DNA of 64,000 nt from an uncultured Pseudomonadales bacterium (GTDB taxonomy: Bacteria; Patescibacteriota; Microgenomatia; UBA1400; PJMF01), in NCBI GenBank assembly GCA_964393205.1, contig CAYMSV010000001.1, positions 173,764 to 237,763 of the forward strand, written 5' to 3'. The translations under genes and the position numbers were made by a program. The notes below the pieces were generated by a model, which was not told the DNA's origin, did not search any database, and saw nothing but the letters and a program-made list of their open reading frames with translations. Positions 1 to 64,000 of this stretch are shown here, piece by piece. Within the stretch, counting starts at the first letter, position 1, and each line of letters begins with the position of its first letter.

Positions 1-1
1 A

Positions 2-490
2 CACGATCAAGAGGGCTTTGCTACAGAAGAATCTATGGTTGCCAAACAAGCGATGGATAAGCGTCTGCGAAAACTAGAAACACTATTGCCCGAATTGCCA
101 AAGCCGGTTATCTTTGGAGCAAAACCACAAGAAGCCAAGAAAATTCTAATTAGTTTTGGTTCAACCATTAATGTTTTGCAAGAATTATTAAAAATGATGA
201 AAAATGAATCTCTGGAGTTACCAACAGTTATTCATTTACCCTGCGTAGCACCTTTTTTAACTAAAGATTTTAACGAACTTTGCGACTGGCAAAAGATTCA
301 GGACCGTGATCAGGAAGTTTACACCATTGAAGGGAATGCCACGGCTCAACTCGCAAGTTTAATTAGAGCTAATAGCCAATTGCAAAACATTAAAAGTTTG
401 TTGCGTTATGATGGTCGGCCTTTTTATGCAGAAGATTTACTACGATGGTTAAAAGAGGATTACTTAGATAAGGTTTATCAAATTAAATAA
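2..490 (+). CDS. C-terminal part of a 2-oxoacid:ferredoxin oxidoreductase alpha subunit. The ORF is open to the window edge, so the gene is 5'-truncated.
   Basis: Frame 2 is open from position 2. The ORF ends 7 nt before the TPP-binding beta subunit gene, which suggests a korA-korB operon. No diagnostic motif lies in the visible part. Confidence 0.45.
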   Translation, partial: HDQEGFATEESMVAKQAMDKRLRKLETLLPELPKPVIFGAKPQEAKKILISFGSTINVLQELLKMMKNESLELPTVIHLPCVAPFLTKDFNELCDWQKIQDRDQEVYTIEGNATAQLASLIRANSQLQNIKSLLRYDGRPFYAEDLLRWLKEDYLDKVYQIK

Positions 491-496
491 AATATT

Positions 497-1354
497 ATGT
501 CTATTCAAAATCAAGATCTAGCCTCACCTATTTCTCCCACTTGGTGTCCGGGGTGTGGTAATTTTAGTATTTTAACTGCTCTCAAAAAAGCTTTGGTGGA
601 AATGAACCTAGATTTGTCTGAAGCGGTGATAGTTTTTGGTATTGGTTGTAGTGGTAATATGGCGGATTTTATCAAAATTAACGGTTTTCATGCTTTGCAT
701 GGTCGAGCTATCAGTAATGCTATTGGTATTAAATTAGCCAACCATCGATTGAAGGTGATTGTTGCCGGTGGAGATGGTGATTTATATGGTGAAGGTTTAA
801 GTCATTTGCTCGCGGCTGCTAGAGGCAATCATGATGTTACTGTTTTGGTACATAATAATGAGCGCTATAGTTTAACTACCGGACAAGTGTCGCCATCAAG
901 CAAAAAAGGTACAAAGGCTAAATCTACTCCTCAAGGAGTAATTGAAGAAGCAATTAATCCTTTGGCTTTGGCGATTAGCGCCAACGCAAGTTTTGTGGCT
1001 AGAGCTTTTGCTGGTCAAGTTCAAGAGTTGGTTGAATTAATTAAACAAGCCATTAATCATGAAGGCTTTTCTTTAGTCGATATTTTGCAACCTTGTCCAA
1101 CTTTTAATAAGAATCAAGACAACAAGTGGTATATGGAAAATACTCAAGCGCTAAAAGCTGATTATGAATTAAATGATCAGGTGAAGGCCATGAAACAAGT
1201 ATTGAAAAAGGATGCTTTAGAATTGGGTTTGTTTTATCTCGACCAAGAAAGATTGGCTTATCATCAAGAATTAGAACGATTAAAAGAAAAAAGCCTAGTA
1301 GAGCAATTTCCCTTAGAGCAAAATTTAGAAAAGGCCATCAAACAATTTATTTAA
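497..1354 (+). CDS. korB: 2-oxoglutarate/pyruvate:ferredoxin oxidoreductase beta subunit (TPP-binding)
   Basis: CPGCGNF motif and a GGDGD TPP-binding loop; typical OFOR beta-subunit length. Confidence 0.8.
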   Translation: MSIQNQDLASPISPTWCPGCGNFSILTALKKALVEMNLDLSEAVIVFGIGCSGNMADFIKINGFHALHGRAISNAIGIKLANHRLKVIVAGGDGDLYGEGLSHLLAAARGNHDVTVLVHNNERYSLTTGQVSPSSKKGTKAKSTPQGVIEEAINPLALAISANASFVARAFAGQVQELVELIKQAINHEGFSLVDILQPCPTFNKNQDNKWYMENTQALKADYELNDQVKAMKQVLKKDALELGLFYLDQERLAYHQELERLKEKSLVEQFPLEQNLEKAIKQFI

Positions 1355-1784
1355 GTTTTTTAGGGCGATAACCCTGGCTGGAAGTTGAAAGACCAACTCT
1401 GTCTTCGGCATGAAGATGAAAGTATTTTTTATCTTCCCAGCCTCGTTGACGATAGACTAAGGTGTTGGCTGTCAGCTTAAAAGCGCTATAATTTCTGATC
1501 CTACCATTAATTCTTTTTGCTATAAACTCTTTTTCAGCATACAGTACTCCCCCTTGATTTTCTAAAAAAATTGGAGTTCCAGGTGGGAAAGAATATAGTT
1601 TTCTTTCCTTGCTTTCATGACCATTAAAAGCATGATTTATAGTTTTTGAAATTCTTGTATGGCTAAGAGGTTCCTGAGCCGGAATTATAGACTCTAGATC
1701 ACTATCCTCACTTGTTTGTTCGCTTTGTTTTTTATTCCAATCCAGCAAAGAAGGTTGCTGGACTTTTTTTTCTTTTTTGCTCAT
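1347..1784 (-). CDS. hypothetical protein
   Basis: 145-aa ORF; its stop overlaps the start of the upstream cyclophilin gene (ATGA overlap); no recognisable motif. Confidence 0.4.
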   Translation of the reverse strand: MSKKEKKVQQPSLLDWNKKQSEQTSEDSDLESIIPAQEPLSHTRISKTINHAFNGHESKERKLYSFPPGTPIFLENQGGVLYAEKEFIAKRINGRIRNYSAFKLTANTLVYRQRGWEDKKYFHLHAEDRVGLSTSSQGYRPKKLK

Positions 1785-2506
1785 TAATCAGTATTTACTA
1801 CTACTGATTCTACCACAACTGGTTCAACTGGCCGAGACTTTTCTCCAGAAAGGCTCATTTCTACAGGAGCTGTAGCAATAGCGTCAACTACTTCCATGCC
1901 TTCAATTACTTGGCCAAAAATAACGTAATTTTTTGGTAATTTGTAATCTTGATGCATGATAAAAAATTGACTGCCGTTAGTGTTGGGTCCAGAATTAGCC
2001 ATAGCAACAGTGCCGCGTTGATATTCACCACTAAAATCCTCATCATCAAAGCGATATCCTGGAGAGCCAGTGCCGTCACCACGAGGATCACCGCCCTGAA
2101 TCATGAAACCGTCGATTACACGATGAAAAATAGTTCCGTCATAAAAACCCTGTTGAGCTAAGTACACGAAGTTATTGCTGGTAATAGGCGTTCTTTTGGT
2201 GTCTAGTTGGATAACTATTGATCCTTTTTCAGTATTGAGGGTAACCGAGTAGCTTTTGTTTGAATCTATAAGCATTTCTGGTTTAGCTAAAGTTTTATTG
2301 GCAGAAAGAGTGGCTGGCATACTGTAATCCTGTTCTTGTTTTTTATTTGATACTACTTGTTGTTCTAGGTCCTTAATTTCTATTTTAGAAGTATCGCCGA
2401 TATCATCTAAATTTTGGGATTTTGGCTCAGCTTTGCTGAGACTAAAAATTAGAGCTAAGCCCAAAAATGTGCTAGTAACAATAAAAATTAAAGTATTTTT
2501 TTTCAT
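1784..2506 (-). CDS. ppiB: cyclophilin-type peptidyl-prolyl cis-trans isomerase with an N-terminal signal/TM segment
   Basis: FHRVIDGFMIQGGDP...GSQFFI cyclophilin signature; hydrophobic N-terminus. Confidence 0.85.
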   Translation of the reverse strand: MKKNTLIFIVTSTFLGLALIFSLSKAEPKSQNLDDIGDTSKIEIKDLEQQVVSNKKQEQDYSMPATLSANKTLAKPEMLIDSNKSYSVTLNTEKGSIVIQLDTKRTPITSNNFVYLAQQGFYDGTIFHRVIDGFMIQGGDPRGDGTGSPGYRFDDEDFSGEYQRGTVAMANSGPNTNGSQFFIMHQDYKLPKNYVIFGQVIEGMEVVDAIATAPVEMSLSGEKSRPVEPVVVESVVVNTD

Positions 2507-2815
2507 AATCTTAAACTGAGGTTTATTAGTATATCATAGTCACAAACAACTGCTAATTCCAAGCTTTAATAAAGCTTAATGACTTATTGGCTTGATTTTT
2601 TTAGCAATCAATAAAGAACTCTGCTAGATATAGCCAAAAAGGCTTTTAATTGATATATCTTGTATTATTTTGATATATTTTGATAGTTTTTAATCAAATT
2701 AATCAAGTTTATAGAGATATTAAACTTTGATGAAAGAGCTTTTTTTTGGTAAAATTGCCTTTTCGTCTTCTCTTGTATTAAAGTAAGACAAGTTCACAGC
2801 TTATTTAAGTAAATA

Positions 2816-4021
2816 ATGAAATTATTGTTGAGAAAAGACTATCTAACCCTATTTTTAATCAAGGTAACTGAGGTTCTTGGTTTTTCTCTTATTTTACCCT
2901 TTCTACCCTTCTATGCTCAAGAATTGGGAGCAAACCCACTCCAAATATCTTTTATATTAGCTGTTTTTTCTTTCTTTCAATTTTTTATGTCTCCAGTGAT
3001 GGGAAAACTATCAGATATTTATGGTCGTAAGCCCTTGTTACTTTTTTCACAACTAATGACAGCAATTAGTTTTTTAGTTTTTGGCTTGGCCAATTCTGTT
3101 TGGATTTTGATCTTATCTAGAATTATCGATGGACTCTTTGGTAGTAATTTTGTAATTGCACAGGCTTATTTGAGTGATATTTCTAGCAAAGAAGATAGAA
3201 CAGTAGCTATGGGTATTAGTGGTATGGCTTTTGGTTTTGGTTTTCTAGTAGGACCAGCACTGGGAGGTTTTTTGGCTGAACGTTTTTCTTATTCTCTACC
3301 GGCTTTTTTAGCTGCTGGTTTATCAGGTTTAACGATGTTAATGACTGTTTTCTTATTAAAAGAAACAGTGAAGCGTAAAGCTCTAAATAAAGCCCAACTA
3401 AAAGTTTTTTCGGAAATATTTAAGTTCAAAGATTTTATAAAATATTTTAAAAATCAAAAATTAAGAGATTTATTTTTAATTATGTTTTTATTTTTAAGCA
3501 CTCAAGTCATTTTAACCAGTAACATAGCCATTTATAGTGATAAAAAATTTGGGATGAATGCTCAAGACATGGGTTTGGTGTTAACGGGTATTGGTTTGGT
3601 TAGTATAGTTATGCAAGGTGGTTTATTAAACCAGTTGATTAAAAGATTTAGAGAGTCAAATTTATTTTATTTTTCCTTTTTTTCGATTTTTTCCTCTTTT
3701 TTACTTTTGTTAGTTGTTAATCAAAAAAAATTATTTTTTTTACCAATGATGTTGGTGGCTATTGGTTGGGGTCTTTTTAGACCAATTATTTTGGGTAATA
3801 TTTCTAGACAAGCATCAGAAAAAGAACAAGGAGCGACACTAGGTGTGGCTAGCTCTCTAGGCAGTATTTCACAAATCATTGGACCGATTATTGGTGGGTT
3901 TATTTTATCTAATTTCCATTATGAATATTTAATTTATTTTGAAATTATGCTGTTTATTTTAGTTGGAGTATTTATTAGTCGTTTGGGTTCCGTCAAAAAC
4001 TATCGTTCATCAAAAAGATAG
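2816..4021 (+). CDS. MFS transporter
   Basis: About 12 predicted TM helices; MFS motif region GKLSDIYGRKP in loop 2-3. Confidence 0.8.
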   Translation: MKLLLRKDYLTLFLIKVTEVLGFSLILPFLPFYAQELGANPLQISFILAVFSFFQFFMSPVMGKLSDIYGRKPLLLFSQLMTAISFLVFGLANSVWILILSRIIDGLFGSNFVIAQAYLSDISSKEDRTVAMGISGMAFGFGFLVGPALGGFLAERFSYSLPAFLAAGLSGLTMLMTVFLLKETVKRKALNKAQLKVFSEIFKFKDFIKYFKNQKLRDLFLIMFLFLSTQVILTSNIAIYSDKKFGMNAQDMGLVLTGIGLVSIVMQGGLLNQLIKRFRESNLFYFSFFSIFSSFLLLLVVNQKKLFFLPMMLVAIGWGLFRPIILGNISRQASEKEQGATLGVASSLGSISQIIGPIIGGFILSNFHYEYLIYFEIMLFILVGVFISRLGSVKNYRSSKR

Positions 4022-4026
4022 TTTGT

Positions 4027-5664
4027 TTAATTTTTAAAAATTTTATTAAAAATTTCTTCACTCGACAATTTTTCAAAATTTTCAAAAACGATGATGGTCG
4101 GGTGATCAAAAACTCGAAAAGTTTCTTCTATTCCATCATCTTTAATTTCAATGCCTAAAAAATTCGGATAAGAATTAAATTGAGCAACTTGTTTGTAACC
4201 GAGCTGTTCTTCAAATAAGAGTTTGTAGTATTGTTTGGTGTGGGGATGGTTTGGACTGCGAGGAATTGATTTATAAAGTCGGCGACTAGCTATAATTAAG
4301 TAATCTCCTTCAGCTAGCTGTGATGTCAAGGTTTTGAATTTTTCCATATTATCAAGTTGATAGAGTTTTAAAGTTCGATGTTGATAACTAATGCTAGAGC
4401 CTGTAGTTTTGGGGAGGCGCTCGTCCCATTCTTCAACAAGTATGGTGCTTTGATCAGCAATATTTTTTTCAATCCAGTTTGACGCAGTAATTCTCGTGTG
4501 TTCTTTTCTAAAAATTTTTAAGAAAGACAGACTCCAAACACCATTAACTAATAAAAGAATAATCAGAATTAATTTATAAAACTTATGATTTTTTAGATGA
4601 TTAATAGTTAAACTTGCTAATAAAATCATAACTGGAATAAAAGGTAATAAATATCGATTAAATTTTGCATACCATGAGCCAATATAAATAAAATAGACAA
4701 GAGAATAAATTAAAAATGGCCAAATTACTAAGTATCGTTTTCTATTTTTTAGTAACAAATAGATGCCCCAACCAGCTGTAAAAACAAGGATTGGAGAGCT
4801 GAGCCAAACCAAATTTCTAATTTGAAAAAGATAAGGAATGGTATCAATGAATTGCATAGTGTAAAAAATTGTTTGTTTGCCATTAACCACTGCCCTCTCG
4901 TAGTTCATTGATGTTAAAAACTCATCAAAATAGATGATAGTGTTTGGAGAAACAATAAAAAATACTAAAAAAGTAAAGACTAAGAAAATAAAAAATTTTA
5001 TTAGAGTTTTTAATTTTAACTTGTGAATCATGAGAACTGAAATAAAAGGAATTAGGGCAAAGCTTAATGCAGAAGTTTTAGTACCAATACTAATTCCTAA
5101 AACAATAGCCATTAATAAAAAGAATTTTTGATTTTTTGTTTTTAAAAATTTAATTGATAGGTAGGTTAATCCTAGTAATTCTAAAACCAAGAGACTTTCT
5201 GTTACTCCATAGTGAGCATGTTGAATAAAGCCAACAGTAGTGGCGGCTAAAAAAGCGCTTATTAGAGCTATTTTTTTATTAAAAACTAGCTTTGAAATTA
5301 AATAAAAGAGATAAACGCTAAACAAAGAAAATAAAGCAGAATGAAAGCGAGCAATAAAGCTAATTTTTCCCCAATCGTTTAAATAAGAAGGATTATTAGT
5401 TAATTTACTTACAAGCTGAGAACTTATATCAATGAGAAAAAGAGGAAAACCGTTGTAAGCATAAAATTCTGGGTTGATTTTTTTTGGCCAACTAAGTCTT
5501 GTAACCGCAGCAATAATATTACGCTCATCTGGGTGTAGGGTTAAACCTTGATCCCAATTAAGATTGTTAAAGCGCAGATAAGTAGCAAAAATTAAAATAA
5601 TAGCGAGGACAAAATAGTGAAAAAAAGCTTTATTTCTGATTTTCTTAAATGGTTTTTTTATCAC
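4027..5664 (-). CDS. GT-C fold membrane glycosyltransferase (GT39/GT83, ArnT/PMT-like)
   Basis: Polytopic N-terminal domain with an HPDER (DE) motif in the first extracytoplasmic loop after TM1, plus a C-terminal soluble domain, as in ArnT/Pmt. Confidence 0.65.
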   Translation of the reverse strand: MIKKPFKKIRNKAFFHYFVLAIILIFATYLRFNNLNWDQGLTLHPDERNIIAAVTRLSWPKKINPEFYAYNGFPLFLIDISSQLVSKLTNNPSYLNDWGKISFIARFHSALFSLFSVYLFYLISKLVFNKKIALISAFLAATTVGFIQHAHYGVTESLLVLELLGLTYLSIKFLKTKNQKFFLLMAIVLGISIGTKTSALSFALIPFISVLMIHKLKLKTLIKFFIFLVFTFLVFFIVSPNTIIYFDEFLTSMNYERAVVNGKQTIFYTMQFIDTIPYLFQIRNLVWLSSPILVFTAGWGIYLLLKNRKRYLVIWPFLIYSLVYFIYIGSWYAKFNRYLLPFIPVMILLASLTINHLKNHKFYKLILIILLLVNGVWSLSFLKIFRKEHTRITASNWIEKNIADQSTILVEEWDERLPKTTGSSISYQHRTLKLYQLDNMEKFKTLTSQLAEGDYLIIASRRLYKSIPRSPNHPHTKQYYKLLFEEQLGYKQVAQFNSYPNFLGIEIKDDGIEETFRVFDHPTIIVFENFEKLSSEEIFNKIFKN

Positions 5665-5781
5665 AAAATAATGTTACAACAAAACTAAAGCTTTTACATT
5701 TCTAATAAACAAATAACAAATTATTGAAATTGTTGTATATTAGTTATATATAAATTTTTTTGGTCTTTTTAGCATTTAAAC

Positions 5782-7404
5782 TTGTTTATGAAACTATCTT
5801 TTTTTAAAAAAATAAGCCCTTATTTGATAAATCTTCTTATTATTATATTAATTTCCTTTTTCAGCGTTTCTTTTTTGAAGGACGCCTTTTCAACAAGAAT
5901 ACCTGTGGGTGACATTTTCCAGTTTATATCTGATGGTAAAATTTATGCTCGGTGGCGATTGCCAGAGCCAATTTTTATTCCTCCAGCAAATCCTATTTTA
6001 ACCAATATTTTAGCTGGTTTTCTAAAACAAGAATATCCTGAAGTTATTGCCGCTTTTTTAATTAGTACTTGGTCTAATATTATACTTTTATTTTTGCTTT
6101 TATTTTATTTGCAAAGAAAAATTAAACACAAGTTTTTGTTAATTCCTTTTTTTATTTTATTAGTTACTAATCCGGTTGCTATGAGAGCAATGTTGACTGG
6201 TAATTCAAATGCTCTATTTGGTTTATTAGCTTTTCTTAATTTAATTGTATATGAAAAGAATAAAAAAATAGCCTATTTATTAAGTGCTATTTTGATTTTA
6301 GTGCGCTATGAGGCGATAACCCTGCTCGGAACTTTTTTATTAATGGATTTTTATTTTAGTTTTTTTGGAAATAAAAAAGTATGTACTAAGCTTTGTTTAA
6401 AAAACCTAATAAAAAAAACATGGTTTAAATATGCGGCAATTGGCTTTGCAATAACTGCATCTTGGTTTCTGTTCGTTATTTTGTGGAATAAATATTATGA
6501 TCATCATTATGGCGTCTATTATGTCCACGAGGTGTTTTCTCGTAGTAAATCTATTCCCAATTTAAAGTATTTATTAAAATTTAGCAATTTATTTATTGGT
6601 AAAGATTGGTGGTGGGATGATCAAAGTGCCCTAATCAATTCTTTATTAACTCAAATTTCTTTTGTATCTTTGTTTTTTTCTTTTTTAATTTCTTTTCGAA
6701 AGAAAAATAAGGTTATTCTGAGTTATATAGTTTTCACTACTTTTTATCTACTAATTCATACTTTTTTCCCATCTGCTAGTTATCGTTATTTTTTTCCAAT
6801 TTTGACTCCAGTATTAATTTGTCATTTCTATTTAATAGATCTTTTTTTAAGCAAATTTAAAACCAATCAACATGATCTTTTATTTAAAACTACGGCCTTG
6901 ATTTTAATTTTTTCATTAAGTGTTTCTATTTCTAGATTTAATTTTAGAGAAAATAAATTAAATAAAGAGGTAATGAATAATCAACATGCAGAAATTAAAG
7001 CTGTAATCAAGTGGATAGCAAAGCAAGAATTCAGCGAAAAACAATACATTGTTGGTTTCAACATGTTCCCTTATTTTAATAAAAATCCTATGGTTGTTTA
7101 TTTGCAATATTTAACGGGTTGTAATAGTGTTCGCTGTATTGTGGATAGAGCAGAATTTGACAGAAAAGAAACTATCAGGAATTTATGGGTAGTTAAAACG
7201 GCAGACAGTCAAATTTTAACTGAGTTTAAAATAAACGAAATGGGTGCTAATGTTTTTAATAATCAATTGGAAGAGAGCTGTCTTAAAGAAATACATCGAA
7301 TAGACATTGAGAACACTTATGAATGGGAGGATGAAAGATTAGCCATTGTTTATGAATACAATTATGTTGAGTGTCAAGAGCTAGATCTTGGTGAACTTTA
7401 TTAA
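5782..7404 (+). CDS. polytopic membrane protein with a C-terminal soluble domain, possibly GT-C-like
   Basis: About 10 TM helices followed by a ~170-aa hydrophilic domain; the architecture resembles its neighbours, but no DE motif is present. Confidence 0.5.
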   Translation: MFMKLSFFKKISPYLINLLIIILISFFSVSFLKDAFSTRIPVGDIFQFISDGKIYARWRLPEPIFIPPANPILTNILAGFLKQEYPEVIAAFLISTWSNIILLFLLLFYLQRKIKHKFLLIPFFILLVTNPVAMRAMLTGNSNALFGLLAFLNLIVYEKNKKIAYLLSAILILVRYEAITLLGTFLLMDFYFSFFGNKKVCTKLCLKNLIKKTWFKYAAIGFAITASWFLFVILWNKYYDHHYGVYYVHEVFSRSKSIPNLKYLLKFSNLFIGKDWWWDDQSALINSLLTQISFVSLFFSFLISFRKKNKVILSYIVFTTFYLLIHTFFPSASYRYFFPILTPVLICHFYLIDLFLSKFKTNQHDLLFKTTALILIFSLSVSISRFNFRENKLNKEVMNNQHAEIKAVIKWIAKQEFSEKQYIVGFNMFPYFNKNPMVVYLQYLTGCNSVRCIVDRAEFDRKETIRNLWVVKTADSQILTEFKINEMGANVFNNQLEESCLKEIHRIDIENTYEWEDERLAIVYEYNYVECQELDLGELY

Positions 7405-7445
7405 ACACTTAATTTTTATTTTTAATAAAGGTATAATTAAGGCAT

Positions 7446-7760
7446 ATGACAAACAATAAAGTAGAAACTCCTTCTTTTGGCGGCAATGTGCATGATTTGT
7501 TAAGCTCTTTGGAAGCAATACAAGATGATAAGTCTGATTTAGAAACATTAGATCCTTATGGAAATCCATTCGAGGGTAAATCTCCAGTTGAAATGGTTGA
7601 GCAATTTTTCAATATGCATCCTGGTATAGATAATTTAGAAATTTTAGAACAGAGGCTTGGTGATTTTTTAGCGGGAGAAAAAAATGATCAGATGCCTGAA
7701 GTTTACCAACAGGTTTCTGACAAAATACAAGAACTTAAGTTGGCCTCGCAAACTAAATAA
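7446..7760 (+). CDS. hypothetical acidic protein
   Basis: 104-aa ORF sitting between two membrane-protein genes. Confidence 0.35.
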   Translation: MTNNKVETPSFGGNVHDLLSSLEAIQDDKSDLETLDPYGNPFEGKSPVEMVEQFFNMHPGIDNLEILEQRLGDFLAGEKNDQMPEVYQQVSDKIQELKLASQTK

Positions 7761-7816
7761 ATCAAACGATAAGTTAAAGAGTGTTTCGTTTACTTAAATA
7801 TTGGTTTAACTAAGTA

Positions 7817-9505
7817 ATGAAAAAGAAAAGGGATCTTTTTTTAGTTTTAGCAGTTATCTTATATTTTTTGTCTTTATTACTTGTTTATTTTGATAGAAAT
7901 TATTTTTATCGTTGGTTTGCTTTAGTTTTATCACTTATTCCTTTATTTCTTGTTTTATTTATTTATTTAAAGTCTTTGGGCGACATAAAATTTTTTAAAG
8001 AAAAAAAGTTTTTACTTGGACTAATTGTTGTTTTTATTTTAGCTACGTCAACAAGGTTTTTTCTATTAGCTAATTATCCTTTTGTTAGTGTTGGGGATGA
8101 AGTCAGAGAGCCAGGATATAATACGCAAAGAATTGAAAATGGAAAAGTTAAAAACATATTTGCCTATGGTCAATATGACGCTTATGGTTTAATTATTTCC
8201 ACCTCAACCTTGGGTTTCTATAAGATTTTTGGAGGATCAGTTTTAACTTATCGAATTCCTGCCGCGATAGTTTCAATTTTAGATATAGTCTGTATTTATC
8301 TCTTGCTTATTTTCGTGACAAAAAACGTATTAGCGTCCTTTCTAGGATCTATGGCTCTTATTTCTTTACCGCTACATTTATATTATTCTCGTACAGAATT
8401 AGTAGTTATACTCAGTAGTCTTTTCTCTACTTTAAACTTAATAGCTTTATTTGTTTTTTTAAAAAGAAAGTCAAGAAGTCTTGTTGACTATGTTTTCTTG
8501 GGAACTCTTTTTGGGTTTAGCTTTGGATTGCATGGAAGTATAAAAGCTATGTCTCTAATTTTGATAGTAATTGTTTTCTGTATTAATTTCTTTCAATTAA
8601 TACAGAAAAAAAATTACAAAACAATTTTTAAAAGAATGTTAATATTTCTAGTGTTTATTTTGCTTGGATTTGGTCCAAGAATATTAAAAACTTCTGGACC
8701 CGATATCTTTTTTAACACATCAAGATTACCCTTTGTGAGTAAAGTTCAATATTCTAGAAGTGATTTAAGCGGCCAATCTTTGGGTCAAAAATATTTAAGA
8801 AGTTTGTTGGTGTGGATTGTAGAGCCAACTACTGCCTGGTATGCAGATCAGAAGCCAATTTTAACTCCTATTTTGTTTTCAATATTAATAATGGGGCTAG
8901 CTACAGCTATTTTTAAAAAAAACTATTATCTCTTAATTATAATATTTACTGCTTTAAGTCTACATCTGACAAACTCTGCATTAACTGACATGGTGAATGG
9001 TGATCACAGACTAAGTCCTTTACTACCCATTGGAGTAATTTTTATTGGATATGGATTGGGATTTATTTTTGAAAAATTGAAAAATAAAAAGATAAAGTGT
9101 GTTTTGTCTGCTTTTTTATTTTTATTTTTTCTAACTAAAATTTTTTATTTTTTTGAAGACCAGCCTGCTAACAAAAATAAAAATATTGGAGATTATTTGT
9201 CAATGCACATGATTTATTTTATAAACTCGAATCAATATGATGCTAAAACTAACGATAATTTGAGACTTTTAGTTTCTCCAAAGAATTATGAAAAATTTAC
9301 CACTTTGCATTATGCAGAACAGTATGAATATTTTTTACCCAATCTAAATCTTGAATTCCAGAGCACACTTGATGTGCTAGACAATGAACTATATATTATT
9401 AATGGTGAAAATGCTTATTTGCAACAGAGTCGATTAATCAATTGTAATAAAAGAAGTTATTTTTGCCCATTAAACTATAACGATAATATATTTATTTATT
9501 TTTAA
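7817..9505 (+). CDS. GT-C fold membrane glycosyltransferase-like protein (ArnT/PMT-like)
   Basis: VGDEVREPGY (DE motif) after TM1; more than 12 TM helices; C-terminal soluble domain. Confidence 0.55.
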   Translation: MKKKRDLFLVLAVILYFLSLLLVYFDRNYFYRWFALVLSLIPLFLVLFIYLKSLGDIKFFKEKKFLLGLIVVFILATSTRFFLLANYPFVSVGDEVREPGYNTQRIENGKVKNIFAYGQYDAYGLIISTSTLGFYKIFGGSVLTYRIPAAIVSILDIVCIYLLLIFVTKNVLASFLGSMALISLPLHLYYSRTELVVILSSLFSTLNLIALFVFLKRKSRSLVDYVFLGTLFGFSFGLHGSIKAMSLILIVIVFCINFFQLIQKKNYKTIFKRMLIFLVFILLGFGPRILKTSGPDIFFNTSRLPFVSKVQYSRSDLSGQSLGQKYLRSLLVWIVEPTTAWYADQKPILTPILFSILIMGLATAIFKKNYYLLIIIFTALSLHLTNSALTDMVNGDHRLSPLLPIGVIFIGYGLGFIFEKLKNKKIKCVLSAFLFLFFLTKIFYFFEDQPANKNKNIGDYLSMHMIYFINSNQYDAKTNDNLRLLVSPKNYEKFTTLHYAEQYEYFLPNLNLEFQSTLDVLDNELYIINGENAYLQQSRLINCNKRSYFCPLNYNDNIFIYF

Positions 9506-9522
9506 TTTCCTGTTGTTAGCAA

Positions 9523-9786
9523 CTATTTCTCTTGGATACTGGCTTCTGGAAGGAATTCACCAAGATAGGCGATAAAAGCTGCAATATTATCTTTTTCAAT
9601 TAAAACTTCCAGGACATAAGGAAGATCTTTTTTTAATTCACTGGTTCCCTTGATGGCATCTGATTCTGTTTGGCGATTAAAATCAAAAATCTTTTGATTA
9701 AAAATCATTTCTTCTTCAATATTTGTACATTTAGCAGCAACAACAACTTTACCCAAATCTTCTTTATTCATAGGACCTTTCTTCAA
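9523..9786 (-). CDS. hypothetical protein
   Basis: 87-aa ORF with no recognisable motif. Confidence 0.3.
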   Translation of the reverse strand: MKKGPMNKEDLGKVVVAAKCTNIEEEMIFNQKIFDFNRQTESDAIKGTSELKKDLPYVLEVLIEKDNIAAFIAYLGEFLPEASIQEK

Positions 9787-9906
9787 TAAATTTTAATATA
9801 TATAAGTATATCACAGTAGCTAAGATAAAAAAATTATTTTTCTATTATATTTTAGTAACGGAAGCTTTTTTAACACAATTGTTAGAGTTATAAATTCACC
9901 ATTAAT

Positions 9907-11316
9907 TTAAGACTGTTTGATACTCTCCAATAATTGATTGAATTCGGTCATAATTTCTTTTACAGCAATTTTTTGAGGATTGTCGGCTGGACCAATAATT
10001 AATTCTGGAAAATCTACGTCTGATTTGTCAAAAGGCTTTTTAAAAGTAAATGGTAGAAACATTAATTTTTTGGGATCGAAAGGTTTTTGTACTAAAAAGG
10101 AAATAAATTCACGAGTAACAGCCTTAACCCAAGTCACTCCTTTTCTTTCTTTTGCTAAGTCTTGTTCTGCAAGATGACGATGCCCTCCCCAAATCTGAAT
10201 ATTGTTTTCAATAAATTTTCTACTTTTTTCCTCATCCCAGGTAAATTGTTCTTGAGTATATAGCACTAGTTTGTCTTGAATTAATTCTGGCCAATGTGTA
10301 TAAACTACCGTTTTAACGCCCTGTAAACAGTCATCAAGCATAATTTTAATTAATTCTTTTTGTTTTTGTTCTTCTAGTTGCTGACAACTAATAATCTCTG
10401 AATAAACGGGTGAATTTTTAGTGATTTCTAATTCATTTAAAGCAATTAATAGGTCTTCTTTAGTGCCACCTCTTTCAACTAAATTATCTAAAAAGACCGC
10501 TTGACTAGTTGTTTTACCAGACTCATCAGTCAGATAGCGTCCTACTTGAGATCCGAAGGTTAGTTTTTCCAAATACCATTTTTGTAATGGATGGATAGCT
10601 AGGTGTGGGTTCTCTAAAATATTTCTGTAAGTGTTCCAAGCTTGAACAATATTGTCCCAAGAATAGCCTTTTTTTAATGCAGAAACCAGTTCTTCGAATG
10701 TTTGATTGTCGAGAGTTGAATAAATTTTTGCCATTTGGTCATAATCTTTTTTTTCAACATTCGTGAAGTCATAGTGATTACCAACTAAATTTAATACTGT
10801 GAGAGGATTTTGTTCGTTTGGATTGTTGAGTTGTAGTTTGTTTTGTAAATTTTTTAAAGTTTTTTCTAAAGTACTAAATGCACTAAAAGTATTGGACGCC
10901 TCTGTGCTTATAATTGTGTCTCCCAGGGAAATAAAGAGACCTCCATCGGAAATATTTTTTTCAGCTTCTTCAATAGCTCGGCGAAAACTAAATCTAGCGA
11001 TCGCATCGATCAAGCGAATTCGATTACGAACCGGTGTAATATTAGCAAGCAATCTTCTTTTATAAGAAGCTAAGCCATCAACTTTTTCTAGAGATGATTG
11101 TGATGCCGTAATATGGGGATCAGCAAGAGCAGCAATATTGGGCATTTTTTTAACACGAATTGATAGTTCTTTTTGAAAAGGAGAAATTAAAAACTCTGGG
11201 CGATGTTCAATCGGATTGTTTTCTTGATCTGTAGTTGTTAGTAAACAATCTTTAAAAGACTTATTTGATTTTTCTTCCGTTGCTATTGCTTGTTCTGATT
11301 TATTGATTGTATTCAT
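9907..11316 (-). CDS. calcineurin-like metallophosphoesterase with large insertions
   Basis: Ordered motifs DPH, GD(TII), GNH(YD) and GHRH. Confidence 0.6.
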   Translation of the reverse strand: MNTINKSEQAIATEEKSNKSFKDCLLTTTDQENNPIEHRPEFLISPFQKELSIRVKKMPNIAALADPHITASQSSLEKVDGLASYKRRLLANITPVRNRIRLIDAIARFSFRRAIEEAEKNISDGGLFISLGDTIISTEASNTFSAFSTLEKTLKNLQNKLQLNNPNEQNPLTVLNLVGNHYDFTNVEKKDYDQMAKIYSTLDNQTFEELVSALKKGYSWDNIVQAWNTYRNILENPHLAIHPLQKWYLEKLTFGSQVGRYLTDESGKTTSQAVFLDNLVERGGTKEDLLIALNELEITKNSPVYSEIISCQQLEEQKQKELIKIMLDDCLQGVKTVVYTHWPELIQDKLVLYTQEQFTWDEEKSRKFIENNIQIWGGHRHLAEQDLAKERKGVTWVKAVTREFISFLVQKPFDPKKLMFLPFTFKKPFDKSDVDFPELIIGPADNPQKIAVKEIMTEFNQLLESIKQS

Positions 11317-11361
11317 TTTTTATAGAAAAATATTTGTCTAAATTAAATATTTAAAATTATG

Positions 11362-11432
11362 ATGCCCGACTAGGATTCGAACCTAGATTGAAAGCTTCAA
11401 AGGCTTCTGTCCTGCCATTAGACGATCGGGCA
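11362..11432 (-). tRNA. tRNA-Gln(UUG)
   Basis: Cloverleaf with U1-A72, anticodon loop CUUUGAA and a GTTCGAAT T-loop. Confidence 0.85.
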
Positions 11433-11462
11433 ATGTTAATAAGATGTTATTATAATTCTTTA

Positions 11463-12278
11463 CTAATCTTTTTTCAAAACAAAATATTGATTCAACTGAG
11501 CAGATTTGCCATCAGCAAAAAATGTTTTAATGATTTTGTAGCCACTTTTTTGCGAAAGAGATAAGCTTTCTTTTTCATTAATAAAATGACAATAGCGAAT
11601 AGCAGGTTTTATTAATTCTTTTTCTTTGCTTTTTCGCCAATCTAAGAAAAAATCATTTTTTTCTAATTTTTTTAATAGTGTTTTTAATCGCAATTTTTGA
11701 AAAATATTTAATTTTTGATTTTTTTTAATTTTTTGCCAGTTTAAAATATTTTTTTGAAAGCGCTGATCGTTAGCAAACTGCCAGTTACTAATTATTAATA
11801 AACCATCTTGTGTCAGTAAATTTTTTAAATTTTTTAAAAATTTTAGACGCAATTCATGACTTGGTAGATGATGAGTTAAACCAAAGGCCACAATTAGATC
11901 AAATTTTTCATCAACTGGCCAAATTATTTTTTTATTGTCTAAATAATTATCAATTAAATCGAAGTTAAATAATTTACTAGTAATATTTTCTTTATTGAGT
12001 GTTTCTTGAGCAATATCAATTAGTTTCTGAGAATTATCTAAGGCAAAGTAGTCAAAATCAAATTTTTCTTTTTGTAAAAATTGAGCAAAACGAGCGTTGC
12101 CGCAAGCTATATCTAAAACCTTAATTTTTTTAGATTTTTTTAGATTTTTTTCAAGAAACTTTGGAATTTTCTGCCAACCTTGCCACGAGTATTGTCGACT
12201 ATCACTAAAATCATCAGCCACAATTTGATAAAAGTTTTTATTAAGCTGATTTAATTGTTTAATGGTTTTTTTTTGCAC
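11463..12278 (-). CDS. Trm9/ALKBH8-type SAM-dependent methyltransferase
   Basis: FSDSRQYSW...FL (Trm9 FSxTRxxxW), LDIACGNARF (Trm9 motif I, LDVGCGNGKY), HH and LIISNWQ (Trm9 LIYxWAxEQ). Confidence 0.7.
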   Translation of the reverse strand: MQKKTIKQLNQLNKNFYQIVADDFSDSRQYSWQGWQKIPKFLEKNLKKSKKIKVLDIACGNARFAQFLQKEKFDFDYFALDNSQKLIDIAQETLNKENITSKLFNFDLIDNYLDNKKIIWPVDEKFDLIVAFGLTHHLPSHELRLKFLKNLKNLLTQDGLLIISNWQFANDQRFQKNILNWQKIKKNQKLNIFQKLRLKTLLKKLEKNDFFLDWRKSKEKELIKPAIRYCHFINEKESLSLSQKSGYKIIKTFFADGKSAQLNQYFVLKKD

Positions 12279-12329
12279 GCTGCCCTATTTTAGCAAATAA
12301 AAGCTAATTAAAGGTATAATAAAGCTTCG

Positions 12330-14138
12330 ATGAAAAAACAGTTAGAACAAAAAAGTTTATTTCAACTTGTTGAGCTTTTGCGAAACAATTTAGACTTACC
12401 GTGGCCCAAGTTACTATCTTTGATTAAAAAACACCCCAAAGAAGACGGTGGTTTTTTTAGTAAAACTGAAATTATTGAGGCTCATCGTCAACTATATCCA
12501 GATGAACCCTATGCTGCTTTAGTAAAAAAACTAAGATTAAAGCCAACTCGCAGCGCTTCTGGAGTGGCACCAGTAACCATTTTAACTAAACCCTATCCTT
12601 GTCCTGGAAAATGTTTATTTTGTCCAAATGATTTGCGCATGCCCAAAAGTTATTTAGCAGAAGAGCCCGGTGCACAACGAGCAGAAAAAAATTACTTTGA
12701 TCCTTACTTACAAGTCATGAGTCGTTTAAATGCTTTGATGGATATGGGTCATAGGATAGACAAAGTGGAATTGATTGTTTTGGGTGGCACCTGGACTAAT
12801 TATCCAGAAAATTACCGACTCTGGTTTATTCAACAGTCCTTCAAGGCACTTAATGATTTTGGCAAGCGTGATCAGTCAGAGAAAATTCGCCAAAGATATA
12901 AACAAGCCTTAGCAAAGTTAGATCAACCATATATGAGTAGTGAAGCTAAAGAAAACTTAGCTATTTTAGAAGGATTGAATTTAGATGAGCAAGCACTTAG
13001 ACAAAATTATAATCAACTAATTACACAACATTATTTATTGCCAGAAAAAAAAGCTGGAATTGATCGTTGGCAACAGGCTAGTTTTAGCCAATTATCACGA
13101 GCACATAAGAAAAATGAAACAGCACTGGCTCGTTGCATAGGTTTGGTACTGGAAACTAGACCAGACGAAATTAATCAGGATAGCGCGCTTGAACTGCGCA
13201 AGCTTGGTGCTACCAAAATTCAGTTGGGGGTGCAAACACTGGATGACAAAATTTTAAAACTTAACTATCGAGGTCATGGTGTAGCAGAAACCATACAAGC
13301 TTTTAAAATATTGCGTGAACTAGGTTTTAAAATTCATGTGCATTGGATGGCTAATTTATATGGTAGCAGCGTTTCTAAAGACCAAGCAGATTTTGCCAAG
13401 CTTTTTGCAGATGATAGTTTTAGGCCTGATGAGTTAAAAATTTACCCTTGCTCCTTGATTGCTAGTGCACCACTAATGCAGTATTACCAGGAAGGTAAAT
13501 GGCAACCCTATTCTTATGAAGAACTGCTACAAGTTACCACTTTTACTCTAAAAAATACACCTGCTTATTGTCGTATTACTCGGATGTTGAGAGATATTCC
13601 GGCTCAAGATATTGTAAGCGGTAATATTAAAAGTAATTTTCGCCAAATTGCTGAAGCTCAAGTTAAAAAAGAAGGAATTAAAATTAAGGAAATACGTTCT
13701 AGAGAAATACGACGTCAAGAATTTGATCCAGAAAAAATCAAGTTGAGTAAGATTAAGTACCAAACTCAATTAAGTGTTGAATATTTTTTACAATTCACTG
13801 TACCTGTTAAAGGTGGTGAAGAAAAAATTCTCGGATTTTTGCGCCTTAGTTTGCCTAAGAAAAAAAATCATTGGTGGAAAGAACTCAGCAACAGCGCCAT
13901 GATTCGTGAGATTCACGTTTATGGTCAAGCTTTAGCTCTTGGAGCTGAGGCCAAAGGTCGGGCTCAACACTTAGGACTAGGCACCCGCTTGATTGAAGAA
14001 GCTAAAACAATTAGTCAGCGATCTGGATTTGAAAAATTAGCGGTGATTTCGGCTATTGGAACAAAAGAATATTATCGAAGTCGAGGTTTCAGCGACGGCG
14101 ATTTATATCAATTTTTATCTTTATTAGAAAAAAATTAA
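12330..14138 (+). CDS. elp3: Elp3-family radical-SAM/GNAT protein (elongator protein 3 homolog, tRNA U34 carboxymethyl synthase-like)
   Basis: KPTRSASGVAPVTILTKPYPCPGKCLFCPN radical-SAM N-terminal region collinear with Elp3; C-terminal GNAT region (VYGQALALG...ISAIGTKEYYRSRGF). Confidence 0.8.
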   Translation: MKKQLEQKSLFQLVELLRNNLDLPWPKLLSLIKKHPKEDGGFFSKTEIIEAHRQLYPDEPYAALVKKLRLKPTRSASGVAPVTILTKPYPCPGKCLFCPNDLRMPKSYLAEEPGAQRAEKNYFDPYLQVMSRLNALMDMGHRIDKVELIVLGGTWTNYPENYRLWFIQQSFKALNDFGKRDQSEKIRQRYKQALAKLDQPYMSSEAKENLAILEGLNLDEQALRQNYNQLITQHYLLPEKKAGIDRWQQASFSQLSRAHKKNETALARCIGLVLETRPDEINQDSALELRKLGATKIQLGVQTLDDKILKLNYRGHGVAETIQAFKILRELGFKIHVHWMANLYGSSVSKDQADFAKLFADDSFRPDELKIYPCSLIASAPLMQYYQEGKWQPYSYEELLQVTTFTLKNTPAYCRITRMLRDIPAQDIVSGNIKSNFRQIAEAQVKKEGIKIKEIRSREIRRQEFDPEKIKLSKIKYQTQLSVEYFLQFTVPVKGGEEKILGFLRLSLPKKKNHWWKELSNSAMIREIHVYGQALALGAEAKGRAQHLGLGTRLIEEAKTISQRSGFEKLAVISAIGTKEYYRSRGFSDGDLYQFLSLLEKN

Positions 14139-14470
14139 TTCTCCTCGTCTATTTCTAAACGTTCACGAGTGTAGATGATTTTGCGCTTTACTACTTCTTC
14201 AATGTCAATATTTAATTCGTTCCCCAAAAGGATTAAAGAACCAAAAACATCAGCAAATTCATCCTCTAGGTTTTTTCTTGAAAAGTTAGCAATTTTTGAA
14301 TTGCGCTGTAAATTCATGCTGGTTAAAATTTCGTCAGACAATTCTCCCAATTCTTCAACAATTTTCATGGTTCTGGCAAAAATTCGCTGATTTTCATCTT
14401 TCAGAGGCCAGCGTTCATTTAAAAATTTACCAATTTTTTGATATTCAGTGATGATTTTTTTCAATTGCAT
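14135..14470 (-). CDS. MazG-like nucleotide pyrophosphohydrolase domain protein
   Basis: EELGELSDE...EFADVFGSLILL, the MazG EExxE/D pattern; 111 aa. Confidence 0.6.
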   Translation of the reverse strand: MQLKKIITEYQKIGKFLNERWPLKDENQRIFARTMKIVEELGELSDEILTSMNLQRNSKIANFSRKNLEDEFADVFGSLILLGNELNIDIEEVVKRKIIYTRERLEIDEEN

Positions 14471-14484
14471 AACTGGTTATTATA

Positions 14485-15996
14485 TCATTGATCGGCTTTC
14501 AATCGAAAATATGCAGAACCAATACCAGGCAGGATTGATTTTTGCTCAATTTTTTGATTAGTGATAGCTAAAGCCTCAATACTTTGCTGATGAAAAACAA
14601 CAGGTAGAAGAAAAGCTTGTTTATTAAATAATGAATATTTCTTACTAAGTTTTTCTAATAATTTTTGATTAAGTTTAAGCATTTGATTAATGGTGTATAA
14701 CTCATCATCATCAAGATAAAGATGTAGTTTAAGACATAAAAAACAGTGCTGACAATTTTTTTGTTCATTGTTTTTAGTTTTTAGATTAATTTGATCAGTG
14801 AAATATTCCTTAATTAAATTTTCTAAACAGTTTTTGCTTAAAGCATATTTTTTCATGCTTAATAATTTAGTAATTTCAATTGCTCGGCGGGGATGTTTAA
14901 GATTACTTTGATAGCTTTTGTCTAACAACCCCTTTTGAATAGCTAGATCTGTAGAATTGTAGAGTAAATAACAATAGCTAGTTTGATGATCGCGACCTGC
15001 CCTACCCGCTTCCTGATAATAATTTTCTAAATTAGCAGGCACCTGATAGTGAACCACTAAATGAACATCAGCCTTATCTACCCCCATGCCAAAAGCATTG
15101 GTAGCGATAATAATTTGTAATTGGCCAGTTAAAAATTGCTCTTGAGTTAGTTGGCGCGCTGCCTGATCCATGCCAGCGTGATAATAAGCGACAGCTAGTT
15201 TTGGATTAAGTAATTTTAGTAGGGCGCATAGTTTTTCACAGGCTGCGCGCGCACTACAATAAATAACGGCATTTTTATCTTGATGCATTTTTAAAATTTT
15301 GATTAAATAAATATTTTTTTCTGCTTCGCTATGACAAATTAAATTATGAAAAATGAGGTTCTCTCTCAAAAAACTGGAACTAAATTCTTGGCAGTCTTTT
15401 AAATTTAAAAATTGTTTAATTTCTTTTTTAACCAATGGAGTGGCTGTAGCGGTGAAAGCACTAATAACAATTTTTTCTTGTTTTTTTTGAATTTTTTTTA
15501 AAAAATCTGGAATTTTTTTATAAGCTGGCCGGAATTGATGGGCCCACATACTGATGCAGTGAGCTTCATCAACACAAAGCATAGATATTTTAATTTGCTG
15601 ACAAAGTTTGATAATAGCAGGATTATTGAGGCGCTCTGGAGCTAAATATAAAAATTTATATTGATTGTTGGCTAATTCTTTTAATCTTTTTTCAATTGTC
15701 TTTTTTTCTAGCTGACTGTTAATAAAGGTGGCCTTAATATTTTTAGCTAATAAATGATCAACTTGATCTTTCATCAAAGAAATTAAGGGAGAGATAATAA
15801 TACTTAGGCCGTCAAAAATTAGAGCGGGCACCTGAAAACAAATGGACTTTCCTCCCCCAGTTGGCAATATGGCCAAAGTTTCTTTTTTCTTCAAGATCGA
15901 TAAAACAATTTCTAATTGACCTGGTCGAAAATTTTCAAAGCCAAAATGTTGCTTGAGGGTGTTTTTTGCCAATTTGGATAAGTGTTGATCACTCAC
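14485..15996 (-). CDS. recQ: RecQ-family ATP-dependent DNA helicase
   Basis: LPTGGGKS Walker A; DEAH box (DEAHCISMW); RecQ helicase core order. Confidence 0.85.
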   Translation of the reverse strand: MSDQHLSKLAKNTLKQHFGFENFRPGQLEIVLSILKKKETLAILPTGGGKSICFQVPALIFDGLSIIISPLISLMKDQVDHLLAKNIKATFINSQLEKKTIEKRLKELANNQYKFLYLAPERLNNPAIIKLCQQIKISMLCVDEAHCISMWAHQFRPAYKKIPDFLKKIQKKQEKIVISAFTATATPLVKKEIKQFLNLKDCQEFSSSFLRENLIFHNLICHSEAEKNIYLIKILKMHQDKNAVIYCSARAACEKLCALLKLLNPKLAVAYYHAGMDQAARQLTQEQFLTGQLQIIIATNAFGMGVDKADVHLVVHYQVPANLENYYQEAGRAGRDHQTSYCYLLYNSTDLAIQKGLLDKSYQSNLKHPRRAIEITKLLSMKKYALSKNCLENLIKEYFTDQINLKTKNNEQKNCQHCFLCLKLHLYLDDDELYTINQMLKLNQKLLEKLSKKYSLFNKQAFLLPVVFHQQSIEALAITNQKIEQKSILPGIGSAYFRLKADQ

Positions 15997-16080
15997 TTAA
16001 TTATTATTAGTAATAAAAATGACAAGAGTGACAACAGAATTGAGTCTAGAATTTAAATGAGATTTATTTAGTGAAAATTA

Positions 16081-16713
16081 CTAAATTTTATCTTTATGAT
16101 TTCTTTGGAAATAAAATTTTAAAGTAAGAATGGAACCAATTAATATTCCCAGTAAATTAAGTAATAAAACTAGAGAGTGTTTAATAGCAATATCATATTG
16201 ATTGAAAACTAAGCCTGCTGCGAGACTTGCAATAGGAGGAACTAAAGAAATAGAGATAGAAACGCCAGCACTAGTGTTGGGTATTTTTGGCCAAATCCAT
16301 AATAAAGTGCCAACCACTCCCATTAAAACAGCCACGCCAAAAGTATCAAGCAAAGTAATGTTTGGTAATAAATAATCAAAAGTTTCTAGTTGATTGGAGA
16401 ATTTTAATAAAAACCAGAAAATAAGACTACTGAGAATAGAAATAGTCAAGCTTATTAATAAAGATTTTAAGGATTTAAGCCAAGCTTTATAATTTTTTGA
16501 AACTAAAAAAACTGCACTAGAAATAACAGGGTTAAACAGAGGTGAAATCAGCATTGAGCCAATAAGAATGTATATGTTATTTAATTTGACGCCAAAAACA
16601 GCAATTAAACTAGAAATAATACTTAACAATATTAAATCTTGATCTAACTTAATTTTTTGCTTAGCTTTTTTTTCTAGAAAATGAATCTTAATGATGTTTT
16701 TGATTTTACTCAT
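16081..16713 (-). CDS. integral membrane protein (DUF389-like)
   Basis: 5-6 TM helices; no catalytic motif. Confidence 0.45.
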   Translation of the reverse strand: MSKIKNIIKIHFLEKKAKQKIKLDQDLILLSIISSLIAVFGVKLNNIYILIGSMLISPLFNPVISSAVFLVSKNYKAWLKSLKSLLISLTISILSSLIFWFLLKFSNQLETFDYLLPNITLLDTFGVAVLMGVVGTLLWIWPKIPNTSAGVSISISLVPPIASLAAGLVFNQYDIAIKHSLVLLLNLLGILIGSILTLKFYFQRNHKDKI

Positions 16714-16731
16714 AACAAGGTTTTTTAATTT

Positions 16732-16941
16732 TTAATTATTAGATTTATTGTTTTTTAACTCTTTTAGGGTTTTAATGATTTCTTCTAAAGGTATGCCAGC
16801 TTCTTTAGCATCTTCTATGGCTCTTTGAAATTTTTCTGCTTTTTCATCAAAGGAAAGATTTGTTGCGTTATTAATTTCTTTTAATTTACCTAAGTAATTT
16901 GTATCCTCAGCTTCATTGTCAATTGGCTTTTCAGCGCTCAT
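16732..16941 (-). CDS. hypothetical small protein
   Basis: 69-aa acidic ORF. Confidence 0.3.
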   Translation of the reverse strand: MSAEKPIDNEAEDTNYLGKLKEINNATNLSFDEKAEKFQRAIEDAKEAGIPLEEIIKTLKELKNNKSNN

Positions 16942-16974
16942 CTTATGCTTTCTTAAAAAATTGACTAAACTTTG

Positions 16975-17048
16975 TCGGGGAAACAGGACTCGAACCTGCG
17001 GCCTTACGGTCCCAAACCGTACGCTCTAGCCATCTGAGCTATTCCCCG
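16975..17048 (-). tRNA. tRNA-Pro(UGG)
   Basis: Cloverleaf; anticodon loop UUUGGGA; GGTTCGAGTCC T-arm. Confidence 0.85.
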
Positions 17049-17079
17049 ATATCAGGTCAATACCTGTATTTTGTCTAAG

Positions 17080-17163
17080 TGCCGCGGGTGGGAATCGAAC
17101 CCACACACTATTGCTAGTACGAGATTTTAAGTCTCGCGCGTCTACCAATTCCGCCACCACGGC
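17080..17163 (-). tRNA. tRNA-Leu(UAA)
   Basis: Type II tRNA with a long variable arm; anticodon loop CUUAAAA. Confidence 0.85.
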
Positions 17164-17192
17164 GACTTTTAACCTTCAAATTATACCATTTT

Positions 17193-18680
17193 TTATTGGG
17201 TAAAAGACAAGAGCTGATAAACCTTGTAGATATCCCCTGCTCCAACCGTAATTGTAAGATCAAATTGATTTTCTTTTAAGTATTTGGCCAAGTGATTTAT
17301 GTCTGATAAATATAAAACTTTAACTTGAGGAAACTTATCACTGATTGCCTGAACTAATTTTTGACTACTAACAGAATCATCCAACTTTTCTCTGGCTGAA
17401 GCAAAAATATCCAAAATAATAAGTTGGTCTTGATTGCTAATATTGCTGCCCAGAGCATCTACAAAATCTTTAAACATGGATTTAGTACGACTATAGGTAT
17501 GAGGTTGAAAGGCGATTAATTTTTTGTTTTCAGGAAAGTATTGGTTTAAGGTACGAATTACTTCGCTAATTTCACTTGGATGGTGAGCATAATCATCAAA
17601 GAAAAGTTGATTGCTTTTTAGATGAACCAATTCAAAGCGACGTTTAGTTGACTGAAATTGACAGAGCTTTTGACAAATATTGGGAAGACTTATTTTTAAT
17701 TCAGATAAAGCAGCTATAGCCGCAAGAGCATTCATGAGATTGAATTGGCCTGGCACTTTTAGCCTAAGTTGACAGTGATCTTGTTTATCTTCTAGTTCTT
17801 GATTAATTTCTGCTAGGTTTTGGCCATTTTTTATTTGCCAGTTGTCAAAAGAATAGTTTGCTGGTCCTTGCCAAGAAAAACTAATAATTTTTAAGTCTTC
17901 TCGAACTTTTTTGACTTCTTCACTTAATGCTACTAGCTCAGGATTATCAGCATTAATAATCAAGGAGCCGTTTTTTTTAATTTGTAAAAAAAAGTTTTTA
18001 AATGTTTCTTTAGTAGCATCAAAGTTTGGATAAACATCTGGATGATCATATTTTAGATTGGTGCAAACAAGAATTGAGGGTTGTAAAAAGCTAAAACGTG
18101 GAATCATTTTTTCACCCTTTTTAATGGCATTAGCATCAACAGCATATTCATCAGCCTCAGCAATAAAATATTCTGCATCGCTCTTCCACGAACCAGTAGC
18201 TTTCAAACCAATAATTTCTCCTACTCCAACCGAAAAAGAGATGGGGATATTTAATTTTTCAAGCACCCAAACCAACATAGCACTGGTACTGCTTTTGCCA
18301 CCAACACCACAGACAGCAATACCTTTTTTTTGGTTAAATAAGTCTGCTAGTGCTTCTGCTTGTGAGTAAACAGGAATTTGAGCTTGGATAGCAGCTTGGA
18401 CCTGTGGGTTATCAACACCCTGATGGGCAGCAGTATAAATTAGACAATCGATTTTCTTATTAGACTCTTTTTGTAAAAAATTTTCATCAAAATTTTCAAC
18501 ACAGATGTTTTTTTCAGTTAGAATTTTAGCAGTGACAAAATCTTCATCAAGATCGCTGCCACACACAGTTTTACCAGCATCAATTAAACATTGAGCTATA
18601 GAGGTCATTGCCACACCCTTAATTCCAACTAAATAAAAGTGCTGACAATCTAAAATTGAATTTTTTGAATTATTAGACAT
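17193..18680 (-). CDS. murC: UDP-N-acetylmuramate--L-alanine ligase
   Basis: HFxxIGxxGM N-terminal motif (HFYLVGIKGVAM), GVGGKSSTSAM P-loop, AEADEY. Confidence 0.8.
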   Translation of the reverse strand: MSNNSKNSILDCQHFYLVGIKGVAMTSIAQCLIDAGKTVCGSDLDEDFVTAKILTEKNICVENFDENFLQKESNKKIDCLIYTAAHQGVDNPQVQAAIQAQIPVYSQAEALADLFNQKKGIAVCGVGGKSSTSAMLVWVLEKLNIPISFSVGVGEIIGLKATGSWKSDAEYFIAEADEYAVDANAIKKGEKMIPRFSFLQPSILVCTNLKYDHPDVYPNFDATKETFKNFFLQIKKNGSLIINADNPELVALSEEVKKVREDLKIISFSWQGPANYSFDNWQIKNGQNLAEINQELEDKQDHCQLRLKVPGQFNLMNALAAIAALSELKISLPNICQKLCQFQSTKRRFELVHLKSNQLFFDDYAHHPSEISEVIRTLNQYFPENKKLIAFQPHTYSRTKSMFKDFVDALGSNISNQDQLIILDIFASAREKLDDSVSSQKLVQAISDKFPQVKVLYLSDINHLAKYLKENQFDLTITVGAGDIYKVYQLLSFTQ

Positions 18681-18688
18681 AGGCTAAC

Positions 18689-19996
18689 TTATTTAAGTGC
18701 CTTTTTTACAGCTTCTACTTCACTCCAAGGTTTTTCAACTTTTCCATAGCACATGCTTTGTTCTGGCCCTTTGCCCAATAAAGCAATTAAGTCACCTTTT
18801 TTAGCTAATTTTTGTAAAGTAAAGTTAATAGCTCGTTGACGGTTAATAATAGAAATCACCTTGTGATGATTGTTGTTTAGTGATTCTTTCATTTGTCTAA
18901 TAATGGTCCAAACATTTTCAGTGCGAGGATCTTCAGCGGTAAAAACCACTAGATCGGCTAGCTCAGCACCAATTTTACCCATCAATGGGCGTTTTGCTCG
19001 ATCGCGCAAGCCTGCACAGCCATAAACAGCGATTAAGCGTCCAGCCATTTTTTCTTTTTGCATTTTTTGTCTTAGTGCTGTCAGTGCCTCGGTTAATCCT
19101 TGTGGGGTGTGAGCGAAATCTACCACTACTTGAAAGGGATGTTTTTGACCAGTTAATTTTTTTAAGTTTAAGAATTGCATGCGCCCATCAACTCCAGGAA
19201 AAGTCTTAAAACCTTCAATTAATTCTTCATTGCTTAGTTTTAATTCTTTGGCAATGGTAATGGCTAGACGAGCATTCATTTGATTAAACTCTTCTGGAAA
19301 GTGCTTAATGAGACTTTGGTCAAGTTCTTGATCAATTTTTTCTTCTTTACTGTAAGTTAGAACTTGATGGCGACTACTCGGAAGCAATTTTCTAAGGCGG
19401 TAAAAAGATTGGTCATCTTCATTAAGTACAACTGTTTTGCTTTTTTGCAGAACTAAGGCTTTAGCTTTCAAATAATTCTCATAGTTTAAATGATAATCAA
19501 AATGGTCTTGAGTGATGTTGGTTATCCCAGCAATTTCTGGGCGAATGCCAAACAGGCGGTATTGATAAGCTCCTTGAGACGTATATTCTAAGATTAAGTA
19601 TTCTGTGCCTTGGTCAAGCATCTGTCGCATTAAGCGATAAAGATCATCTGGAGCAGGACTAGTAACATGAAAACCGGTTTCAATTTTCTTTTTACCTATA
19701 TAGGCTGCGATAGTTGAAACTAGAGCTACCTTGTAATTAGCAGTTTTTAGTAAATGATAAAGAAGTGTAGTACTTGTAGTTTTGCCATCAGTACCGGTAA
19801 TAGCAATGATTTTTAGTTCTTTTTGGGGAAATTTGTTTTGTAATTGAGCAGGCAAAGCTTTAAACAAGCCAGTTTTTATAAAATGATAGGGTTTTTTTAC
19901 TTGATAAAGAAAATTGTTTAGCATGATGACAATATGATAACACTTTAATAAGATTTTCAAAACAATATGGCTTGTTGTCAATTTTCTTGAAGACAA
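18689..19996 (-). CDS. Mur ligase family protein, MurE-like (short N-terminus)
   Basis: ITGTDGKTTST P-loop; the DFAHTPQGL...GCAGLRDRAKRPLMG...FTAEDPRTE C-terminal domain resembles the MurE C-terminal domain. Confidence 0.65.
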   Translation of the reverse strand: MSSRKLTTSHIVLKILLKCYHIVIMLNNFLYQVKKPYHFIKTGLFKALPAQLQNKFPQKELKIIAITGTDGKTTSTTLLYHLLKTANYKVALVSTIAAYIGKKKIETGFHVTSPAPDDLYRLMRQMLDQGTEYLILEYTSQGAYQYRLFGIRPEIAGITNITQDHFDYHLNYENYLKAKALVLQKSKTVVLNEDDQSFYRLRKLLPSSRHQVLTYSKEEKIDQELDQSLIKHFPEEFNQMNARLAITIAKELKLSNEELIEGFKTFPGVDGRMQFLNLKKLTGQKHPFQVVVDFAHTPQGLTEALTALRQKMQKEKMAGRLIAVYGCAGLRDRAKRPLMGKIGAELADLVVFTAEDPRTENVWTIIRQMKESLNNNHHKVISIINRQRAINFTLQKLAKKGDLIALLGKGPEQSMCYGKVEKPWSEVEAVKKALK

Positions 19997-20005
19997 TTAT
20001 CAAGG

Positions 20006-21529
20006 ATGTTTGTTAAAACTTTTAGTGCCATTAATTTGGCTTTAAGCGTTAAAAAAATTGAAGTAGAGGTTGATACGGTCATTGGTAAACCAAGTTTTAT
20101 TTTAATTGGTTTGGCCAACCGAGCGGTTGAAGAATCAAAAGAGCGGGTCAGCTCAGCTCTTTTGCATTGTGGAGTTAGAATTAAACCTTTACGTACTCTG
20201 GTTAATTTAGCTCCAGCTGAGTTGCACAAAACTAGCAGCGCTTTGGAATTAGCTATTGCGGTAGCACTACTTCGTCAGTATGGAGAAATAGAGATAGATT
20301 GTCAGAAAGCCTTATTTTTAGGAGAGCTATCACTAACTGGTCAACTCAAAGCAGTTAAGGGTATCCTAGCCATTGCTCTCAAAGCGAGAAGTTTAGGCTT
20401 TAAGCAAATTTTTTTTCCTGAAGCAAACTTGAAAGAGCTATCTTTAATCAAAAATCTAGAGCTTTTTCCTTTGGCAAGTTTGAAAGAACTAATTAGCTTA
20501 GTCAGAAAAGGTAATCTAATTAATCTAAAAGAGAAAGTAAGAGATTTTCAATCGATTGAGTCTGTTGAGAGAGTCTTGTCGGTGCCAGATCTTGCCGAAT
20601 TTCAAGAACAAGATCAGGCTAAACGTGCCCTGAGTATTTGTGCTGCTGGCGGGCATCATCTTTTGCTTTTTGGTGAACCTGGTGCTGGAAAGAGCTATTT
20701 AGCCCAGAGTATTTTGTCAATTTTGCCAAGTTTAAATCAAGAAGAAGCTTTAGAAATTAGTCAGATTTATTCTCTACTCGCACCATTAAAAGACGGCTTG
20801 ATCAAAGAGCGTCCTTTTCGTTCTCCTCATCATAGTGTTAGTAAAGCAGCTTTTCTTGGGGGTTTAGATTTTCCTGGAGAGTTGAGTTTAGCTCATTTAG
20901 GAGTTTTATTTTTAGATGAATTTATAGAATTACGTCGTGATCTAATTGAGGCCTTGCGACAACCACTAGAAAATCATTTTTTTAAAATCAATCGAGCTAA
21001 GCAAGAATTAACTTATCCAGCTAACTTTACTTTAATTGCCGCTACTAACCCCTGCCCTTGTGGTTTTTATGGTAGTCAAAAGCCTTGTCGTTGTAGCACT
21101 TATGATTTGTTGCGCTATCAAAAAAAATTATCTGGACCAATCTTGGATCGTTTAGATTTGAGTGTTCGTCTCAGTGCTGACTGTCAACGAGAGTTGTTTT
21201 TTAGCCCTCGTTCTGCTCAAAACAGTCGAGAAATTCGTCAGAGAGTGACTATTGCTAAGCTTCGACAAAATCAGCGTTTTAGTAAAACAAGTTTTTCCTC
21301 AAACGCTAACTTAAGTAGCGAAGGGGTGAAACACTTTTGTCAATTGAGTAAGGATGCTAAAAAAACTCTAGATTTGGCAAGAAGCCAACTTAAGCTTAGT
21401 ATTAGAGGATATTTCAAAACCATTAAAATAGCTCAAACTATTGCTGATTTGCAAGAAGAGGAAATAATTACACCTCAATTGATTGCTGAATCTCTTAGTT
21501 TTCGTCAAGCGATGTTTGATTTTAGCTAA
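20006..21529 (+). CDS. comM: YifB/ComM family Mg-chelatase-like AAA+ ATPase
   Basis: N-terminal Lon-like domain, GEPGAGKS Walker A, C-terminal ChlI-like region. Confidence 0.85.
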   Translation: MFVKTFSAINLALSVKKIEVEVDTVIGKPSFILIGLANRAVEESKERVSSALLHCGVRIKPLRTLVNLAPAELHKTSSALELAIAVALLRQYGEIEIDCQKALFLGELSLTGQLKAVKGILAIALKARSLGFKQIFFPEANLKELSLIKNLELFPLASLKELISLVRKGNLINLKEKVRDFQSIESVERVLSVPDLAEFQEQDQAKRALSICAAGGHHLLLFGEPGAGKSYLAQSILSILPSLNQEEALEISQIYSLLAPLKDGLIKERPFRSPHHSVSKAAFLGGLDFPGELSLAHLGVLFLDEFIELRRDLIEALRQPLENHFFKINRAKQELTYPANFTLIAATNPCPCGFYGSQKPCRCSTYDLLRYQKKLSGPILDRLDLSVRLSADCQRELFFSPRSAQNSREIRQRVTIAKLRQNQRFSKTSFSSNANLSSEGVKHFCQLSKDAKKTLDLARSQLKLSIRGYFKTIKIAQTIADLQEEEIITPQLIAESLSFRQAMFDFS

Positions 21530-22292
21530 AGAGCAATAAACCAAAGCCTAAAATTAAACAATAGGTAGCAAAAAAGAGAAAACGATTGTGACTTAATACT
21601 TTTTTGAGAATTTTTAAGCTAAATATTCCACTTAAGAAGGCAACAAACATAGCTGGTAAAGTTAGTTTCCAATTAGCCATTTCTAAAATCTGTCCATTAG
21701 ATTGAAAAATGTCAAAAAGAATGGCGCCAACAATCGCAGGAATAGATAGCAGGAAAATAAATTGAAAAGCAATCTTGTGTTTAATATTACTACTCAGTGC
21801 GGCGTAAAGAGTGATTCCTGATCTGGAAATTCCAGGTAAAACAGCCAGTGTTTGAAAAATACCTATTTTAATAGCAGTCAAAATATTAATTTTTTTCAAT
21901 TGCTTTACTTGCTCTTCCTGTTTTTGGTTTTTTAGTGCTAAAAAACTCAAATAGTTAAATCCAGCAGTGATTAAAAGCAAAACACCAATGATAATGGTGG
22001 AATGACTAAAAACATTAACCCAGTGATGGGCAAAAAAAACAACGGGAATTAGAGGAATGCTAGCCACTAATAAATAAATTAAAGTTTTCTTTGAAATTAT
22101 TTTAATTTCTGACCAAAAGTAAACGATTACCGCTAACAATGTTGCTAGGTGTAGGGCTATTTCAAAACTAAGCGAGTTATCATTGATAGCTAAAAATTCC
22201 TGGACTAAAAACAAATGGCCAGAGCTAGAAATAGGTAGAAACTCGGTAACTCCTTGAATTAAACCTAATAAAATTGCTTGAAAAAAACTCAT
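21522..22292 (-). CDS. uppP: undecaprenyl-diphosphatase
   Basis: GISRSGITL motif; 8 TM helices; typical BacA N-terminus. Confidence 0.85.
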   Translation of the reverse strand: MSFFQAILLGLIQGVTEFLPISSSGHLFLVQEFLAINDNSLSFEIALHLATLLAVIVYFWSEIKIISKKTLIYLLVASIPLIPVVFFAHHWVNVFSHSTIIIGVLLLITAGFNYLSFLALKNQKQEEQVKQLKKINILTAIKIGIFQTLAVLPGISRSGITLYAALSSNIKHKIAFQFIFLLSIPAIVGAILFDIFQSNGQILEMANWKLTLPAMFVAFLSGIFSLKILKKVLSHNRFLFFATYCLILGFGLLLFS

Positions 22293-22319
22293 AGCACTAT
22301 TCTAGACATAATTGAGGAC

Positions 22320-22665
22320 TTTTTAAAGTGAACATGGCTCGTAAGCCGGATTCTGTTTAGAAAGTAATGATTTATCTATGCACAACTTTATGACCATCTT
22401 TCCAAAAGGAAATATAGGGAGTAGGTCCATTAAGGTCAAAATCGTTGCTCGCAGCGGGGAGGATTGCCAAACAATCGTTGCCGATTATCTATCCAATAGC
22501 TTGATCGTTTCAACTGGCGCTACCCAGCTCGTCTCTGTTGCTCTAACTAGCTAGCTTTAACACTAGTCACAGCTTTCACTGTACACCCTCTACTCGGCTG
22601 TCCGGACTTTCCTGTCAAAAATGTTAATTGATGACCCATTACTCGGCCATGTTCCCTTGTATTAT
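22320..22665 (-). ncRNA. rnpB: RNase P RNA (bacterial)
   Basis: On the minus strand: AGGAAAGTCCGGAC (P4 5' strand) and ACAGAATCCGGCTTA (P4 3' strand); P1 pairing GGGAACATGGC/GCCATGTTCAC; no ORF; a GC-rich island within AT-rich DNA. Confidence 0.85.
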
Positions 22666-22714
22666 ACTAAAAATTCTGCTAATCTGTCAGCTAGATTAGT
22701 AATGAAAGGATCAT

Positions 22715-23224
22715 ATGAGTGACGATTTAGTTAAAAAAGCCCTAGCAGAAAACGAAGATGAAGCGATAGAAAAAGTAGTAGCAAAAGCCAAAGAAACAGT
22801 AATGAGTGAAGATGAGGAAGTGGAACGCTCTAATCAGCTAGCTGAAACTTTAACTTCTCTGCAGAATTTAATTGAACGTCATGCTTTAGAGTTAACTAGA
22901 CTTAGTGGGGAGCTGAGAGAAAAAAGACAGGCAGTTAAGAATGTTTTTGACAATGATTTTCAATTGCTTGAAAAAAAAGAAGAAGTAGATAAATACAATC
23001 AACAATATAAAGAGCGTAAAAGCCAATTGCAAAATGACCCTCAAGTAATAGCTCTCAAAGTTGATGTAAGTGACCTCAATCAACAAAAGAAAGAACTGGA
23101 AGAAACCCTCAGTAATCACCTAGTGAACTATCATGCTCTAACTAATTCAACGAGCTTTGATATGAGCGAAGGTGATCAATGGGAATTTGTAATTAAGGCA
23201 AAAATTAAAACAAAAACGAAGTAG
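22715..23224 (+). CDS. hypothetical acidic coiled-coil protein
   Basis: 169-aa ORF with heptad-like E/K/Q-rich sequence; an AGGA RBS lies 8 nt upstream. Confidence 0.45.
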   Translation: MSDDLVKKALAENEDEAIEKVVAKAKETVMSEDEEVERSNQLAETLTSLQNLIERHALELTRLSGELREKRQAVKNVFDNDFQLLEKKEEVDKYNQQYKERKSQLQNDPQVIALKVDVSDLNQQKKELEETLSNHLVNYHALTNSTSFDMSEGDQWEFVIKAKIKTKTK

Positions 23225-23240
23225 TTCAAAATGATTTATA

Positions 23241-23268
23241 AAAAAACCCGCTTTATAAGCGGGTTTTT
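23241..23268. terminator. bidirectional intrinsic terminator
   Basis: A-tract, then CCCGCTTTATAAGCGGG hairpin, then T-tract, between convergent genes. Confidence 0.8.
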
Positions 23269-23291
23269 AAATTTTTAATTTAAGTTTTAAA

Positions 23292-23552
23292 TTAAGAACC
23301 CAAACGTTGTTGAATTTTAGCGATGGCTGTTGGAGAAACATTTTTTCTCTTTTTTAAAGATTGAGCTCGCTTTTTTAAACGACTCATATCAGCAGTAACA
23401 TCAGCTTTAATTCTAGAGGGTTTAGCAAAGTAACGTCGATCTTTGGCAATTTGTACCACACCAGCAGCTGCAATCGCTTTTTTAAATTGGCGAATAACAT
23501 CTCCGGTTGACTGATTTTTCTTTGCTTTAATAATAACTGGCAAGCGTATCAC
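23292..23552 (-). CDS. rpsU: 30S ribosomal protein S21
   Basis: The GDVIRQFKKAIAAAGVVQIAKDRRYFAKPSRIK core matches S21; basic C-terminal extension. Confidence 0.7.
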   Translation of the reverse strand: MIRLPVIIKAKKNQSTGDVIRQFKKAIAAAGVVQIAKDRRYFAKPSRIKADVTADMSRLKKRAQSLKKRKNVSPTAIAKIQQRLGS

Positions 23553-23704
23553 CCCCTCTCTGGAGTTTATTAGTACGATTAAGAGCGCTATTATAAGTGA
23601 TCGAAAGCAATAAAACCAGAGTTAATTTGGAAATCTTTCTAATTGACAGCTTTTATCTTTAGTGTTAGTTTTGAAAAAGTTTTTTAAAAATCAAAATCAA
23701 GAAA

Positions 23705-24379
23705 ATGCGCTTACTAATCATTGAAAATGATTTAGTTTTATTAGATCTACTATTGGACAGTTTATTAAAAGATTATTTGGTTGATATAGCCAGTAATTTA
23801 TCTAAAACTCAAAATTTACTTGAAGATAATTTTTATCAAGCAATATTACTCAGCTCTTTTGTTCTCGACAGTGAGCAACTAAGAAGTCGAGCAAGCCAAG
23901 TTTTTAGAAACTCAGGATCTCCTGTTCTCTTGATGACTAGTGGCAGACTATCAAAAGAAGACTTTACTTTTTTGGGCCAGCGATCAATTGATTTTTTACA
24001 CAAACCTTTTAGTCTTAGTGAGTTAAATTTACGTTTAAAGTTATTATTATTTAAATTGCCAATAAAAAATCAGCAGCTGACTTTAAGTAATCAAAAATTA
24101 TTGTTGAATAATCAAACTCATAGTTTGTCTTTTGGCAAAAAAACTATATTTTTAAGTAGAAAAGAATTTTATTTACTACAATTATTTTTTAAAAAACCTA
24201 ATCAATTGTTGTCAAAAGCTTTGTTAGCTAATTTAGTTTGGGACAATGAAGAGGTTGTTTATGGCAATAGCATAGCTACTCATATATCTAGTTTACGAAG
24301 AAAAATTAAATATTTATCCGGAAAAGAACTAATCAAAACTGTTAGAGGTGATGGTTATTTATTGAAAGATTCAAAGTAA
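23705..24379 (+). CDS. OmpR-family response-regulator-like protein (orphan)
   Basis: Receiver-like N-terminus (END at 7-9, D55, T, K); C-terminal winged helix ending ...TVRGDGY. Confidence 0.55.
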   Translation: MRLLIIENDLVLLDLLLDSLLKDYLVDIASNLSKTQNLLEDNFYQAILLSSFVLDSEQLRSRASQVFRNSGSPVLLMTSGRLSKEDFTFLGQRSIDFLHKPFSLSELNLRLKLLLFKLPIKNQQLTLSNQKLLLNNQTHSLSFGKKTIFLSRKEFYLLQLFFKKPNQLLSKALLANLVWDNEEVVYGNSIATHISSLRRKIKYLSGKELIKTVRGDGYLLKDSK

Positions 24380-24718
24380 TTTTTTAATCTCTTGAATATT
24401 CTTCCAACCTCCTAGTAAATGAATATGTAAGTGTTGAATTTGTTGAACTTGTTTGCCGACATTAATATGAATTTTATAATTATCTGCTATTTTCATTTTT
24501 TGTGCCATTTGTCGACATAAAAGTAGTAGTTGCCCATGAATTTTTTCATTACTTAATTCAATTTCTTCCAAACTAGTATAAGGATGTTTAGGAATTATTA
24601 GTAGATGGACTGGCGCTTTTGGATCATTGCTGGATATAACAATAAACTCATCATCTTCGAAATGAATGGTACTTGGTAATTTTCTTTGTATAATTTTGCT
24701 AAAAACTGACTCGCTCAT
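24371..24718 (-). CDS. HIT-family nucleotide hydrolase
   Basis: HxHxHLLGG histidine triad (HLHIHLLGG). Confidence 0.85.
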   Translation of the reverse strand: MSESVFSKIIQRKLPSTIHFEDDEFIVISSNDPKAPVHLLIIPKHPYTSLEEIELSNEKIHGQLLLLCRQMAQKMKIADNYKIHINVGKQVQQIQHLHIHLLGGWKNIQEIKKLL

Positions 24719-24746
24719 TTTTCTATTCCCTACAATTTTTATTTTC

Positions 24747-25643
24747 TTAACTGTAAATTTTTTTAATTAAGTCAATAACTTGTTCAAGACTGAGTTTACT
24801 GGCTTTTTTATGATGCCAGTTATTGCTACCATTGAGCAACATTTTACCACTAGCATGATAAAACCAGTTAGCCGATGGGTCTAGTTCGCGAATAGCTTCA
24901 TCTAATTCTTTCAGATTAAAATCTTCGCCGTCAGGATTTTTTGCATCTGGCCTAACTTTAATGCGAATGAAGCCCTGTTCTGGATCTTTACGAAGTACTA
25001 ATTGATAGCCCTGAATTTGTGCTAATTTAATGGTGTCGTCATTGCCAGTTTCCAGAGCCAAGCATTTGCCTATTTTAATAGTAAACTCTTGTCCTTTACT
25101 CTCAATAGTTTCACGCGCACTATAGCGCTGGGTCATAGCGGCATAAGCATAATCTAAAGCTTTGAGACCAAAATTTAATTGTGATTGATCGTCGTGTAGA
25201 TTGACAAACTCATGACCATGAATCAGAGAGTGAAGACTAAAGATGAAACGGTCTTCTTTTGCTTCGGGCCAATAAATTTCGCTAAAATGATCAATAGCGG
25301 TAATGTGCTTAATTACTGCAGCCAAAGCTTGGTCGTTTTTTTTATCTGGATAGCGTTGACAAATGTAGTCATAGACTAGCGAGCTGGCCGAGACGTCTCT
25401 CCCCGCTTTTTCGGGTTGATGATGATCAAATTCTCCCAGTCCTGTATCAACGTGAGTTACCTCGTGAAGTTGACAATTAAAATTTTTTTCACAGTCTTCT
25501 AAACTAATTGTGTCTCCTGGATCAACAAAAGCAATTTTGGCATCAGCGTAGCGAGCGCTGTCAAATCTTTTAAACAACCAAATGCTGCCAATAGCGTCTA
25601 AATCTGGGGCGTGATGAGTAACTAAAAGTTTTCTTTCGGACAT
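24747..25643 (-). CDS. DHH-family phosphoesterase (NrnA-like). An in-frame start also exists upstream at 25679.
   Basis: HHAPDLDAIGS (motifs I/II) and GEFDHHQ (DHH motif). Confidence 0.6.
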   Translation of the reverse strand: MSERKLLVTHHAPDLDAIGSIWLFKRFDSARYADAKIAFVDPGDTISLEDCEKNFNCQLHEVTHVDTGLGEFDHHQPEKAGRDVSASSLVYDYICQRYPDKKNDQALAAVIKHITAIDHFSEIYWPEAKEDRFIFSLHSLIHGHEFVNLHDDQSQLNFGLKALDYAYAAMTQRYSARETIESKGQEFTIKIGKCLALETGNDDTIKLAQIQGYQLVLRKDPEQGFIRIKVRPDAKNPDGEDFNLKELDEAIRELDPSANWFYHASGKMLLNGSNNWHHKKASKLSLEQVIDLIKKIYS

Positions 25644-25676
25644 GAAATCATTATAACAGCTGACAAAAAAAGAACC

Positions 25677-25722
25677 CACCGAAATCGCCTTAGGGGTAGA
25701 TTTCAGTGGGGGTCTTCCTCAC
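25677..25722 (-). terminator. hairpin followed by a U-tract on the minus strand, a candidate terminator/attenuator between proS and the DHH gene
   Basis: CCCACCGAAATC...GATTTCAGTGGG inverted repeat preceded on the plus strand by AAAAAAAG. Confidence 0.45.
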
Positions 25723-25875
25723 CGATATACAAACACTAATATATATTTTTTTTCAGTTTTTCAAATAAGAAAAAAAGATTGATCATTGGGCTTATAATTT
25801 TGTTCTAGACTAATTATTTTTTTAAATATAGGCTGATTATTTCTTGCAATTTTTGCAAAAAAGGATTGGTTTTAG

Positions 25876-27114
25876 CTATTTATCTAGCTTAAGACGGTTT
25901 ATTAACTCTTTTGATTCAATCAGTTCGGTTTGTTGATTGTTTCTTGTTTGCCACTCGATTTTATTTTTATTGCGTTCTGACACAACTAATCGAACTGGTA
26001 AACCAATTAAATCACTGTCAGCAAATTTTTTACCAGCTGAGCGTTGGCTATCATCCCAGAGTAGTTCTACACCATTTTTTAATAAAGTTTGGTAGAGCTT
26101 ATTGGCTAACTCTTCTCCTCCCTGAAGACTAATTAAATGTGCTGGAAAAGGAGCGACACTTTTAGGCCAGATAATACCTTTTTGATCATGATGTTTTTCA
26201 ACAATAACTCCCATAGCTCGACTGATGCCGATGCCATAACAACCCATGATTGGGTGTTGTTGTTGACCGTTTTCATCTAGATATTTCAGGTTAAAAGCTT
26301 TGGTAAATTTTTTTCCTAGATCAAAGACATTGGCCACCTCACTAGCTTTCGCTTGTTTAAGCTCTACTCCACATTTTGGACAAGGACTGCCCACTTTAAC
26401 CTGGCTAATTTCACTATTAATACAATAGTTGCAAGCATCACAATATAAAATGTCATCTTCACCGGCGTCAGTTAATACCATGAACTCATAAGAAATTTTA
26501 TTACTGAAAGCACCACCACTGGCTTCTGTAGCTTTAGCTGTTAAAGATAATTTTTTAAAGACTTTTAAGTAAGCTTCCTTAGTTTTTTGATAAAATTTTT
26601 CGAAATCTTTTTGATCACTATGAAAACTATACATGTCCTTCATGTAGAATTCTCTACCCCGCAAAATACCAGACTTAGAACGCAGTTCATCTCGGTATTT
26701 CCACTGAATTTGGTAAAGAGCCAAAGGTAGATCCTTATATGAATTGATCAACTCTTTGGCGAGTGGAGTTACAATTTCTTCGTGACTTTGACCAAGTGCA
26801 TATTCGCGGTTGGTACGACTCTTAAGTTTAAATAAGACATCAATGTTATCCCAACCTCCAGTTTTTAACCAATTGGCCTTGGGGTGAAGAGCTGGCATAA
26901 GTATTTCTTGAGCTCCCAGCACATTCATTTCTTGGCGAACAATACTTTCAATTTTACGCAGTACTCTAAGACCAAGTGGGGTGTAAGTATAAACGCCTGC
27001 CATCAGTTGTCGAATATAGCCAGCCTGAACTAAGAGTCGGTGATTGACAGTGTCGGCGTCAGCGGGTGTAGTTTTACTAGTGGAAAAGGCCAATTGAGAA
27101 AGTTTCATAAACAA
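25876..27114 (-). CDS. proS: prolyl-tRNA synthetase, minimal form without an INS editing domain
   Basis: N-terminus collinear with bacterial ProRS; motif 3 GCYGIGISR; a CxxC...CxxC zinc ribbon sits where the INS domain normally is. Confidence 0.75.
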   Translation of the reverse strand: MFMKLSQLAFSTSKTTPADADTVNHRLLVQAGYIRQLMAGVYTYTPLGLRVLRKIESIVRQEMNVLGAQEILMPALHPKANWLKTGGWDNIDVLFKLKSRTNREYALGQSHEEIVTPLAKELINSYKDLPLALYQIQWKYRDELRSKSGILRGREFYMKDMYSFHSDQKDFEKFYQKTKEAYLKVFKKLSLTAKATEASGGAFSNKISYEFMVLTDAGEDDILYCDACNYCINSEISQVKVGSPCPKCGVELKQAKASEVANVFDLGKKFTKAFNLKYLDENGQQQHPIMGCYGIGISRAMGVIVEKHHDQKGIIWPKSVAPFPAHLISLQGGEELANKLYQTLLKNGVELLWDDSQRSAGKKFADSDLIGLPVRLVVSERNKNKIEWQTRNNQQTELIESKELINRLKLDK

Positions 27115-27153
27115 TACAGTTATTCTAAAGGGAAATGCTCTTTTTTACCAGTT

Positions 27154-28083
27154 TTAAGGAGATTTATTAAGTAGTTCTTGTGCAAAAACAGAACTAATGT
27201 CTAACACTTTTAATTTTTTGCTTTCTTGTTGGGTTTGATGAATAGAATTACTGACTATTACTTGGTCAATTTCGCTTTTTTCAATTGTTGATAGACCTTG
27301 ACAAAAAACTCCATGACTAGCTAAGAAATAAACTTTTTTTGCACCTTCTTTTTTTAGCAAAGCAGCACTTTCTACAACAGTGCTTCCAGAAATAATGACA
27401 TCATCTAAAATAATTACATTTTTATTTTTAATTGATGGTCCATGCAAAGCGTTCGCTGTCACTTGACCAGTTTTTAAATCACGACTTTTGTCAATATTAA
27501 CCATTTCTAATCCTAGTTTTTCTGCAAAAATTCGAGCACGCTTAATGCCACCAAAATCTGGACTAGCCACGACAGTTTGATTTAAACCAATTTCTGTTTT
27601 TAAATATTTGATAAAAACATCGTCAGCAAACAAGTGGTAAGTTGGTACTGAGAAAAAGCCAGGAATACTAGAATTATGTAGGTCAAGCAAAAAAACCCTT
27701 TTCACAAAATGGTTGGAAATAATATCTGCTACAACCTTGGCGGCAATAGCCTCTCCGGGGCGAAAAACCTTGTCTTGAAGAGAATAACCCAACCAAGGAA
27801 TAATCAGTGTCACGCCTCGGGCGCCAAGACGCTCAAGTGCATCAACAATTAGTAAGGTTTCAACAATGTGTTCATCGACCGGAGTGTTAAAACTTTGAAT
27901 TAGGCAAACTTCTTGATCACGTACTAGTTCTTTGTTCTTTATCCAGACTCTTTTTTCATCATTGGCAAATTTGGAAATTTCAATAGGAATCAAATTTGAT
28001 ACTTTCTTGTTAGCAATTTGATTGAGGTTTTTAATTACTGAGTTGGCTAAATCAAAATTAGAGGAACCAGAAATGATGTTCAT
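27154..28083 (-). CDS. prs: ribose-phosphate pyrophosphokinase
   Basis: PRPP-binding loop VIILDDVIISGST; typical length. Confidence 0.85.
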   Translation of the reverse strand: MNIISGSSNFDLANSVIKNLNQIANKKVSNLIPIEISKFANDEKRVWIKNKELVRDQEVCLIQSFNTPVDEHIVETLLIVDALERLGARGVTLIIPWLGYSLQDKVFRPGEAIAAKVVADIISNHFVKRVFLLDLHNSSIPGFFSVPTYHLFADDVFIKYLKTEIGLNQTVVASPDFGGIKRARIFAEKLGLEMVNIDKSRDLKTGQVTANALHGPSIKNKNVIILDDVIISGSTVVESAALLKKEGAKKVYFLASHGVFCQGLSTIEKSEIDQVIVSNSIHQTQQESKKLKVLDISSVFAQELLNKSP

Positions 28084-28209
28084 ATGTTGTTTGTTTTTGG
28101 ATTAATTAGTTTTAATTTTTTTTATCAATAATACTACTCTGGAAATTTTAACATATTTTGAGCTATCTGGCTAAGAAAAAATCTAATTATGAATACGACA
28201 GAAGAAAAT

Positions 28210-28827
28210 TTAATCTACTTGTATTACTTGCCACTGACCACCATATAACTCACCAAGTTGCGCAAGTAATTCTTCTAAGGTTTTTGCTCTAATAGCCAAT
28301 ACATTGACAAATCCTTGATTTCTGTCTATGTTTCTTGAGGCCGTAAGATCAAGAGAAACTACGCTATCATTTAGTTCATCAAAGTTTATACAATGATTGT
28401 CCCAACCCACAAAATCAGAAGTTCCAGTACGAGCACAAACTCTGCCTGTAGCATGACCTGCTTTACAAGCATCATTAGCAATAGAAAAACAATTATTGAA
28501 GATCCCATTTTTTTCAGCGATGATGTGTTGAGCAAGATATTGAGCAACTTTTATTTCATTGATATTAGGTGTATCTTGTGGTTCTAAAAGTAAAAATTTT
28601 TTTCCCTTCATTTCAATAACTTTCCCAACCAATTGATGTTTTTCAATAAATTGAGAGATCATGTTTTGTTTTTCTTTTGCTTCTTTCAGTTTATAATCTG
28701 GTTTGGGGTTAAGTTCTTGTCTTGGTTCTTGGATTTTTTTATCTTTTTTAGATAATTTTATAAACGAATTTGTAGTTTCTCCCATAAAATGATGATAACT
28801 GATTTTAAACTTATCTAAAACTATCAA
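28210..28827 (-). CDS. hypothetical protein with a Cys/His cluster
   Basis: 205 aa; ACKAGHATGRVCARTGTSDFVGWDNHC; no family recognised. Confidence 0.35.
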   Translation of the reverse strand: MIVLDKFKISYHHFMGETTNSFIKLSKKDKKIQEPRQELNPKPDYKLKEAKEKQNMISQFIEKHQLVGKVIEMKGKKFLLLEPQDTPNINEIKVAQYLAQHIIAEKNGIFNNCFSIANDACKAGHATGRVCARTGTSDFVGWDNHCINFDELNDSVVSLDLTASRNIDRNQGFVNVLAIRAKTLEELLAQLGELYGGQWQVIQVD

Positions 28828-28860
28828 AAAAGACTATTGAAATAATTACTTATAATTTTG

Positions 28861-28934
28861 TGAGTCGGGAGGGACTCGAACCCTCGACACTCTGCTTAAG
28901 AGGCAGATGCTCTAACCAACTGAGCTACCGACCC
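28861..28934 (-). tRNA. tRNA-Lys(CUU)
   Basis: Cloverleaf; anticodon loop CUCUUAA. Confidence 0.85.
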
Positions 28935-28965
28935 GATTTTAATTACATGATTATAACAAACAATG

Positions 28966-29038
28966 TGCCCCCAGGAGGATTCGAACCTCCATCACTGGTT
29001 CCGAAGACCATTACTCTAATCCATTGAGCTATGGGGGC
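28966..29038 (-). tRNA. tRNA-Arg(UCG)
   Basis: Cloverleaf with U8/A9 and a GGAGGTTCGAATCCTCC T-arm; anticodon loop CUUCGGA; one mismatch in the first pair of the anticodon stem. Confidence 0.7.
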
Positions 29039-29062
29039 GCTCGGTTCTGCAGATATTATAAT

Positions 29063-29280
29063 CCAAAAATATCGAAAATATAGCACGGCATCTTTCATAC
29101 CAGCTGCTTTTTTTACAGAGTAAAAAAGGAGGGTCCAAAATATAACACAGTATCTTTTGTACCAGCTGCTTTTTGCAAAGCAAAAAGACAGGGTCCAAAA
29201 TATAACACAGTATCTTTTGTACCAGCTGCTTTTTGCAAAGCAAAAAGACAGGGTCCAAAATATAGTATAATCGCTCTGTA
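29063..29280. repeat. 60-bp tandem direct repeat, about 3.5 copies, each with an internal imperfect hairpin
   Basis: 29131-29190 and 29191-29250 are identical (GGGTCCAAAATATAACACAGTATCTTTTGTACCAGCTGCTTTTTGCAAAGCAAAAAGACA). Partial or degenerate copies lie on either side. The array ends at a TATAAT box 12 nt before tRNA-Leu. Confidence 0.9.
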
Positions 29281-29281
29281 A

Positions 29282-29363
29282 GCCGAGATGGCGAAATGGT
29301 AGACGCGCACGCTTCAGAAGCGTGTGAGCTTAGCTCATGGAGGTTCGAGTCCTCTTCTCGGCA
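29282..29363 (+). tRNA. tRNA-Leu(CAG)
   Basis: Type II tRNA; anticodon loop UUCAGAA. Confidence 0.85.
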
Positions 29364-29419
29364 CAGAACTTGTCGTTTATAATAAAAGCCTATTTGAATC
29401 AGTGTTCTTTAATATTGAA

Positions 29420-29500
29420 GCCCGGGTGGCGAAATGGTAGACGCGCAGTCTTGAGGTGGCTGTGAAGCAATTCATGGAGGTTCAAGTCCTCTCCCGGGCA
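29420..29500 (+). tRNA. tRNA-Leu(GAG)
   Basis: Type II tRNA; anticodon loop UUGAGGU. Confidence 0.8.
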
Positions 29501-29629
29501 CATTTTTTATTAATGTTTTTGAGGTAGAATAAAAAGTTGCTATTTAAAATAACACTTGAACCGCAGGTGAAAGTCTGCACATCAGGTGAAACCTGAGAAA
29601 TGTGTCCAGAAGCGAAGCTTTCTGGGACA

Positions 29630-29653
29630 CCTCTCCCGGGCACATTTTTTTAT
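29630..29653 (+). repeat. exact duplicate of the 3' end and U-tract of tRNA-Leu(GAG), a tRNA 3' fragment
   Basis: CCTCTCCCGGGCACATTTTTT occurs at 29488-29508 and again at 29630-29650. Confidence 0.85.
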
Positions 29654-29676
29654 TTCTTTTGCTATGATAAAGAAAC

Positions 29677-29750
29677 GGGTAATTAGCTCAGTTGGTTAGA
29701 GCGCATCGTTTACATCGATGAGGTCATAGGTTCGAGTCCTATATTACCCA
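29677..29750 (+). tRNA. tRNA-Val(UAC)
   Basis: Cloverleaf; anticodon loop UUUACAU. Confidence 0.85.
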
Positions 29751-29806
29751 CACTCAACTTTGCTTCTTAATAAAAATCGTTTACAATACAGAAGTTAAAA
29801 AATAAC

Positions 29807-29879
29807 GCCAAGCTAGCCAAGTTGGTCACGGCACATGTCTGAAAAACATGGGATCTTGGTTCGATTCCAAGGCTTGGCA
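29807..29879 (+). tRNA. tRNA-Phe(GAA)
   Basis: Cloverleaf; anticodon loop CUGAAAA. Confidence 0.8.
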
Positions 29880-30088
29880 CGTTCTTTAAGAGATTATTTT
29901 CCCAAAACAGAGGCTAGCATCTGTTTAATGAATTTAAATAGAGCTCTAAAGATGTCTTGAATCATTATTGTTGCTCTATAATTTAATTGATCTTTTGTTT
30001 TAGCAAAAGTCTGATTTTTTTTAGTTTCAAAATCTGATGAATAGTTAGACATAAAAAGATTATAATTTGTTTTGGTGTAAATAAACAA

Positions 30089-30161
30089 GCGAGAGTAGTT
30101 CAGTGGCTAGAATGTCTCCTTGCCAAGGAGAAGGTCGCGGGTTCGAATCCCGTCTCTCGCT
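30089..30161 (+). tRNA. tRNA-Gly(GCC)
   Basis: Cloverleaf; anticodon loop UUGCCAA. Confidence 0.85.
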
Positions 30162-30190
30162 CTCTACAAAAAATAAAACTTTCCAAAAAA

Positions 30191-31237
30191 CTAAATCAAA
30201 TCTCCCTTGGGTTTATATTTAACCCAGGTCTCAAAGATTGTTCTAAGTACAATAATTGTTGGTACGGCCAGCAGTGCTCCTGCTATTCCAAAAATAGTAC
30301 CACCGATTAAAATACCCAAAATTACGGTTAGGCCGCTAACATTAATATTTCTTTGCATGACTCTGGGAACAATCAGATTATTTTCTAATTGCTGAATGAT
30401 GACGTAAAGTACTAAAGTGACAATTGCTCCTGGCCAGCCCAGGGTTGCTAGGGCTATCAAAATGGCGGGAATGGCTGAAACTGTGGGGCCTATGTTGGGG
30501 ATAACTTCCATAATCCCAGCTAGAAGCGCCAATGGCAAAGAATAAGGCAGGCCTATTAGGGTTGTGCCAATAAAAACCAAGGCTCCTACAATAATCATTG
30601 TTATGAATTCTCCCCTAATCCAGTTGCCTAGTTGGATATTTATTTCACGAATAGCTTCTTCAAATTGTTTAATTTTTTTATCATCTCTTGTTAGCCAGGA
30701 AAAATCACGAACTACCTGCCCCTTTTCTATAGACATGTAGAGGGAAATTACTAAAGTCATAATAATCGTCAGAAATCCAGAAAAAGTAGAACTAATTACA
30801 TTAATTACGGCAGATAGCGAACCACCCAACTGCTCACTGATTCGACCAATATCTTGTAAATTAAGCTCAAAAGTATCAAGCATGATGTTAATTTCTGGAG
30901 GGAGTTTAAGAGTGCCAAGCATAATTGAGAATTCACTAACTAGGGGAGGGAGAATTAGGGCTAAAAACAATCCAAGAATAATGGAAAATATAAAGTAGAC
31001 AAAAATACTGCTAGTAGACCTTTTCCAACTAAATTTATCTTGAATTTTGCAAATTGGTTTGTTAAGACCAACGCTTATGATGTAAGCGATAAAAGTAATA
31101 AACAGAATGTTTTTAATTTTTTGAATAAACCAAATACCAACTAAGAAAAGAAAAATAAAAACAACAATTGAGGGGGAAATTTTGACAAGTAATTCGTCTT
31201 TTTTAGGCTTTGACATAGTGCTTATACTATAGCACAA
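30191..31237 (-). CDS. AI-2E family transporter (PerM/UPF0118)
   Basis: 8 TM helices; conserved C-terminal region GxxGALLAVP. Confidence 0.75.
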   Translation of the reverse strand: MCYSISTMSKPKKDELLVKISPSIVVFIFLFLVGIWFIQKIKNILFITFIAYIISVGLNKPICKIQDKFSWKRSTSSIFVYFIFSIILGLFLALILPPLVSEFSIMLGTLKLPPEINIMLDTFELNLQDIGRISEQLGGSLSAVINVISSTFSGFLTIIMTLVISLYMSIEKGQVVRDFSWLTRDDKKIKQFEEAIREINIQLGNWIRGEFITMIIVGALVFIGTTLIGLPYSLPLALLAGIMEVIPNIGPTVSAIPAILIALATLGWPGAIVTLVLYVIIQQLENNLIVPRVMQRNINVSGLTVILGILIGGTIFGIAGALLAVPTIIVLRTIFETWVKYKPKGDLI

Positions 31238-32198
31238 GAGCTAGGGTTTTAGTCAAAAGTTTCTGATCATTTGCTTCTAAAAAATTTAAATTTTCAGTTT
31301 TTTTCCACCAAGTATCTTGACGTCTGGCGTATTGAATTTCGCTACGTTGCCATTGTAGAAGAGCCTGGTGCTTGTTTAGTTCGTGGTTGAGATAGTCTGC
31401 CACTTGTGTAAAGCCAATGCTACTGGCAGCTGGTAATTCTGAACTAAGTTTAAATTGGTCAAGACAGGCTTTGACTTCGTGAACAGCATGTTTAAAACGT
31501 TCTGCTACACGTCTTTTAATTTTTTCCTCCCGCTCCTTTTGGGTCAGGGTTAAATGTATGGAACAAATATTTTCTTCTTTGCTTTTTTTAATTGTTTTCT
31601 TTGTATCAGTGAATTGAGCAATTTCAATTGCCCTAATTAGTCTTCGAGGGTTTTGTACATCTGATTGATTCATTGTTTCAAATTTTTCTGGATCAGTTTG
31701 TTTAAGTGTTTCTTGAAGAAATTGAAGCGATTTTTTGTCTAATTTTTGGCGCAAGGTTGGATTGGGTGGAATAGAAAGAGTGGCTGCTGGTTGGATAATT
31801 TGGCGATGATAAAAACCAGTGCCACCGACTAATATTAAAACTTCTTTATCAGTCAACTGCTTTTTAAGGCTTAGGTATAATTTTTTGAAATGGGCGGGTG
31901 ACCAATCTTGCCAAATAGGAATAATACTAACTCCATGAAGAGTAATGGGTAGTTGTGAATGAGCAAAGTGACGATAAGGTTTCTTTTTGATTAGCTGCCA
32001 GCCATGAGGCAGATCTGCAGCGGTTAAAATTTCTAAGCCTTGATAAACCTGGCGAGAATCAACAGAAAGAAGGTAAACTCGTTGAACTTGATTGTTTTCA
32101 ATTAAAGATTCTGCTAAATCTAAGGCAAGTTTGCTTTTACCGGTAGCTGTGGCTCCGGTAATTGAAATTATTTGATTTTGAATCTTTGTTTTTAGCAT
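31227..32198 (-). CDS. miaA: tRNA dimethylallyltransferase
   Basis: ISITGATATGKS P-loop; MiaA length and organisation. Confidence 0.85.
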   Translation of the reverse strand: MLKTKIQNQIISITGATATGKSKLALDLAESLIENNQVQRVYLLSVDSRQVYQGLEILTAADLPHGWQLIKKKPYRHFAHSQLPITLHGVSIIPIWQDWSPAHFKKLYLSLKKQLTDKEVLILVGGTGFYHRQIIQPAATLSIPPNPTLRQKLDKKSLQFLQETLKQTDPEKFETMNQSDVQNPRRLIRAIEIAQFTDTKKTIKKSKEENICSIHLTLTQKEREEKIKRRVAERFKHAVHEVKACLDQFKLSSELPAASSIGFTQVADYLNHELNKHQALLQWQRSEIQYARRQDTWWKKTENLNFLEANDQKLLTKTLALVL

Positions 32199-32199
32199 T

Positions 32200-33351
32200 T
32201 TAAACTACCTTGGGTCTTTGCTTTAGATTGTTTTTGTTAATTAATTTGTCTAAAATTTGCCAGCGTTTTTTCTTAATTGAATGAGGAATGTCGTCTTGAT
32301 AAAGTCTGCTGGCGCTAGTGCCGGGACGAGGCGAATAAATATTAACAAAGGCTAGTTGCCAATTGGCTTTTTTGGCTAAATCCAGGGTGTCTTCAAATTC
32401 TTGCTCTGTTTCTCCAGGGAAGCCAACTATTAGGTCTGTTCCCAGGGTAATATCTGGTGCAGCTTGACGTAATTTTTTTAATAAATTTAGATAGTCTTCA
32501 CGAGTGTAACCGCGATTCATTCGATGTAAAACACTATTGCTGCCGGATTGGACGGGCAAGTGAATGAATCGATCCAGTTTTTGATTATTAGCAATTTCTT
32601 TAATTAACTCATCATGAAAATCCCAAGGATTGCTACTCATAAAACGAATGACCTTGATTTCATCTAAGGCGGAAATCGTTTGCAACAACTCAACAAAAGG
32701 AGGTGTGCCCTTTGCAGGAAAATATTGAGATTGATTGCTTGGTAGATTCTCTCTTTCCATTTCAGAGCGCAAGATTTTTTTGCGATTACTAACACCAATT
32801 TTTTCTAAACCCCAGGAATTAACATTTTGACCAATTAGAGTAATTTCACTGTAACCTTGTTTGGCCAGCTCTGTAGCCTCTTCCATAATATCAATAAAAG
32901 AACGAGACTTTTCTCTGCCTCTGGCATAAGGGACAATACAGTAGGTACAAAAGGAATTACAACCAACAGAAACCGGTATAAAAGCATGTTTTTTGTCTTT
33001 GCGTTTGGCTTTTTTTAAAAAAGCCATTTGATTGCTGGGAATAATTTTGTCGATCATGGGCAAAATTTTTTTAAGATGGTCTTGACCATGATGAATCATG
33101 CAGCCAGAAAAAATTATTTCTGGCTTGCTTTGTTTATTGTCTTGATAATATTTAGCGACTTTAAGTAAAAAAGCTCTAACCCTCTGCTCTGCTCTTTCTC
33201 TAATACTACAGGTCACTACGGCTAATTTTTGACAATCTTGCCAAGAGTTACTTTCACTTAAGCCTTGTTCTTCAAAAAGTGCCGCCATTCTTTCAGCATC
33301 ACTTTTATTAGCCTGACATCCATAAGTTTTGATAAAGTATTTTTTTGACAT
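32200..33351 (-). CDS. miaB: MiaB-family radical-SAM methylthiotransferase (short, apparently without a TRAM domain)
   Basis: YGCQAN N-terminal MTTase domain; CxxxCxxC (CNSFCTYC) radical-SAM motif; adjacent to miaA. Confidence 0.75.
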   Translation of the reverse strand: MSKKYFIKTYGCQANKSDAERMAALFEEQGLSESNSWQDCQKLAVVTCSIRERAEQRVRAFLLKVAKYYQDNKQSKPEIIFSGCMIHHGQDHLKKILPMIDKIIPSNQMAFLKKAKRKDKKHAFIPVSVGCNSFCTYCIVPYARGREKSRSFIDIMEEATELAKQGYSEITLIGQNVNSWGLEKIGVSNRKKILRSEMERENLPSNQSQYFPAKGTPPFVELLQTISALDEIKVIRFMSSNPWDFHDELIKEIANNQKLDRFIHLPVQSGSNSVLHRMNRGYTREDYLNLLKKLRQAAPDITLGTDLIVGFPGETEQEFEDTLDLAKKANWQLAFVNIYSPRPGTSASRLYQDDIPHSIKKKRWQILDKLINKNNLKQRPKVV

Positions 33352-33467
33352 TTAACTGTCCATATTCTAACACCTTATTGTCTTTCCCCTTCACTTTCAT
33401 ATTAATTAGATTAAAATAACTATGTAGAAGCTTTGTTCTTTGACAGTGTTTTTGTTTTTTAAAAAAA

Positions 33468-33541
33468 GGTGCGGTACCAGAGTGGTCCAATGGCGAGGTC
33501 TGCAAAACCTCCGTTCGCGGGTTCGAATCCCGCCCGCACCT
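33468..33541 (+). tRNA. tRNA-Cys(GCA)
   Basis: Cloverleaf; anticodon loop CUGCAAA. Confidence 0.85.
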
Positions 33542-33619
33542 CAACCAACTATTTTTAATTTTTTAAAATAGTTTTATTAATAAATCTTTATGTCTTTTGA
33601 CCTAAAGTAAAGAAAGGTA

Positions 33620-34921
33620 TTGATGCTAATTAAATCAATTGAGGCTCAAGAAGTTTTGGATTCACGAGGAAACCCCACGGTTGGAGTAACTTTGAAGCTT
33701 GAAGATGGAACTGAAGTTTTTTCAGCAGTTCCCTCAGGTGCTTCAACTGGTGCTTATGAAGCACTGGAGCTTCGCGATGAGGACAATACTCGCTATTTGG
33801 GTAAGGGAGTATTAAAAGCTGTAGCCAATGTTAATAATATTATTGCTCCCGAACTCATTGGTCAAGATGTTAGAGAACAAGAAAAACTTGATCAAATGAT
33901 GCTCGATTTAGACGGTACTCAGGGTAAACAAAATTTAGGTGCCAATGCTATTTTGGCAGTATCGATGGCTTGTGTAAAAGCAGCGGCCATAGTTAATAAG
34001 ATGCCTCTTTATGCTTATATAGCTAAACTCTTTGGTAATAGCACTGAAGAATTTGTGATGCCTATTCCAATGTCCAATGTACTTAATGGCGGTAAACATG
34101 CTATCGGTAGTGCTGACATGCAAGAATTTATGATTTTTCCCCTAGCTGCTCCCAATGTAGTAGAAGCAATTCGCTGGAATGCAGAAATTTTCCATCATTT
34201 AGGAAAAATTATTCAGAAAAAAGGTTGGCAAAAAACTGTTGGAGATGAAGGCGGTTATGCTCCTCCACTAGGTACCAATGAGGCTCCTTTACAATTGATT
34301 ATGCAAGCCATTGAAATGGCTGGTTATAAAGCTGGAGAAGATGTTTTCATTGCTCTTGATCCAGCAGCTAGTGAGTTTTATGAGGGTGAGGGTGAAACTG
34401 GTCTTTATGATCTAAAAACCGAGGGTAAAAAACTGACTAGTAGCGAGATGGTTAAAAAATACCAACAATGGGTTGAAGAATATCCAATTGTTTCTATAGA
34501 AGATGGTTTGGCCGAAGATGATTGGAGTGGTTTTAGTGAGTTGACTGAAGTTTTGGGTAAAAAAATTCAAATTATGGGAGATGATCTCTTAGTAACTAAC
34601 CCAGAAAGAATTCAGAAAGCTATCGATAAAAAGGCTGCTAACTCAGTGTTAATTAAACTTAATCAAATCGGCAGCGTCAGTGAGACGATTCAAGCTATTA
34701 AATTAGCTCAAAGCGCTGGTTGGACCTGTGTGGTTTCTCATCGCAGTGGCGAAACAGGAGATACCTTTATTGCCGATTTTGTAGTTGGTACAGGTACCGG
34801 ACAGATTAAAACTGGTTCAATGTGTCGCAGTGAGCGAGTGGCCAAATACAATCGTTTAATGATAATTGAGCGAGAACTAGGAGATAAGGCAAAAATTGCT
34901 AAGTTTCCTTTTAAACAATAG
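33620..34921 (+). CDS. eno: enolase (canonical, all catalytic residues present)
   Basis: SGASTG, GGKHA, VGDEGG, ALDPAASE, IEDG, GDDL, IKLNQIG, SHRSGET and KTG motifs are all present. Confidence 0.95.
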   Translation: MMLIKSIEAQEVLDSRGNPTVGVTLKLEDGTEVFSAVPSGASTGAYEALELRDEDNTRYLGKGVLKAVANVNNIIAPELIGQDVREQEKLDQMMLDLDGTQGKQNLGANAILAVSMACVKAAAIVNKMPLYAYIAKLFGNSTEEFVMPIPMSNVLNGGKHAIGSADMQEFMIFPLAAPNVVEAIRWNAEIFHHLGKIIQKKGWQKTVGDEGGYAPPLGTNEAPLQLIMQAIEMAGYKAGEDVFIALDPAASEFYEGEGETGLYDLKTEGKKLTSSEMVKKYQQWVEEYPIVSIEDGLAEDDWSGFSELTEVLGKKIQIMGDDLLVTNPERIQKAIDKKAANSVLIKLNQIGSVSETIQAIKLAQSAGWTCVVSHRSGETGDTFIADFVVGTGTGQIKTGSMCRSERVAKYNRLMIIERELGDKAKIAKFPFKQ

Positions 34922-34986
34922 TTTGTTTATTGAGAGGGGCTATATGCCCCTCTTTATTAAGCAAATTAAATTAAAAAGGATTATTT

Positions 34987-36489
34987 ATGTCTGATACTTC
35001 TCAAAAAAAGTTAGCGCTAATTATTCTTGATGGCTGGGGTCATTATAAAGATTATCCAGGCAATGCTATTAGTTTAGCTAATACTCCTAATTGGGATAGA
35101 ATGTGGCAGGAAAATCCTAAAGCCCTTTTAGATTGTTCTGGAGAAGCAGTGGGTCTGCCAGCTGGTCAAATGGGTAATAGCGAAATTAATCATGCGGCTA
35201 TTGGTTCAGGACGAGTTATTTATCAAGATTTAGTTAAGTTAAATAAAGCAGCAGCCGAAGGTTTATTGCATACTGCTCCAGCTATTGAAGAAGCCTTTAG
35301 TAGAGCCAAAAACAATTCAACAGCGCTACACATTATGGGTTTATTGAGTCCAGGTGGCGTTCACTCTCATCAGGATCACATTTTCGCTTTGATTAAAGAA
35401 GCGGCTGGCTTTGGAGTGGAAAAAATTTATGTTCATGCAATTACTGATGGACGGGACACGGCTCCCCAAAACTGTTTAGCTAGTTTTGAAAAATTAGATG
35501 AAATTTGCCAAGAAACAGGAGCTCAGCTAGCAACTATTGCTGGTCGTTATTTTGCTATGGACCGTGATCATAATTGGGAGCGAACTGATCTGGCTTATAG
35601 CGCCGTTAAGGATCGTCAAGCCCCTCAGTTTTCCAGTGCCAAAGAAGCAATTAAACATTCTTATGAAAATGGTAAAAATGATGAATTTATTGTTCCCTGT
35701 ACCATCAAAGTTGATGATGAAATAGAAGCTAAAGTTAAAAGTACTGACAGCTTAATTTTTGCTAATTTTCGCAATGATCGACCACGTCAGTTGACTGAGC
35801 GATTTTTAGAAAAAGGTCCTGAAAACATTTTCTTTGTTACCATGACTTTATACAGCGATAAATATCCGGTGGCGGTAGCTTATGGTCCAGAAAAGGTTGA
35901 ACGTACCTTGGGAGAGGTTTTGGCAGAAAACAAAGTGAAGCAATTTCGGGTAACTGAGACTGAAAAATTTGCTCATCTTACATTCTTTATGAATTGCAAG
36001 CGCGAAGAGCCCTACCCTTTAGAAGAGCGTTTTATGTTTAATAGTAATAAGGTAGAAAGTCATGCAGAAAAGCCCGAGATGAAGGCTTTAGATATTGCTG
36101 ACAAGGTGGTAGAAACTATGAACAAGGGTGAGCAGTCAGTAATTTTTACCAATATTTGTAATGGTGACATGGTTGGTCATACTGGAGATATTAGAGCTGC
36201 TGTAAAAGCAGTAGAGGCTGTAGATCAAGCTCTAGGTAAAATTGAACAAACAGCTAAAGAGCAAAATTACGTTTTGATTGTGACTGCTGATCATGGTAAC
36301 TGCGAACAAATGCTTAACGAAGATGGCAGCACAGTCACTGAACACAGTACCAATCCAGTTCCCTTTGTTTTAATTAATGGTGGCCAACTTCTTAGACAAG
36401 AAGGTATCATGGCTGATATTGCTCCCACTATTTTAAAATTATTGGCAATAAATCAACCCTCAGAAATGACTGGTCAAAGCTTGGTCTAG
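34987..36489 (+). CDS. gpmI: 2,3-bisphosphoglycerate-independent phosphoglycerate mutase
   Basis: Collinear with iPGM over its full length (ILDGWG..., TADHGN). Confidence 0.9.
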   Translation: MSDTSQKKLALIILDGWGHYKDYPGNAISLANTPNWDRMWQENPKALLDCSGEAVGLPAGQMGNSEINHAAIGSGRVIYQDLVKLNKAAAEGLLHTAPAIEEAFSRAKNNSTALHIMGLLSPGGVHSHQDHIFALIKEAAGFGVEKIYVHAITDGRDTAPQNCLASFEKLDEICQETGAQLATIAGRYFAMDRDHNWERTDLAYSAVKDRQAPQFSSAKEAIKHSYENGKNDEFIVPCTIKVDDEIEAKVKSTDSLIFANFRNDRPRQLTERFLEKGPENIFFVTMTLYSDKYPVAVAYGPEKVERTLGEVLAENKVKQFRVTETEKFAHLTFFMNCKREEPYPLEERFMFNSNKVESHAEKPEMKALDIADKVVETMNKGEQSVIFTNICNGDMVGHTGDIRAAVKAVEAVDQALGKIEQTAKEQNYVLIVTADHGNCEQMLNEDGSTVTEHSTNPVPFVLINGGQLLRQEGIMADIAPTILKLLAINQPSEMTGQSLV

Positions 36490-36522
36490 TTAATTGATTT
36501 AATAGTTGTGTTACACTAATAA

Positions 36523-36942
36523 TTGAATTACAAAACTTGCAGAAAGGATTTTATGTCAGGTTATAGTGTCAATTTAGAAGAAAAAACCATTCAGAATCAA
36601 AATTTTAGGGAGGTGCTTTATACTGCTCCTCTCACCCAATTGGTAGTGATGTCTATTGCTCCAGGAGACGATATTGGTTTGGAAACACACGATGATCATG
36701 ATCAATTTATTCGTGTAGAAAAAGGAATTGGTCAGGCAATTATTGGTGAGACTACTTATGATTTAGCTGATGGTATAGCGATAGTGATTCCTGCTGGTCA
36801 AAAACACAATGTGATTAATACTTCAAGTAGTGAAGCGCTACAGCTTTATACAGTTTATGCGCCAGCTGAACACCCAGAGGGAAAAATTCACCCAACTAAA
36901 GAAGATGCTCTCAATGACCCAGATTACGCTGATGAGCATTAA
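36523..36942 (+). CDS. cupin domain protein
   Basis: The two-His cupin motifs occur in order (HDDHDQF...PAGQKHN). Confidence 0.6.
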   Translation: MNYKTCRKDFMSGYSVNLEEKTIQNQNFREVLYTAPLTQLVVMSIAPGDDIGLETHDDHDQFIRVEKGIGQAIIGETTYDLADGIAIVIPAGQKHNVINTSSSEALQLYTVYAPAEHPEGKIHPTKEDALNDPDYADEH

Positions 36943-36956
36943 TTTATAGAAATTAG

Positions 36957-37637
36957 CTAATTGCTGAGCTTTTTATTGGAGCTGAAAAGTTGCAGAGTGC
37001 TTCCAATTAACATTGTGGCAAATAACATTTCAGCTATTTCTTCGATAGTGATGAGTTGAAAATAAATGTGTTCACTATAAATTCCTGAGGAACCAAGGAG
37101 CTCAGTAATCATAATGATTAAAAGTAGCAGGCTGGTGCTAGCAATTACCCAAGCGTTGTTTTTTACTTTTGTTTGAAAATAATGGAACCAATACCCGCTC
37201 CAAAAAAAATATAAGAAAATAATTGGTAAATAATAAATAATCCACAGAGAAGATCGATAACCAACTTCTAGAGAAACATCTACAACAATCTCTGAGCGTA
37301 GCCAAGGAATAAATTCAAAAATTCGATAAACGTTTTCATGAATTTCTAGTAGCTCATCAAAGCCTAGAGCTATAAAGAAAAGTGAAATGGGGAAAACAAA
37401 GCCTTTAATTTTTTTAGAGAAATTTGCCTTTTTGCTGTTAAGTAGAAAATATAAGCCAAAAATAATTAGTTTAAATGACTGGTAAATAGCAGGTAGGTTG
37501 CGCTCATGATCTAAATTAAAAAAAGATTGTGCTTTGCCAAACAATAGGTGAAGTGCAATTATTAATAAATCAAGAAACAATAGTATATAAAATACCAATT
37601 GATGTTTTGTATAAGATTTATTGAAGATTTTTTTCAC
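36957..37637 (-). CDS. hypothetical membrane protein
   Basis: 6-7 TM helices. Confidence 0.45.
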   Translation of the reverse strand: MKKIFNKSYTKHQLVFYILLFLDLLIIALHLLFGKAQSFFNLDHERNLPAIYQSFKLIIFGLYFLLNSKKANFSKKIKGFVFPISLFFIALGFDELLEIHENVYRIFEFIPWLRSEIVVDVSLEVGYRSSLWIIYYLPIIFLYFFWSGYWFHYFQTKVKNNAWVIASTSLLLLIIMITELLGSSGIYSEHIYFQLITIEEIAEMLFATMLIGSTLQLFSSNKKLSN

Positions 37638-37852
37638 CTTGGTATTTTATAAAAAAATAAACTATTAAGCTATAGTAATATGATAAATTTAATTAAAATC
37701 TAATTAAGATAAAGACAAAAAACCATTCTTGAGTTACAATATCGCTAATGTTTTTATTAAATAACACATGCCATAGCGCTTGGTATTACGCCCCTGCTAG
37801 GAGGTATGTGCTTTTGATGAAATAAACTCATAAATTATTTAGCAATAAACAC

Positions 37853-37877
37853 AAACCTCCTTAAAGGAGGTTTTTTT
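37853..37877 (+). terminator. leader hairpin plus U-tract immediately upstream of the aminotransferase gene (attenuator/terminator-like)
   Basis: AACCTCCTTTAAAGGAGGTT stem followed by TTTTTTT. Confidence 0.5.
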
Positions 37878-38966
37878 GTGCGTGAAAAGGAAAATATGAA
37901 AAAGAAATTAGAAACTCAGTTAGTCAGCATGACGCAAAAAACTTATGCTCTGACTGAAAAGAAAGAAATTGACTTGTCTTTGAGCGAGAATCCGCTTGGA
38001 TGTTCTCCACTGGTTGTTAGTGCTTTAAAGAATATAAAAATTAAGCTAAACTCTTACCCCACTCCTAGTGCTGGGTTTTTGAAAAAGAAGCTCGCTGATA
38101 AATTTTCATTATCTGCAAATAATTTTTTGATCGCTAATGGTTCAGAGTCAATTATTAATGTTTTACCCAGATTATTTGCTAAGTTTGGTGATGAAGTAAT
38201 TGTACCAGCGCTATCTTTTCCACTATTTACTATTTGCTCCAAACAAGCAAAGAAAAAAGTGCTTTCATCTAAGATGACAGCAAAGCTAGAAATCGATTTG
38301 AAAGAGATAACAAAATTAGTTTCAACTAATACAAGCTTGGTTTTTATTTGTAACCCCAACAATCCAACTGGTTTAGTAATAGAAAAAAAAGAAATTATAA
38401 AATTTCTCAATAATATGCCTACAACTACCTTAGTAATTATTGACGAAGCCAGTATTGAATTTACTGATGAAAGCATGATTGATGAAGTTAGAAATAGAGA
38501 TAATCTGGTGGTTTTAAGGACATTTTCAAAAGCCTTTGGTCTAGCTTCGCTTAGAGTTGGTTTTGCAGCGGCTAGTGAAAAAATTATCAAAAAAATAGAA
38601 GAAGAAACGATGACCTTCCCAATTAGTGGTTTAAGTGAGAGACTCGCAAGCATTGCTATTGAAGACAGGAAATTTATCGAAACCACAAAAAATTTTGTGA
38701 TAAAACAACGAGGACTGTTAAAAAAAGAACTGAAAAAGATGGGATTTTCTGTATTTCCAAGTGAAACAAATAATTTATTTGTAAGATTGCCAAGTTTTCT
38801 AGATGTAGATAAATTTAGCAAAAAACTAGAGCAAGAAGAGATATCTCTTATCATGGGTTCAAGTTTTGCCGGTTTTGATAATTCTTTTTTTAGAATTAGT
38901 ATTAGAGATAAAAAAACAAACCAATTGTTTTTGAAAAAGATGAGAAAAATTATTGAAAATATTTAG
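37878..38966 (+). CDS. class I/II aminotransferase, histidinol-phosphate aminotransferase-like. The start may instead be the ATG at 37896.
   Basis: LSENPLGCSP (HisC LSxNENPxGxSP); the PLP-lysine region (FSKAFG) resembles HisC SKxxGLAGLRxG. Confidence 0.7.
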   Translation: MREKENMKKKLETQLVSMTQKTYALTEKKEIDLSLSENPLGCSPLVVSALKNIKIKLNSYPTPSAGFLKKKLADKFSLSANNFLIANGSESIINVLPRLFAKFGDEVIVPALSFPLFTICSKQAKKKVLSSKMTAKLEIDLKEITKLVSTNTSLVFICNPNNPTGLVIEKKEIIKFLNNMPTTTLVIIDEASIEFTDESMIDEVRNRDNLVVLRTFSKAFGLASLRVGFAAASEKIIKKIEEETMTFPISGLSERLASIAIEDRKFIETTKNFVIKQRGLLKKELKKMGFSVFPSETNNLFVRLPSFLDVDKFSKKLEQEEISLIMGSSFAGFDNSFFRISIRDKKTNQLFLKKMRKIIENI

Positions 38967-38970
38967 CTTC

Positions 38971-39279
38971 TTAATTTTTTCCTAAGAAAAGTCTAGCAAA
39001 GAACCCGTCTAGCAAAAAACCCTTTTTTTCTAGCAAATCTGCATATTGAGGTTGAGCAAGAGCATTGACTGACACAGCTCCTTTTTCTTTTGCTTCATCA
39101 ATGACTAAATCTGTTAAGGTAGAAGCAACTCCTTGCCTTCTATAGTTTTGGTCAACTCCAATGTCGTCAATTGCAACATGGTCTTTTACGTACCTTATCT
39201 TTACTTGACCTATTTTTTCACCATCTTTATTAATGGCTTCAAAGCCATTTGCTGTTTTTTTATATTCAGTTGTTTCCAT
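38971..39279 (-). CDS. small GNAT-family acetyltransferase
   Basis: RRQGVASTL CoA-binding motif. Confidence 0.6.
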   Translation of the reverse strand: METTEYKKTANGFEAINKDGEKIGQVKIRYVKDHVAIDDIGVDQNYRRQGVASTLTDLVIDEAKEKGAVSVNALAQPQYADLLEKKGFLLDGFFARLFLGKN

Positions 39280-39332
39280 ATTTCGTAAACAGGAATAATT
39301 CTATTTTAATAGAAGAAGTGTTGTCAATGCTG

Positions 39333-39404
39333 TGACCCCATGGGGAATCGAACCCCAGTTGTCGGGATGAAAACCCGATGTCCTAACCACTAGACGATGG
39401 GGCC
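39333..39404 (-). tRNA. tRNA-Glu(UUC)
   Basis: Cloverleaf; anticodon loop UUUUCAU. Confidence 0.85.
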
Positions 39405-39412
39405 AGGTTTTA

Positions 39413-39874
39413 CTAAAGCCAGGTTATGTTTTTAAAGTGTCTAATTTTTAAATTTTGGCTTTGCAAATTACCAACTAAAGATATGATATCAAAACGCCAA
39501 GCTTTTGGGAACTTTTGTTTTTGCAACCATTGTTTAGCAACTATTTGCATAGATCTGATTTTTTGATGATTAACTGCTAAACTGCCCTCACCAAAACTAT
39601 CATTTTTTCGCCATTTTACCTCAACAAAAACGTATTCGTTGTGTTTTAGATCTAGAGCAATAATGTCTAGCTCGTGATTTCCAAAGCTCAAATTTTGTTC
39701 TAAAACTTGGTAATTTTTTCTTGTTAAAAATGCACTAGCTGTCGCTTCTGCTAAACAGCCTTGTTGAATTTTCCAGTTATTTTTCAGTTTTTTCGAAAAG
39801 ATTTTTTTCTTTAACCTTGCTGGCGGCTTTACCAACTTTATCACGCAAGTAATATAGTTTGCTACGACGTACAT
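39413..39874 (-). CDS. YraN-family (UPF0102) predicted endonuclease; start uncertain
   Basis: GNHELDIIA...YVFVEVKWR matches YraN GExDLIA...VFVEVKxR. The long ORF version overlaps rplS, so I chose an internal start. Confidence 0.6.
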
Positions 39875-40124
39875 CTCCTTGACGTTTAAGTTCAATCTTT
39901 TTAATGCTAGGCATAGCAACAGGAAATATTTTTTCTACACCGATGCTATTGGCGCCAATTTTGCGAACGGTGAAGCTTTTACCTAATCCTCGATTTTTGA
40001 TAGCAATCACTATGCCTTCAAAAATTTGAATTCTTTTTTTATCACCTTCACTAATTTCTTGGTGTACTTGCACCGAATCACCGACACTAATGGTTTTGTT
40101 GTTGTAAATAAAATTGATTGACAT
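39777..40124 (-). CDS. rplS: 50S ribosomal protein L19
   Basis: L19 signature region (RVQVHQ...GKSFTVRKI...GVEKIFP). Confidence 0.85.
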
Positions 40125-40177
40125 AACAAGCGGGTATTGTAACAGAATATGTATCAAGTTTGCAAGCTTGAAAGAAT

Positions 40178-41896
40178 TTATTTTTTTGTATTTTTTGATT
40201 GTTGTAAAACTGCTTTTAAGTATTCAATGAAAATTGGATGAGGAGTTAATGGCCTAGATTTATATTCTGGATGAGCTTGAGTGGCCAAAAAGAAAGGGTG
40301 GGTTTGTGGTGAGAGTTCAATCATTTCTACAAAAAAATCATCGGGGCTAGTGCCAGAAATAACAAAACCTTTGTCTTCTAGAATTTGTCGGTATTGGTTA
40401 TTAAACTCAAAGCGATGACGATGACGTTCAGAAATTAAATTTGACTTTTCATTTTTAAATGCGTGATGTTTTTTATAGATATGGTGCGCTAAAGTATCTT
40501 TTTTGAGTACACAATCGTAGGATCCAAGACGCATGCTTGCGCCAGTACCCTTTATTTTTTGATATTTTTTATCAAAAGGTATGGCGTGAATAATGGGGTC
40601 TTTGGCTTGAAGATCAACTTCTTCGGTATGAGCATTTTTGAGTCCCACTACATTTCTAGCATATTCAATCGAAGCCAGTTGCATACCATAACATAAGCCA
40701 AGGTAAGGAATTTTTTCTTCTCTAGCATATTGAATGGCTTGAATTTTCCCCTCTACTCCACGTTTTCCCCAACCAATAGGAACGATGATACCATCTGCCT
40801 TTTTGAGATCATTTAGAGCTTGAGCTTGTTTTTTTTCTATCTTTTCAGCATTGATAAATGTTATTTCTATATCAAGCTGTTCTTGCCAAGCAGCATGATC
40901 AATGGCTTCTAACAGTGAAGTGTAAGAATCTTTTAGTTCAAACTCTCCACTTTTAATATATTTGGCAATAATAGCAATGTTGGCTTTTTTATCCTTTTTG
41001 CTATAAATCTTTTTTACCATCTCTCTCCATTGATTGAGTTGAATTTTTTTATCATTCAATTTGAGTTTTTTTAAAACCTTACTACCAAAGTTTTGTTTTT
41101 GAAAAATTAGAGGTATTTCATAAATTGATTTGCAATCAGGGTTAGAAATAATTTCCTCCTTTTCCATATTGCAAAAGTAAGCTACTTTTTCTTTACGCTT
41201 ATCGTCAATATAAGTGGTGCCGCGACCAACAATGAAGTCTGGTTGGATACTCATTGAATTAAGAGTTTTAACTGATAATTGAGTCGGTTTTGATTTAAGC
41301 TCATTAATGTGACTTGGATTGGGAAAATAAGTAACATGAACAATAATGACATCATCTGGCAGTGTCATTTTCATAATTCGGTAAGCTTCGTAGTAAATAA
41401 TATTTTGATATTCACCAACGGTGCCACCCAACTCTACTAAACAAACGTCATAGCCTTTGCCCGCAGCTTGAATGCGACGAATAGCCTCTTCTGGAACATA
41501 AGGAATAGCATCTACAGTAATTCCCTCATACTCTAGGTTTTTGGCTTTTTCAATAACGGTGCTGTAAATTTGGCCCATGGTGGTGAAGTTTTTATAGCCA
41601 ACTTCTTCTCCTAGAAATCTTTCATAAGAACCCAAGTCCAAGTCAGCTTCTAGACCATCATCGCATAAAAAAACATCACCATGTTCAATGGGATTAATAT
41701 TTCCAGAGTCTAAATTTAAATAGTTTTCACATTTGATGTTAGTGACGCTGTAACCATGTGCTTTAAGCACTACTCCAAGTGATGCGGCCGTGATTCCTTT
41801 ACCTAAGCCAGATAAAACTCCGCCAGAAACAAAAACATATTTGGTAGGATGCTTTTTAGCTGCCTGTTGGAGAAATCCGCGAATATTAACCATCAC
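40178..41896 (-). CDS. pyrG: CTP synthase
   Basis: [18 protein letters not shown]-terminus; GATase GLCYGMQ. Confidence 0.95.
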
Positions 41897-41960
41897 GGGA
41901 TTTTATTATAGGTAGCTTTTGCTTATTTGAAAAGATACAAAAAGAAACTAGAATGAGTGT

Positions 41961-42530
41961 ATGAAAAGAATTTATACTAAAACTGGAGACAAGGGTCAAA
42001 CAGCCTTAATAAATGGAGAAAGACTAGCTAAGGATAGTTTGGTTTTTACTGTTTTAGGTACGCTGGATGAATTTAATGCCAGCTTAGGTTTATTAGTGGC
42101 AAATTGGGATGAGGCTTTGCTTGGAAAGATAAGCGAAAATAATCTTAAAGAGCTTGTTAAACAAAAAACTTTTCTGCTTGATTTACAAAGACAACTTTTT
42201 AAATTAGGAGCGGAAATAGCCAAATCACCAAAGGTTATTTTTCCCAATGAATTTTTAAATGAAATGGAGAAAAACATTGATAATTTGCAAAACAAATTGG
42301 GCAAAGATTTTTGGAGTAATTTTGTTTTACCTGGCGGCAGTCAATTAGCAGCTCAAACAGACTTGTCACGGACCATTTGTCGAAGGTTAGAGAGAAAATT
42401 GGTTGCTCTGGATGGAGAAAGAGATTTGCGAGATATTTTGGTCAAATTTATTAACAGAACTAGTGATTATCTCTATATTTTGAGATCCTTTATTAATTTC
42501 CAGCTAGAAATTAAAGAAATTCCTGTTTAA
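41961..42530 (+). CDS. PduO-type ATP:cob(I)alamin adenosyltransferase
   Basis: MKRIYTKTGDKGQT N-terminus; typical length. Confidence 0.8.
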   Translation: MKRIYTKTGDKGQTALINGERLAKDSLVFTVLGTLDEFNASLGLLVANWDEALLGKISENNLKELVKQKTFLLDLQRQLFKLGAEIAKSPKVIFPNEFLNEMEKNIDNLQNKLGKDFWSNFVLPGGSQLAAQTDLSRTICRRLERKLVALDGERDLRDILVKFINRTSDYLYILRSFINFQLEIKEIPV

Positions 42531-42550
42531 AAACTTTTTATCAAACTGAT

Positions 42551-43171
42551 TTAATAGCGAAACTTACGAATAAGCCCCACTACTCGTCCTTGAATTTGAA
42601 CATTTGTTGCGTAAATTGGACTCATAGTCGAGTTGGCTGGTTCGAGACGAATGCGGGTTACTTCTTTGTAGAAACGTTTAAGAGTGGCAAGTCCGTTGTC
42701 TAGAAGTGCAACCACGATATCACCATTATTTACCTCAGGAGTTTCTTCGATTACCACATAATCGCCATCATCAATATGATCTTCAATCATTGATTTACCT
42801 TTGACTTGCAAAATAAAGGCTCTTTTTTTACCAGAAATCATTTCTGGTGAAACCTTGAAGCTCGCTTCTGGATCTTCATGGGCTTCTATAGGTGCTCCAG
42901 CGGCAATGTAGCCTAAAAAAGGCAAATCAACGCTATCAGTAATATCTAAAAAGGTTCTGTCTACCAACTCAATACCTCTAACTGCCCCCTCATGTTTACG
43001 AATCACTTTTTTGCGTTCTAGTGCTTGCAAGTGTTCGTGAACAGTGGCTAGTGAGGAAACACCAATAGAATCAGCAATCTCTCTAAGAGTTGGAGCGTAG
43101 CCATTTTTTTGAATATATTGAGCGATAAAATCGACAATTTGTCTTTGTCTTTTGTATAAAGTAACTGCCAT
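42551..43171 (-). CDS. lexA: LexA repressor
   Basis: N-terminal wHTH; S24 peptidase Ser (GKSM) and Lys; AAG cleavage-site-like motif. Confidence 0.85.
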   Translation of the reverse strand: MAVTLYKRQRQIVDFIAQYIQKNGYAPTLREIADSIGVSSLATVHEHLQALERKKVIRKHEGAVRGIELVDRTFLDITDSVDLPFLGYIAAGAPIEAHEDPEASFKVSPEMISGKKRAFILQVKGKSMIEDHIDDGDYVVIEETPEVNNGDIVVALLDNGLATLKRFYKEVTRIRLEPANSTMSPIYATNVQIQGRVVGLIRKFRY

Positions 43172-43341
43172 AGACCCGATGCTTTCACTAATTTATAACG
43201 AATATTAACCATAAAATAAACGAATTAGTCCCAAAACTCAACTAGCAATTTATGTATCAAAATATATCAAATATAAGTTTAACAGTTATAAGATAAAATT
43301 AGTACTGACATATTGTTAGAGTTCAGTTATACTTTTTATTT

Positions 43342-44016
43342 ATGACAGGAATTACAGATACAGTTTTAAACTATTTAACTAATTTTGCGACTTCGGTGTC
43401 CTTGCCCTTTTTTGTTGTTATCGGTGCAATTGCTGAAGAAATTATTGCCATCATTCCCTCCCCTTTTGTGCCATTGACTGCTGGTTCTTTAGCCATTAGT
43501 CAAAATAAAACTGTTTATTTTGTTTTGTTTTTAGCATTGGTTGGTGCTTTAGCCAAAACCTTTTCTACCTCAGTGGTTTTTTGGATTGCAGATAAATTAG
43601 AAGATTTAATTACCCATGGGAAACTTGGCAAATTTTTAGGTTTAGAGGCTAATGAAATTGAACGCTACGGCAAAATATTTTCAAAAACCAAAAGCAATAC
43701 TTTGATTCTATTTATACTAAGAGCCTTGCCTTTTGTACCTACATTGCCAGTTACTGTTGTTGCTGGACTAATTAAGATTAAGTTCAAAATTTTTGCTTTG
43801 GGTACTTTCTTAGGAATGGTGGTGCGTAATGCCTTTTATTTATTGGGAGCTTTTTATGGCCTACAACAGTTCCAGGGCTTGGTAGACAGTGTGGATACTT
43901 TAAATTCTGTTCTAGAAATAGTAATAATACTTAGTTTTTTGGGTTTTATCTTTTACATATTACGCAACAATTGGCATCGTTGGTTTATAGATAAAAAAAA
44001 GAAAACAAGAGAATAA
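43342..44016 (+). CDS. DedA/TVP38 family membrane protein
   Basis: TM topology and conserved loop region. Confidence 0.65.
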   Translation: MTGITDTVLNYLTNFATSVSLPFFVVIGAIAEEIIAIIPSPFVPLTAGSLAISQNKTVYFVLFLALVGALAKTFSTSVVFWIADKLEDLITHGKLGKFLGLEANEIERYGKIFSKTKSNTLILFILRALPFVPTLPVTVVAGLIKIKFKIFALGTFLGMVVRNAFYLLGAFYGLQQFQGLVDSVDTLNSVLEIVIILSFLGFIFYILRNNWHRWFIDKKKKTRE

Positions 44017-44024
44017 AAAGATTT

Positions 44025-45290
44025 TTATTTTTCGGCTTTTAGTTCTTGGTCAATTTCCATTAGACGATTATATTTTGCTACCCTCTCACCTCTATTGAGT
44101 GGGCCAAATTTTACATAATTAGCTCCGACTCCGACTGCCAAATCTACAATTAGAGTTTCTAGTGTCTCTCCTGTGCTATGGCTAATAACTAAATCTAATT
44201 GATGGTCTTTAATGGCTTTGATGCTTTCCATCAATTCACTGATGGTGCCAATTTGTTTTGGCTTGAGGACAACGGCATTAGCCATTTCATCTTCTTTAAT
44301 TTTATTAATTTCTGTTACCTTAGCCCCTACATGACGATAAGCAGCAATTGAAGTTGTTTTACCTAGATTACGTTGTAATAACTGCCAACTTTTTTTGTCA
44401 CTTTCAATAAAAGGATCTTCTAAATAAATAATTTTATATTTTTCTCTTATTTGTTCGTAAAATTGTAATAACTCTTTTTCAGTAAATCCTTGATTACTAT
44501 CTCTAATACGATATTTACTTGCCTCAAACAATCTGTAAGCAGAAGCCTGCAGTCCGAAGAAAACATCTTGAGCAAAGTTGTAACTAGTGGTACGAATTGC
44601 CTCAATTAATAACTCAAAGGCATCTAAATTACGATATAAGTTTGGTGTGAAGCCACCAGTTAGACCAGTAGCATGGATGGCACCCTTATTAATCAGTAAA
44701 GCTTCTAGTTTTTGCTGAATGACTGCAATCATTTCTAAAGATTTTTCTAAGGATAAGTGGCTAGCGGGAATAAGTGAAAATTCTTGAAAATCGAGATTTT
44801 TGCCACCATGTTCTCCTCCGTCAAAAGCAGTGACAATGCAGTTTGGTAAATCAATTTCTTGAATAAGATTATATTTTTTTTGAATATATTCGTAGAGTGG
44901 TAGTCCAACACTAATCGCACCAGCCTTCAAAACGGCCTGAGAGACCGCTAAAAGAGCGTTAGCACCTAAGCGACTTTTATTGGCAGTGCCGTCTAAACCA
45001 ATTAAAATTTTATCTAATTCTCCTTGAGCAGTTACTTCTTTTTCTATAACTTGAGGAGCAATAATTTGATTAATATGATTAATTGCCTTGTTTACTCCTA
45101 AGCCGAGAAACCTTTCATCTTTATCTCTTAAATATAGGGCATCACTGGGATTGTTATCAATTGGAGTGGGTATTGTAGTAATGGTAGAAAAACCATTATC
45201 TAGCCACAATAATAATTGAACAGTGGGTAGTCCCCGACTATCAAAGATCTCCTTAGCTTGAATAGCATAGATTTTGGCCATAGTTTCCAA
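44025..45290 (-). CDS. enolase paralog with degenerate active site (pseudo-enolase)
   Basis: Collinear with enolase from N-terminus (IFDSRGLPTV) to C-terminus (RGERVAKYNRLMEIDQEL), but SGASTG becomes TPIDNN, GDEGG becomes GLTGG, LDPA becomes LQAS, GDDL becomes AYRH and HRS becomes HST. Confidence 0.8.
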   Translation of the reverse strand: METMAKIYAIQAKEIFDSRGLPTVQLLLWLDNGFSTITTIPTPIDNNPSDALYLRDKDERFLGLGVNKAINHINQIIAPQVIEKEVTAQGELDKILIGLDGTANKSRLGANALLAVSQAVLKAGAISVGLPLYEYIQKKYNLIQEIDLPNCIVTAFDGGEHGGKNLDFQEFSLIPASHLSLEKSLEMIAVIQQKLEALLINKGAIHATGLTGGFTPNLYRNLDAFELLIEAIRTTSYNFAQDVFFGLQASAYRLFEASKYRIRDSNQGFTEKELLQFYEQIREKYKIIYLEDPFIESDKKSWQLLQRNLGKTTSIAAYRHVGAKVTEINKIKEDEMANAVVLKPKQIGTISELMESIKAIKDHQLDLVISHSTGETLETLIVDLAVGVGANYVKFGPLNRGERVAKYNRLMEIDQELKAEK

Positions 45291-45339
45291 GAACAGTATA
45301 TATAATTTTTAACTGCTTTAAAAGCCTGTCAAACAATTA

Positions 45340-46431
45340 TTATTTTTTTAATTGAGCTTTAAACCAGTCAACGCTTTTAATCGGACAAGGATCAATTTTT
45401 TCTAAAAATGCCAAATAAAGATTAGTAAAAGAAGTCAGGGTGATTAATTCAAAAGCCTGAGTAATTTTATTTTCAGTTTCTAGATCGACTATCATGCCAT
45501 CAATTTCTTTTTTTTCTAAAAGTTCTTTGGTAAGGGTTAGGCGCTTTTGATTTCTAGGGTGATAGAGTTTTGATTGGAAAAAAATAAAAAAATGATTTAG
45601 CGAATTGCTTTTGGGAAAAGTTAAACCTTCCAATAAATGATGGTTAATTTCTGGGATAATTTTATAATCCGCAAAAATTTTTGCATTTTCATTAAATTGA
45701 TTGCAAGCTACGTGTAATGCCCCTTCTAAAAACTCAGCTCCTACTAAAATTGGTCGTCTTTCCAAGCTGAGAAAAGCCAATAATTTTGCTTTATTTTTTT
45801 CTTGTTCAACTTCTACCTTACATTTTTCAGTAACTAAGTTAACAGTATCAACAACTTCCAACAATTGCTCTTCAGCAAAGTCTAGGAGCTTGGCTGCAGA
45901 TAAAATCACAATAAAAGCCATGATGGAATAGCCAATTGCCATTCTTGGTTGACCAGATGGATTGTGCTTAGCTTCAATTAAAAATTTTGGATATTGGTTT
46001 TTTTCAGCAAAAACGGCCAGCTCACCTCCAGCACTAATAACTGCGATTTGAGCTTTTTTAATTTTTGCAGCTTTTGCACAAGCCAAAACCTCTTCAGTGT
46101 TTCCAGAGTAACTAGACAAAATAACCAAGCTATTTTGATTAACAAAGGCGGGTAGTTTGTAATCTCGATTGATAAGCATTGGTACAGTTAGAGAATCTTT
46201 GAATAGATTGAGTACGACATCGGCACCAAGAGCACTGCCACCCATGCCGGCTACCACAATATTAGAGATTGACTTAATTTGATCTGAATCAAAGACAACC
46301 TGTTTTCTTTCTTGCCAAACTTGTTTAACTTGATCGGCAAGGCTTTCAGCACTAGCCAGTGCTCCACTGGGATCTAGTTTCTTAATTGCTTGACGATCTT
46401 CTAAGATTGAAGAATAATCATTGTTTATCAT
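45340..46431 (-). CDS. bifunctional phosphoglucose/phosphomannose isomerase (SIS domain, archaeal-type)
   Basis: GMGGSALG SIS motif; about 360 aa, two-SIS architecture. Confidence 0.65.
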   Translation of the reverse strand: MINNDYSSILEDRQAIKKLDPSGALASAESLADQVKQVWQERKQVVFDSDQIKSISNIVVAGMGGSALGADVVLNLFKDSLTVPMLINRDYKLPAFVNQNSLVILSSYSGNTEEVLACAKAAKIKKAQIAVISAGGELAVFAEKNQYPKFLIEAKHNPSGQPRMAIGYSIMAFIVILSAAKLLDFAEEQLLEVVDTVNLVTEKCKVEVEQEKNKAKLLAFLSLERRPILVGAEFLEGALHVACNQFNENAKIFADYKIIPEINHHLLEGLTFPKSNSLNHFFIFFQSKLYHPRNQKRLTLTKELLEKKEIDGMIVDLETENKITQAFELITLTSFTNLYLAFLEKIDPCPIKSVDWFKAQLKK

Positions 46432-46948
46432 TTTTTCCTTTTTCTTTTTTTAATAAATCTAAAAAAACTTTGGTATTTTGAAAGGCTAAGTTTTTTGGTA
46501 ATTTTTCAAATGAAAAAAAACGTAGCTCAGCAGCATCGTCACTAGCAATTAATTTTCCAGCTGTCACTTTCACTTCAAAAAATAAATTGATAGTAGGGGC
46601 TTGTTCTAAGCCATAGGTGTCGGGATAAGACCCCCAATATTTAATGATCTCACATTTAGCCATGGTTTCTTCTTCAAACTCTCTTTTAACGGCTTGTTCT
46701 ACAGTTTCTCCAACACTAACAAAACCGCCTACTGTATCCCAATTGCCTTGGTGTGGTGGAATTCTTCTTTTATTAAGCAAGACCTCACCTTTGTCATTTA
46801 AAGCAAGTAGAGCTACTGCCAGAGAAGGATTGTTATAAATTTTTAAACCACATCGATTGCATTCTAAACTTCCATCAAGAATTTCTAGTTCAGTTTTACA
46901 ACGTGGACAATAACGATAATTGTTTACTAAATAATTTTTAGTCTTCAT
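46418..46948 (-). CDS. NUDIX hydrolase with an N-terminal zinc ribbon
   Basis: CPRC...CNRC; Nudix box GGFVSVGETVEQAVKREFEEET. Confidence 0.8.
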   Translation of the reverse strand: MKTKNYLVNNYRYCPRCKTELEILDGSLECNRCGLKIYNNPSLAVALLALNDKGEVLLNKRRIPPHQGNWDTVGGFVSVGETVEQAVKREFEEETMAKCEIIKYWGSYPDTYGLEQAPTINLFFEVKVTAGKLIASDDAAELRFFSFEKLPKNLAFQNTKVFLDLLKKEKGKNDKQ

Positions 46949-46953
46949 TGAAT

Positions 46954-48375
46954 TTAATCCAAAGCATGAGTGTTAGATCCTTCTTGCCAATTAACTGTCG
47001 AATATTGTTTAAGTATCGACTTCAACTCTTCTTTTAATTCTTGATATTGCTCTTTAGTTTTAGCTTCAAACTTAACAGTTACATAGGGGCCATTTTGTGA
47101 AGCACGAATGATTGCCATTTTTTCAGGCAAATCCATTCTAATACCATCAATATTAGTGTATTTAGCTTTTGGCCAATGTTTTTGGAAATCTTCAGTAATT
47201 TCTTTATCAATGAGTTGAAATTTAATTTCATCAGGCAATCCCAGTTTAATTTCTGGACTGCTAATATATTGAGGTAATTCTGCCACTGCCTGACTGAGTT
47301 TAATGTCTTTTCTTTCTAAATAGCTTAATAAACGCAAACAAGCATAGGCGGCGTCATCATGTCCATAAAAATTATCCATAAAAAAGATATGACCTGACAA
47401 TTCTCCACCAAAAGGAGATCGTTCTTCTTTTACTTTAGCTTTGATAAAGGAATGACCAGTTAGCCAGATGATTCCCTCACCTCCAGCCTTTTCAATAGTC
47501 TCATGAACTTGACGTGAGCAAAGAGTGTTATAAATGATCTTACTACCTGGCAAAAAGTCCAAAACGTCTTTGGCAAACAAAGCGACTATGGTATCCATCC
47601 ACAAAATTTGTCCATCTTCATCAACCACTGACATGCGATCACCATCAGCATCAAAAGCAAAGCCTAAATCAGCACCAGATTCTTTAACCCCCTTGGCTAG
47701 GCGTTTAAGCACACTTAATTCAGTAGGATCAGGATGTCCTAGGGGAAAATCTGAATCTAGTTCGCAATTTTGTTCAATCACCTCACAACCAGCCTCTCTA
47801 AATATATCTGGATAAAAAGCTCCTCCAGCTCCATTACAAGCATCCACTACAATTTTCCATTTTTTCTTGAGAGAAAAAAGTTTAAGAAGTTGTTGATTAT
47901 AAGCTTGATTGATATTTTCTTGACGATTAGAGCCATCTCCACTTACAAAATCTTTTGTTTTGGCTATGGCTTGTAATTCTTTAATTTCTTCAGTGACCAT
48001 GGTGTCAGAATAACCAACACTCATTTTTAAACCATTAAATTCTTTAGGATTGTGGGAGGCAGTAACCATTGCTCCACCCTTAGTTTTAAATTCATAGGAA
48101 GAATAATAAACAATTTGGCTTAAGCTCAGGCCTATATCTATAGTATCAATACCACTTTCATTGAGCCCACTAATAAAAGCTTTGGTATATTTTTCACCAT
48201 TGTGGCGATTATCTCTGCCAACAGCAGCCTCTTTAATTCGCCTTTTACTAAGAAAAGTTCCATAAGCTCGGCCCAAAGTATAATAAACATTTTCATTAAG
48301 GTCTTTGTCAATTAAACCTCGCAAATCATAGCCGCGAAAAATATTTGGGTTAATGTGGTCAACAATTTGGTACAT
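46954..48375 (-). CDS. phosphomannomutase/phosphoglucomutase (alpha-D-phosphohexomutase)
   Basis: TASHNP active-site Ser loop; GDGDR metal loop; sugar-binding loop. Confidence 0.85.
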   Translation of the reverse strand: MYQIVDHINPNIFRGYDLRGLIDKDLNENVYYTLGRAYGTFLSKRRIKEAAVGRDNRHNGEKYTKAFISGLNESGIDTIDIGLSLSQIVYYSSYEFKTKGGAMVTASHNPKEFNGLKMSVGYSDTMVTEEIKELQAIAKTKDFVSGDGSNRQENINQAYNQQLLKLFSLKKKWKIVVDACNGAGGAFYPDIFREAGCEVIEQNCELDSDFPLGHPDPTELSVLKRLAKGVKESGADLGFAFDADGDRMSVVDEDGQILWMDTIVALFAKDVLDFLPGSKIIYNTLCSRQVHETIEKAGGEGIIWLTGHSFIKAKVKEERSPFGGELSGHIFFMDNFYGHDDAAYACLRLLSYLERKDIKLSQAVAELPQYISSPEIKLGLPDEIKFQLIDKEITEDFQKHWPKAKYTNIDGIRMDLPEKMAIIRASQNGPYVTVKFEAKTKEQYQELKEELKSILKQYSTVNWQEGSNTHALD

Positions 48376-48404
48376 TTTTATGCCTTTCTTGTACTAAGTT
48401 TAAT

Positions 48405-49094
48405 CTACAGAGTTATTAAAAGAAGGTCAAGTTCACTAGCTAAGCTCAGTAAATTATGTGAGTGTTTGAGTTTATGATCTAAGTTATAAAGTTTTTGGTG
48501 AAAATTTAGCAGTTGTCTTAGTGAAAAGTTTTGCTTTTGTTTTTCAAGCTTATTTTTAACAAAAGGGTGTATTTTGACTTGGGCATCAACTTTGATAGCA
48601 ATCAAGTCACTAACTCTTTTACTAATCATGCTCAGACAAAATTCTGCAGAATCTTGTTCAATAGCTTGCTGAAGTAATAATAATTGGCCTTTTTTAGCGC
48701 TTGGTTTGGGGTTGAGTTGATCAACTAATTGCCACAGCGCCTTTCCCATTGGATAGGAGAATACTTTAGCTTGAGGAAATTTTTTTAAGTTATTTTTACT
48801 TAAGGATTTTTTTTCCCACAAAATAATATTTAAAAACTGACTAGCTTGTTGAATAGATTCAATATAGGTGCTTCTTTTTTTACTGTGAGGTAGAGAGTGT
48901 AGTTGTTCGATGATTAGACACTGCTCTTGGCCAAAGAGATCTTTAGCGAGTAAAGATTCTTCCAATTTTTGTGGACTAATTTTTTTAGCCAGCAGTGTGT
49001 TTAGTTGCTGCCCATTGCTTTGAGCTAGCTGTTTTAATTGAAACAACCTTTCTCTTGATTTGATTAAATTTTCACCATGGACAATAGTTAGCAT
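48405..49094 (-). CDS. hypothetical protein, possibly a DNA polymerase III delta-subunit-like protein
   Basis: The N-terminus LTIVHGENLIKSRERL resembles HolA N-termini; weak. Confidence 0.3.
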   Translation of the reverse strand: MLTIVHGENLIKSRERLFQLKQLAQSNGQQLNTLLAKKISPQKLEESLLAKDLFGQEQCLIIEQLHSLPHSKKRSTYIESIQQASQFLNIILWEKKSLSKNNLKKFPQAKVFSYPMGKALWQLVDQLNPKPSAKKGQLLLLQQAIEQDSAEFCLSMISKRVSDLIAIKVDAQVKIHPFVKNKLEKQKQNFSLRQLLNFHQKLYNLDHKLKHSHNLLSLASELDLLLITL

Positions 49095-49099
49095 CTTCT

Positions 49100-49759
49100 T
49101 TAATTATATAGTCTTTTTTTAAGCACAGCTCTATGCTTTTTATAATGAGGGTCAAATTTATTTACTAGTAACCAGAATTTTTTAGAATGATTGGCTTGTT
49201 GACGATGAGCTAGTTCATGAATAATGACATAGTTGATAATTGCTGGTGAATAATGAACTAGTCGCCAATTAAAATTTAAATTACCTTGACTGCTACAACT
49301 TCCCCAGCGTGATTTTTGTTGACGAATGCTAATTCTTTGATAGTTAATATCCATTTTCTCGGCAAGATCAGCAGTTTTTTGGCTTAGATATTTAGTAGCT
49401 GTGTTTTTGAGAAAGCTCTCTAGCCTAGTTTGATAAGAACCAGGTGTAATTTGATTAATGATTAGTTTTTGCCCTTCAATACTGATGCCGCTTGCTTTTT
49501 TTTGATCAGCTTCAACCACAATTTGAAATTTTTTGCCAAAAATATAAATTTCATCGTCAGCAATTTGAGTTTGTAGTTTTGCTACTTGAGCCTGTTTTTT
49601 TAGGATCCAAGTTTCTTGCTGTTTGAGAAACTTTTCAATGATTAAGTTTGGATAAAGTTTTGGAGCAGAGACCAGAACTTTGCCCTTTGAATCAATGCTG
49701 ATTCTGATAGATCTTGATCTAGGGTTTTTTTTCAACTGATAATTAAAATTTAATGCCAC
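49100..49759 (-). CDS. YgjP/DUF45-family predicted zinc metallohydrolase
   Basis: The HELAH zinc motif preceded by IINYVIIHELAHRQQANHS is typical of DUF45/WLM-like proteins. Confidence 0.65.
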   Translation of the reverse strand: MALNFNYQLKKNPRSRSIRISIDSKGKVLVSAPKLYPNLIIEKFLKQQETWILKKQAQVAKLQTQIADDEIYIFGKKFQIVVEADQKKASGISIEGQKLIINQITPGSYQTRLESFLKNTATKYLSQKTADLAEKMDINYQRISIRQQKSRWGSCSSQGNLNFNWRLVHYSPAIINYVIIHELAHRQQANHSKKFWLLVNKFDPHYKKHRAVLKKRLYN

Positions 49760-49871
49760 AGCCCTAGCTTAAGAAAAATCAGCCAAAAGTCAATTAGCGA
49801 TCGTCTCCCATCTTATCTAAATTCAAGAGATCAGTTATAATAATGAGCTTTTAGTTTTGCAAAACTTAAAA

Positions 49872-49955
49872 GCCGAAGTGGCGGAATGGTAGACGCGCAC
49901 GGCTTAGGACCGTGTGAGGCAACTCATGGAGGTTCGATTCCTCTCTTCGGCACCA
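49872..49955 (+). tRNA. tRNA-Leu(UAG), CCA encoded
   Basis: Type II tRNA; anticodon loop CUUAGGA; 3' CCA present. Confidence 0.85.
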
Positions 49956-49970
49956 AGAAAAATTAGTCAC

Positions 49971-50000
49971 AAAAAAACCCGCTTAATTGCGGGGTTTTTT
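49971..50000. terminator. bidirectional intrinsic terminator
   Basis: A-tract, then CCCGCTTAATTGCGGGG hairpin, then T-tract. Confidence 0.8.
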
Positions 50001-50121
50001 GAGCTCAGAACGTGACTTCGGTGAGGAAGAACCTTCTGAGATGATATTATTATAACAAAAACTATAAGGATGTCAAGTTTTTAGGAGACAAAATTGATTA
50101 AATCTGTAAATTATTGAATTT

Positions 50122-50817
50122 TTATTGTTTGTTAGTGAATTCTAGGACGCTAGTATTAACTTTTTCACTACGACCCATATCTCGATCGTTATAGCGAATT
50201 TCAGCCATCCATTGGTTAACTGAATTGGCCCAAGAACCATTGCTAAAGGGAGTGTATTTACTTTCAATTAAGCTGACAGTATCCAAACCCTGATCAATAT
50301 AGTTTTGTTTTAATTCTCTACCTGCCCGTTCGAAACCAGCCTCATAGCTTTCAAAATCTAAAGTTCCTCGACTATGAATACCAAAACCAAGACAATTATT
50401 GGGAGCCTTAGGATTAGTAGCACGACAAAGATTTGATTCTTGCATAGCGATGGCGGGTAATAGGCGAAAATCTAAACCATGTCTATCTGCGATTTCGACT
50501 AGTTTCTGACCATAATAAATGTATGGAGTCATTGGAGAATTATGTCTTTCCAAAAACTTAGCAATTAGTTCTGCTCTAGCATCTTCACTTTCAACAACGC
50601 TGGTCACAGTTTGTCCGAGAGTGCCAGTGTCGCTAGCTTGATGGCCATCAAGAATTTGGTTGGCTAATAGTTGTTCGTTCCAATCATTATTTATTTTTAA
50701 CAAGTGATTGTAGCTAGCGCTTGCAAGAAAAATAATAGCGCTAGTGAAACAAATCCAGGCCAAGCTATAAAACAAATAGATAAAGGCAGACTTTTTTGTT
50801 TTTTTTTGATCACTCAT
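50122..50817 (-). CDS. secreted/membrane-anchored lysozyme-like (lytic-transglycosylase-like) protein. An in-frame start also exists upstream at 50910.
   Basis: N-terminal TM segment; the AIAMQESN...GFGI region resembles the SLT catalytic Glu region. Confidence 0.4.
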   Translation of the reverse strand: MSDQKKTKKSAFIYLFYSLAWICFTSAIIFLASASYNHLLKINNDWNEQLLANQILDGHQASDTGTLGQTVTSVVESEDARAELIAKFLERHNSPMTPYIYYGQKLVEIADRHGLDFRLLPAIAMQESNLCRATNPKAPNNCLGFGIHSRGTLDFESYEAGFERAGRELKQNYIDQGLDTVSLIESKYTPFSNGSWANSVNQWMAEIRYNDRDMGRSEKVNTSVLEFTNKQ

Positions 50818-50895
50818 ATTATAATTTCTCGCATTGCTATCATATAACAGTAAATTGACTTTAACAAGAATTTTTGATAAAATTATCTTAATAAA

Positions 50896-51882
50896 ATGTT
50901 GAAATATCAATCTAAATTAGTGTTTTTTATTTTTTGTTCTGTGTTGTGCTGGATGCTTAGCTCTAAAGCCATATTAGCTAATGGAGGCAAATTGGGCATG
51001 CATATTCTTCAAACAGAAGAAATTACCGAGGTGAGAGCTATTTTTGAAGATGATGTTTGGCGTTATGTGACTATTCCACTGACTTTGGAAGAAACTAAAA
51101 ATTGGCGACGTTGGCAAAAATTTTTTGATCAAGCTCATCAACAAAAACTAATCCCTATTATTCGCTTAGCTACTCATTATGATCCTGAGCAGGATTTTTG
51201 GACCATCCCTACTCGTAAAGATATTGTTGCTTTAGTAGATTTTTTATCAAGTCTTAATTGGCATCAAGAAGAAAAATTAGTGATTGTATTTAATGAGGTT
51301 AATCATGCTAAAGAATGGGGTGGGAAAATAGATCCACTTACTTATACTCATATTTTAAAATTTACCAGTAGCTGGTTGCGCAGTGAAAACCTAAATTATA
51401 AGGTTTTACCAGCAGCTATGGATTTAGCAGCTAGCGATGTTTTTCCATCTATGGAGGCTTTTAATTATCTAGAAACAATGTATTTAATTGATGCTGAAAT
51501 ATTTGAATATGTTGACTATTGGAACTCTCATTCTTATCCAAATCCTGGTTTTAGTGCTTCTCCAAAAAAAACTGGAAAAAACTCCCTTCGTGGTTTTGAT
51601 TATGAGTTGAACTATTTGAAAAACAAAACTGATCAAGATTATCAAGTTTTTATTACTGAAACGGGTTGGGTTTCTAATTATTTAATTAATTTTTACTTAA
51701 GTGATTACTATTTATATGCTCTACAACATATTTGGAGTGATGATCGTGTCAAGGCAGTTACGCCTTTTGTAATGAGGGGTGCACCGGGTCCTTTTGCTTC
51801 TTTTAGCTTTTTTGATGCAGAAGAAAGACCAACTATTCATGCTTATGCAGTAAAAAAAGCCTTAAAAAATTTGCTTCCTTGA
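50896..51882 (+). CDS. secreted glycoside hydrolase, clan GH-A (GH5-like) TIM barrel
   Basis: Signal peptide; NEVN (the NEP acid/base region) and ITETGW (the TExG nucleophile region). Confidence 0.5.
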   Translation: MLKYQSKLVFFIFCSVLCWMLSSKAILANGGKLGMHILQTEEITEVRAIFEDDVWRYVTIPLTLEETKNWRRWQKFFDQAHQQKLIPIIRLATHYDPEQDFWTIPTRKDIVALVDFLSSLNWHQEEKLVIVFNEVNHAKEWGGKIDPLTYTHILKFTSSWLRSENLNYKVLPAAMDLAASDVFPSMEAFNYLETMYLIDAEIFEYVDYWNSHSYPNPGFSASPKKTGKNSLRGFDYELNYLKNKTDQDYQVFITETGWVSNYLINFYLSDYYLYALQHIWSDDRVKAVTPFVMRGAPGPFASFSFFDAEERPTIHAYAVKKALKNLLP

Positions 51883-51926
51883 TTTAGCTAAACAATCGTT
51901 TAAAATAATAATTAATTGTTAAAATT

Positions 51927-51997
51927 GCGGGCGTAGTACATCGGTAGTATATCTCCCTTCCAAGGAGAAGAGGCCAGTTCGATTCTGGTCGCCCGCT
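51927..51997 (+). tRNA. tRNA-Gly(UCC)
   Basis: Cloverleaf; anticodon loop CUUCCAA. Confidence 0.8.
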
Positions 51998-52115
51998 CAG
52001 AAAACAAAATAATTTTTTGAAAAATATTTCATTTGTAAGTTTGGCAAAGTAGACTTTTATCAAGAGAATTCCCCTCCATGTAAGAACATGGAGGGGATGT
52101 TCACTGACTATTTTA

Positions 52116-52346
52116 CTATTTAAGAAAAATAGCAGCGATTATTAAGAGAATAACAATCCCCCAAAAAATAGCTAGTTGAGCAATAAAAAATACCGCGATC
52201 GCAGCGATCACGCTTAATATTATCCCAACTATCAACCCTTCCGATTTAATTTTATTTTTTTCTGAGTTATTGACTGTTATGCCTATCCCCACTATGAAGA
52301 CGATTACTGCTGCAATCGCTCCTGCACCTACTAGAAAGTCGCCCAT
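52116..52346 (-). CDS. small hydrophobic membrane protein
   Basis: 76 aa with 2-3 TM helices. Confidence 0.4.
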   Translation of the reverse strand: MGDFLVGAGAIAAVIVFIVGIGITVNNSEKNKIKSEGLIVGIILSVIAAIAVFFIAQLAIFWGIVILLIIAAIFLK

Positions 52347-52517
52347 GTTTAGCCTCCTTTGAAAATCTAATAAACCGATGGTTGAGTTGAGCTATTTTGT
52401 TAAGGTTCTCTCTAGAGTATTATAAAAAATTTCAACAATAAAGTCAACAAAATAACTTTAATTATAGGTTTAAAATTTTCACTTTTCTCTTGATTCTCTC
52501 CTATCCTTTCTGCTTTA

Positions 52518-53492
52518 ATGGAAGTAATGCTCAATTTTTTATTATTTTTTCTTGCTTTATTTTTACTGTGGTTAGGAGCTGAATGTGTTATTAAAGCAGC
52601 ACTTAAAATTGCTAAATCTCTAGCCTTGTCCGAAGGTTTTATTGGTTTGACTATAGTAGCAATTGGTACTAGTTTCCCAGAAATTGTAATTTCGGTAACT
52701 GGTGCTGTGCAGAACTTGCAAGGTGGAGATACTAGTCAGATAGTGATAGGTAGTGTTATTGGTTCGGGTATGGCCAATTTAGCCCTGGTATTAGGTACTT
52801 TAGGTTTATTCAAAGTGATTAGACTTAAAAGAACCCAACTATTATTTGATGTTTTAATGTTGGTTTTATCGACAACTGTTTTTTATTTAGTTAGTCAGGA
52901 TGGTCTGATCACTCGCCAAGATGGAATTCTATTAATACTCTTTTATTTGGTCTATTTAATTTTTTTAAACAGACAAAATTTGAAAAAGCAATTGGCCCAC
53001 AGTAAAAAGAAAATTAAAAAGAATTCTAAAAAAACTAAAAAAGTCAAACTTATTTATTTTGCTCAGCTAATTCTTGGTTTAATAATTTTAACCAAAGCCT
53101 CTCAATTAGTTTTGGACAATGGGGTTGTTATTGCAGAGAATTTGGGTGTTAACGAAATGTTGGTGGGTATTTTATTGGTTGGTTTAGGTAGTAGTTTGCC
53201 GGAGCTAATGGTATCAATGAGTGCCGTACTTAAAGGTTCTACTGCTCTATCTCTTAATAACTTGATTGGTAGTAATATTTTAAATGTCTTCCTAGCTTTA
53301 GGCATCAGTAGTACTGTTAGCACTTGGGAGGTTAGTCGACAAGTGGTGCGTTTTGATATTCCCTATTTGCTCTTCACATCGATTATTGCGGTCTTATTTT
53401 TGTTTAGTAAAAATAAGTTTCAGCGTAACGAATCATTGCTAATGATCGCCTTATATGCAATTTTCATTGTTTTGAAAGTCTCTGGTTTTTAG
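52518..53492 (+). CDS. CaCA-family cation (Na+/Ca2+) antiporter
   Basis: Two alpha-repeats with GTSFPE and GSSLPE motifs. Confidence 0.8.
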   Translation: MEVMLNFLLFFLALFLLWLGAECVIKAALKIAKSLALSEGFIGLTIVAIGTSFPEIVISVTGAVQNLQGGDTSQIVIGSVIGSGMANLALVLGTLGLFKVIRLKRTQLLFDVLMLVLSTTVFYLVSQDGLITRQDGILLILFYLVYLIFLNRQNLKKQLAHSKKKIKKNSKKTKKVKLIYFAQLILGLIILTKASQLVLDNGVVIAENLGVNEMLVGILLVGLGSSLPELMVSMSAVLKGSTALSLNNLIGSNILNVFLALGISSTVSTWEVSRQVVRFDIPYLLFTSIIAVLFLFSKNKFQRNESLLMIALYAIFIVLKVSGF

Positions 53493-53521
53493 TTTTAAGC
53501 GTAATATAATATCCTTGATTT

Positions 53522-54616
53522 ATGCAAAAAAATTGGCAAAAAATGCAAGATGATCTATTTTTTACTGATCAGCTTCTATTGCGAGAACAAGTAATTAAAG
53601 CGATTAGGAAGTTCTTTGACCAAAATCATTTTCATGAAGTGGAAACGCCACTCTTGGTTAAATCCCCAGGTAGTGAACCTTATTTAGAGGTTTTTGCTAC
53701 TAAACTGAAAGATGAATTGGGAAAAGAGCAAGCAGCTTATCTTTTGACTAGTCCAGAATATGCCATGAAAAAATTATTAGTGGCTGGTTTGGGCAAGATA
53801 TATCAAGTTTGTAAAAGTTTTCGTAATCAAGAAAGTTTTGGATCAAATCATAATCCAGAGTTCACTATTTTAGAGTGGTATCGTAGCAATGCCGATTATC
53901 GGGATATCATGGATGACTTTGCTCAATTAATGTTGTTTATTAGCCAAGAGCTGCAAAAATATTATCGAGAAAAGGATGATAAATTTGCTAAGAGCATCTT
54001 ATCTAGATTGCAAGATAATCAGGTGGAGTATTTATCTAGAACCTATGATTTAACAGTGCCTTATCACAAAATGACGGTGGCCGAAGCTTTTAATAAATAT
54101 TTAAAAATAAATGAAAATGAATTATTAGATGAAGCAAAACTTTATAAGCTTTCGCAGCAACTCAACTATCCCTTGAATAATAAAGAAAGTTGGGATGATT
54201 TGTTTTATCAGTTATTTCTCAATGAAATTGAGCCAGAATTAGCAAAATTGGATCATCCAGTTATCATTTATGATTATCCCCTATCTCAGGCAGCTTTAGC
54301 TAAGAAAAAACAAAATAATTCAAATTTTGCTGAACGCTTTGAAGTTTATTTGGCTGGATTGGAATTGGGTAATGCCTTTAGTGAATTGACGGATGCTGAA
54401 GAACAAGAGCAACGCTTAAAATCTGAATTACAATTACGTCAAAAACTAGCTAAAACTAGCTATGATCTAGATCAGGATTTTATTAAGGCCTTGAAAACAG
54501 GCATGCCAGAATCTGGGGGAATTGCTGTAGGAGTAGATCGCTTAATTATGTTTTTTGCTGGAGTAACTGATATTAATGATGTACTCTTTTTTCCAGCTAG
54601 AGAAATATTTGATTAA
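53522..54616 (+). CDS. epmA: EF-P lysine34 lysyltransferase (PoxA/GenX, truncated class II LysRS paralog)
   Basis: EVETPLL, LTSPEYAMKKLLVAG, SFRNQES and NPEFTILEWY are collinear with EpmA; located next to efp. Confidence 0.8.
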   Translation: MQKNWQKMQDDLFFTDQLLLREQVIKAIRKFFDQNHFHEVETPLLVKSPGSEPYLEVFATKLKDELGKEQAAYLLTSPEYAMKKLLVAGLGKIYQVCKSFRNQESFGSNHNPEFTILEWYRSNADYRDIMDDFAQLMLFISQELQKYYREKDDKFAKSILSRLQDNQVEYLSRTYDLTVPYHKMTVAEAFNKYLKINENELLDEAKLYKLSQQLNYPLNNKESWDDLFYQLFLNEIEPELAKLDHPVIIYDYPLSQAALAKKKQNNSNFAERFEVYLAGLELGNAFSELTDAEEQEQRLKSELQLRQKLAKTSYDLDQDFIKALKTGMPESGGIAVGVDRLIMFFAGVTDINDVLFFPAREIFD

Positions 54617-54697
54617 CTATAATTTATGAAGAATAAAAATGCTTTAACTTGACTTGTCAATGATTTTAAGCTTTAATAACTCGATCAAAAAGAACTT

Positions 54698-55264
54698 ATG
54701 TCAAACATCAAAGCTGGCAACATCAAAAAAGGTAGCTATATTTTACATAGAAATCAACCCCATCTGGTGTTATATGTAAAATTTGTTTCACCGGGAAAAG
54801 GTTCGGCTTTTTCTAAAGTAAAAATGCGCAATATGCGTAGTGGAGCTAACGTCGAATTTAGTTTTAAATCACATGATTCTGTAGAAGAACTAGATGTTCA
54901 AAGCAAAGAAATGCAATTTCTTTATAAATCTGGTGATGAAATTATTTTTATGGATCCAGATAGTTATGAGCAAGTTGCTGTTCCAGCTGAACTTGTGGGA
55001 GATCAGGTAGCAATGCTCACTTCTGAATTAAAAATTTACGTAATTTTTTATGAAGATAAAGCCCTGGGTGTTAGTTTGCCACCAAAAGTTAAATTGAAAG
55101 TAACGAAGGCAGACGAAGCTACTGCTGGTGATCGACAAACTGCCGGTAAAAAACCAGTAACTATGGAGACTGGTTTAATTGTTCAAGCTCCTCTATTTAT
55201 TAAAGTAGGTGATGTTTTATCAATAGATACCACTAGTGGTGAGTATGTTTCTAGGGTCAATTAA
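54698..55264 (+). CDS. efp: elongation factor P
   Basis: N-terminus collinear with EF-P (KAGNIKKGSYILHRNQP...VKFVSPGKGSAF, with the modified Lys in PGKG). Confidence 0.9.
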   Translation: MSNIKAGNIKKGSYILHRNQPHLVLYVKFVSPGKGSAFSKVKMRNMRSGANVEFSFKSHDSVEELDVQSKEMQFLYKSGDEIIFMDPDSYEQVAVPAELVGDQVAMLTSELKIYVIFYEDKALGVSLPPKVKLKVTKADEATAGDRQTAGKKPVTMETGLIVQAPLFIKVGDVLSIDTTSGEYVSRVN

Positions 55265-55308
55265 TATTTTTTGGTATATAATAAACAACTGTTAATTAAT
55301 TAAGAAAT

Positions 55309-55382
55309 GGGTCCGTAGCTCAGTCGGTTAGAGCGACAGCCTTTTAAGCTGTGCGTCCCGGGTTCGAGTCCCGGCGGACTCA
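55309..55382 (+). tRNA. tRNA-Lys(UUU)
   Basis: Cloverleaf; anticodon loop CUUUUAA. Confidence 0.85.
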
Positions 55383-55480
55383 CTTTTGTCAATCAAGTGG
55401 TAATTAATAAAATAAAGGTGATTGTGAAAAACAGTTCTCCTGAAAATCGAGCGGTTTCAATTCCTAAGGAAGAGCAAAAA

Positions 55481-56695
55481 ATGACTCTTGCCGAATTTAA
55501 AAAAATTCGTGATTTTGTGAAGCTAAATGAAGCTGGGGCTTGGAATGAGACCCAAGCTTTGCGACAAAAATTTGAAGAATCATATGAGACTCTTTTTGCC
55601 AATTTAACCATTGAGTCAATCGAAGAAGCTAAATTAAAAAGTTTCGAAGTAATTTCAAAAACCTTAAATTTTCTTGAAAAAGTTATAAATTTTAGCGAAG
55701 TTGATCCTGGTCATGGACTTGGACATCTTGTGCGAGATTATTTACATGCTGTGATATTAGCAGAGATTTCAGAAATGGATGTAAAACAAGCTTATATTGG
55801 AATAATAGGTGGCGTATTACATGATATTTTGGGATGTACCTTGATTGAAAGATATTCAGAGAGCGAAAGAGCGGTTCGTCATGCTGAAGCAGGAGGTCTT
55901 TTGTTCCAAAAGATAAGTGAAGAAATTGGGGTTGATCAAAACGAAGCTTTACTTATTTATTATGCTATAGCCGCTCACACTAATTATTTAAAGCCGTCAA
56001 AAGTAGAATGTTCGGATGGAGTTGAACGTGAAATTCAACCTTATCGTGACACTAATAATGAGGGTGAACCTATTATGGCTATTTTGCTTACGAGATGGGC
56101 AGACCGATTTGATGTAAATGGTCCGTGTTTTGTTGGACGTCATTTTCTTACAATGATTGAAGAACATAAAGATTTTGGTGGAGGAACTTATTATCCTGTT
56201 AACTTTTTTGATCACATGAGACCCCTGTTAAGGAACAATGACGAAATAAAAGCTGATCCAAAAGGAAGAACTATGAGAGAACATCTTGCGATGTTTGCTA
56301 ATTCTCAGAGCAACGACTCACCCTATGGAAAATTTGATTATGGTGAGATGGCTAAAATGCGCGATGCTTATAAGGATCGTACATTAAGAATAATTGAAGC
56401 TTTTGACAATCCAATAAAGCTTTCTCCAGAAGAAGAGATGTTGTTGCTCTCTAGATGGACAAACTGGTTGTCTGAAAAAATAGAGCCTTCAGAGACAGCA
56501 AAAGATGGGTCTAAAAAACTCCAAGAAATGTTTTTTACCTTACCACAGGAAACCAAAGAGGCTTGGTTTAGCGCAATAAAAACAACGCTTAAAGAGTATG
56601 ATGAGTGGGCTAATGAAATGAGCACTGTTTTATTAAACTTTAATGAAGAAGAGCTTACTCTTCCAATACTGGGGGATATTAGAAAAATAATTTAA
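55481..56695 (+). CDS. hypothetical protein, possibly an HD-domain phosphohydrolase
   Basis: GHGLGH...VLHD... ordered His/Asp motifs; the start was chosen at the ATG with an AAGGAAG RBS. Confidence 0.4.
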   Translation: MTLAEFKKIRDFVKLNEAGAWNETQALRQKFEESYETLFANLTIESIEEAKLKSFEVISKTLNFLEKVINFSEVDPGHGLGHLVRDYLHAVILAEISEMDVKQAYIGIIGGVLHDILGCTLIERYSESERAVRHAEAGGLLFQKISEEIGVDQNEALLIYYAIAAHTNYLKPSKVECSDGVEREIQPYRDTNNEGEPIMAILLTRWADRFDVNGPCFVGRHFLTMIEEHKDFGGGTYYPVNFFDHMRPLLRNNDEIKADPKGRTMREHLAMFANSQSNDSPYGKFDYGEMAKMRDAYKDRTLRIIEAFDNPIKLSPEEEMLLLSRWTNWLSEKIEPSETAKDGSKKLQEMFFTLPQETKEAWFSAIKTTLKEYDEWANEMSTVLLNFNEEELTLPILGDIRKII

Positions 56696-56767
56696 AAATA
56701 AGGCTCAAATTTTAATAAGCTTGTCTTTTCCTTGCACTCTGGTTTTTTTATCGCTATAATTTAAACT

Positions 56768-58627
56768 ATGCCCACAGAAACACGTCTTCTCTACATACTT
56801 GCTGATCTTGCTTATATTGCTAAATTAAATCCTGCAAAAAAAGCCCATGAATTTTTGATTAGTGATTTTCATCAACTTAATGGTCAATTTCTAGATGAAA
56901 ACACCTTGATTGAAAAAAATGTGTTGAAATTGGTGGATAAATTGGAAGCAGGTAGCTATCACTTAGTTTTACCAGACTTTCTTTTTACTAACACCATGGT
57001 TAATGTTTCAGTGAAAACTGAGGAAGAAGTTAAAGATTATTTAAAAGACAAATTGTTGCCCGATTTAAAAATTACTGAAGAAGACTACTACATAGACACT
57101 AGTGTTTTAAGTGATTATGGAGGAGTTTTCAAAGTGCAACTTACTGCATTAGAAAAAGGTATTATTTTGCCTTTAGTTAAGGCGCTAAAAAATAATAAAG
57201 AAATTAAAATTACAGCACTCTCCCCTTTGAGCTTTGCTGCAAAATCCTTGATCAGCTTGGAGCCTTCAGTTTCGATTTTACAAATGGGAGAAGAGTTATA
57301 CTTAGCTCAACATTACATTGGTGTTGATCAGTGTTTTAATACCTCTATAGATAAAGCCAGCGACTTTGCTGAAACGGTTAAAACCCTGAAAGGTGTTGAA
57401 CCAAGTTTACAAACACTTTATCTTTTATCAGATAGTGTGGTTGATACTAAAATTAAAGAAGTTTTGAGTGAAACTTTACCGGTCCAGCAATTAGCCGATT
57501 TATCAGCTGAAGAAGCAAAAATTCCTCCCCATGTCAAAAAGATTATTGAAGCAGGAGCAAAAACTTTTTCTATTCCCGATTATTTGTTGCCACAATTTAA
57601 GATAGATGAGAGTTATGATAAGGAATTGCAGCTTGAGAAAGAAGATGAAGAAATTGAAGACTCAGATCCTAACAATATTCCTAAGCCGGCTGTTGTCGGC
57701 GAGGAAGAGGTTAAGAAGTCGAAAGAAGAAGATGAAGAAAAAACTCAATTAGAAAAAGACGAACTTGCTCAAAATAAAGAAAGTGAGGAAGAAATGGATA
57801 ATAAAAAAGAGGAAAAACAAGAGGCTGAAGAGCAGCTTGATGAGAAAGCTGAGTCAAATTTAAAAAAGGAGGTTTTGCCTGCGCCAAAAAAAATTGATTT
57901 AAAAGAAGTCAATCAAGTTGAGGTAGAAAAAGAGAAAGAAAAAACTGAAGAAAAAGCCCCTAATGATTCTGAAGAAACAGAGCCCAAGCGCGATCCTGGT
58001 GAAATAAATTTGGCTCAATTTGCCAATTTAGCCGTTGATCCATCAGTATTATCTAAAAAGTCTGCTAAAGAAAACGACAGTAAGGAGTCTAAAATGTCGA
58101 ACTCTAAACCAGTAATTAAGAATTCTTCTGAAGCCAGCGGTATGTTGAAGATGATTATGATTGGTTTTTTAAGTTTTTTGATTACTGTGGCTTTGGGAAT
58201 AGGGATTGGCTATGGGATTTTACAACTGAGTAATAGACAAATAAGTGATTCAGAGCCAAGCATTGAAGATATTGAGATAATGGAAGAGCCCGAACCGACA
58301 CCTGAGCCAGAATTGGTGGAAATTAATAAGGATGACTATCAACTTCTAGTGGTCAACGCGACAACCAAAGCTGGTTATGCTGGTAATATTGCTAGTGAAT
58401 TGGAAGATGCGGGTTTTACTGATGTTGCTGCTGGTAATGCAAGTGGCGAATATGAAGAGGGTAATTATTTATTATTGAGTGATTTGGGTTCAGAGCAAGA
58501 AGCCAGCAATGAAGCCTTACTCAAAGAAATTGAAGAAATTACCGAATTAAATTGGGAATTATCCGATGAAATTGCTGTTGAAGATAGCGATGGGAGTTAT
58601 CAGGCAGTTTTAGTTTTAGCTCAATAA
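56768..58627 (+). CDS. membrane-anchored protein with a C-terminal LytR_C-like domain and a long E/K-rich low-complexity linker
   Basis: TM helix near aa 465; the C-terminal LLVVNATTKAGYAGNIASELEDAGF region resembles LytR_C; residues ~280-400 are acidic and repetitive. Confidence 0.5.
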   Translation: MPTETRLLYILADLAYIAKLNPAKKAHEFLISDFHQLNGQFLDENTLIEKNVLKLVDKLEAGSYHLVLPDFLFTNTMVNVSVKTEEEVKDYLKDKLLPDLKITEEDYYIDTSVLSDYGGVFKVQLTALEKGIILPLVKALKNNKEIKITALSPLSFAAKSLISLEPSVSILQMGEELYLAQHYIGVDQCFNTSIDKASDFAETVKTLKGVEPSLQTLYLLSDSVVDTKIKEVLSETLPVQQLADLSAEEAKIPPHVKKIIEAGAKTFSIPDYLLPQFKIDESYDKELQLEKEDEEIEDSDPNNIPKPAVVGEEEVKKSKEEDEEKTQLEKDELAQNKESEEEMDNKKEEKQEAEEQLDEKAESNLKKEVLPAPKKIDLKEVNQVEVEKEKEKTEEKAPNDSEETEPKRDPGEINLAQFANLAVDPSVLSKKSAKENDSKESKMSNSKPVIKNSSEASGMLKMIMIGFLSFLITVALGIGIGYGILQLSNRQISDSEPSIEDIEIMEEPEPTPEPELVEINKDDYQLLVVNATTKAGYAGNIASELEDAGFTDVAAGNASGEYEEGNYLLLSDLGSEQEASNEALLKEIEEITELNWELSDEIAVEDSDGSYQAVLVLAQ

Positions 58628-58694
58628 ATGTGTTAATTAAAGTTCCTTTAGGGACTTGCAAAGAATAAAAAAAACCTTATACTTATGGCCTAAT

Positions 58695-59180
58695 ATGTCA
58701 AAACAAGTCAAGAACAATCAAGATAATATTATTTTAACCGAAGACGGTTTAGCAGATTTAAAAGCTGAACTACAGGAGTTACAAGAGGTACAAGTTCCAA
58801 AAGTAGTGGCTCGTATAGCTAACGCTCGTGATCAGGGTGATTTAAGTGAAAATTCTGATTATCATGCTGCGCTAGATGAGCGAGCAATGTTGGATGCTCG
58901 AATAGGACAAATTGAAAACGTTATTAGTAAAGCTAAAGTAGTTAAAGAGCAATCTGGTCACCTGATTACTTTAGGTTCAAAAGTAAAACTGCGTCTATTA
59001 TCGGATAAAAAACAATTTACTTATTCTTTGGTTGGTCAATATGAATCCAATCCTGAAGATGGAAAAATTTCTATTGAGTCTCCTGTTGGCAAATCACTAT
59101 TGGGAAAAAAGAAGGATGACAAAGCAGTGGTGGAAACACCGGCGGGAAAATCAGAATATTTAATATTAGATGTCAGCTAA
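58695..59180 (+). CDS. greA: transcription elongation factor GreA. An in-frame start also exists upstream at 58656.
   Basis: ILTEDGLADLKAELQEL N-terminal coiled coil; GDLSENSDYHAA conserved motif. Confidence 0.85.
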   Translation: MSKQVKNNQDNIILTEDGLADLKAELQELQEVQVPKVVARIANARDQGDLSENSDYHAALDERAMLDARIGQIENVISKAKVVKEQSGHLITLGSKVKLRLLSDKKQFTYSLVGQYESNPEDGKISIESPVGKSLLGKKKDDKAVVETPAGKSEYLILDVS

Positions 59181-59197
59181 AAAATAAAAAAATAATC

Positions 59198-59226
59198 AAA
59201 AAACCCCGCCAAGCGCGGGGTTTTTA
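59198..59226 (+). terminator. intrinsic terminator after greA
   Basis: A-tract, then CCCCGCCAAGCGCGGGG hairpin, then TTTTT. Confidence 0.8.
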
Positions 59227-59270
59227 GTCTAGATAAACTCAAGTATTCAGGCTAAAATAGGGCTTAGTTT

Positions 59271-60959
59271 ATGAAAAGAAAAAATATAGAACAATCTCAA
59301 CATTGGTTAGACCAACTTGTCTTGGAGATATTAGAGTGGCAAAAAAAAGAAAATATTAAAAAATTACATGTTGATGACATGAAAACTCCATCGGGCAGAG
59401 TTCACACAGGGGCTCTTAGAGGCGTTTTACTCCATGATTTTGTGGAAAAAGCTCTTCAGGAGTATTTAGTAAAAAATAAAAAGACTACTGAAGCTCAGTC
59501 TGTGGTAAGTACCTATGTTTTCAATGATGTAGATCCTATGGACGGTTTACCTCAGTATTTAGAGGAAAAAATCTATTTAGAGCATATGGGTAAACCTCTA
59601 TATACCATTCCAGCTCCCAAACTAGATCAATCTGGAATTAATCTAGAAAAAATTAGTGTTGCAGAAAGAAAAGCTTTAGAAGAGGCTAAAAATTTTGCAG
59701 AATTTTATGCAATAGATTTTATTCAAGCTTTTCGTAAATTAGGTTGTGATCAAGAAATCATTTGGAGTCATGATTTATATCAAAGTGGTCAAATGGATGA
59801 AGTAATTCGTTTGTCGCTGGATAATGTTGAATTATTTAGAAAAATTTATAAAAAGGTAGCTGATTATAATTTGCCAGAAAATTGGTACCCCTTTCAAGTA
59901 ATCTGCCCTGTTTGCGGTAAGATTGGCACTACTCTAGTGACTGATTGGGATGGTCAAGAAGTAACTTTTGAGTGTCAAAAAAACTTAGTGACTTGGGCAG
60001 AAGGTTGTGGTCACAGTGCTAAAATCAGTCCTTTTGGAGGTAATGGTAAGTTACTTTGGAAAGTAGATTGGCCAGCACATTGGAAAACAATGGGGGTTAC
60101 TGTTGAGGGGGCTGGCAAAGATCATACTAGTGCTGGTGGTTCTAGAGATATGGCTAATGCTATTTGTCGACAGGTTTTTAAAACCCAAAAACCCTTTGAT
60201 ATTCCCTATGAGTGGATTTTAATTCGTGGCAGCAAGATGAGTTCAAGCAAAGGCGTGGGCACTTCTGCTCGTGAATTTACTGCTCTATTCCCAGATACTG
60301 TGGGGCGTTTCTTATTTATTAATAAACATTATGGTCAAGTGATTGATTTTGATCCAAGTACGATGGCTATTCCAGATTTGTTTGATGATTATGATCAAGC
60401 AGCTAAAATTTATTGGGGTCTAGAAGATGGAGATCAGCGTCTAGGAAGGGCCTTTGCCTTATCACAAATAGGAAAAATTCCTGAACCTCATTTTTTAGCT
60501 CGGTTTCGTGATTTAGCCATGTGGGTTCAATATCCTGAAAAAGATGTTTTTGAGGAAGCTGGAAAAATTAAAGGTGGTGAGTTGAGTGATTTGGAAAAAC
60601 AGATTATCGAGGAACGCTTAAACTACGTTGAGTTGTGGTTAGAAAAATACGCTCCAGAAGAATTCCAATGGCGAGCTAAAAAAGAAATGCCTGCTCGTGC
60701 TAAAGAACTAAGCAGTGAGCAAAGAAGTTTTCTACAAGAGTTAAATAAATTAATTGAAGAGCGAAACGATTGGCAAGCGGCAGATTTACAACAGGCAATT
60801 TTTGAGCTAGCTAAAGATAGTGTTGGCGCAAAACAGGGTTTTAGTGCCATTTACCTAGCTTTTTTAGGTAAAAAATCTGGTCCCAGAGCAGCTTGGTTTT
60901 TGTTAGACTTAGATCCAGAACTGCGTCTGCAAAGGATTAAAGAACTCGGCAATGAATAA
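59271..60959 (+). CDS. lysK: class I lysyl-tRNA synthetase (archaeal-type LysK)
   Basis: KMSSSKG (KMSKS motif); the HIGH-like region SGRVHTGALRG; a CPVCG...C zinc knuckle. No class II LysRS lies in the window. Confidence 0.8.
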   Translation: MKRKNIEQSQHWLDQLVLEILEWQKKENIKKLHVDDMKTPSGRVHTGALRGVLLHDFVEKALQEYLVKNKKTTEAQSVVSTYVFNDVDPMDGLPQYLEEKIYLEHMGKPLYTIPAPKLDQSGINLEKISVAERKALEEAKNFAEFYAIDFIQAFRKLGCDQEIIWSHDLYQSGQMDEVIRLSLDNVELFRKIYKKVADYNLPENWYPFQVICPVCGKIGTTLVTDWDGQEVTFECQKNLVTWAEGCGHSAKISPFGGNGKLLWKVDWPAHWKTMGVTVEGAGKDHTSAGGSRDMANAICRQVFKTQKPFDIPYEWILIRGSKMSSSKGVGTSAREFTALFPDTVGRFLFINKHYGQVIDFDPSTMAIPDLFDDYDQAAKIYWGLEDGDQRLGRAFALSQIGKIPEPHFLARFRDLAMWVQYPEKDVFEEAGKIKGGELSDLEKQIIEERLNYVELWLEKYAPEEFQWRAKKEMPARAKELSSEQRSFLQELNKLIEERNDWQAADLQQAIFELAKDSVGAKQGFSAIYLAFLGKKSGPRAAWFLLDLDPELRLQRIKELGNE

Positions 60960-61491
60960 TAAGAAAATTGACAAAGCTTCTGCCTTAGAGTTAATGAAAA
61001 AACACATTTCTGACGAAATGCTGCGCAATCATAGTTTAATGGTGGCTGAAGCAATGGGAGCTTATGCCAAACAACTAAATCAAGATATTGAGTTTTGGTA
61101 TATTGCTGGTTTATTACATGATTTAGATTGGCAAAGCCACCCAGAAGAACACCCTTTTAAAGCTGTTAATGATTGGTTAAAAGATTATCCCAAGGAACTT
61201 AAACAAGCAATTTTAACTCATGCTCCAGGAATCACCAAAGTCCAGCCGGAGACACTAATTGAATGCTATCTTTTTGCTTGCGATGAAATTTGTGGTTTAA
61301 TGAATGCAGCGGCTTTAATGAGGCCTAATCGTTTTGCTGATATGAAAGTTAAATCAGTTACAAAAAAAATAAAAGACAAGTCTTTTGCAGCTAATGTGAG
61401 TCGCGAAGATATTAAACAAGGATTCTTGTTAATTAATAAAAGTCCAGCCGAGCACATTGAGTTTTTAATCAATGTCTTTAGGAACTGGTAG
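60952..61491 (+). CDS. HD-domain (HDIG-like) phosphohydrolase
   Basis: H...GLLHDLD motif. Confidence 0.55.
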   Translation: MNNKKIDKASALELMKKHISDEMLRNHSLMVAEAMGAYAKQLNQDIEFWYIAGLLHDLDWQSHPEEHPFKAVNDWLKDYPKELKQAILTHAPGITKVQPETLIECYLFACDEICGLMNAAALMRPNRFADMKVKSVTKKIKDKSFAANVSREDIKQGFLLINKSPAEHIEFLINVFRNW

Positions 61492-61500
61492 AAAGAAAAA

Positions 61501-61701
61501 ATGACAGAAAAAATACAAGTAAATACTGTGGAAGAAGCTCAAGCACTATTGCGTAAAAATTCAAGCAAAGAGAAATTAGACGAGTTAGCTCAAATGGTTG
61601 ATGAGCCATCACTGCGCTTATTAGCGGCGATAGCTACAGGTTTATCTTGGGAAGACAAAAACTCGGCTTTTACTAATTTTTCATTAACATATAAAAAATA
61701 A
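61501..61701 (+). CDS. hypothetical small protein
   Basis: 66-aa ORF. Confidence 0.3.
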   Translation: MTEKIQVNTVEEAQALLRKNSSKEKLDELAQMVDEPSLRLLAAIATGLSWEDKNSAFTNFSLTYKK

Positions 61702-61724
61702 CTTAATAATTAAAGCAAGGAATT

Positions 61725-62978
61725 ATGCTTGACATCAATTTTATCCGTCAACATCCAGATCAAATTAAAGAGGCTTGTCTTAATAAACAATTAGACAGTT
61801 CAATAGTCGATCAATTATTGTCTGTTGATGAAGATAGACGTGCACTACAAGTCAGGGTTGACGATTGGCGCCAACAGAGCAATCAAAACGCTCAGGCTAT
61901 TAAACAAGAGGTTGGAAAAGGAAATAAGCCCAGTCAAGAATTGATAGACAAGGGCAAAGGAATTAAAGAAGAATTAAAAAATCTGGAGCCTCAGTTGAGT
62001 GAATTAGAGGATCGTTTTAATCAATTAATGTTGGCAATTCCTAATATTCCCACAAAAGATACACCCATTGGCGTTGATGAGAATTTTAATAAAGTAGTTA
62101 GAGAAGAAGGTAAAGTTCCCGATTTTGATTTTCCAATTTTAGACCATCAGCAATTAATGGAAAAAGCAAATTGGTTAGATACTAAACGAGCAGTGAAAAT
62201 TGCTGGCTTTAGAGCATTTTTCCTCAAGAACGATGGTTTGCGTCTTGAAAGAGCACTTTTAAGTTATGCTCTCGATTCTATGATTGAGCATGGATTTGAA
62301 GTGATGTCGGTACCTACCTTAGTCAAACCAGAAACAATGCTTGGTACTGGATTTTTTCCTTGGGGGGAAGAAGATCACTATTATACTCAAGATGGGCAAA
62401 TTTTAGCTGGTACAGCTGAAGTAGCTCTTACTTCTTATCATCAAAATGAATTACTCAGGGAAAAAGATTTACCAATTAAGCTGTGTGGTATTTCACCCTG
62501 TTATCGTCGAGAAATTGGCACGCATGGCAAGGATACCAAGGGAATTATTCGAGTTCATCAGTTTAACAAGGTTGAGCAAGTGGTGCTAACTGTTGCTGAC
62601 GAGGAAGAGACTAGAGCTTGGCACGAAAAAATCTTAAGTTTTTCTGAAAAATTACTTCAAAATTTAGCTCTTCCCTATCGAGTTATGGCAATGTGTACTG
62701 GTGACATGGGAGCTGGTCAACGCAAAAAATACGATATTGAGACCTGGTTTCCCAGTCAAAAAACTTACCGCGAAACTCACAGTGCTAGCTATTTTAACGA
62801 TTTTCAAGCTCGAAGGCTGAATATTCGCTATCAAGCAAAAGATGGTAGTACAAAATATGTTTATACTTTAAATAACACAGTTGCTGCCTCACCTCGCCTA
62901 TTAGCAGCCATTGTCGAAAACTATCAACAAAAAGATGCTACAATTGATATCCCAAAAGTTTTAAAAAAGTACTTTTAA
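61725..62978 (+). CDS. serS: seryl-tRNA synthetase
   Basis: N-terminal coiled coil; class II motifs 2 and 3 (SPCYRRE, GAGQRK). Confidence 0.9.
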   Translation: MLDINFIRQHPDQIKEACLNKQLDSSIVDQLLSVDEDRRALQVRVDDWRQQSNQNAQAIKQEVGKGNKPSQELIDKGKGIKEELKNLEPQLSELEDRFNQLMLAIPNIPTKDTPIGVDENFNKVVREEGKVPDFDFPILDHQQLMEKANWLDTKRAVKIAGFRAFFLKNDGLRLERALLSYALDSMIEHGFEVMSVPTLVKPETMLGTGFFPWGEEDHYYTQDGQILAGTAEVALTSYHQNELLREKDLPIKLCGISPCYRREIGTHGKDTKGIIRVHQFNKVEQVVLTVADEEETRAWHEKILSFSEKLLQNLALPYRVMAMCTGDMGAGQRKKYDIETWFPSQKTYRETHSASYFNDFQARRLNIRYQAKDGSTKYVYTLNNTVAASPRLLAAIVENYQQKDATIDIPKVLKKYF

Positions 62979-62987
62979 TTAGAAAGC

Positions 62988-63191
62988 TTGTCCAGAAAGA
63001 TAAAAGTGCCAAAAGAAAAAGTAGCAGAAGAACAAAATCCTAGAATCGCTTTGGTGAAATATGACTTAAGTGTTGGTGGTGAAGTTTACAAGGGATTGAC
63101 AGAATCAGAGGTCAGAGCCAAATTAGCAGAAATTGATCCGGAGGGGAAATTGGAGGCAGCTGATTTTCGGGTAAGAGAAAGTAAGTTTTAA
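62988..63191 (+). CDS. hypothetical small protein
   Basis: 67-aa ORF between serS and secA. Confidence 0.3.
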
Positions 63192-63195
63192 AAAT

Positions 63196-64000
63196 ATGTT
63201 TAAATTTATAAAAAATCTTTTCGATGAAGAGCAAAAAAAGCTTAAAGAATATCAATTGTTGGTTGATAGGATTAATGATTTTGAAGCTGATATGCAGGCG
63301 AAAAGTGATGCTGATCTGGCTAAACAAACAAAAAAATTTAAGGAAATTATTAGTCAATATCGAGATCAAGTTGACGGAAGTTTAAAAGCGGACTCAAAGG
63401 TTTATGATGAAGCGATCAAAGCTAAAGAAAAAGAAGCCCTCGAAGCAATTTTACCAGAGGCCTATGCTACAGTCCGTGAAGTTTCGCAGCGTTTAATTGG
63501 CATGCGCCATTTTGATGTGCAGTTATTGGCTGGAGTGGCCCTGCATCGAGGAAACATCACAGAGCAAAAAACTGGTGAAGGTAAAACCTTAACCGTTACT
63601 TGTCCGCTTTATCTTAATGCTCTACTTGGTCATGGAGTTCATTTAGTAACCGTTAATGACTATTTGTCGGAAATTGGTGTGGGTTGGATGGGACCGATTT
63701 ATCATTTTCTAGGTTTAAAAACAGCAGTTATTGTTCATGATCATGCTCGTCTCTATGATCCAAGTGTAGATAGTGAAGAGCGAGGTGATGAACGATTAGA
63801 GCACTTCGTTGAAATCAGTCGTCAAGATGCTTATTTAGCTGATATTACTTATGGTACTAACAATGAGTTTGGTTTTGATTACTTGCGAGACAACATGGTG
63901 CAAAATCTAAGTCAAATGGTTCAGCGTCAAGTCAATCCTCATTACTTTGCTATTGTTGATGAGGCTGATTCAATTTTAATCGATGAGGCTCGAACGCCTC
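63196..64000 (+). CDS. secA: preprotein translocase SecA, N-terminal part, 3'-truncated by the window end
   Basis: MFKFIKNLF... N-terminus; [10 protein letters not shown]; [17 protein letters not shown]; [14 protein letters not shown] (DEAD motor). The frame is open to the window end. Confidence 0.9.

Follow-up and report, generated by a model that had tools for sequence, protein, structure and literature searches.

A divergent gene pair encoding Elp3 and a Trm9-like methyltransferase in several bacterial phyla: a candidate pathway for mcm5U34 in tRNA

A divergent gene pair in a Patescibacteria genome is likely to encode a stand-alone pathway from cm5U to mcm5U at the wobble position of tRNA, judging from the sequences of its two products, an Elp3 and a Trm9-like methyltransferase. 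The pair lies in a 64,000-nt stretch of contig CAYMSV010000001.1 (assembly GCA_964393205.1; Patescibacteriota, Microgenomatia, UBA1400, PJMF01), the whole of which was analysed and is called the window below. The Elp3 gene (12330-14138, + strand) encodes 602 amino acids and is predicted to specify the radical-SAM/KAT enzyme that forms the carboxymethyl group on tRNA U34. The other gene (11463-12278, - strand) encodes a class I SAM methyltransferase of 271 aa, the predicted tRNA cm5U34 carboxyl methyltransferase; its GTG start was accepted because the N-termini of its homologues are collinear. The two genes are separated by a spacer of 51 bp (12279-12329), in which inspection of the sequence located a perfect TATAAT (12316-12321), 8 nt ahead of the start codon (ATG) of Elp3, and this short shared spacer suggests that the genes may be co-regulated. 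Both ORFs, the divergent layout and the neighbouring tRNA-Gln(UUG) are as described in the first-pass annotation, and its proposal of a candidate cm5U to mcm5U module is supported by the radical-SAM triad, the Trm9 residues and the co-conservation reported below.

The pathway itself is already known, and the Elp3/Trm9-like pair is a new bacterial member of it. Only cmnm5U, mnm5U and nm5U have been assigned to Bacteria, and the methylation of cm5U to mcm5U has been ascribed to archaea and eukaryotes (PMC7694415). A Trm9-like methyltransferase was said to be undetectable in bacterial genomes (PMC5372719), and bacterial Elp3 was said to be confined to Dehalococcoides, with evidence for xcm5U lacking (PMC7663514); D. 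mccartyi is the source of the only bacterial Elp3 that has been studied. We found no earlier description of a bacterial Trm9 or of an Elp3-Trm9 pair in the literature, a scope that leaves aside the primary paper on DmcElp3 (PMC5018218). Precedents exist in archaea, where M. infernus MinElp3 makes cm5U in vitro, HvoTrm9-Trm112 makes mcm5U, and the Elp3 and Trm9 genes are clustered in Sulfolobus, a linkage that the pair in the window resembles.

By its sequence, the product of 12330-14138 is a genuine Elp3. Its score with NCBIfam TIGR01211 was 470.5 bits, the cutoff being 350, and the match spanned positions 35-516 of the 522 in the profile; its best PDB matches were MinElp3 (6IAZ, E 6e-92) and DmcElp3 (5L7J, E 3e-89). 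The Pfam models Radical_SAM and Radical_SAM_C matched the ORF, and Acetyltransf_1 gave no score on it; the KAT domain can be aligned as far as residue 589 with its counterparts in MinElp3 and DmcElp3. The motif CPGKCLFCP is present as quoted in the first-pass annotation, and the [4Fe-4S] triad within it (C91, C95 and C98; 12600-12623, + strand) is complete, and all 53 bacterial homologues examined have CPGxCx(F/Y)C. All four published key residues of DmcElp3 (K77, K193, E386 and Y441) are kept, as K145, K334, E527 and Y581/582. The acetyl-CoA motif of the KAT domain, QHLGLG (residues 546-551; 13965-13982, + strand), reads QHxGxG in the bacterial homologues and is followed in them by a conserved GTRxYYxxxGF, which in the window protein is GTKEYYRSRGF.

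The description of this protein as a divergent Elp3 homolog was overstated, given its score above the curated cutoff. The Cys spacing was considered as a peculiarity of the window protein and rejected, since Cx3Cx2C is the bacterial norm; it is identical in DmcElp3 (CPGKCIYC), whereas MinElp3 has Cx4Cx2C (CPHGKCIFC). What sets the protein apart from the solved Elp3s is an insertion of about 76 aa in the radical-SAM domain (residues 178-253; 12861-13088, + strand) with a conserved Y-N-x-x-V/I core. MinElp3 and the other solved Elp3s have no counterpart of it, so that alignments to them break into two stretches. Long forms of the insertion, 59-89 aa, occur in Patescibacteria, Myxococcota, Acidobacteriota and some Anaerolineae; Caldilineae and many copies from Anaerolineales have 8-14 aa there. 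DmcElp3 (PDB 5L7J, 6IA6) is likewise a stand-alone bacterial protein of radical-SAM-KAT architecture, but with 459 aa it lacks both this insertion and an N-terminal extension of about 70 aa (residues 1-70; 12330-12539, + strand), its alignment beginning at window residue 71. MinElp3 (PDB 6IAZ/6IA8/6IAD), which is collinear in its radical-SAM and KAT domains, has an N-terminal extension as well. We regard that of the window protein as conserved coding sequence because tblastn matches from other phyla start at query residues 2-31. The N-terminal region is reported to be important when the Elp3 of archaea and eukaryotes binds tRNA (PMC6367351); with 13 K+R versus 9 D+E, the extension in the window is no more than mildly basic.

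The methyltransferase is Trm9-like, and by sequence its closest characterised relative is Trm9. Pfam and NCBIfam returned matches to generic class I methyltransferase models only, all NCBIfam matches being far under their cutoffs (the best, UbiG, at 36 bits versus 103), and a fold search gave generic or small-molecule methyltransferases as top matches. The AF2 model had a pLDDT of 91.9. When the family profile was searched against 177,635 PDB sequences, however, the best match was Trm9 of Y. lipolytica (5CM2_Z, E 3.1e-15, 59.5 bits; runner-up 49.6 bits), which was also first in a single-sequence search. Alignment to ScTrm9 with hhalign (99.0%, E 3.9e-18) was full length, covering Trm9 residues 12-278, at an identity to Trm9 of about 20-23%. 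Thus the protein does not fall in an unrelated methyltransferase family devoid of Trm9 motifs: the generic models match, but the Trm9-specific residues align and Trm9 is the best profile match.

Mutagenesis or docking has tied ten ScTrm9 residues to cm5U binding or catalysis (PMC4678810), among them the activity-essential R29, H116, W145, W168, R241 and N271 and the pocket residues Y18 and H115. Nine of the ten are kept in the window protein, where Y17, R28, D81, H136, H137, W166, W214, R228 and N263 correspond to Y18, R29, D72, H115, H116, W145, W168, R241 and N271, respectively. Among 81 methyltransferase sequences of the clade, seven of the nine residues are missing from one sequence at most: Y17, H136, H137, W166, R228 and D81 are found in all 81 and R28 in 80. 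D56 and G60 of SAM motif I (LDIACGN) are likewise found in all 81, D81 and motif I being a generic class I feature. W214 and N263 are each found in 73. Of the diagnostic motifs listed in the first-pass annotation, LDIACGN, HH (136-137) and LIISNWQ stand as given, but the N-terminal one reads FSDSRQYSW, with Ser instead of Thr before the Arg. Accordingly worded, the features common to Trm9/ALKBH8 domains (S. cerevisiae; Y. lipolytica Trm9-Trm112, 5CM2; H. volcanii), class I SAM methyltransferases as well, and the window protein are Y-x6-F-S-x-(T/S)-R-x3-W, the HH dyad, a W after beta5, D-x4-W, R-Y-x-H and a C-terminal N.

The exception among the ten residues is Y243, which lies in the R-Y-Y-H motif of ScTrm9 and whose replacement by Ala leaves about 10% activity. 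It is Cys (C230) in the window protein, and across the 81 sequences the position is C in 68, V in 9, A in 3 and S in 1, never Y. RYY is kept in the distant members P0095 and P0097 and in the Dehalococcoidia-type partner methyltransferases. The family also has a helical insertion of its own at about residues 170-205, between W166 and D209, where yeast Trm9 has none, and additional residues after beta3; conversely, the long insertion of yeast Trm9 after W168 is missing. Some orthologues carry the JGI label TRM9, and others are labelled 'Menaquinone biosynthesis methyltransferase UbiE'.

The pairing of the two genes was surveyed at 80 methyltransferase-anchored loci from different species. An Elp3 gene was found within 10 kb in 58 of the 80, and nearby in 50 of the 65 with at least 2.5 kb of upstream sequence; in 46 genomes it was adjacent and divergent, the ends of the two BLAST matches lying under 600 nt apart. 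These genomes belong to Patescibacteria, Chloroflexota, Myxococcota and Acidobacteriota, plus one of Spirochaetaceae. At loci anchored on Dehalococcoidia-type Elp3, a divergent Trm9-like methyltransferase was present in all three informative cases including D. mccartyi (CP019867.1), in which it lies 43 bp upstream of Elp3; this partner belongs to a different clade (224 aa, RYY) from that in the window (271 aa, RYCH). The pairing is far beyond chance, and Elp3 and the methyltransferase form a module that is conserved among several bacterial phyla. The two genes, whose co-conservation had been left as a decisive check, are thus strongly co-conserved, and the arrangement, presented earlier as special to this bacterium, with bacterial Elp3 usually described alone, is the common bacterial layout and extends to D. 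mccartyi. The methyltransferases at loci without Elp3 were considered as a paralogue, a reading that was rejected because they keep every catalytic residue.

Trm112 is the obligate activator subunit of Trm9, and no such partner was detected near the window methyltransferase. Clustering of all ORFs of the 80 loci and the window, in which Trm112 and thiolase were sought, gave no third co-conserved gene and no conserved small neighbour; the other large clusters were shadow ORFs inside the Elp3 and methyltransferase genes. Searches by phmmer and jackhmmer with YcaR and ScTrm112 sequences gave no match in the window or at any locus, which is a weak negative, and no Pfam match was recorded for the small genes of the window. 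Genes for MnmE, MnmG, MnmC and MnmA were likewise absent from the 64 kb of the window. MnmE-MnmG (with MnmC; cmnm5U/mnm5U34) also targets C5 of U34 and has the same role in NNA/NNG decoding, but the enzymes are unrelated, install another side chain and use GTP, FAD, methylene-THF and glycine.

We propose that the divergent pair would act as a two-step pathway of the archaeal and eukaryotic type. The Elp3 radical-SAM centre, held by C91, C95 and C98, and the KAT domain with acetyl-CoA would place a carboxymethyl group on C5 of U34 to give cm5U34, a step assigned because of the family membership and the conserved catalytic residues. The methyltransferase would then bind SAM through motif I and D81, hold the carboxylate of cm5U between R28, H137 and R228, recognise the uracil ring by W166 and N263, and methylate the carboxylate to the methyl ester mcm5U34; this second step is suggested because the Trm9 active site is conserved and the genes are linked. 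Likely substrates would be U34 tRNAs such as those for Gln(UUG), Glu(UUC), Lys(UUU) and Gly(UCC).

Until now mcm5U has been on record only from organisms other than bacteria; the recurrence of the pair in several bacterial phyla makes its presence in bacteria probable. The conserved pair predicts mcm5U-type wobble uridines there and names a candidate second-step enzyme, a Trm9 of the window type that may act without Trm112. DmcElp3 is weakly active, and full-length bacterial Elp3s that carry the N-terminal extension could serve biochemistry better as models; the Trm9 assignment also corrects the UbiE-type labels in databases. A broader reading, possible but rather doubtful, is that the full xcm5U34 pathway, with Elp3 and a Trm112-independent Trm9, operates in CPR/Patescibacteria, Chloroflexota including Dehalococcoides, Myxococcota and Acidobacteriota, and takes the place of MnmE/MnmG at least where CPR genomes are reduced. 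If so, mcm5U-type wobble modification would occur in all three domains and the Elp3-Trm9 pair would be an ancient two-gene module.

Other readings of the pair were weighed against the cm5U to mcm5U pathway. The methyltransferase might work with Elp3 and yet not make mcm5U, acting on another atom or another position of the anticodon loop, or feeding a different end product through further enzymes. The systematic replacement of the Y243 equivalent, the helical insertion and the extra residues after beta3 fit such a change, and the chemistry around cm5U is plastic, as H. volcanii and yeast without Trm9 divert cm5U to other products. Against this, the residues proposed to contact the cm5U carboxylate and the uracil ring (equivalents of R29, H116, R241, N271 and W145) are all kept, and the Dehalococcoidia clade retains the Tyr; we consider this reading unlikely. 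The UbiE-type names, the UbiG match and the generic or small-molecule fold matches would suit an unrelated small-molecule or protein methyltransferase whose place beside Elp3 is meaningless. That is very improbable in view of the low NCBIfam scores, the Trm9-specific residues that are invariant beyond the SAM-binding core, and a divergent adjacency that is the one constant of the gene neighbourhood over at least four phyla. It is harder still to credit that the two genes are a non-functional remnant acquired horizontally from archaea, or that Elp3 acts on a target other than tRNA: the in vitro activity of DmcElp3 is very weak and direct evidence of bacterial xcm5U is lacking, but both ORFs are intact and the window Elp3, unlike DmcElp3, carries the N-terminal extension.

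The tRNA-Gln(UUG) gene, found by ARAGORN and Rfam at 11361-11432 (- strand), had been pointed out as the immediate downstream neighbour; as an integral part of the module it would be a co-transcribed, dedicated substrate gene beside its modification enzymes. It lies on the methyltransferase strand, 30 nt downstream of the stop codon, and yeast tRNA-Gln(UUG) bears mcm5s2U (PMC6367351). The adjacency was seen only in close Patescibacteria relatives (loci L007, L010, L014-L016, L022 and L028); in L007 and L010 the methyltransferase is followed by this tRNA, and in five further loci of Patescibacteria the tRNA is found at a distance of 2-2.5 kb downstream. However, it is not beside the pair in any Chloroflexota, Myxococcota, Acidobacteriota, Saccharibacteria or Dojkabacteria locus, several relatives have a 521-aa ORF between the two genes, and the tRNA has a promoter-like site of its own 17 nt upstream (TTGAAA-17-TATAAT, 11477-11449, - strand) that matches the sigma-70 consensus at 11 of 12 positions. 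With 15 tRNA genes in the window, a chance tRNA neighbour is not unlikely either. An integral role is very improbable and was rejected: tRNA-Gln(UUG) is a neighbour through local Patescibacteria synteny and a plausible substrate, and does not belong to the conserved module. The tRNAs for Glu(UUC), Lys(UUU) and Gly(UCC), which also have U34, are encoded in the window together with tRNA-Gln(UUG).

The divergent gene pair and the tRNA gene named in the first-pass annotation were all found in the window. The methyltransferase ORF (11463-12278, minus strand, 271 aa) and the Elp3 ORF (12330-14138, plus strand, 602 aa) are 51 bp apart, and tRNA-Gln(UUG) (11361-11432, minus strand) lies 30 nt past the methyltransferase stop. 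The spacer contains a perfect TATAAT (12316-12321) which, being only 8 nt 5′ of the Elp3 ATG, would leave the Elp3 mRNA leaderless or with a very short leader, and from this we infer that the spacer is compatible with back-to-back promoters. The window is AT-rich (GC about 0.28-0.39 in 2-kb windows) and encodes 15 tRNAs, several aminoacyl-tRNA synthetases, miaA and miaB; none of mnmE, mnmG and mnmA was found within the 64 kb. Contigs identical to the window are metagenomic, the longest being JGI Ga0334883_1000005 (349 kb). Because 'Candidatus Pacebacteria' and 'Patescibacteria group bacterium' are the labels of the nearest named relatives, the host is a CPR/Patescibacteria bacterium.

Against NCBIfam TIGR01211, whose curated cutoff is 350 bits, the long ORF scored 470.5 bits over nearly the entire profile; it also matched Pfam Radical_SAM and Radical_SAM_C and aligned with the solved Elp3 structures of M. 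infernus (E = 6e-92) and D. mccartyi (E = 3e-89). Judged by these similarities, it is a genuine Elp3. The radical-SAM cysteine triad is complete (C91, C95 and C98 within CPGKCLFC). Its Cx3Cx2C spacing differs from that of the archaeal motif CPHGKCIFC; since it is identical in D. mccartyi Elp3 (DmcElp3) and invariant in 53/53 extracted bacterial homologues, this spacing is the norm among bacteria. The KAT motifs QHLGLG (546-551) and GT(K/R)xYYxxxGF are conserved, and K77, K193, E386 and Y441, the residues highlighted in DmcElp3 (PMC6367351), align with window K145, K334, E527 and Y581/582. Compared with DmcElp3, the window protein has an additional N-terminal extension of about 70 aa, which is kept in homologues of other phyla, and an insertion of 76 aa within the radical-SAM domain (12861-13088, plus strand, aa 178-253), which sets it apart from the solved Elp3s and has no counterpart in DmcElp3. 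This insertion is a trait of one bacterial Elp3 subfamily: it measures 59-89 aa and keeps a Y-N-x-x-V/I core in Patescibacteria, Myxococcota, Acidobacteriota and some Anaerolineae, and Caldilineae and many Anaerolineales have just 8-14 aa in the same region.

For the short ORF, Pfam and NCBIfam gave only generic class I SAM methyltransferase matches, every NCBIfam match being far under cutoff. Among 177,635 PDB sequences, the best match was Y. lipolytica Trm9 (YlTrm9, 5CM2_Z), both with the single sequence and with a family profile built from 37 members (E = 3.1e-15, 59.5 bits; runner-up, 49.6 bits), and the profile alignment reached the C-terminal R-Y-x-H segment. The S. cerevisiae Trm9 (ScTrm9) query sequence was validated by numbering that fits every residue in PMC4678810 and by its match to 5CM2_Z (E = 4e-71). 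Using hhalign, the family aligned with ScTrm9 residues 12-278 over 212 columns (99.0% probability, E = 3.9e-18).

Trm9 is abolished or crippled by R29A, D72A, H116A, W145A, W168A, R241A, Y243A and N271A, and Y18 and H115 are assigned to its cm5U pocket (PMC4678810). Counting over 81 family members, the equivalents of Y18 (window Y17), D72 (D81), H115 (H136), H116 (H137), W145 (W166) and R241 (R228) are present in 81/81, R29 (R28) in 80/81, N271 (N263) in 73/81, and W168 (W214, via the YlTrm9 alignment) in 73/81, with Phe in the others. Y243 is the sole residue of the ten that is changed in the window protein (C230); the family has Cys in 68, Val in 9, Ala in 3, Ser in 1 and Tyr in none of the 81. 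Nine of ten mapped positions are kept despite the generic database matches, and similarity, active-site residues and linkage to Elp3 place the short ORF with Trm9 as a Trm9-like methyltransferase. A weak search with YcaR and ScTrm112 queries, Pfam annotations and ORF clustering found no Trm112-like gene in the window or near the pair in any locus.

When GTDB was scanned with the methyltransferase profile, at one genome per species, 332 relatives were confirmed, and the best 80 were retained and assigned to phyla by record title. These best 80 of 332 included Patescibacteria (Pacebacteria, Woesebacteria, Saccharibacteria, Dojkabacteria), Chloroflexota (Anaerolineae, Caldilineae, Thermoflexales), Myxococcota/'Deltaproteobacteria', Acidobacteriota and one Spirochaetaceae MAG. 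With the window Elp3 as tblastn query, a homologue was detected in 58 of the 80 loci, and in 50 of the 65 having at least 2.5 kb of upstream sequence. In 46 loci it adjoined the methyltransferase on the upstream side and ran on the opposite strand, as in the window, the two matches ending less than 600 nt apart. ORF clustering of all loci left Elp3 and the methyltransferase as the only common genes, a RecQ and a MazG-like gene being common to the window and close relatives only. All catalytic residues are retained in the 15 methyltransferases that have no Elp3 nearby, which are thus the same orthologue. The two genes are co-conserved in several phyla, and the divergent pair is the common bacterial arrangement rather than a curiosity of this genome. 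Four loci from 'uncultured Pseudomonadales' MAGs (L008, L015, L051, L053) encode proteins 38-54% identical to those of the window; L008 and L015 have Patescibacteria-like synteny, with tRNA-Leu/Pro and tRNA-Gln(UUG) around the pair, and the four labels look wrong.

A Dehalococcoides Elp3 (P0100), retrieved with the 5L7J segment and 98% identical to it, anchored the reverse test. D. mccartyi CP019867.1 encodes a divergent 224-aa methyltransferase 43 bp upstream of Elp3, and two further Dehalococcoidia-type loci have the same layout; a fourth contig begins too near Elp3 to show its upstream neighbour. This methyltransferase matches the window family (hhalign, 98.9%) and ScTrm9 (BLASTP, E = 5e-12) and has the motifs FHHL, VWN, VPW, RYY and RN, which mark it as also Trm9-like. 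The Dehalococcoidia-type loci (L089, 3140-4406; L090, 2767-3859; L092, 2134-3280) also share a QueH gene and a GNAT acetyltransferase gene, 1.5-3 kb upstream of the pair; QueH is epoxyqueuosine reductase, another wobble-base modification enzyme. A locus from a genome labelled Bacteroidota (L091, 154-6527), whose contig extends just 153 nt beyond Elp3 on the upstream side, carries the SAM-cycle genes for SAM synthetase and S-adenosylhomocysteine hydrolase 2.5-4 kb from Elp3 on the opposite strand.

The adjacency of tRNA-Gln(UUG) recurs in loci L007 and L010, and the tRNA gene is 2-2.5 kb off, beyond an inserted 521-aa ORF, in L014-L016, L022 and L028. Among the loci examined, it was not found 3′ of the methyltransferase outside Patescibacteria relatives. 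A near-consensus sigma-70-like promoter sequence (TTGAAA-17-TATAAT, 11477-11449, minus strand, 11/12 matches) is located 17 nt 5′ of the tRNA gene, overlapping the last codons and stop of the methyltransferase. Given the Patescibacteria-only adjacency and its own promoter-like site, the tRNA gene is not counted as part of the module, and we read the adjacency as lineage synteny.

The Elp3 score, the Trm9 pocket and the co-conservation support the reading of an Elp3 and Trm9 module. Elp3 would form cm5U34, as suggested by family membership and the in-vitro activity of an archaeal homologue (PMC5372719, PMC7663514), and the Trm9-like enzyme would methylate its carboxylate to give mcm5U34, as the conserved pocket and gene linkage suggest; tRNA-Gln(UUG), Glu(UUC), Lys(UUU) and Gly(UCC) are among the candidate substrates that the window encodes. 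In Sulfolobus, Elp3 and Trm9 genes are known to cluster, and Trm9-Trm112 of H. volcanii has been shown to form mcm5U. The pair is a new bacterial member of this known pathway, with variant features in the change of Y243 to Cys, Trm112 not being nearby and the Elp3 insertion.

Genes like the eukaryotic Trm112-dependent methyltransferases were considered undetectable in bacteria (PMC5372719, 2017), and bacterial Elp3 was considered limited to Dehalococcoides, without evidence for xcm5U there (PMC7663514, 2020), DmcElp3 being 'a rare example of bacterial Elp3s' (PMC6367351). Bacteria are assigned only cmnm5U, mnm5U and nm5U, and methylation of cm5U to mcm5U by Trm9-Trm112 is placed 'in archaea and in eukaryotes' (PMC7694415). 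Elp3 is also reported in 'numerous bacteria', with no partner named (PMC13315578, 2026). In the literature searched, which left out the 2016 DmcElp3 paper, neither a bacterial Trm9 nor this bacterial Elp3/Trm9 pair was found described. Once Elp3 is present, a Trm9 acting after it is a natural expectation, and automatic annotation already hints at Trm9; the Elongator/Trm9 literature surveyed still describes bacteria as without it. That bacteria contain wobble uridines of the mcm5U type is a clear prediction from the pair, and one that can be tested.

Elsewhere in the window, a 469-aa ORF directly 3′ of tRNA-Gln (9907-11316, minus strand) is a gene call in all identical contigs and had no Pfam or NCBIfam match. 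The i6A/ms2i6A37 modification genes miaA and miaB are in tandem (31227-33351, minus strand), class A RNase P RNA (112 bits) is at 22326-22654 (minus strand), and the lysyl-tRNA synthetase (59271-60959, plus strand) is class I, archaeal-type (Pfam tRNA-synt_1f). This small genome also has two separate enolase genes about 9 kb apart (33620-34921, plus strand; 44025-45290, minus strand).

What the first reader, a model, noticed from the sequence alone, without database searches (positions are those of the whole stretch)
44025..45290. Second enolase paralog with a dismantled active site (pseudo-enolase) inside a sugar-phosphate gene cluster
The window has a canonical enolase at 33620-34921 with every catalytic motif intact. 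This 421-aa paralog is collinear with enolase end to end, but the Mg/substrate-binding signatures are substituted: the SGASTG Ser loop becomes TPIDNN; GDEGG (Glu209) becomes GLTGG; LDPA (Asp246) becomes LQAS; GDDL (Asp317) becomes AYRH; HRS becomes HST. The His159, Glu168, Lys342 and Lys396 equivalents are kept. It cannot be a conventional enolase. It sits with PGI/PMI, a NUDIX hydrolase and a phosphohexomutase, all sugar-phosphate or sugar-nucleotide metabolism. Two possibilities follow: a neofunctionalised enolase-fold enzyme or binding protein, or a moonlighting scaffold of the kind enolase provides in RNA degradosomes or on cell surfaces.
Basis: seen in the sequence. Interest (0 to 1): 0.65.

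Follow-up and report, generated by a model that had tools for sequence, protein, structure and literature searches.

The report
Conserved dead enolase relic in Microgenomates
This gene is the original enolase of a group of ultra-small (Patescibacteria/Microgenomates) bacteria; it lost its catalytic machinery step by step after a second, ordinary enolase took over glycolysis, yet it is still kept under strong selection, so it must now do something other than enolase chemistry.

Summary
ORF 44025-45290(-) (probable start ATG 45281, 418 aa) is a full-length enolase-fold protein. It lacks the general acid Glu209, two of three Mg(I) ligands (Asp246, Asp317), the Ser42 lid and Arg371. No register shift rescues them.

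It is not a decaying pseudogene. More than 65 sequence clusters and about 20 GTDB species carry intact orthologs (59-98% identity). dN/dS is 0.03-0.07, the same as for the working enolase in the same genomes.

The direction of the "paralog" story is reversed. By synteny and phylogeny this gene descends from the native Microgenomates enolase, in an ancestral holA-PGM/PMM-PGI-PEPS/PPDK-ENO-iPGM cluster. The intact enolase at 33620-34921, with its iPGM, belongs to a different, ordinary bacterial lineage.

Decay was stepwise. Relatives with canonical sites come first. "Tier A" lost only Asp208/Glu209, and its PPDK neighbour is already dead. "Tier B", which includes the window, also lost the metal ligands and both flanking genes.

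Former active-site positions now vary as much as the protein average. An Arg at position 167 or 318, plus Lys344, offsets the lost negative charge.

Best reading: a pseudo-enolase kept for a non-catalytic role. That role is unknown. I found no description of it in the literature.

The parts
44025..45290 (-). Enolase-like gene ('tier B' pseudo-enolase). The listed ORF is 421 aa from TTG 45290. The probable true start is ATG 45279-45281, giving 418 aa.
45150..45167 (-). Codons 42-47, TPIDNN. This is the former Ser42 Mg(II)-binding lid (L1, SGASTG in enolases). It is the most variable segment of the clade.
44658..44663 (-). Codons 210-211, Leu-Thr, in place of Asp208-Glu209 (general acid, GDEGG -> GLTGG).
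44547..44549 (-). Codon 248, Gln, in place of Mg(I) ligand Asp246.
44334..44339 (-). Codons 318-319, Tyr-Arg, in place of Mg(I) ligand Asp317 and Asp318. Arg319 is the subclade's charge-compensating arginine; other subclades have Arg at position 167 instead.
44172..44180 (-). Codons 371-373, His-Ser-Thr, in place of His370-Arg371-Ser372 (phosphate-binding HRS).
44415..44420 (-). Codons 291-292, Glu-Asp. These are the retained Glu290 (Mg(I) ligand) and Asp291.
45295..45332 (-). Promoter-like hexamers (TTGACA ... AAAAAT / TATACT) in the 58-nt gap between PGI and the enolase-like gene. Consensus match only.
45340..46431 (-). Bacterial-type PGI/PMI (SIS + bact-PGI_C). It lies immediately upstream in all orthologous loci.
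46418..46948 (-). NUDIX hydrolase. It is inserted between PGM/PMM and PGI in the window's subclade and in L007, L026 and L174, and is absent from most tier B loci.
46954..48375 (-). Phosphoglucomutase/phosphomannomutase, a conserved member of the ancestral cluster.
48405..49759 (-). holA-like (48405-49094) and YgjP-like (49100-49759) genes, the conserved head of the syntenic block. A 12/12 promoter-like site lies at 50076-50049.
33620..34921 (+). Canonical enolase with all catalytic residues (TIGR01060 614 bits). It belongs to the ordinary bacterial enolase lineage ('C2'), not the native CPR lineage.
34987..36942 (+). Canonical iPGM (34987-36489; nucleophile motif GNSE) and a cupin (36523-36942). 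They travel with the C2 enolase as a cassette in tier B genomes.
42551..44016 (.). LexA (42551-43171, -) and a VTT/DedA-type membrane protein (43342-44016, +). In tier A and canonical relatives, iPGM lies between the enolase and LexA; here it is deleted.

Best explanation
The gene is a pseudo-enolase: the direct descendant of the native glycolytic enolase of Microgenomates, still in its original place in an ancestral holA-PGM/PMM-PGI-PEPS/PPDK-ENO-iPGM cluster.

In the common ancestor of the Woese-/Pacebacteria-like lineages studied here, an ordinary bacterial-type enolase+iPGM pair became available. That pair sits at 33620-36489 in the window, and it took over 2-PGA <-> PEP conversion. The native copy then lost catalysis in steps:
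1. First the general acid (Asp208/Glu209; 'tier A'), while its PEPS/PPDK neighbour lost all its motifs.
2. Then, in 'tier B' (the window), the Ser42 lid and Arg371, and in most lineages (the window included) the Mg ligands Asp246 and Asp317. The flanking PPDK-like and iPGM-like genes were deleted.

The emptied, formerly very acidic pocket lost about five negative charges. This is partly offset by a new Arg (position 167 or 318) and usually Lys344 (inferred).

The protein keeps the enolase fold and is held by purifying selection as strong as on the working enolase. It therefore performs a role that needs the fold and surface, but not Mg2+, 2-PGA binding or dehydration. Most likely this is a non-catalytic partner, scaffold or regulatory role that the native enolase already had and the incoming enolase could not replace (inferred).

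Shown: ancestry, stepwise residue loss, selection, and co-existence with an intact enolase. Inferred: lack of activity, charge compensation, and the non-catalytic nature of the retained function. The partner or ligand is unknown.
For: - Fold and family: Pfam and TIGR01060 hits. AF2 model pLDDT 82, pTM 0.87. The best Foldseek matches are E. coli enolase structures, TM 0.91.
- Residue loss without register shift.
- Conserved clade: 68 clusters at 59-98% identity, mean column identity 78%, about 20 GTDB species.
- Selection: dN/dS 0.03-0.07. The unsaturated pair L014/L015 has dS 0.39 and omega 0.042. The canonical enolase gives 0.014-0.06 in the same genome pairs.
- Synteny series: canonical-site enolase inside PGI-PPDK-ENO-iPGM in Levy-/Curtissbacteria; tier A with only Asp208/Glu209 lost; L094, a tier A locus with the flanks already deleted; tier B with flanks deleted and a canonical eno-iPGM-cupin cassette 5-8 kb further along the contig, beyond LexA-CobAT-CTPS.
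- Phylogeny: tier B 100% bootstrap; A+B 100%; both nested in a CPR-native clade (99%) that excludes the window's canonical enolase, which groups with ordinary bacterial enolases. Twelve native-lineage signature residues are retained.
- A tier A genome also has the ordinary eno-iPGM pair: P0084 (MGD9129129.1) and P0157 (MGD9129598.1), same sequencing run SRR11698124.
- Module decay: tier A PPDK-like genes have lost the ATP-binding, phospho-His, PEP-binding and Cys motifs. They are 24-27% identical to each other, against 55-67% among intact ones.
- Relaxation of the pocket: catalytic positions differ between subclades (His159/Tyr; His370/Gln/Asn/Gly; 317 Cys/Tyr/Asp/Ser/Gly). The L1 lid is the most variable segment. 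From the per-position values, I estimate by hand that about 20 former active-site positions have a mean entropy near the protein average of 0.76.
- Charge compensation: 81 of 83 tier B sequences have Arg at 167 (60) or 318 (21; one has both), and the two alternatives are nearly exclusive.
Against: - No activity, binding or interaction data exist, so 'dead' rests on established enolase enzymology. From my own knowledge: yeast E211Q and metal-ligand mutants lose many orders of magnitude of activity.
- A core set of pocket residues stays invariant (Glu168, Glu290, Asp291, Lys342, Lys393, plus new Thr152 and Asp155). This could serve a new, metal-independent chemistry or ligand binding rather than only fold stability.
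- Cys at 317 is found in 89% of tier B and may have arisen more than once, which hints at selection on the pocket.
- The PGI-enolase-like adjacency is universally kept.
- No partner protein has been identified.
- The AF2 coordinates could not be inspected, so pocket geometry and surface conservation are untested.
- The tree is neighbour-joining only.
Confidence: 0.6

Rival explanations
1. Neofunctionalised enolase-fold enzyme or metabolite-binding protein acting in sugar-phosphate or sugar-nucleotide metabolism with PGI and PGM/PMM. It would use the retained Lys342/Lys393/Glu168/Glu290/Asp291 together with new Thr152/Asp155/Arg167 or Arg318/Cys317, without the two Mg2+.
For: - An invariant core of pocket residues and clade-specific fixed replacements: Thr152 100%, Asp155 100%, Thr209 90%, Cys317 89%, Ser371 95%.
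- A positive charge is always kept in the pocket.
- The gene always sits 25-60 bp downstream of PGI.
- dN/dS is about 0.04.
Against: - The adjacency is inherited from an ancestral glycolytic cluster that contains a normal enolase, so it carries no specific functional signal.
- Several pocket positions differ even between close relatives: 317 is Tyr or Cys and 344 is Lys, Ile or Arg within the >=82%-identity window subclade. His159/Tyr, His370/Gln/Asn/Gly and position 42 (Asp/Ser/Ala/Asn/Thr) also vary.
- The substrate lid L1 is the most variable region.
- Two tier B members still have Asp246 and Asp317. There is therefore no single conserved new catalytic constellation.
Confidence: 0.2
2. Regulatory or structural heterodimer partner of the canonical enolase. 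Enolases are obligate dimers, so the dead subunit would pair with the active C2 enolase and modulate its activity, stability or localisation.
For: - Both proteins co-occur in every tier B contig that extends far enough (seven loci), and in at least one tier A MAG.
- The N-terminal strands and the C-terminal NRGERxAKYNRL region are highly conserved in tier B. From my own knowledge, these regions contribute to the enolase dimer interface.
Against: - The two proteins are only 37% identical and come from different enolase lineages.
- No interface analysis or co-folding could be done here.
- The genes are in different transcription units 9 kb apart and on opposite strands.
Confidence: 0.12
3. It is still a working enolase with an unconventional active site, for example other residues or water replacing Glu209 and a different metal-binding mode.
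For: - It passes the TIGR01060 equivalog cut-off (351 vs 300 bits), and NCBI names some orthologs phosphopyruvate hydratase.
- Lys342 (base), Glu168, Glu290, His159 and Lys393 are retained.
Against: - The general acid, two of three Mg(I) ligands, the Mg(II) Ser lid and Arg371 are all missing.
- A fully canonical enolase is present in the same genome.
- Catalytic positions vary among orthologs, which is unlike any functional enolase set examined here: 33 of 33 syntenic and 40 of 41 ordinary enolases have an identical signature.
Confidence: 0.03
4. It is a functionless relic on its way to loss: an expressed or unexpressed pseudogene that has not yet been disrupted.
For: - Its former neighbours (PPDK-like, iPGM-like) decayed and were deleted.
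- Active-site positions are relaxed.
Against: - The ORF is intact and full length in every full-length ortholog recovered, across lineages down to 59% identity.
- dN/dS is 0.03-0.07, equal to that of the essential glycolytic enolase.
- 120 of 421 columns are invariant.
- It is retained in genomes under 1 Mb. By contrast, the truly decaying PPDK-like gene shows 24-27% identity among tier A genomes.
Confidence: 0.03

Closest known systems
Enolase / phosphopyruvate hydratase (EC 4.2.1.11; TIGR01060, Pfam PF03952 + PF00113), e.g. E. coli enolase PDB 6bfy
   Same: - Same two-domain fold, collinear end to end, 35-37% identity.
- Retains Lys342, Lys393, Glu168, Glu290, Asp291 and His159.
- It descends directly from the native enolase of its lineage.
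   Different: - Lacks Glu209 (general acid), Asp246 and Asp317 (Mg(I) ligands), the Ser42 lid (Mg(II)), Arg371 and Asp318.
- Former catalytic positions vary among orthologs.
- A separate intact enolase does the glycolytic job.
'Tier A' enolase-like proteins of Woese-/Pacebacteria (P0069-P0120; loci L007-L009, L094, L174). I know of no description of them.
   Same: - Sister or parent grade of the window protein (A+B clade 100% bootstrap, about 50% identity).
- Same genomic position.
- Also co-exists with an ordinary eno-iPGM pair in at least one MAG.
   Different: - Tier A keeps all metal ligands, the Ser42 lid and Arg371, and lacks only Asp208/Glu209.
- It is usually still flanked by a (dead) PPDK-like gene and a Ser->Thr iPGM-like gene.
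Moonlighting enolases, e.g. E. coli enolase in the RNA degradosome (PDB 5ohg, 2fym) or surface plasminogen-binding enolases
   Same: They show that the enolase fold can serve non-catalytic partner-binding roles. These structures are among the best fold matches.
   Different: - Known moonlighting enolases remain fully active enzymes. Here catalysis appears to have been given up, and the two roles would be split between two genes.
- No partner, RNase E-type binding segment or export signal was identified here (not tested).
Degenerate glycolytic paralogs kept as pseudoenzymes, e.g. PGK-like and GAPDH-like flagellar proteins of trypanosomes (PMC4106842)
   Same: A glycolytic-enzyme homolog with degenerate catalytic residues is retained alongside an active enzyme.
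   Different: - Different enzyme family and a eukaryotic context.
- Here the dead copy is the native gene and the active one an incoming lineage, in a bacterium with a very small genome.
Enolase superfamily (mandelate racemase / muconate lactonizing enzyme / MAL subgroups; Pfam MR_MLE_C)
   Same: Weak, sub-threshold similarity of the barrel domain (27.4 bits vs cut-off 29.4). The shared ancestry is a TIM-like barrel with a conserved metal site.
   Different: The defining three acidic metal ligands at the ends of strands 3-5 are reduced to one. There is no match to any specific subgroup.

Membership tests
Enolase (phosphopyruvate hydratase, EC 4.2.1.11) | Two-domain enolase fold (N-terminal alpha+beta domain plus C-terminal barrel), collinear with family profiles | tested here: met
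   PF03952 1.5e-37 and PF00113 1.3e-51. TIGR01060 351 bits against a cut-off of 300. Foldseek TM 0.91 to 6bfy.
Enolase (phosphopyruvate hydratase, EC 4.2.1.11) | Three carboxylate ligands of the conformational Mg2+ (Asp246, Glu290, Asp317; E. coli numbering) | tested here: not met
   Gln248, Glu291 and Tyr318 in the window protein, so only one of three is kept.
Enolase (phosphopyruvate hydratase, EC 4.2.1.11) | Ser42 lid loop (SGASTG) binding the catalytic Mg2+ | tested here: not met
   TPIDNN. The loop is the most variable segment in the clade.
Enolase (phosphopyruvate hydratase, EC 4.2.1.11) | Acid/base pair: Lys342 (base) and Glu209 (acid) | tested here: not met
   Lys343 is present, but Glu209 -> Thr211 and Asp208 -> Leu210.
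Enolase (phosphopyruvate hydratase, EC 4.2.1.11) | Substrate phosphate/carboxylate binders His159, Gln167, Arg371, Ser372, Lys393 | tested here: not met
   His, Gln and Lys are kept. Arg371 -> Ser and Ser372 -> Thr.
Enolase (phosphopyruvate hydratase, EC 4.2.1.11) | Catalysis of 2-phosphoglycerate <-> phosphoenolpyruvate | not testable with these tools
   Needs an enzyme assay or complementation.
Pseudoenzyme (catalytically disabled homolog retained by selection) | Clear homology to an active enzyme family, with loss of residues essential for catalysis | tested here: met
Pseudoenzyme (catalytically disabled homolog retained by selection) | Retention under purifying selection across species (not a pseudogene) | tested here: met
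   dN/dS 0.03-0.07. 68 clusters and about 20 species with intact ORFs.
Pseudoenzyme (catalytically disabled homolog retained by selection) | An active counterpart covers the enzymatic function in the same genome | tested here: met
   Canonical enolase at 33620-34921, and in L010, L012, L014, L015, L022 and L005.
Pseudoenzyme (catalytically disabled homolog retained by selection) | Experimentally shown lack of the ancestral activity | not testable with these tools
   Inference from residue loss only.
Degradosome-type or other moonlighting enolase scaffold | A defined binding partner, such as an RNase E/Y segment that docks on the enolase dimer | not tested
   No partner search was possible, and no co-varying neighbour gene was found beyond the ancestral cluster.
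Enolase superfamily, non-enolase subgroups (MR, MLE, MAL etc.) | Subgroup-specific catalytic motifs and profile score above threshold | tested here: not met
   MR_MLE_C 27.4 bits, below the cut-off of 29.4. All NCBIfam subgroup hits are far below their cut-offs.

The most novel reading that the evidence does not exclude
The native enolase of these ultra-small bacteria had an essential second, non-glycolytic function, such as a scaffold in RNA processing, a cell-envelope or host-contact role, or a metabolite-independent regulator. An incoming ordinary enolase could not provide it. Tier A and tier B proteins would then be natural 'separation-of-function' alleles: the fold is kept for that second function while catalysis is erased. 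The many other degenerate enolase-like cluster representatives seen here (73 of 150) would mean that this has happened repeatedly in related organisms (lineages not checked).
Probability: 0.4. Interest if true: 0.72.

Novelty: new variant of a known kind. Interest (0 to 1): 0.55.

Why it matters
1. Annotation. Several orthologs are named 'phosphopyruvate hydratase' or 'enolase' in public records, and the protein passes the TIGR01060 cut-off. Pathway reconstructions of Patescibacteria can therefore count a dead protein as enolase. In genomes where only this copy is binned, lower glycolysis would be wrongly called complete.

2. Evolution. This is a well-resolved natural series of xenolog displacement of a three-gene glycolytic module. 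It includes intermediate states: canonical, then general acid lost, then neighbours dead, then neighbours deleted and metal site lost. One member is selectively preserved.

3. Biology. Genomes under about 1 Mb rarely keep useless genes. A dead enolase held at dN/dS of about 0.04 points to an unrecognised non-catalytic role of the enolase fold in bacteria. It also offers a clean handle, free of glycolytic activity, for finding that role.

Tried and rejected
- Register-shift rescue of catalytic residues. Rejected by pairwise, multiple and profile-to-PDB alignments.
- Pseudogene. Rejected by dN/dS and ORF integrity.
- Matching 'longest contig' lengths between tier A and canonical hit lists to show co-occurrence. 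No matches for tier A, so uninformative.
- Tetranucleotide comparison of L007 (tier A contig) and L090 (canonical eno contig from the same sample). Correlation was 0.977, but L007 is just as similar to the unrelated window (0.985), so this is inconclusive.
- Metagenome scan with a tier A profile. The derived patterns were too general. It returned mostly canonical enolases, and only L094 and L095 were informative.
- Literature searches for patescibacterial or bacterial pseudo-enolases found nothing specific. Jaffe et al. 2020 (PMC7304191) note only that Microgenomates enolases fall into a large native cluster plus fragmented groups suggestive of lateral transfer.
- The AF2 model gave confidence and secondary structure only.
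- Maximum-likelihood tree software was not available. I used neighbour-joining with Kimura distances and 100 bootstraps instead.
- I considered His206 (E. coli position 204, conserved in tiers A and B) as a substitute general acid. It lies five residues upstream on the same strand, probably at the barrel bottom. I did not pursue it.
Full report
**1. Observation.**
The window is about 34% G+C and carries 15 tRNA genes. Its closest relatives in public data are labelled Candidatus Pacebacteria or Woesebacteria, that is Patescibacteria/Microgenomates.

ORF 44025..45290(-) encodes 421 aa from a TTG. It matches both enolase Pfam domains end to end. It even passes the NCBIfam enolase equivalog cut-off, at 351 bits against 300, while the canonical enolase at 33620..34921 scores 614 bits. 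The two proteins are collinear and 37% identical.

Pairwise, multiple and profile-versus-PDB alignments agree, with no register shift. The codons were verified. In E. coli numbering:
- SGASTG -> TPIDNN
- Asp208-Glu209 -> Leu-Thr
- Asp246 -> Gln
- Asp317-Asp318 -> Tyr-Arg
- Arg371-Ser372 -> Ser-Thr
- His159, Gln167, Glu168, Glu290, Asp291, Lys342, His370 and Lys393 are kept.

All orthologs begin at MAKIY. The real start is therefore probably ATG 45281, giving 418 aa.

The AF2 model is confident overall (pLDDT 82, pTM 0.87). Confidence is low in loop segments at residues 161-166, 206-219 and 254-266, which include the former Glu209 motif. Its best structural matches are bacterial enolases, with TM 0.91 to 6bfy.

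**2. It is a conserved, selected gene.**
A search of 5.8 billion proteins found 68 clusters at 59-98% identity that share the degenerate pattern. I call these 'tier B'. A GTDB scan found the gene in about 20 species.

Tier B alignments have 78% mean column identity and 120 invariant columns. Pairwise dN/dS is 0.03-0.07. The unsaturated pair L014/L015 has dS 0.39 and omega 0.042. This is indistinguishable from the canonical enolase in the same genome pairs, at 0.014-0.06. The pseudogene alternative is rejected.

**3. Where it comes from.**
In every tier B locus the order is YgjP-holA-PGM/PMM-(NUDIX)-PGI-ENOLIKE-(VTT)-LexA-CobAT-CTP synthase. A canonical enolase+iPGM+cupin cassette lies 5-8 kb further along the contig.

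The same block exists in Levybacteria, Curtissbacteria and other Microgenomates, as holA-PGM/PMM-PGI-PEPS/PPDK-ENO-iPGM-...-LexA. There the enolase at that position has a completely canonical signature.

A third group, 'tier A' (P0069-P0120, about 50% identical to the window protein), sits at the same position. It is flanked by PPDK-like and long iPGM-like genes and has lost only Asp208/Glu209. L094 is a tier A gene whose flanks are already deleted.

A neighbour-joining tree (74 sequences, 417 columns, 100 bootstraps) gave these results:
- tier B is monophyletic (100%);
- A+B is monophyletic (100%);
- both are nested inside a CPR-native enolase clade (99%);
- the window's canonical enolase and its counterparts in tier B genomes fall outside that clade, with ordinary bacterial enolases.

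Twelve residues specific to the native lineage are still conserved in tiers A and B.

The 'degenerate paralog' is therefore the native gene, and the intact enolase belongs to a second lineage. This fits the earlier remark that Microgenomates enolases form one large native cluster plus fragmented groups suggestive of lateral transfer (PMC7304191).

At least one tier A genome also carries the ordinary eno-iPGM pair. P0084 (MGD9129129.1, GCA_050123235.1) and P0157 (MGD9129598.1) carry the same organism label, have protein accessions 469 apart, and come from the same run, SRR11698124. A second pair, P0070 and P0206, co-occurs in two samples, but its linkage is unresolved.

**4. The module decayed, but the enolase piece was kept.**
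In tier A genomes the neighbouring PEPS/PPDK-like protein has lost the ATP-binding motif, the RSSATAEDL block, the phospho-histidine motif, the GSNDLT motif and the catalytic Cys. These proteins are only 24-27% identical to each other, against 55-67% among intact ones.

The tier A iPGM-like protein has Thr in place of the nucleophile Ser in four of the five copies examined, one in each of the three genomes. The longer copies also carry a Pro-rich N-terminal extension.

In tier B both neighbours are gone. By contrast, the enolase-like gene stays tightly constrained.

**5. What the pocket looks like now.**
Among 33 syntenic and 41 ordinary enolases, the 20-position catalytic signature is identical in all but one, which has Ala at position 208.

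In tier B the invariant or near-invariant positions are Glu168, Glu290, Asp291, Lys342 and Lys393, plus new Thr152, Asp155, Thr209 (90%), Cys317 (89%; Tyr in the window) and Ser371 (95%).

The variable positions are:
- position 42;
- His159/Tyr;
- Gln167/Arg;
- position 208;
- 246 Asn/Gln/Asp;
- position 318;
- position 344;
- His370/Gln/Asn/Gly;
- position 372.

Some of these differ even among relatives that are at least 82% identical. The L1 lid is the most variable stretch of the protein, with entropy 1.62 against 0.29-0.87 in enolases. From the per-position values, I estimate by hand that the mean entropy over the former active-site positions is about the protein average of 0.76.

Eighty-one of 83 tier B sequences carry an Arg at either 167 (60 sequences) or 318 (21 sequences), with one carrying both. 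Most also have Lys at 344. About five acidic residues have been lost. This reads as internal charge compensation of a pocket that no longer holds two Mg2+. That is an inference; the geometry was not inspected.

**6. Mechanistic reading.**
Established enolase enzymology requires Glu209 (yeast Glu211), the three Mg(I) carboxylates and the Ser lid. This is my own knowledge, not tested here. The combined loss makes 2-PGA dehydration implausible.

Three observations favour a non-catalytic role for the fold:
- selection is as strong as on a core enzyme;
- the pocket and lid are relaxed;
- the neighbouring enzymes decayed in parallel.

That role is probably one the native enolase already had and the incoming enzyme could not supply: a partner, scaffold or regulator. 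A new metal-independent enzyme or ligand-binding function remains possible, because a core of pocket residues and Cys317 are conserved. A heterodimer with the canonical enolase is another untested variant.

**7. Known or new.**
Six literature searches found no description of a bacterial or patescibacterial pseudo-enolase. Public records name orthologs either 'hypothetical protein' or 'phosphopyruvate hydratase'.

A profile search of 1.84 billion cluster representatives showed that 73 of the 150 best hits have non-canonical catalytic signatures, some far more degenerate than this one. Enolase decay may therefore be recurrent in this part of sequence space. Lineages were not checked.

I classify the finding as a new variant of a known kind: a pseudoenzyme derived from a glycolytic enzyme.

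**8. Limits.**
- There is no biochemical evidence.
- The tree is neighbour-joining only.
- dS is saturated for most pairs.
- Genome-level co-occurrence for tier A rests on one MAG.
- The retained function is unidentified.

Noticed in passing
L007:7810-15201, L008:8032-12990, L009:8119-13381, L174:7724-13268: In 'tier A' genomes all three genes of the lower-glycolysis trio at this locus are aberrant. The PEPS/PPDK-like gene has no catalytic motifs and diverges very fast. The enolase-like gene lacks Asp208/Glu209. The long iPGM-like gene has the nucleophile Ser replaced by Thr (GNSE -> GNTE) and a 100-170 aa Pro-rich N-terminal extension. L007 has two iPGM-like copies.
   Followed up: partly
L101:11273-12310 (- strand), next to L101:10001-11245: A short (~349 aa) second enolase-like ORF lies tail-to-tail with a canonical syntenic enolase. 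It is 30% identical, has GVEGA instead of GDEGG and Ser372 -> Gly, and resembles the PRK08350-type short enolase-like proteins.
   Followed up: no
proteins P0250-P0399: 73 of the 150 best 50%-identity cluster representatives to the tier B profile have non-canonical catalytic signatures. Several are extremely degenerate (P0259, P0286, P0312, P0333, P0342, P0399), and many are unusually long (559-888 aa; possible fusions or gene-call artefacts). This suggests recurrent enolase degeneration. Lineages were not checked.
   Followed up: no
proteins P0016, P0017 (tier B): Two tier B members nested next to the window subclade still have Asp246 and Asp317, although they lack Glu209, Arg371 and the Ser lid. 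This implies either several parallel losses, with convergent Cys at 317, or a reversal.
   Followed up: partly
L095:10001-11257: An intermediate enolase at the syntenic position has GVEGG (Asp208 lost, Glu209 kept), Ser42 -> Tyr and His370 -> Cys.
   Followed up: no
window 45279-45290: The mechanically listed TTG start (45290) adds three residues (MET) that no ortholog has. ATG 45281 is the likely start. A TTGACA promoter-like hexamer lies at 45332-45327 in the 58-nt PGI-enolase-like spacer.
   Followed up: yes
window 50049-50076 (- strand): A perfect 12/12 sigma-70-type promoter-like site with a TG extension lies upstream of the YgjP-holA-PGM/PMM-NUDIX-PGI block, just after a bidirectional terminator-like hairpin at 49978-49993 and tRNA-Leu (49872-49955).
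   Followed up: no
L010, L013, L015, L021-L024, L029-L032 etc.; L016 (CP011212.1): Many GTDB record titles for loci that are plainly syntenic with this Microgenomates region read 'uncultured Pseudomonadales/Gammaproteobacteria bacterium'. The complete genome CP011212.1 is titled 'candidate division TM6'. These organism labels look unreliable.
   Followed up: no
window 28860-30162: A dense tRNA cluster (Lys, Arg, Leu, Leu, Val, Phe, Gly) sits within 1.3 kb. There are 15 tRNA genes in the 64-kb window, including tRNA-Cys immediately upstream of the canonical enolase (33468-33542).
   Followed up: no
window 33620-36942 versus L022:11835-15163: The canonical enolase of tier B genome L022 is only 58-59% identical to the window's canonical enolase. 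The dead copies are 63% identical, so the working enolase has diverged at least as much as the dead one. In the NJ tree the L022 copy does not group with the other tier-B-genome canonical copies, so it may be a separate acquisition.
   Followed up: partly
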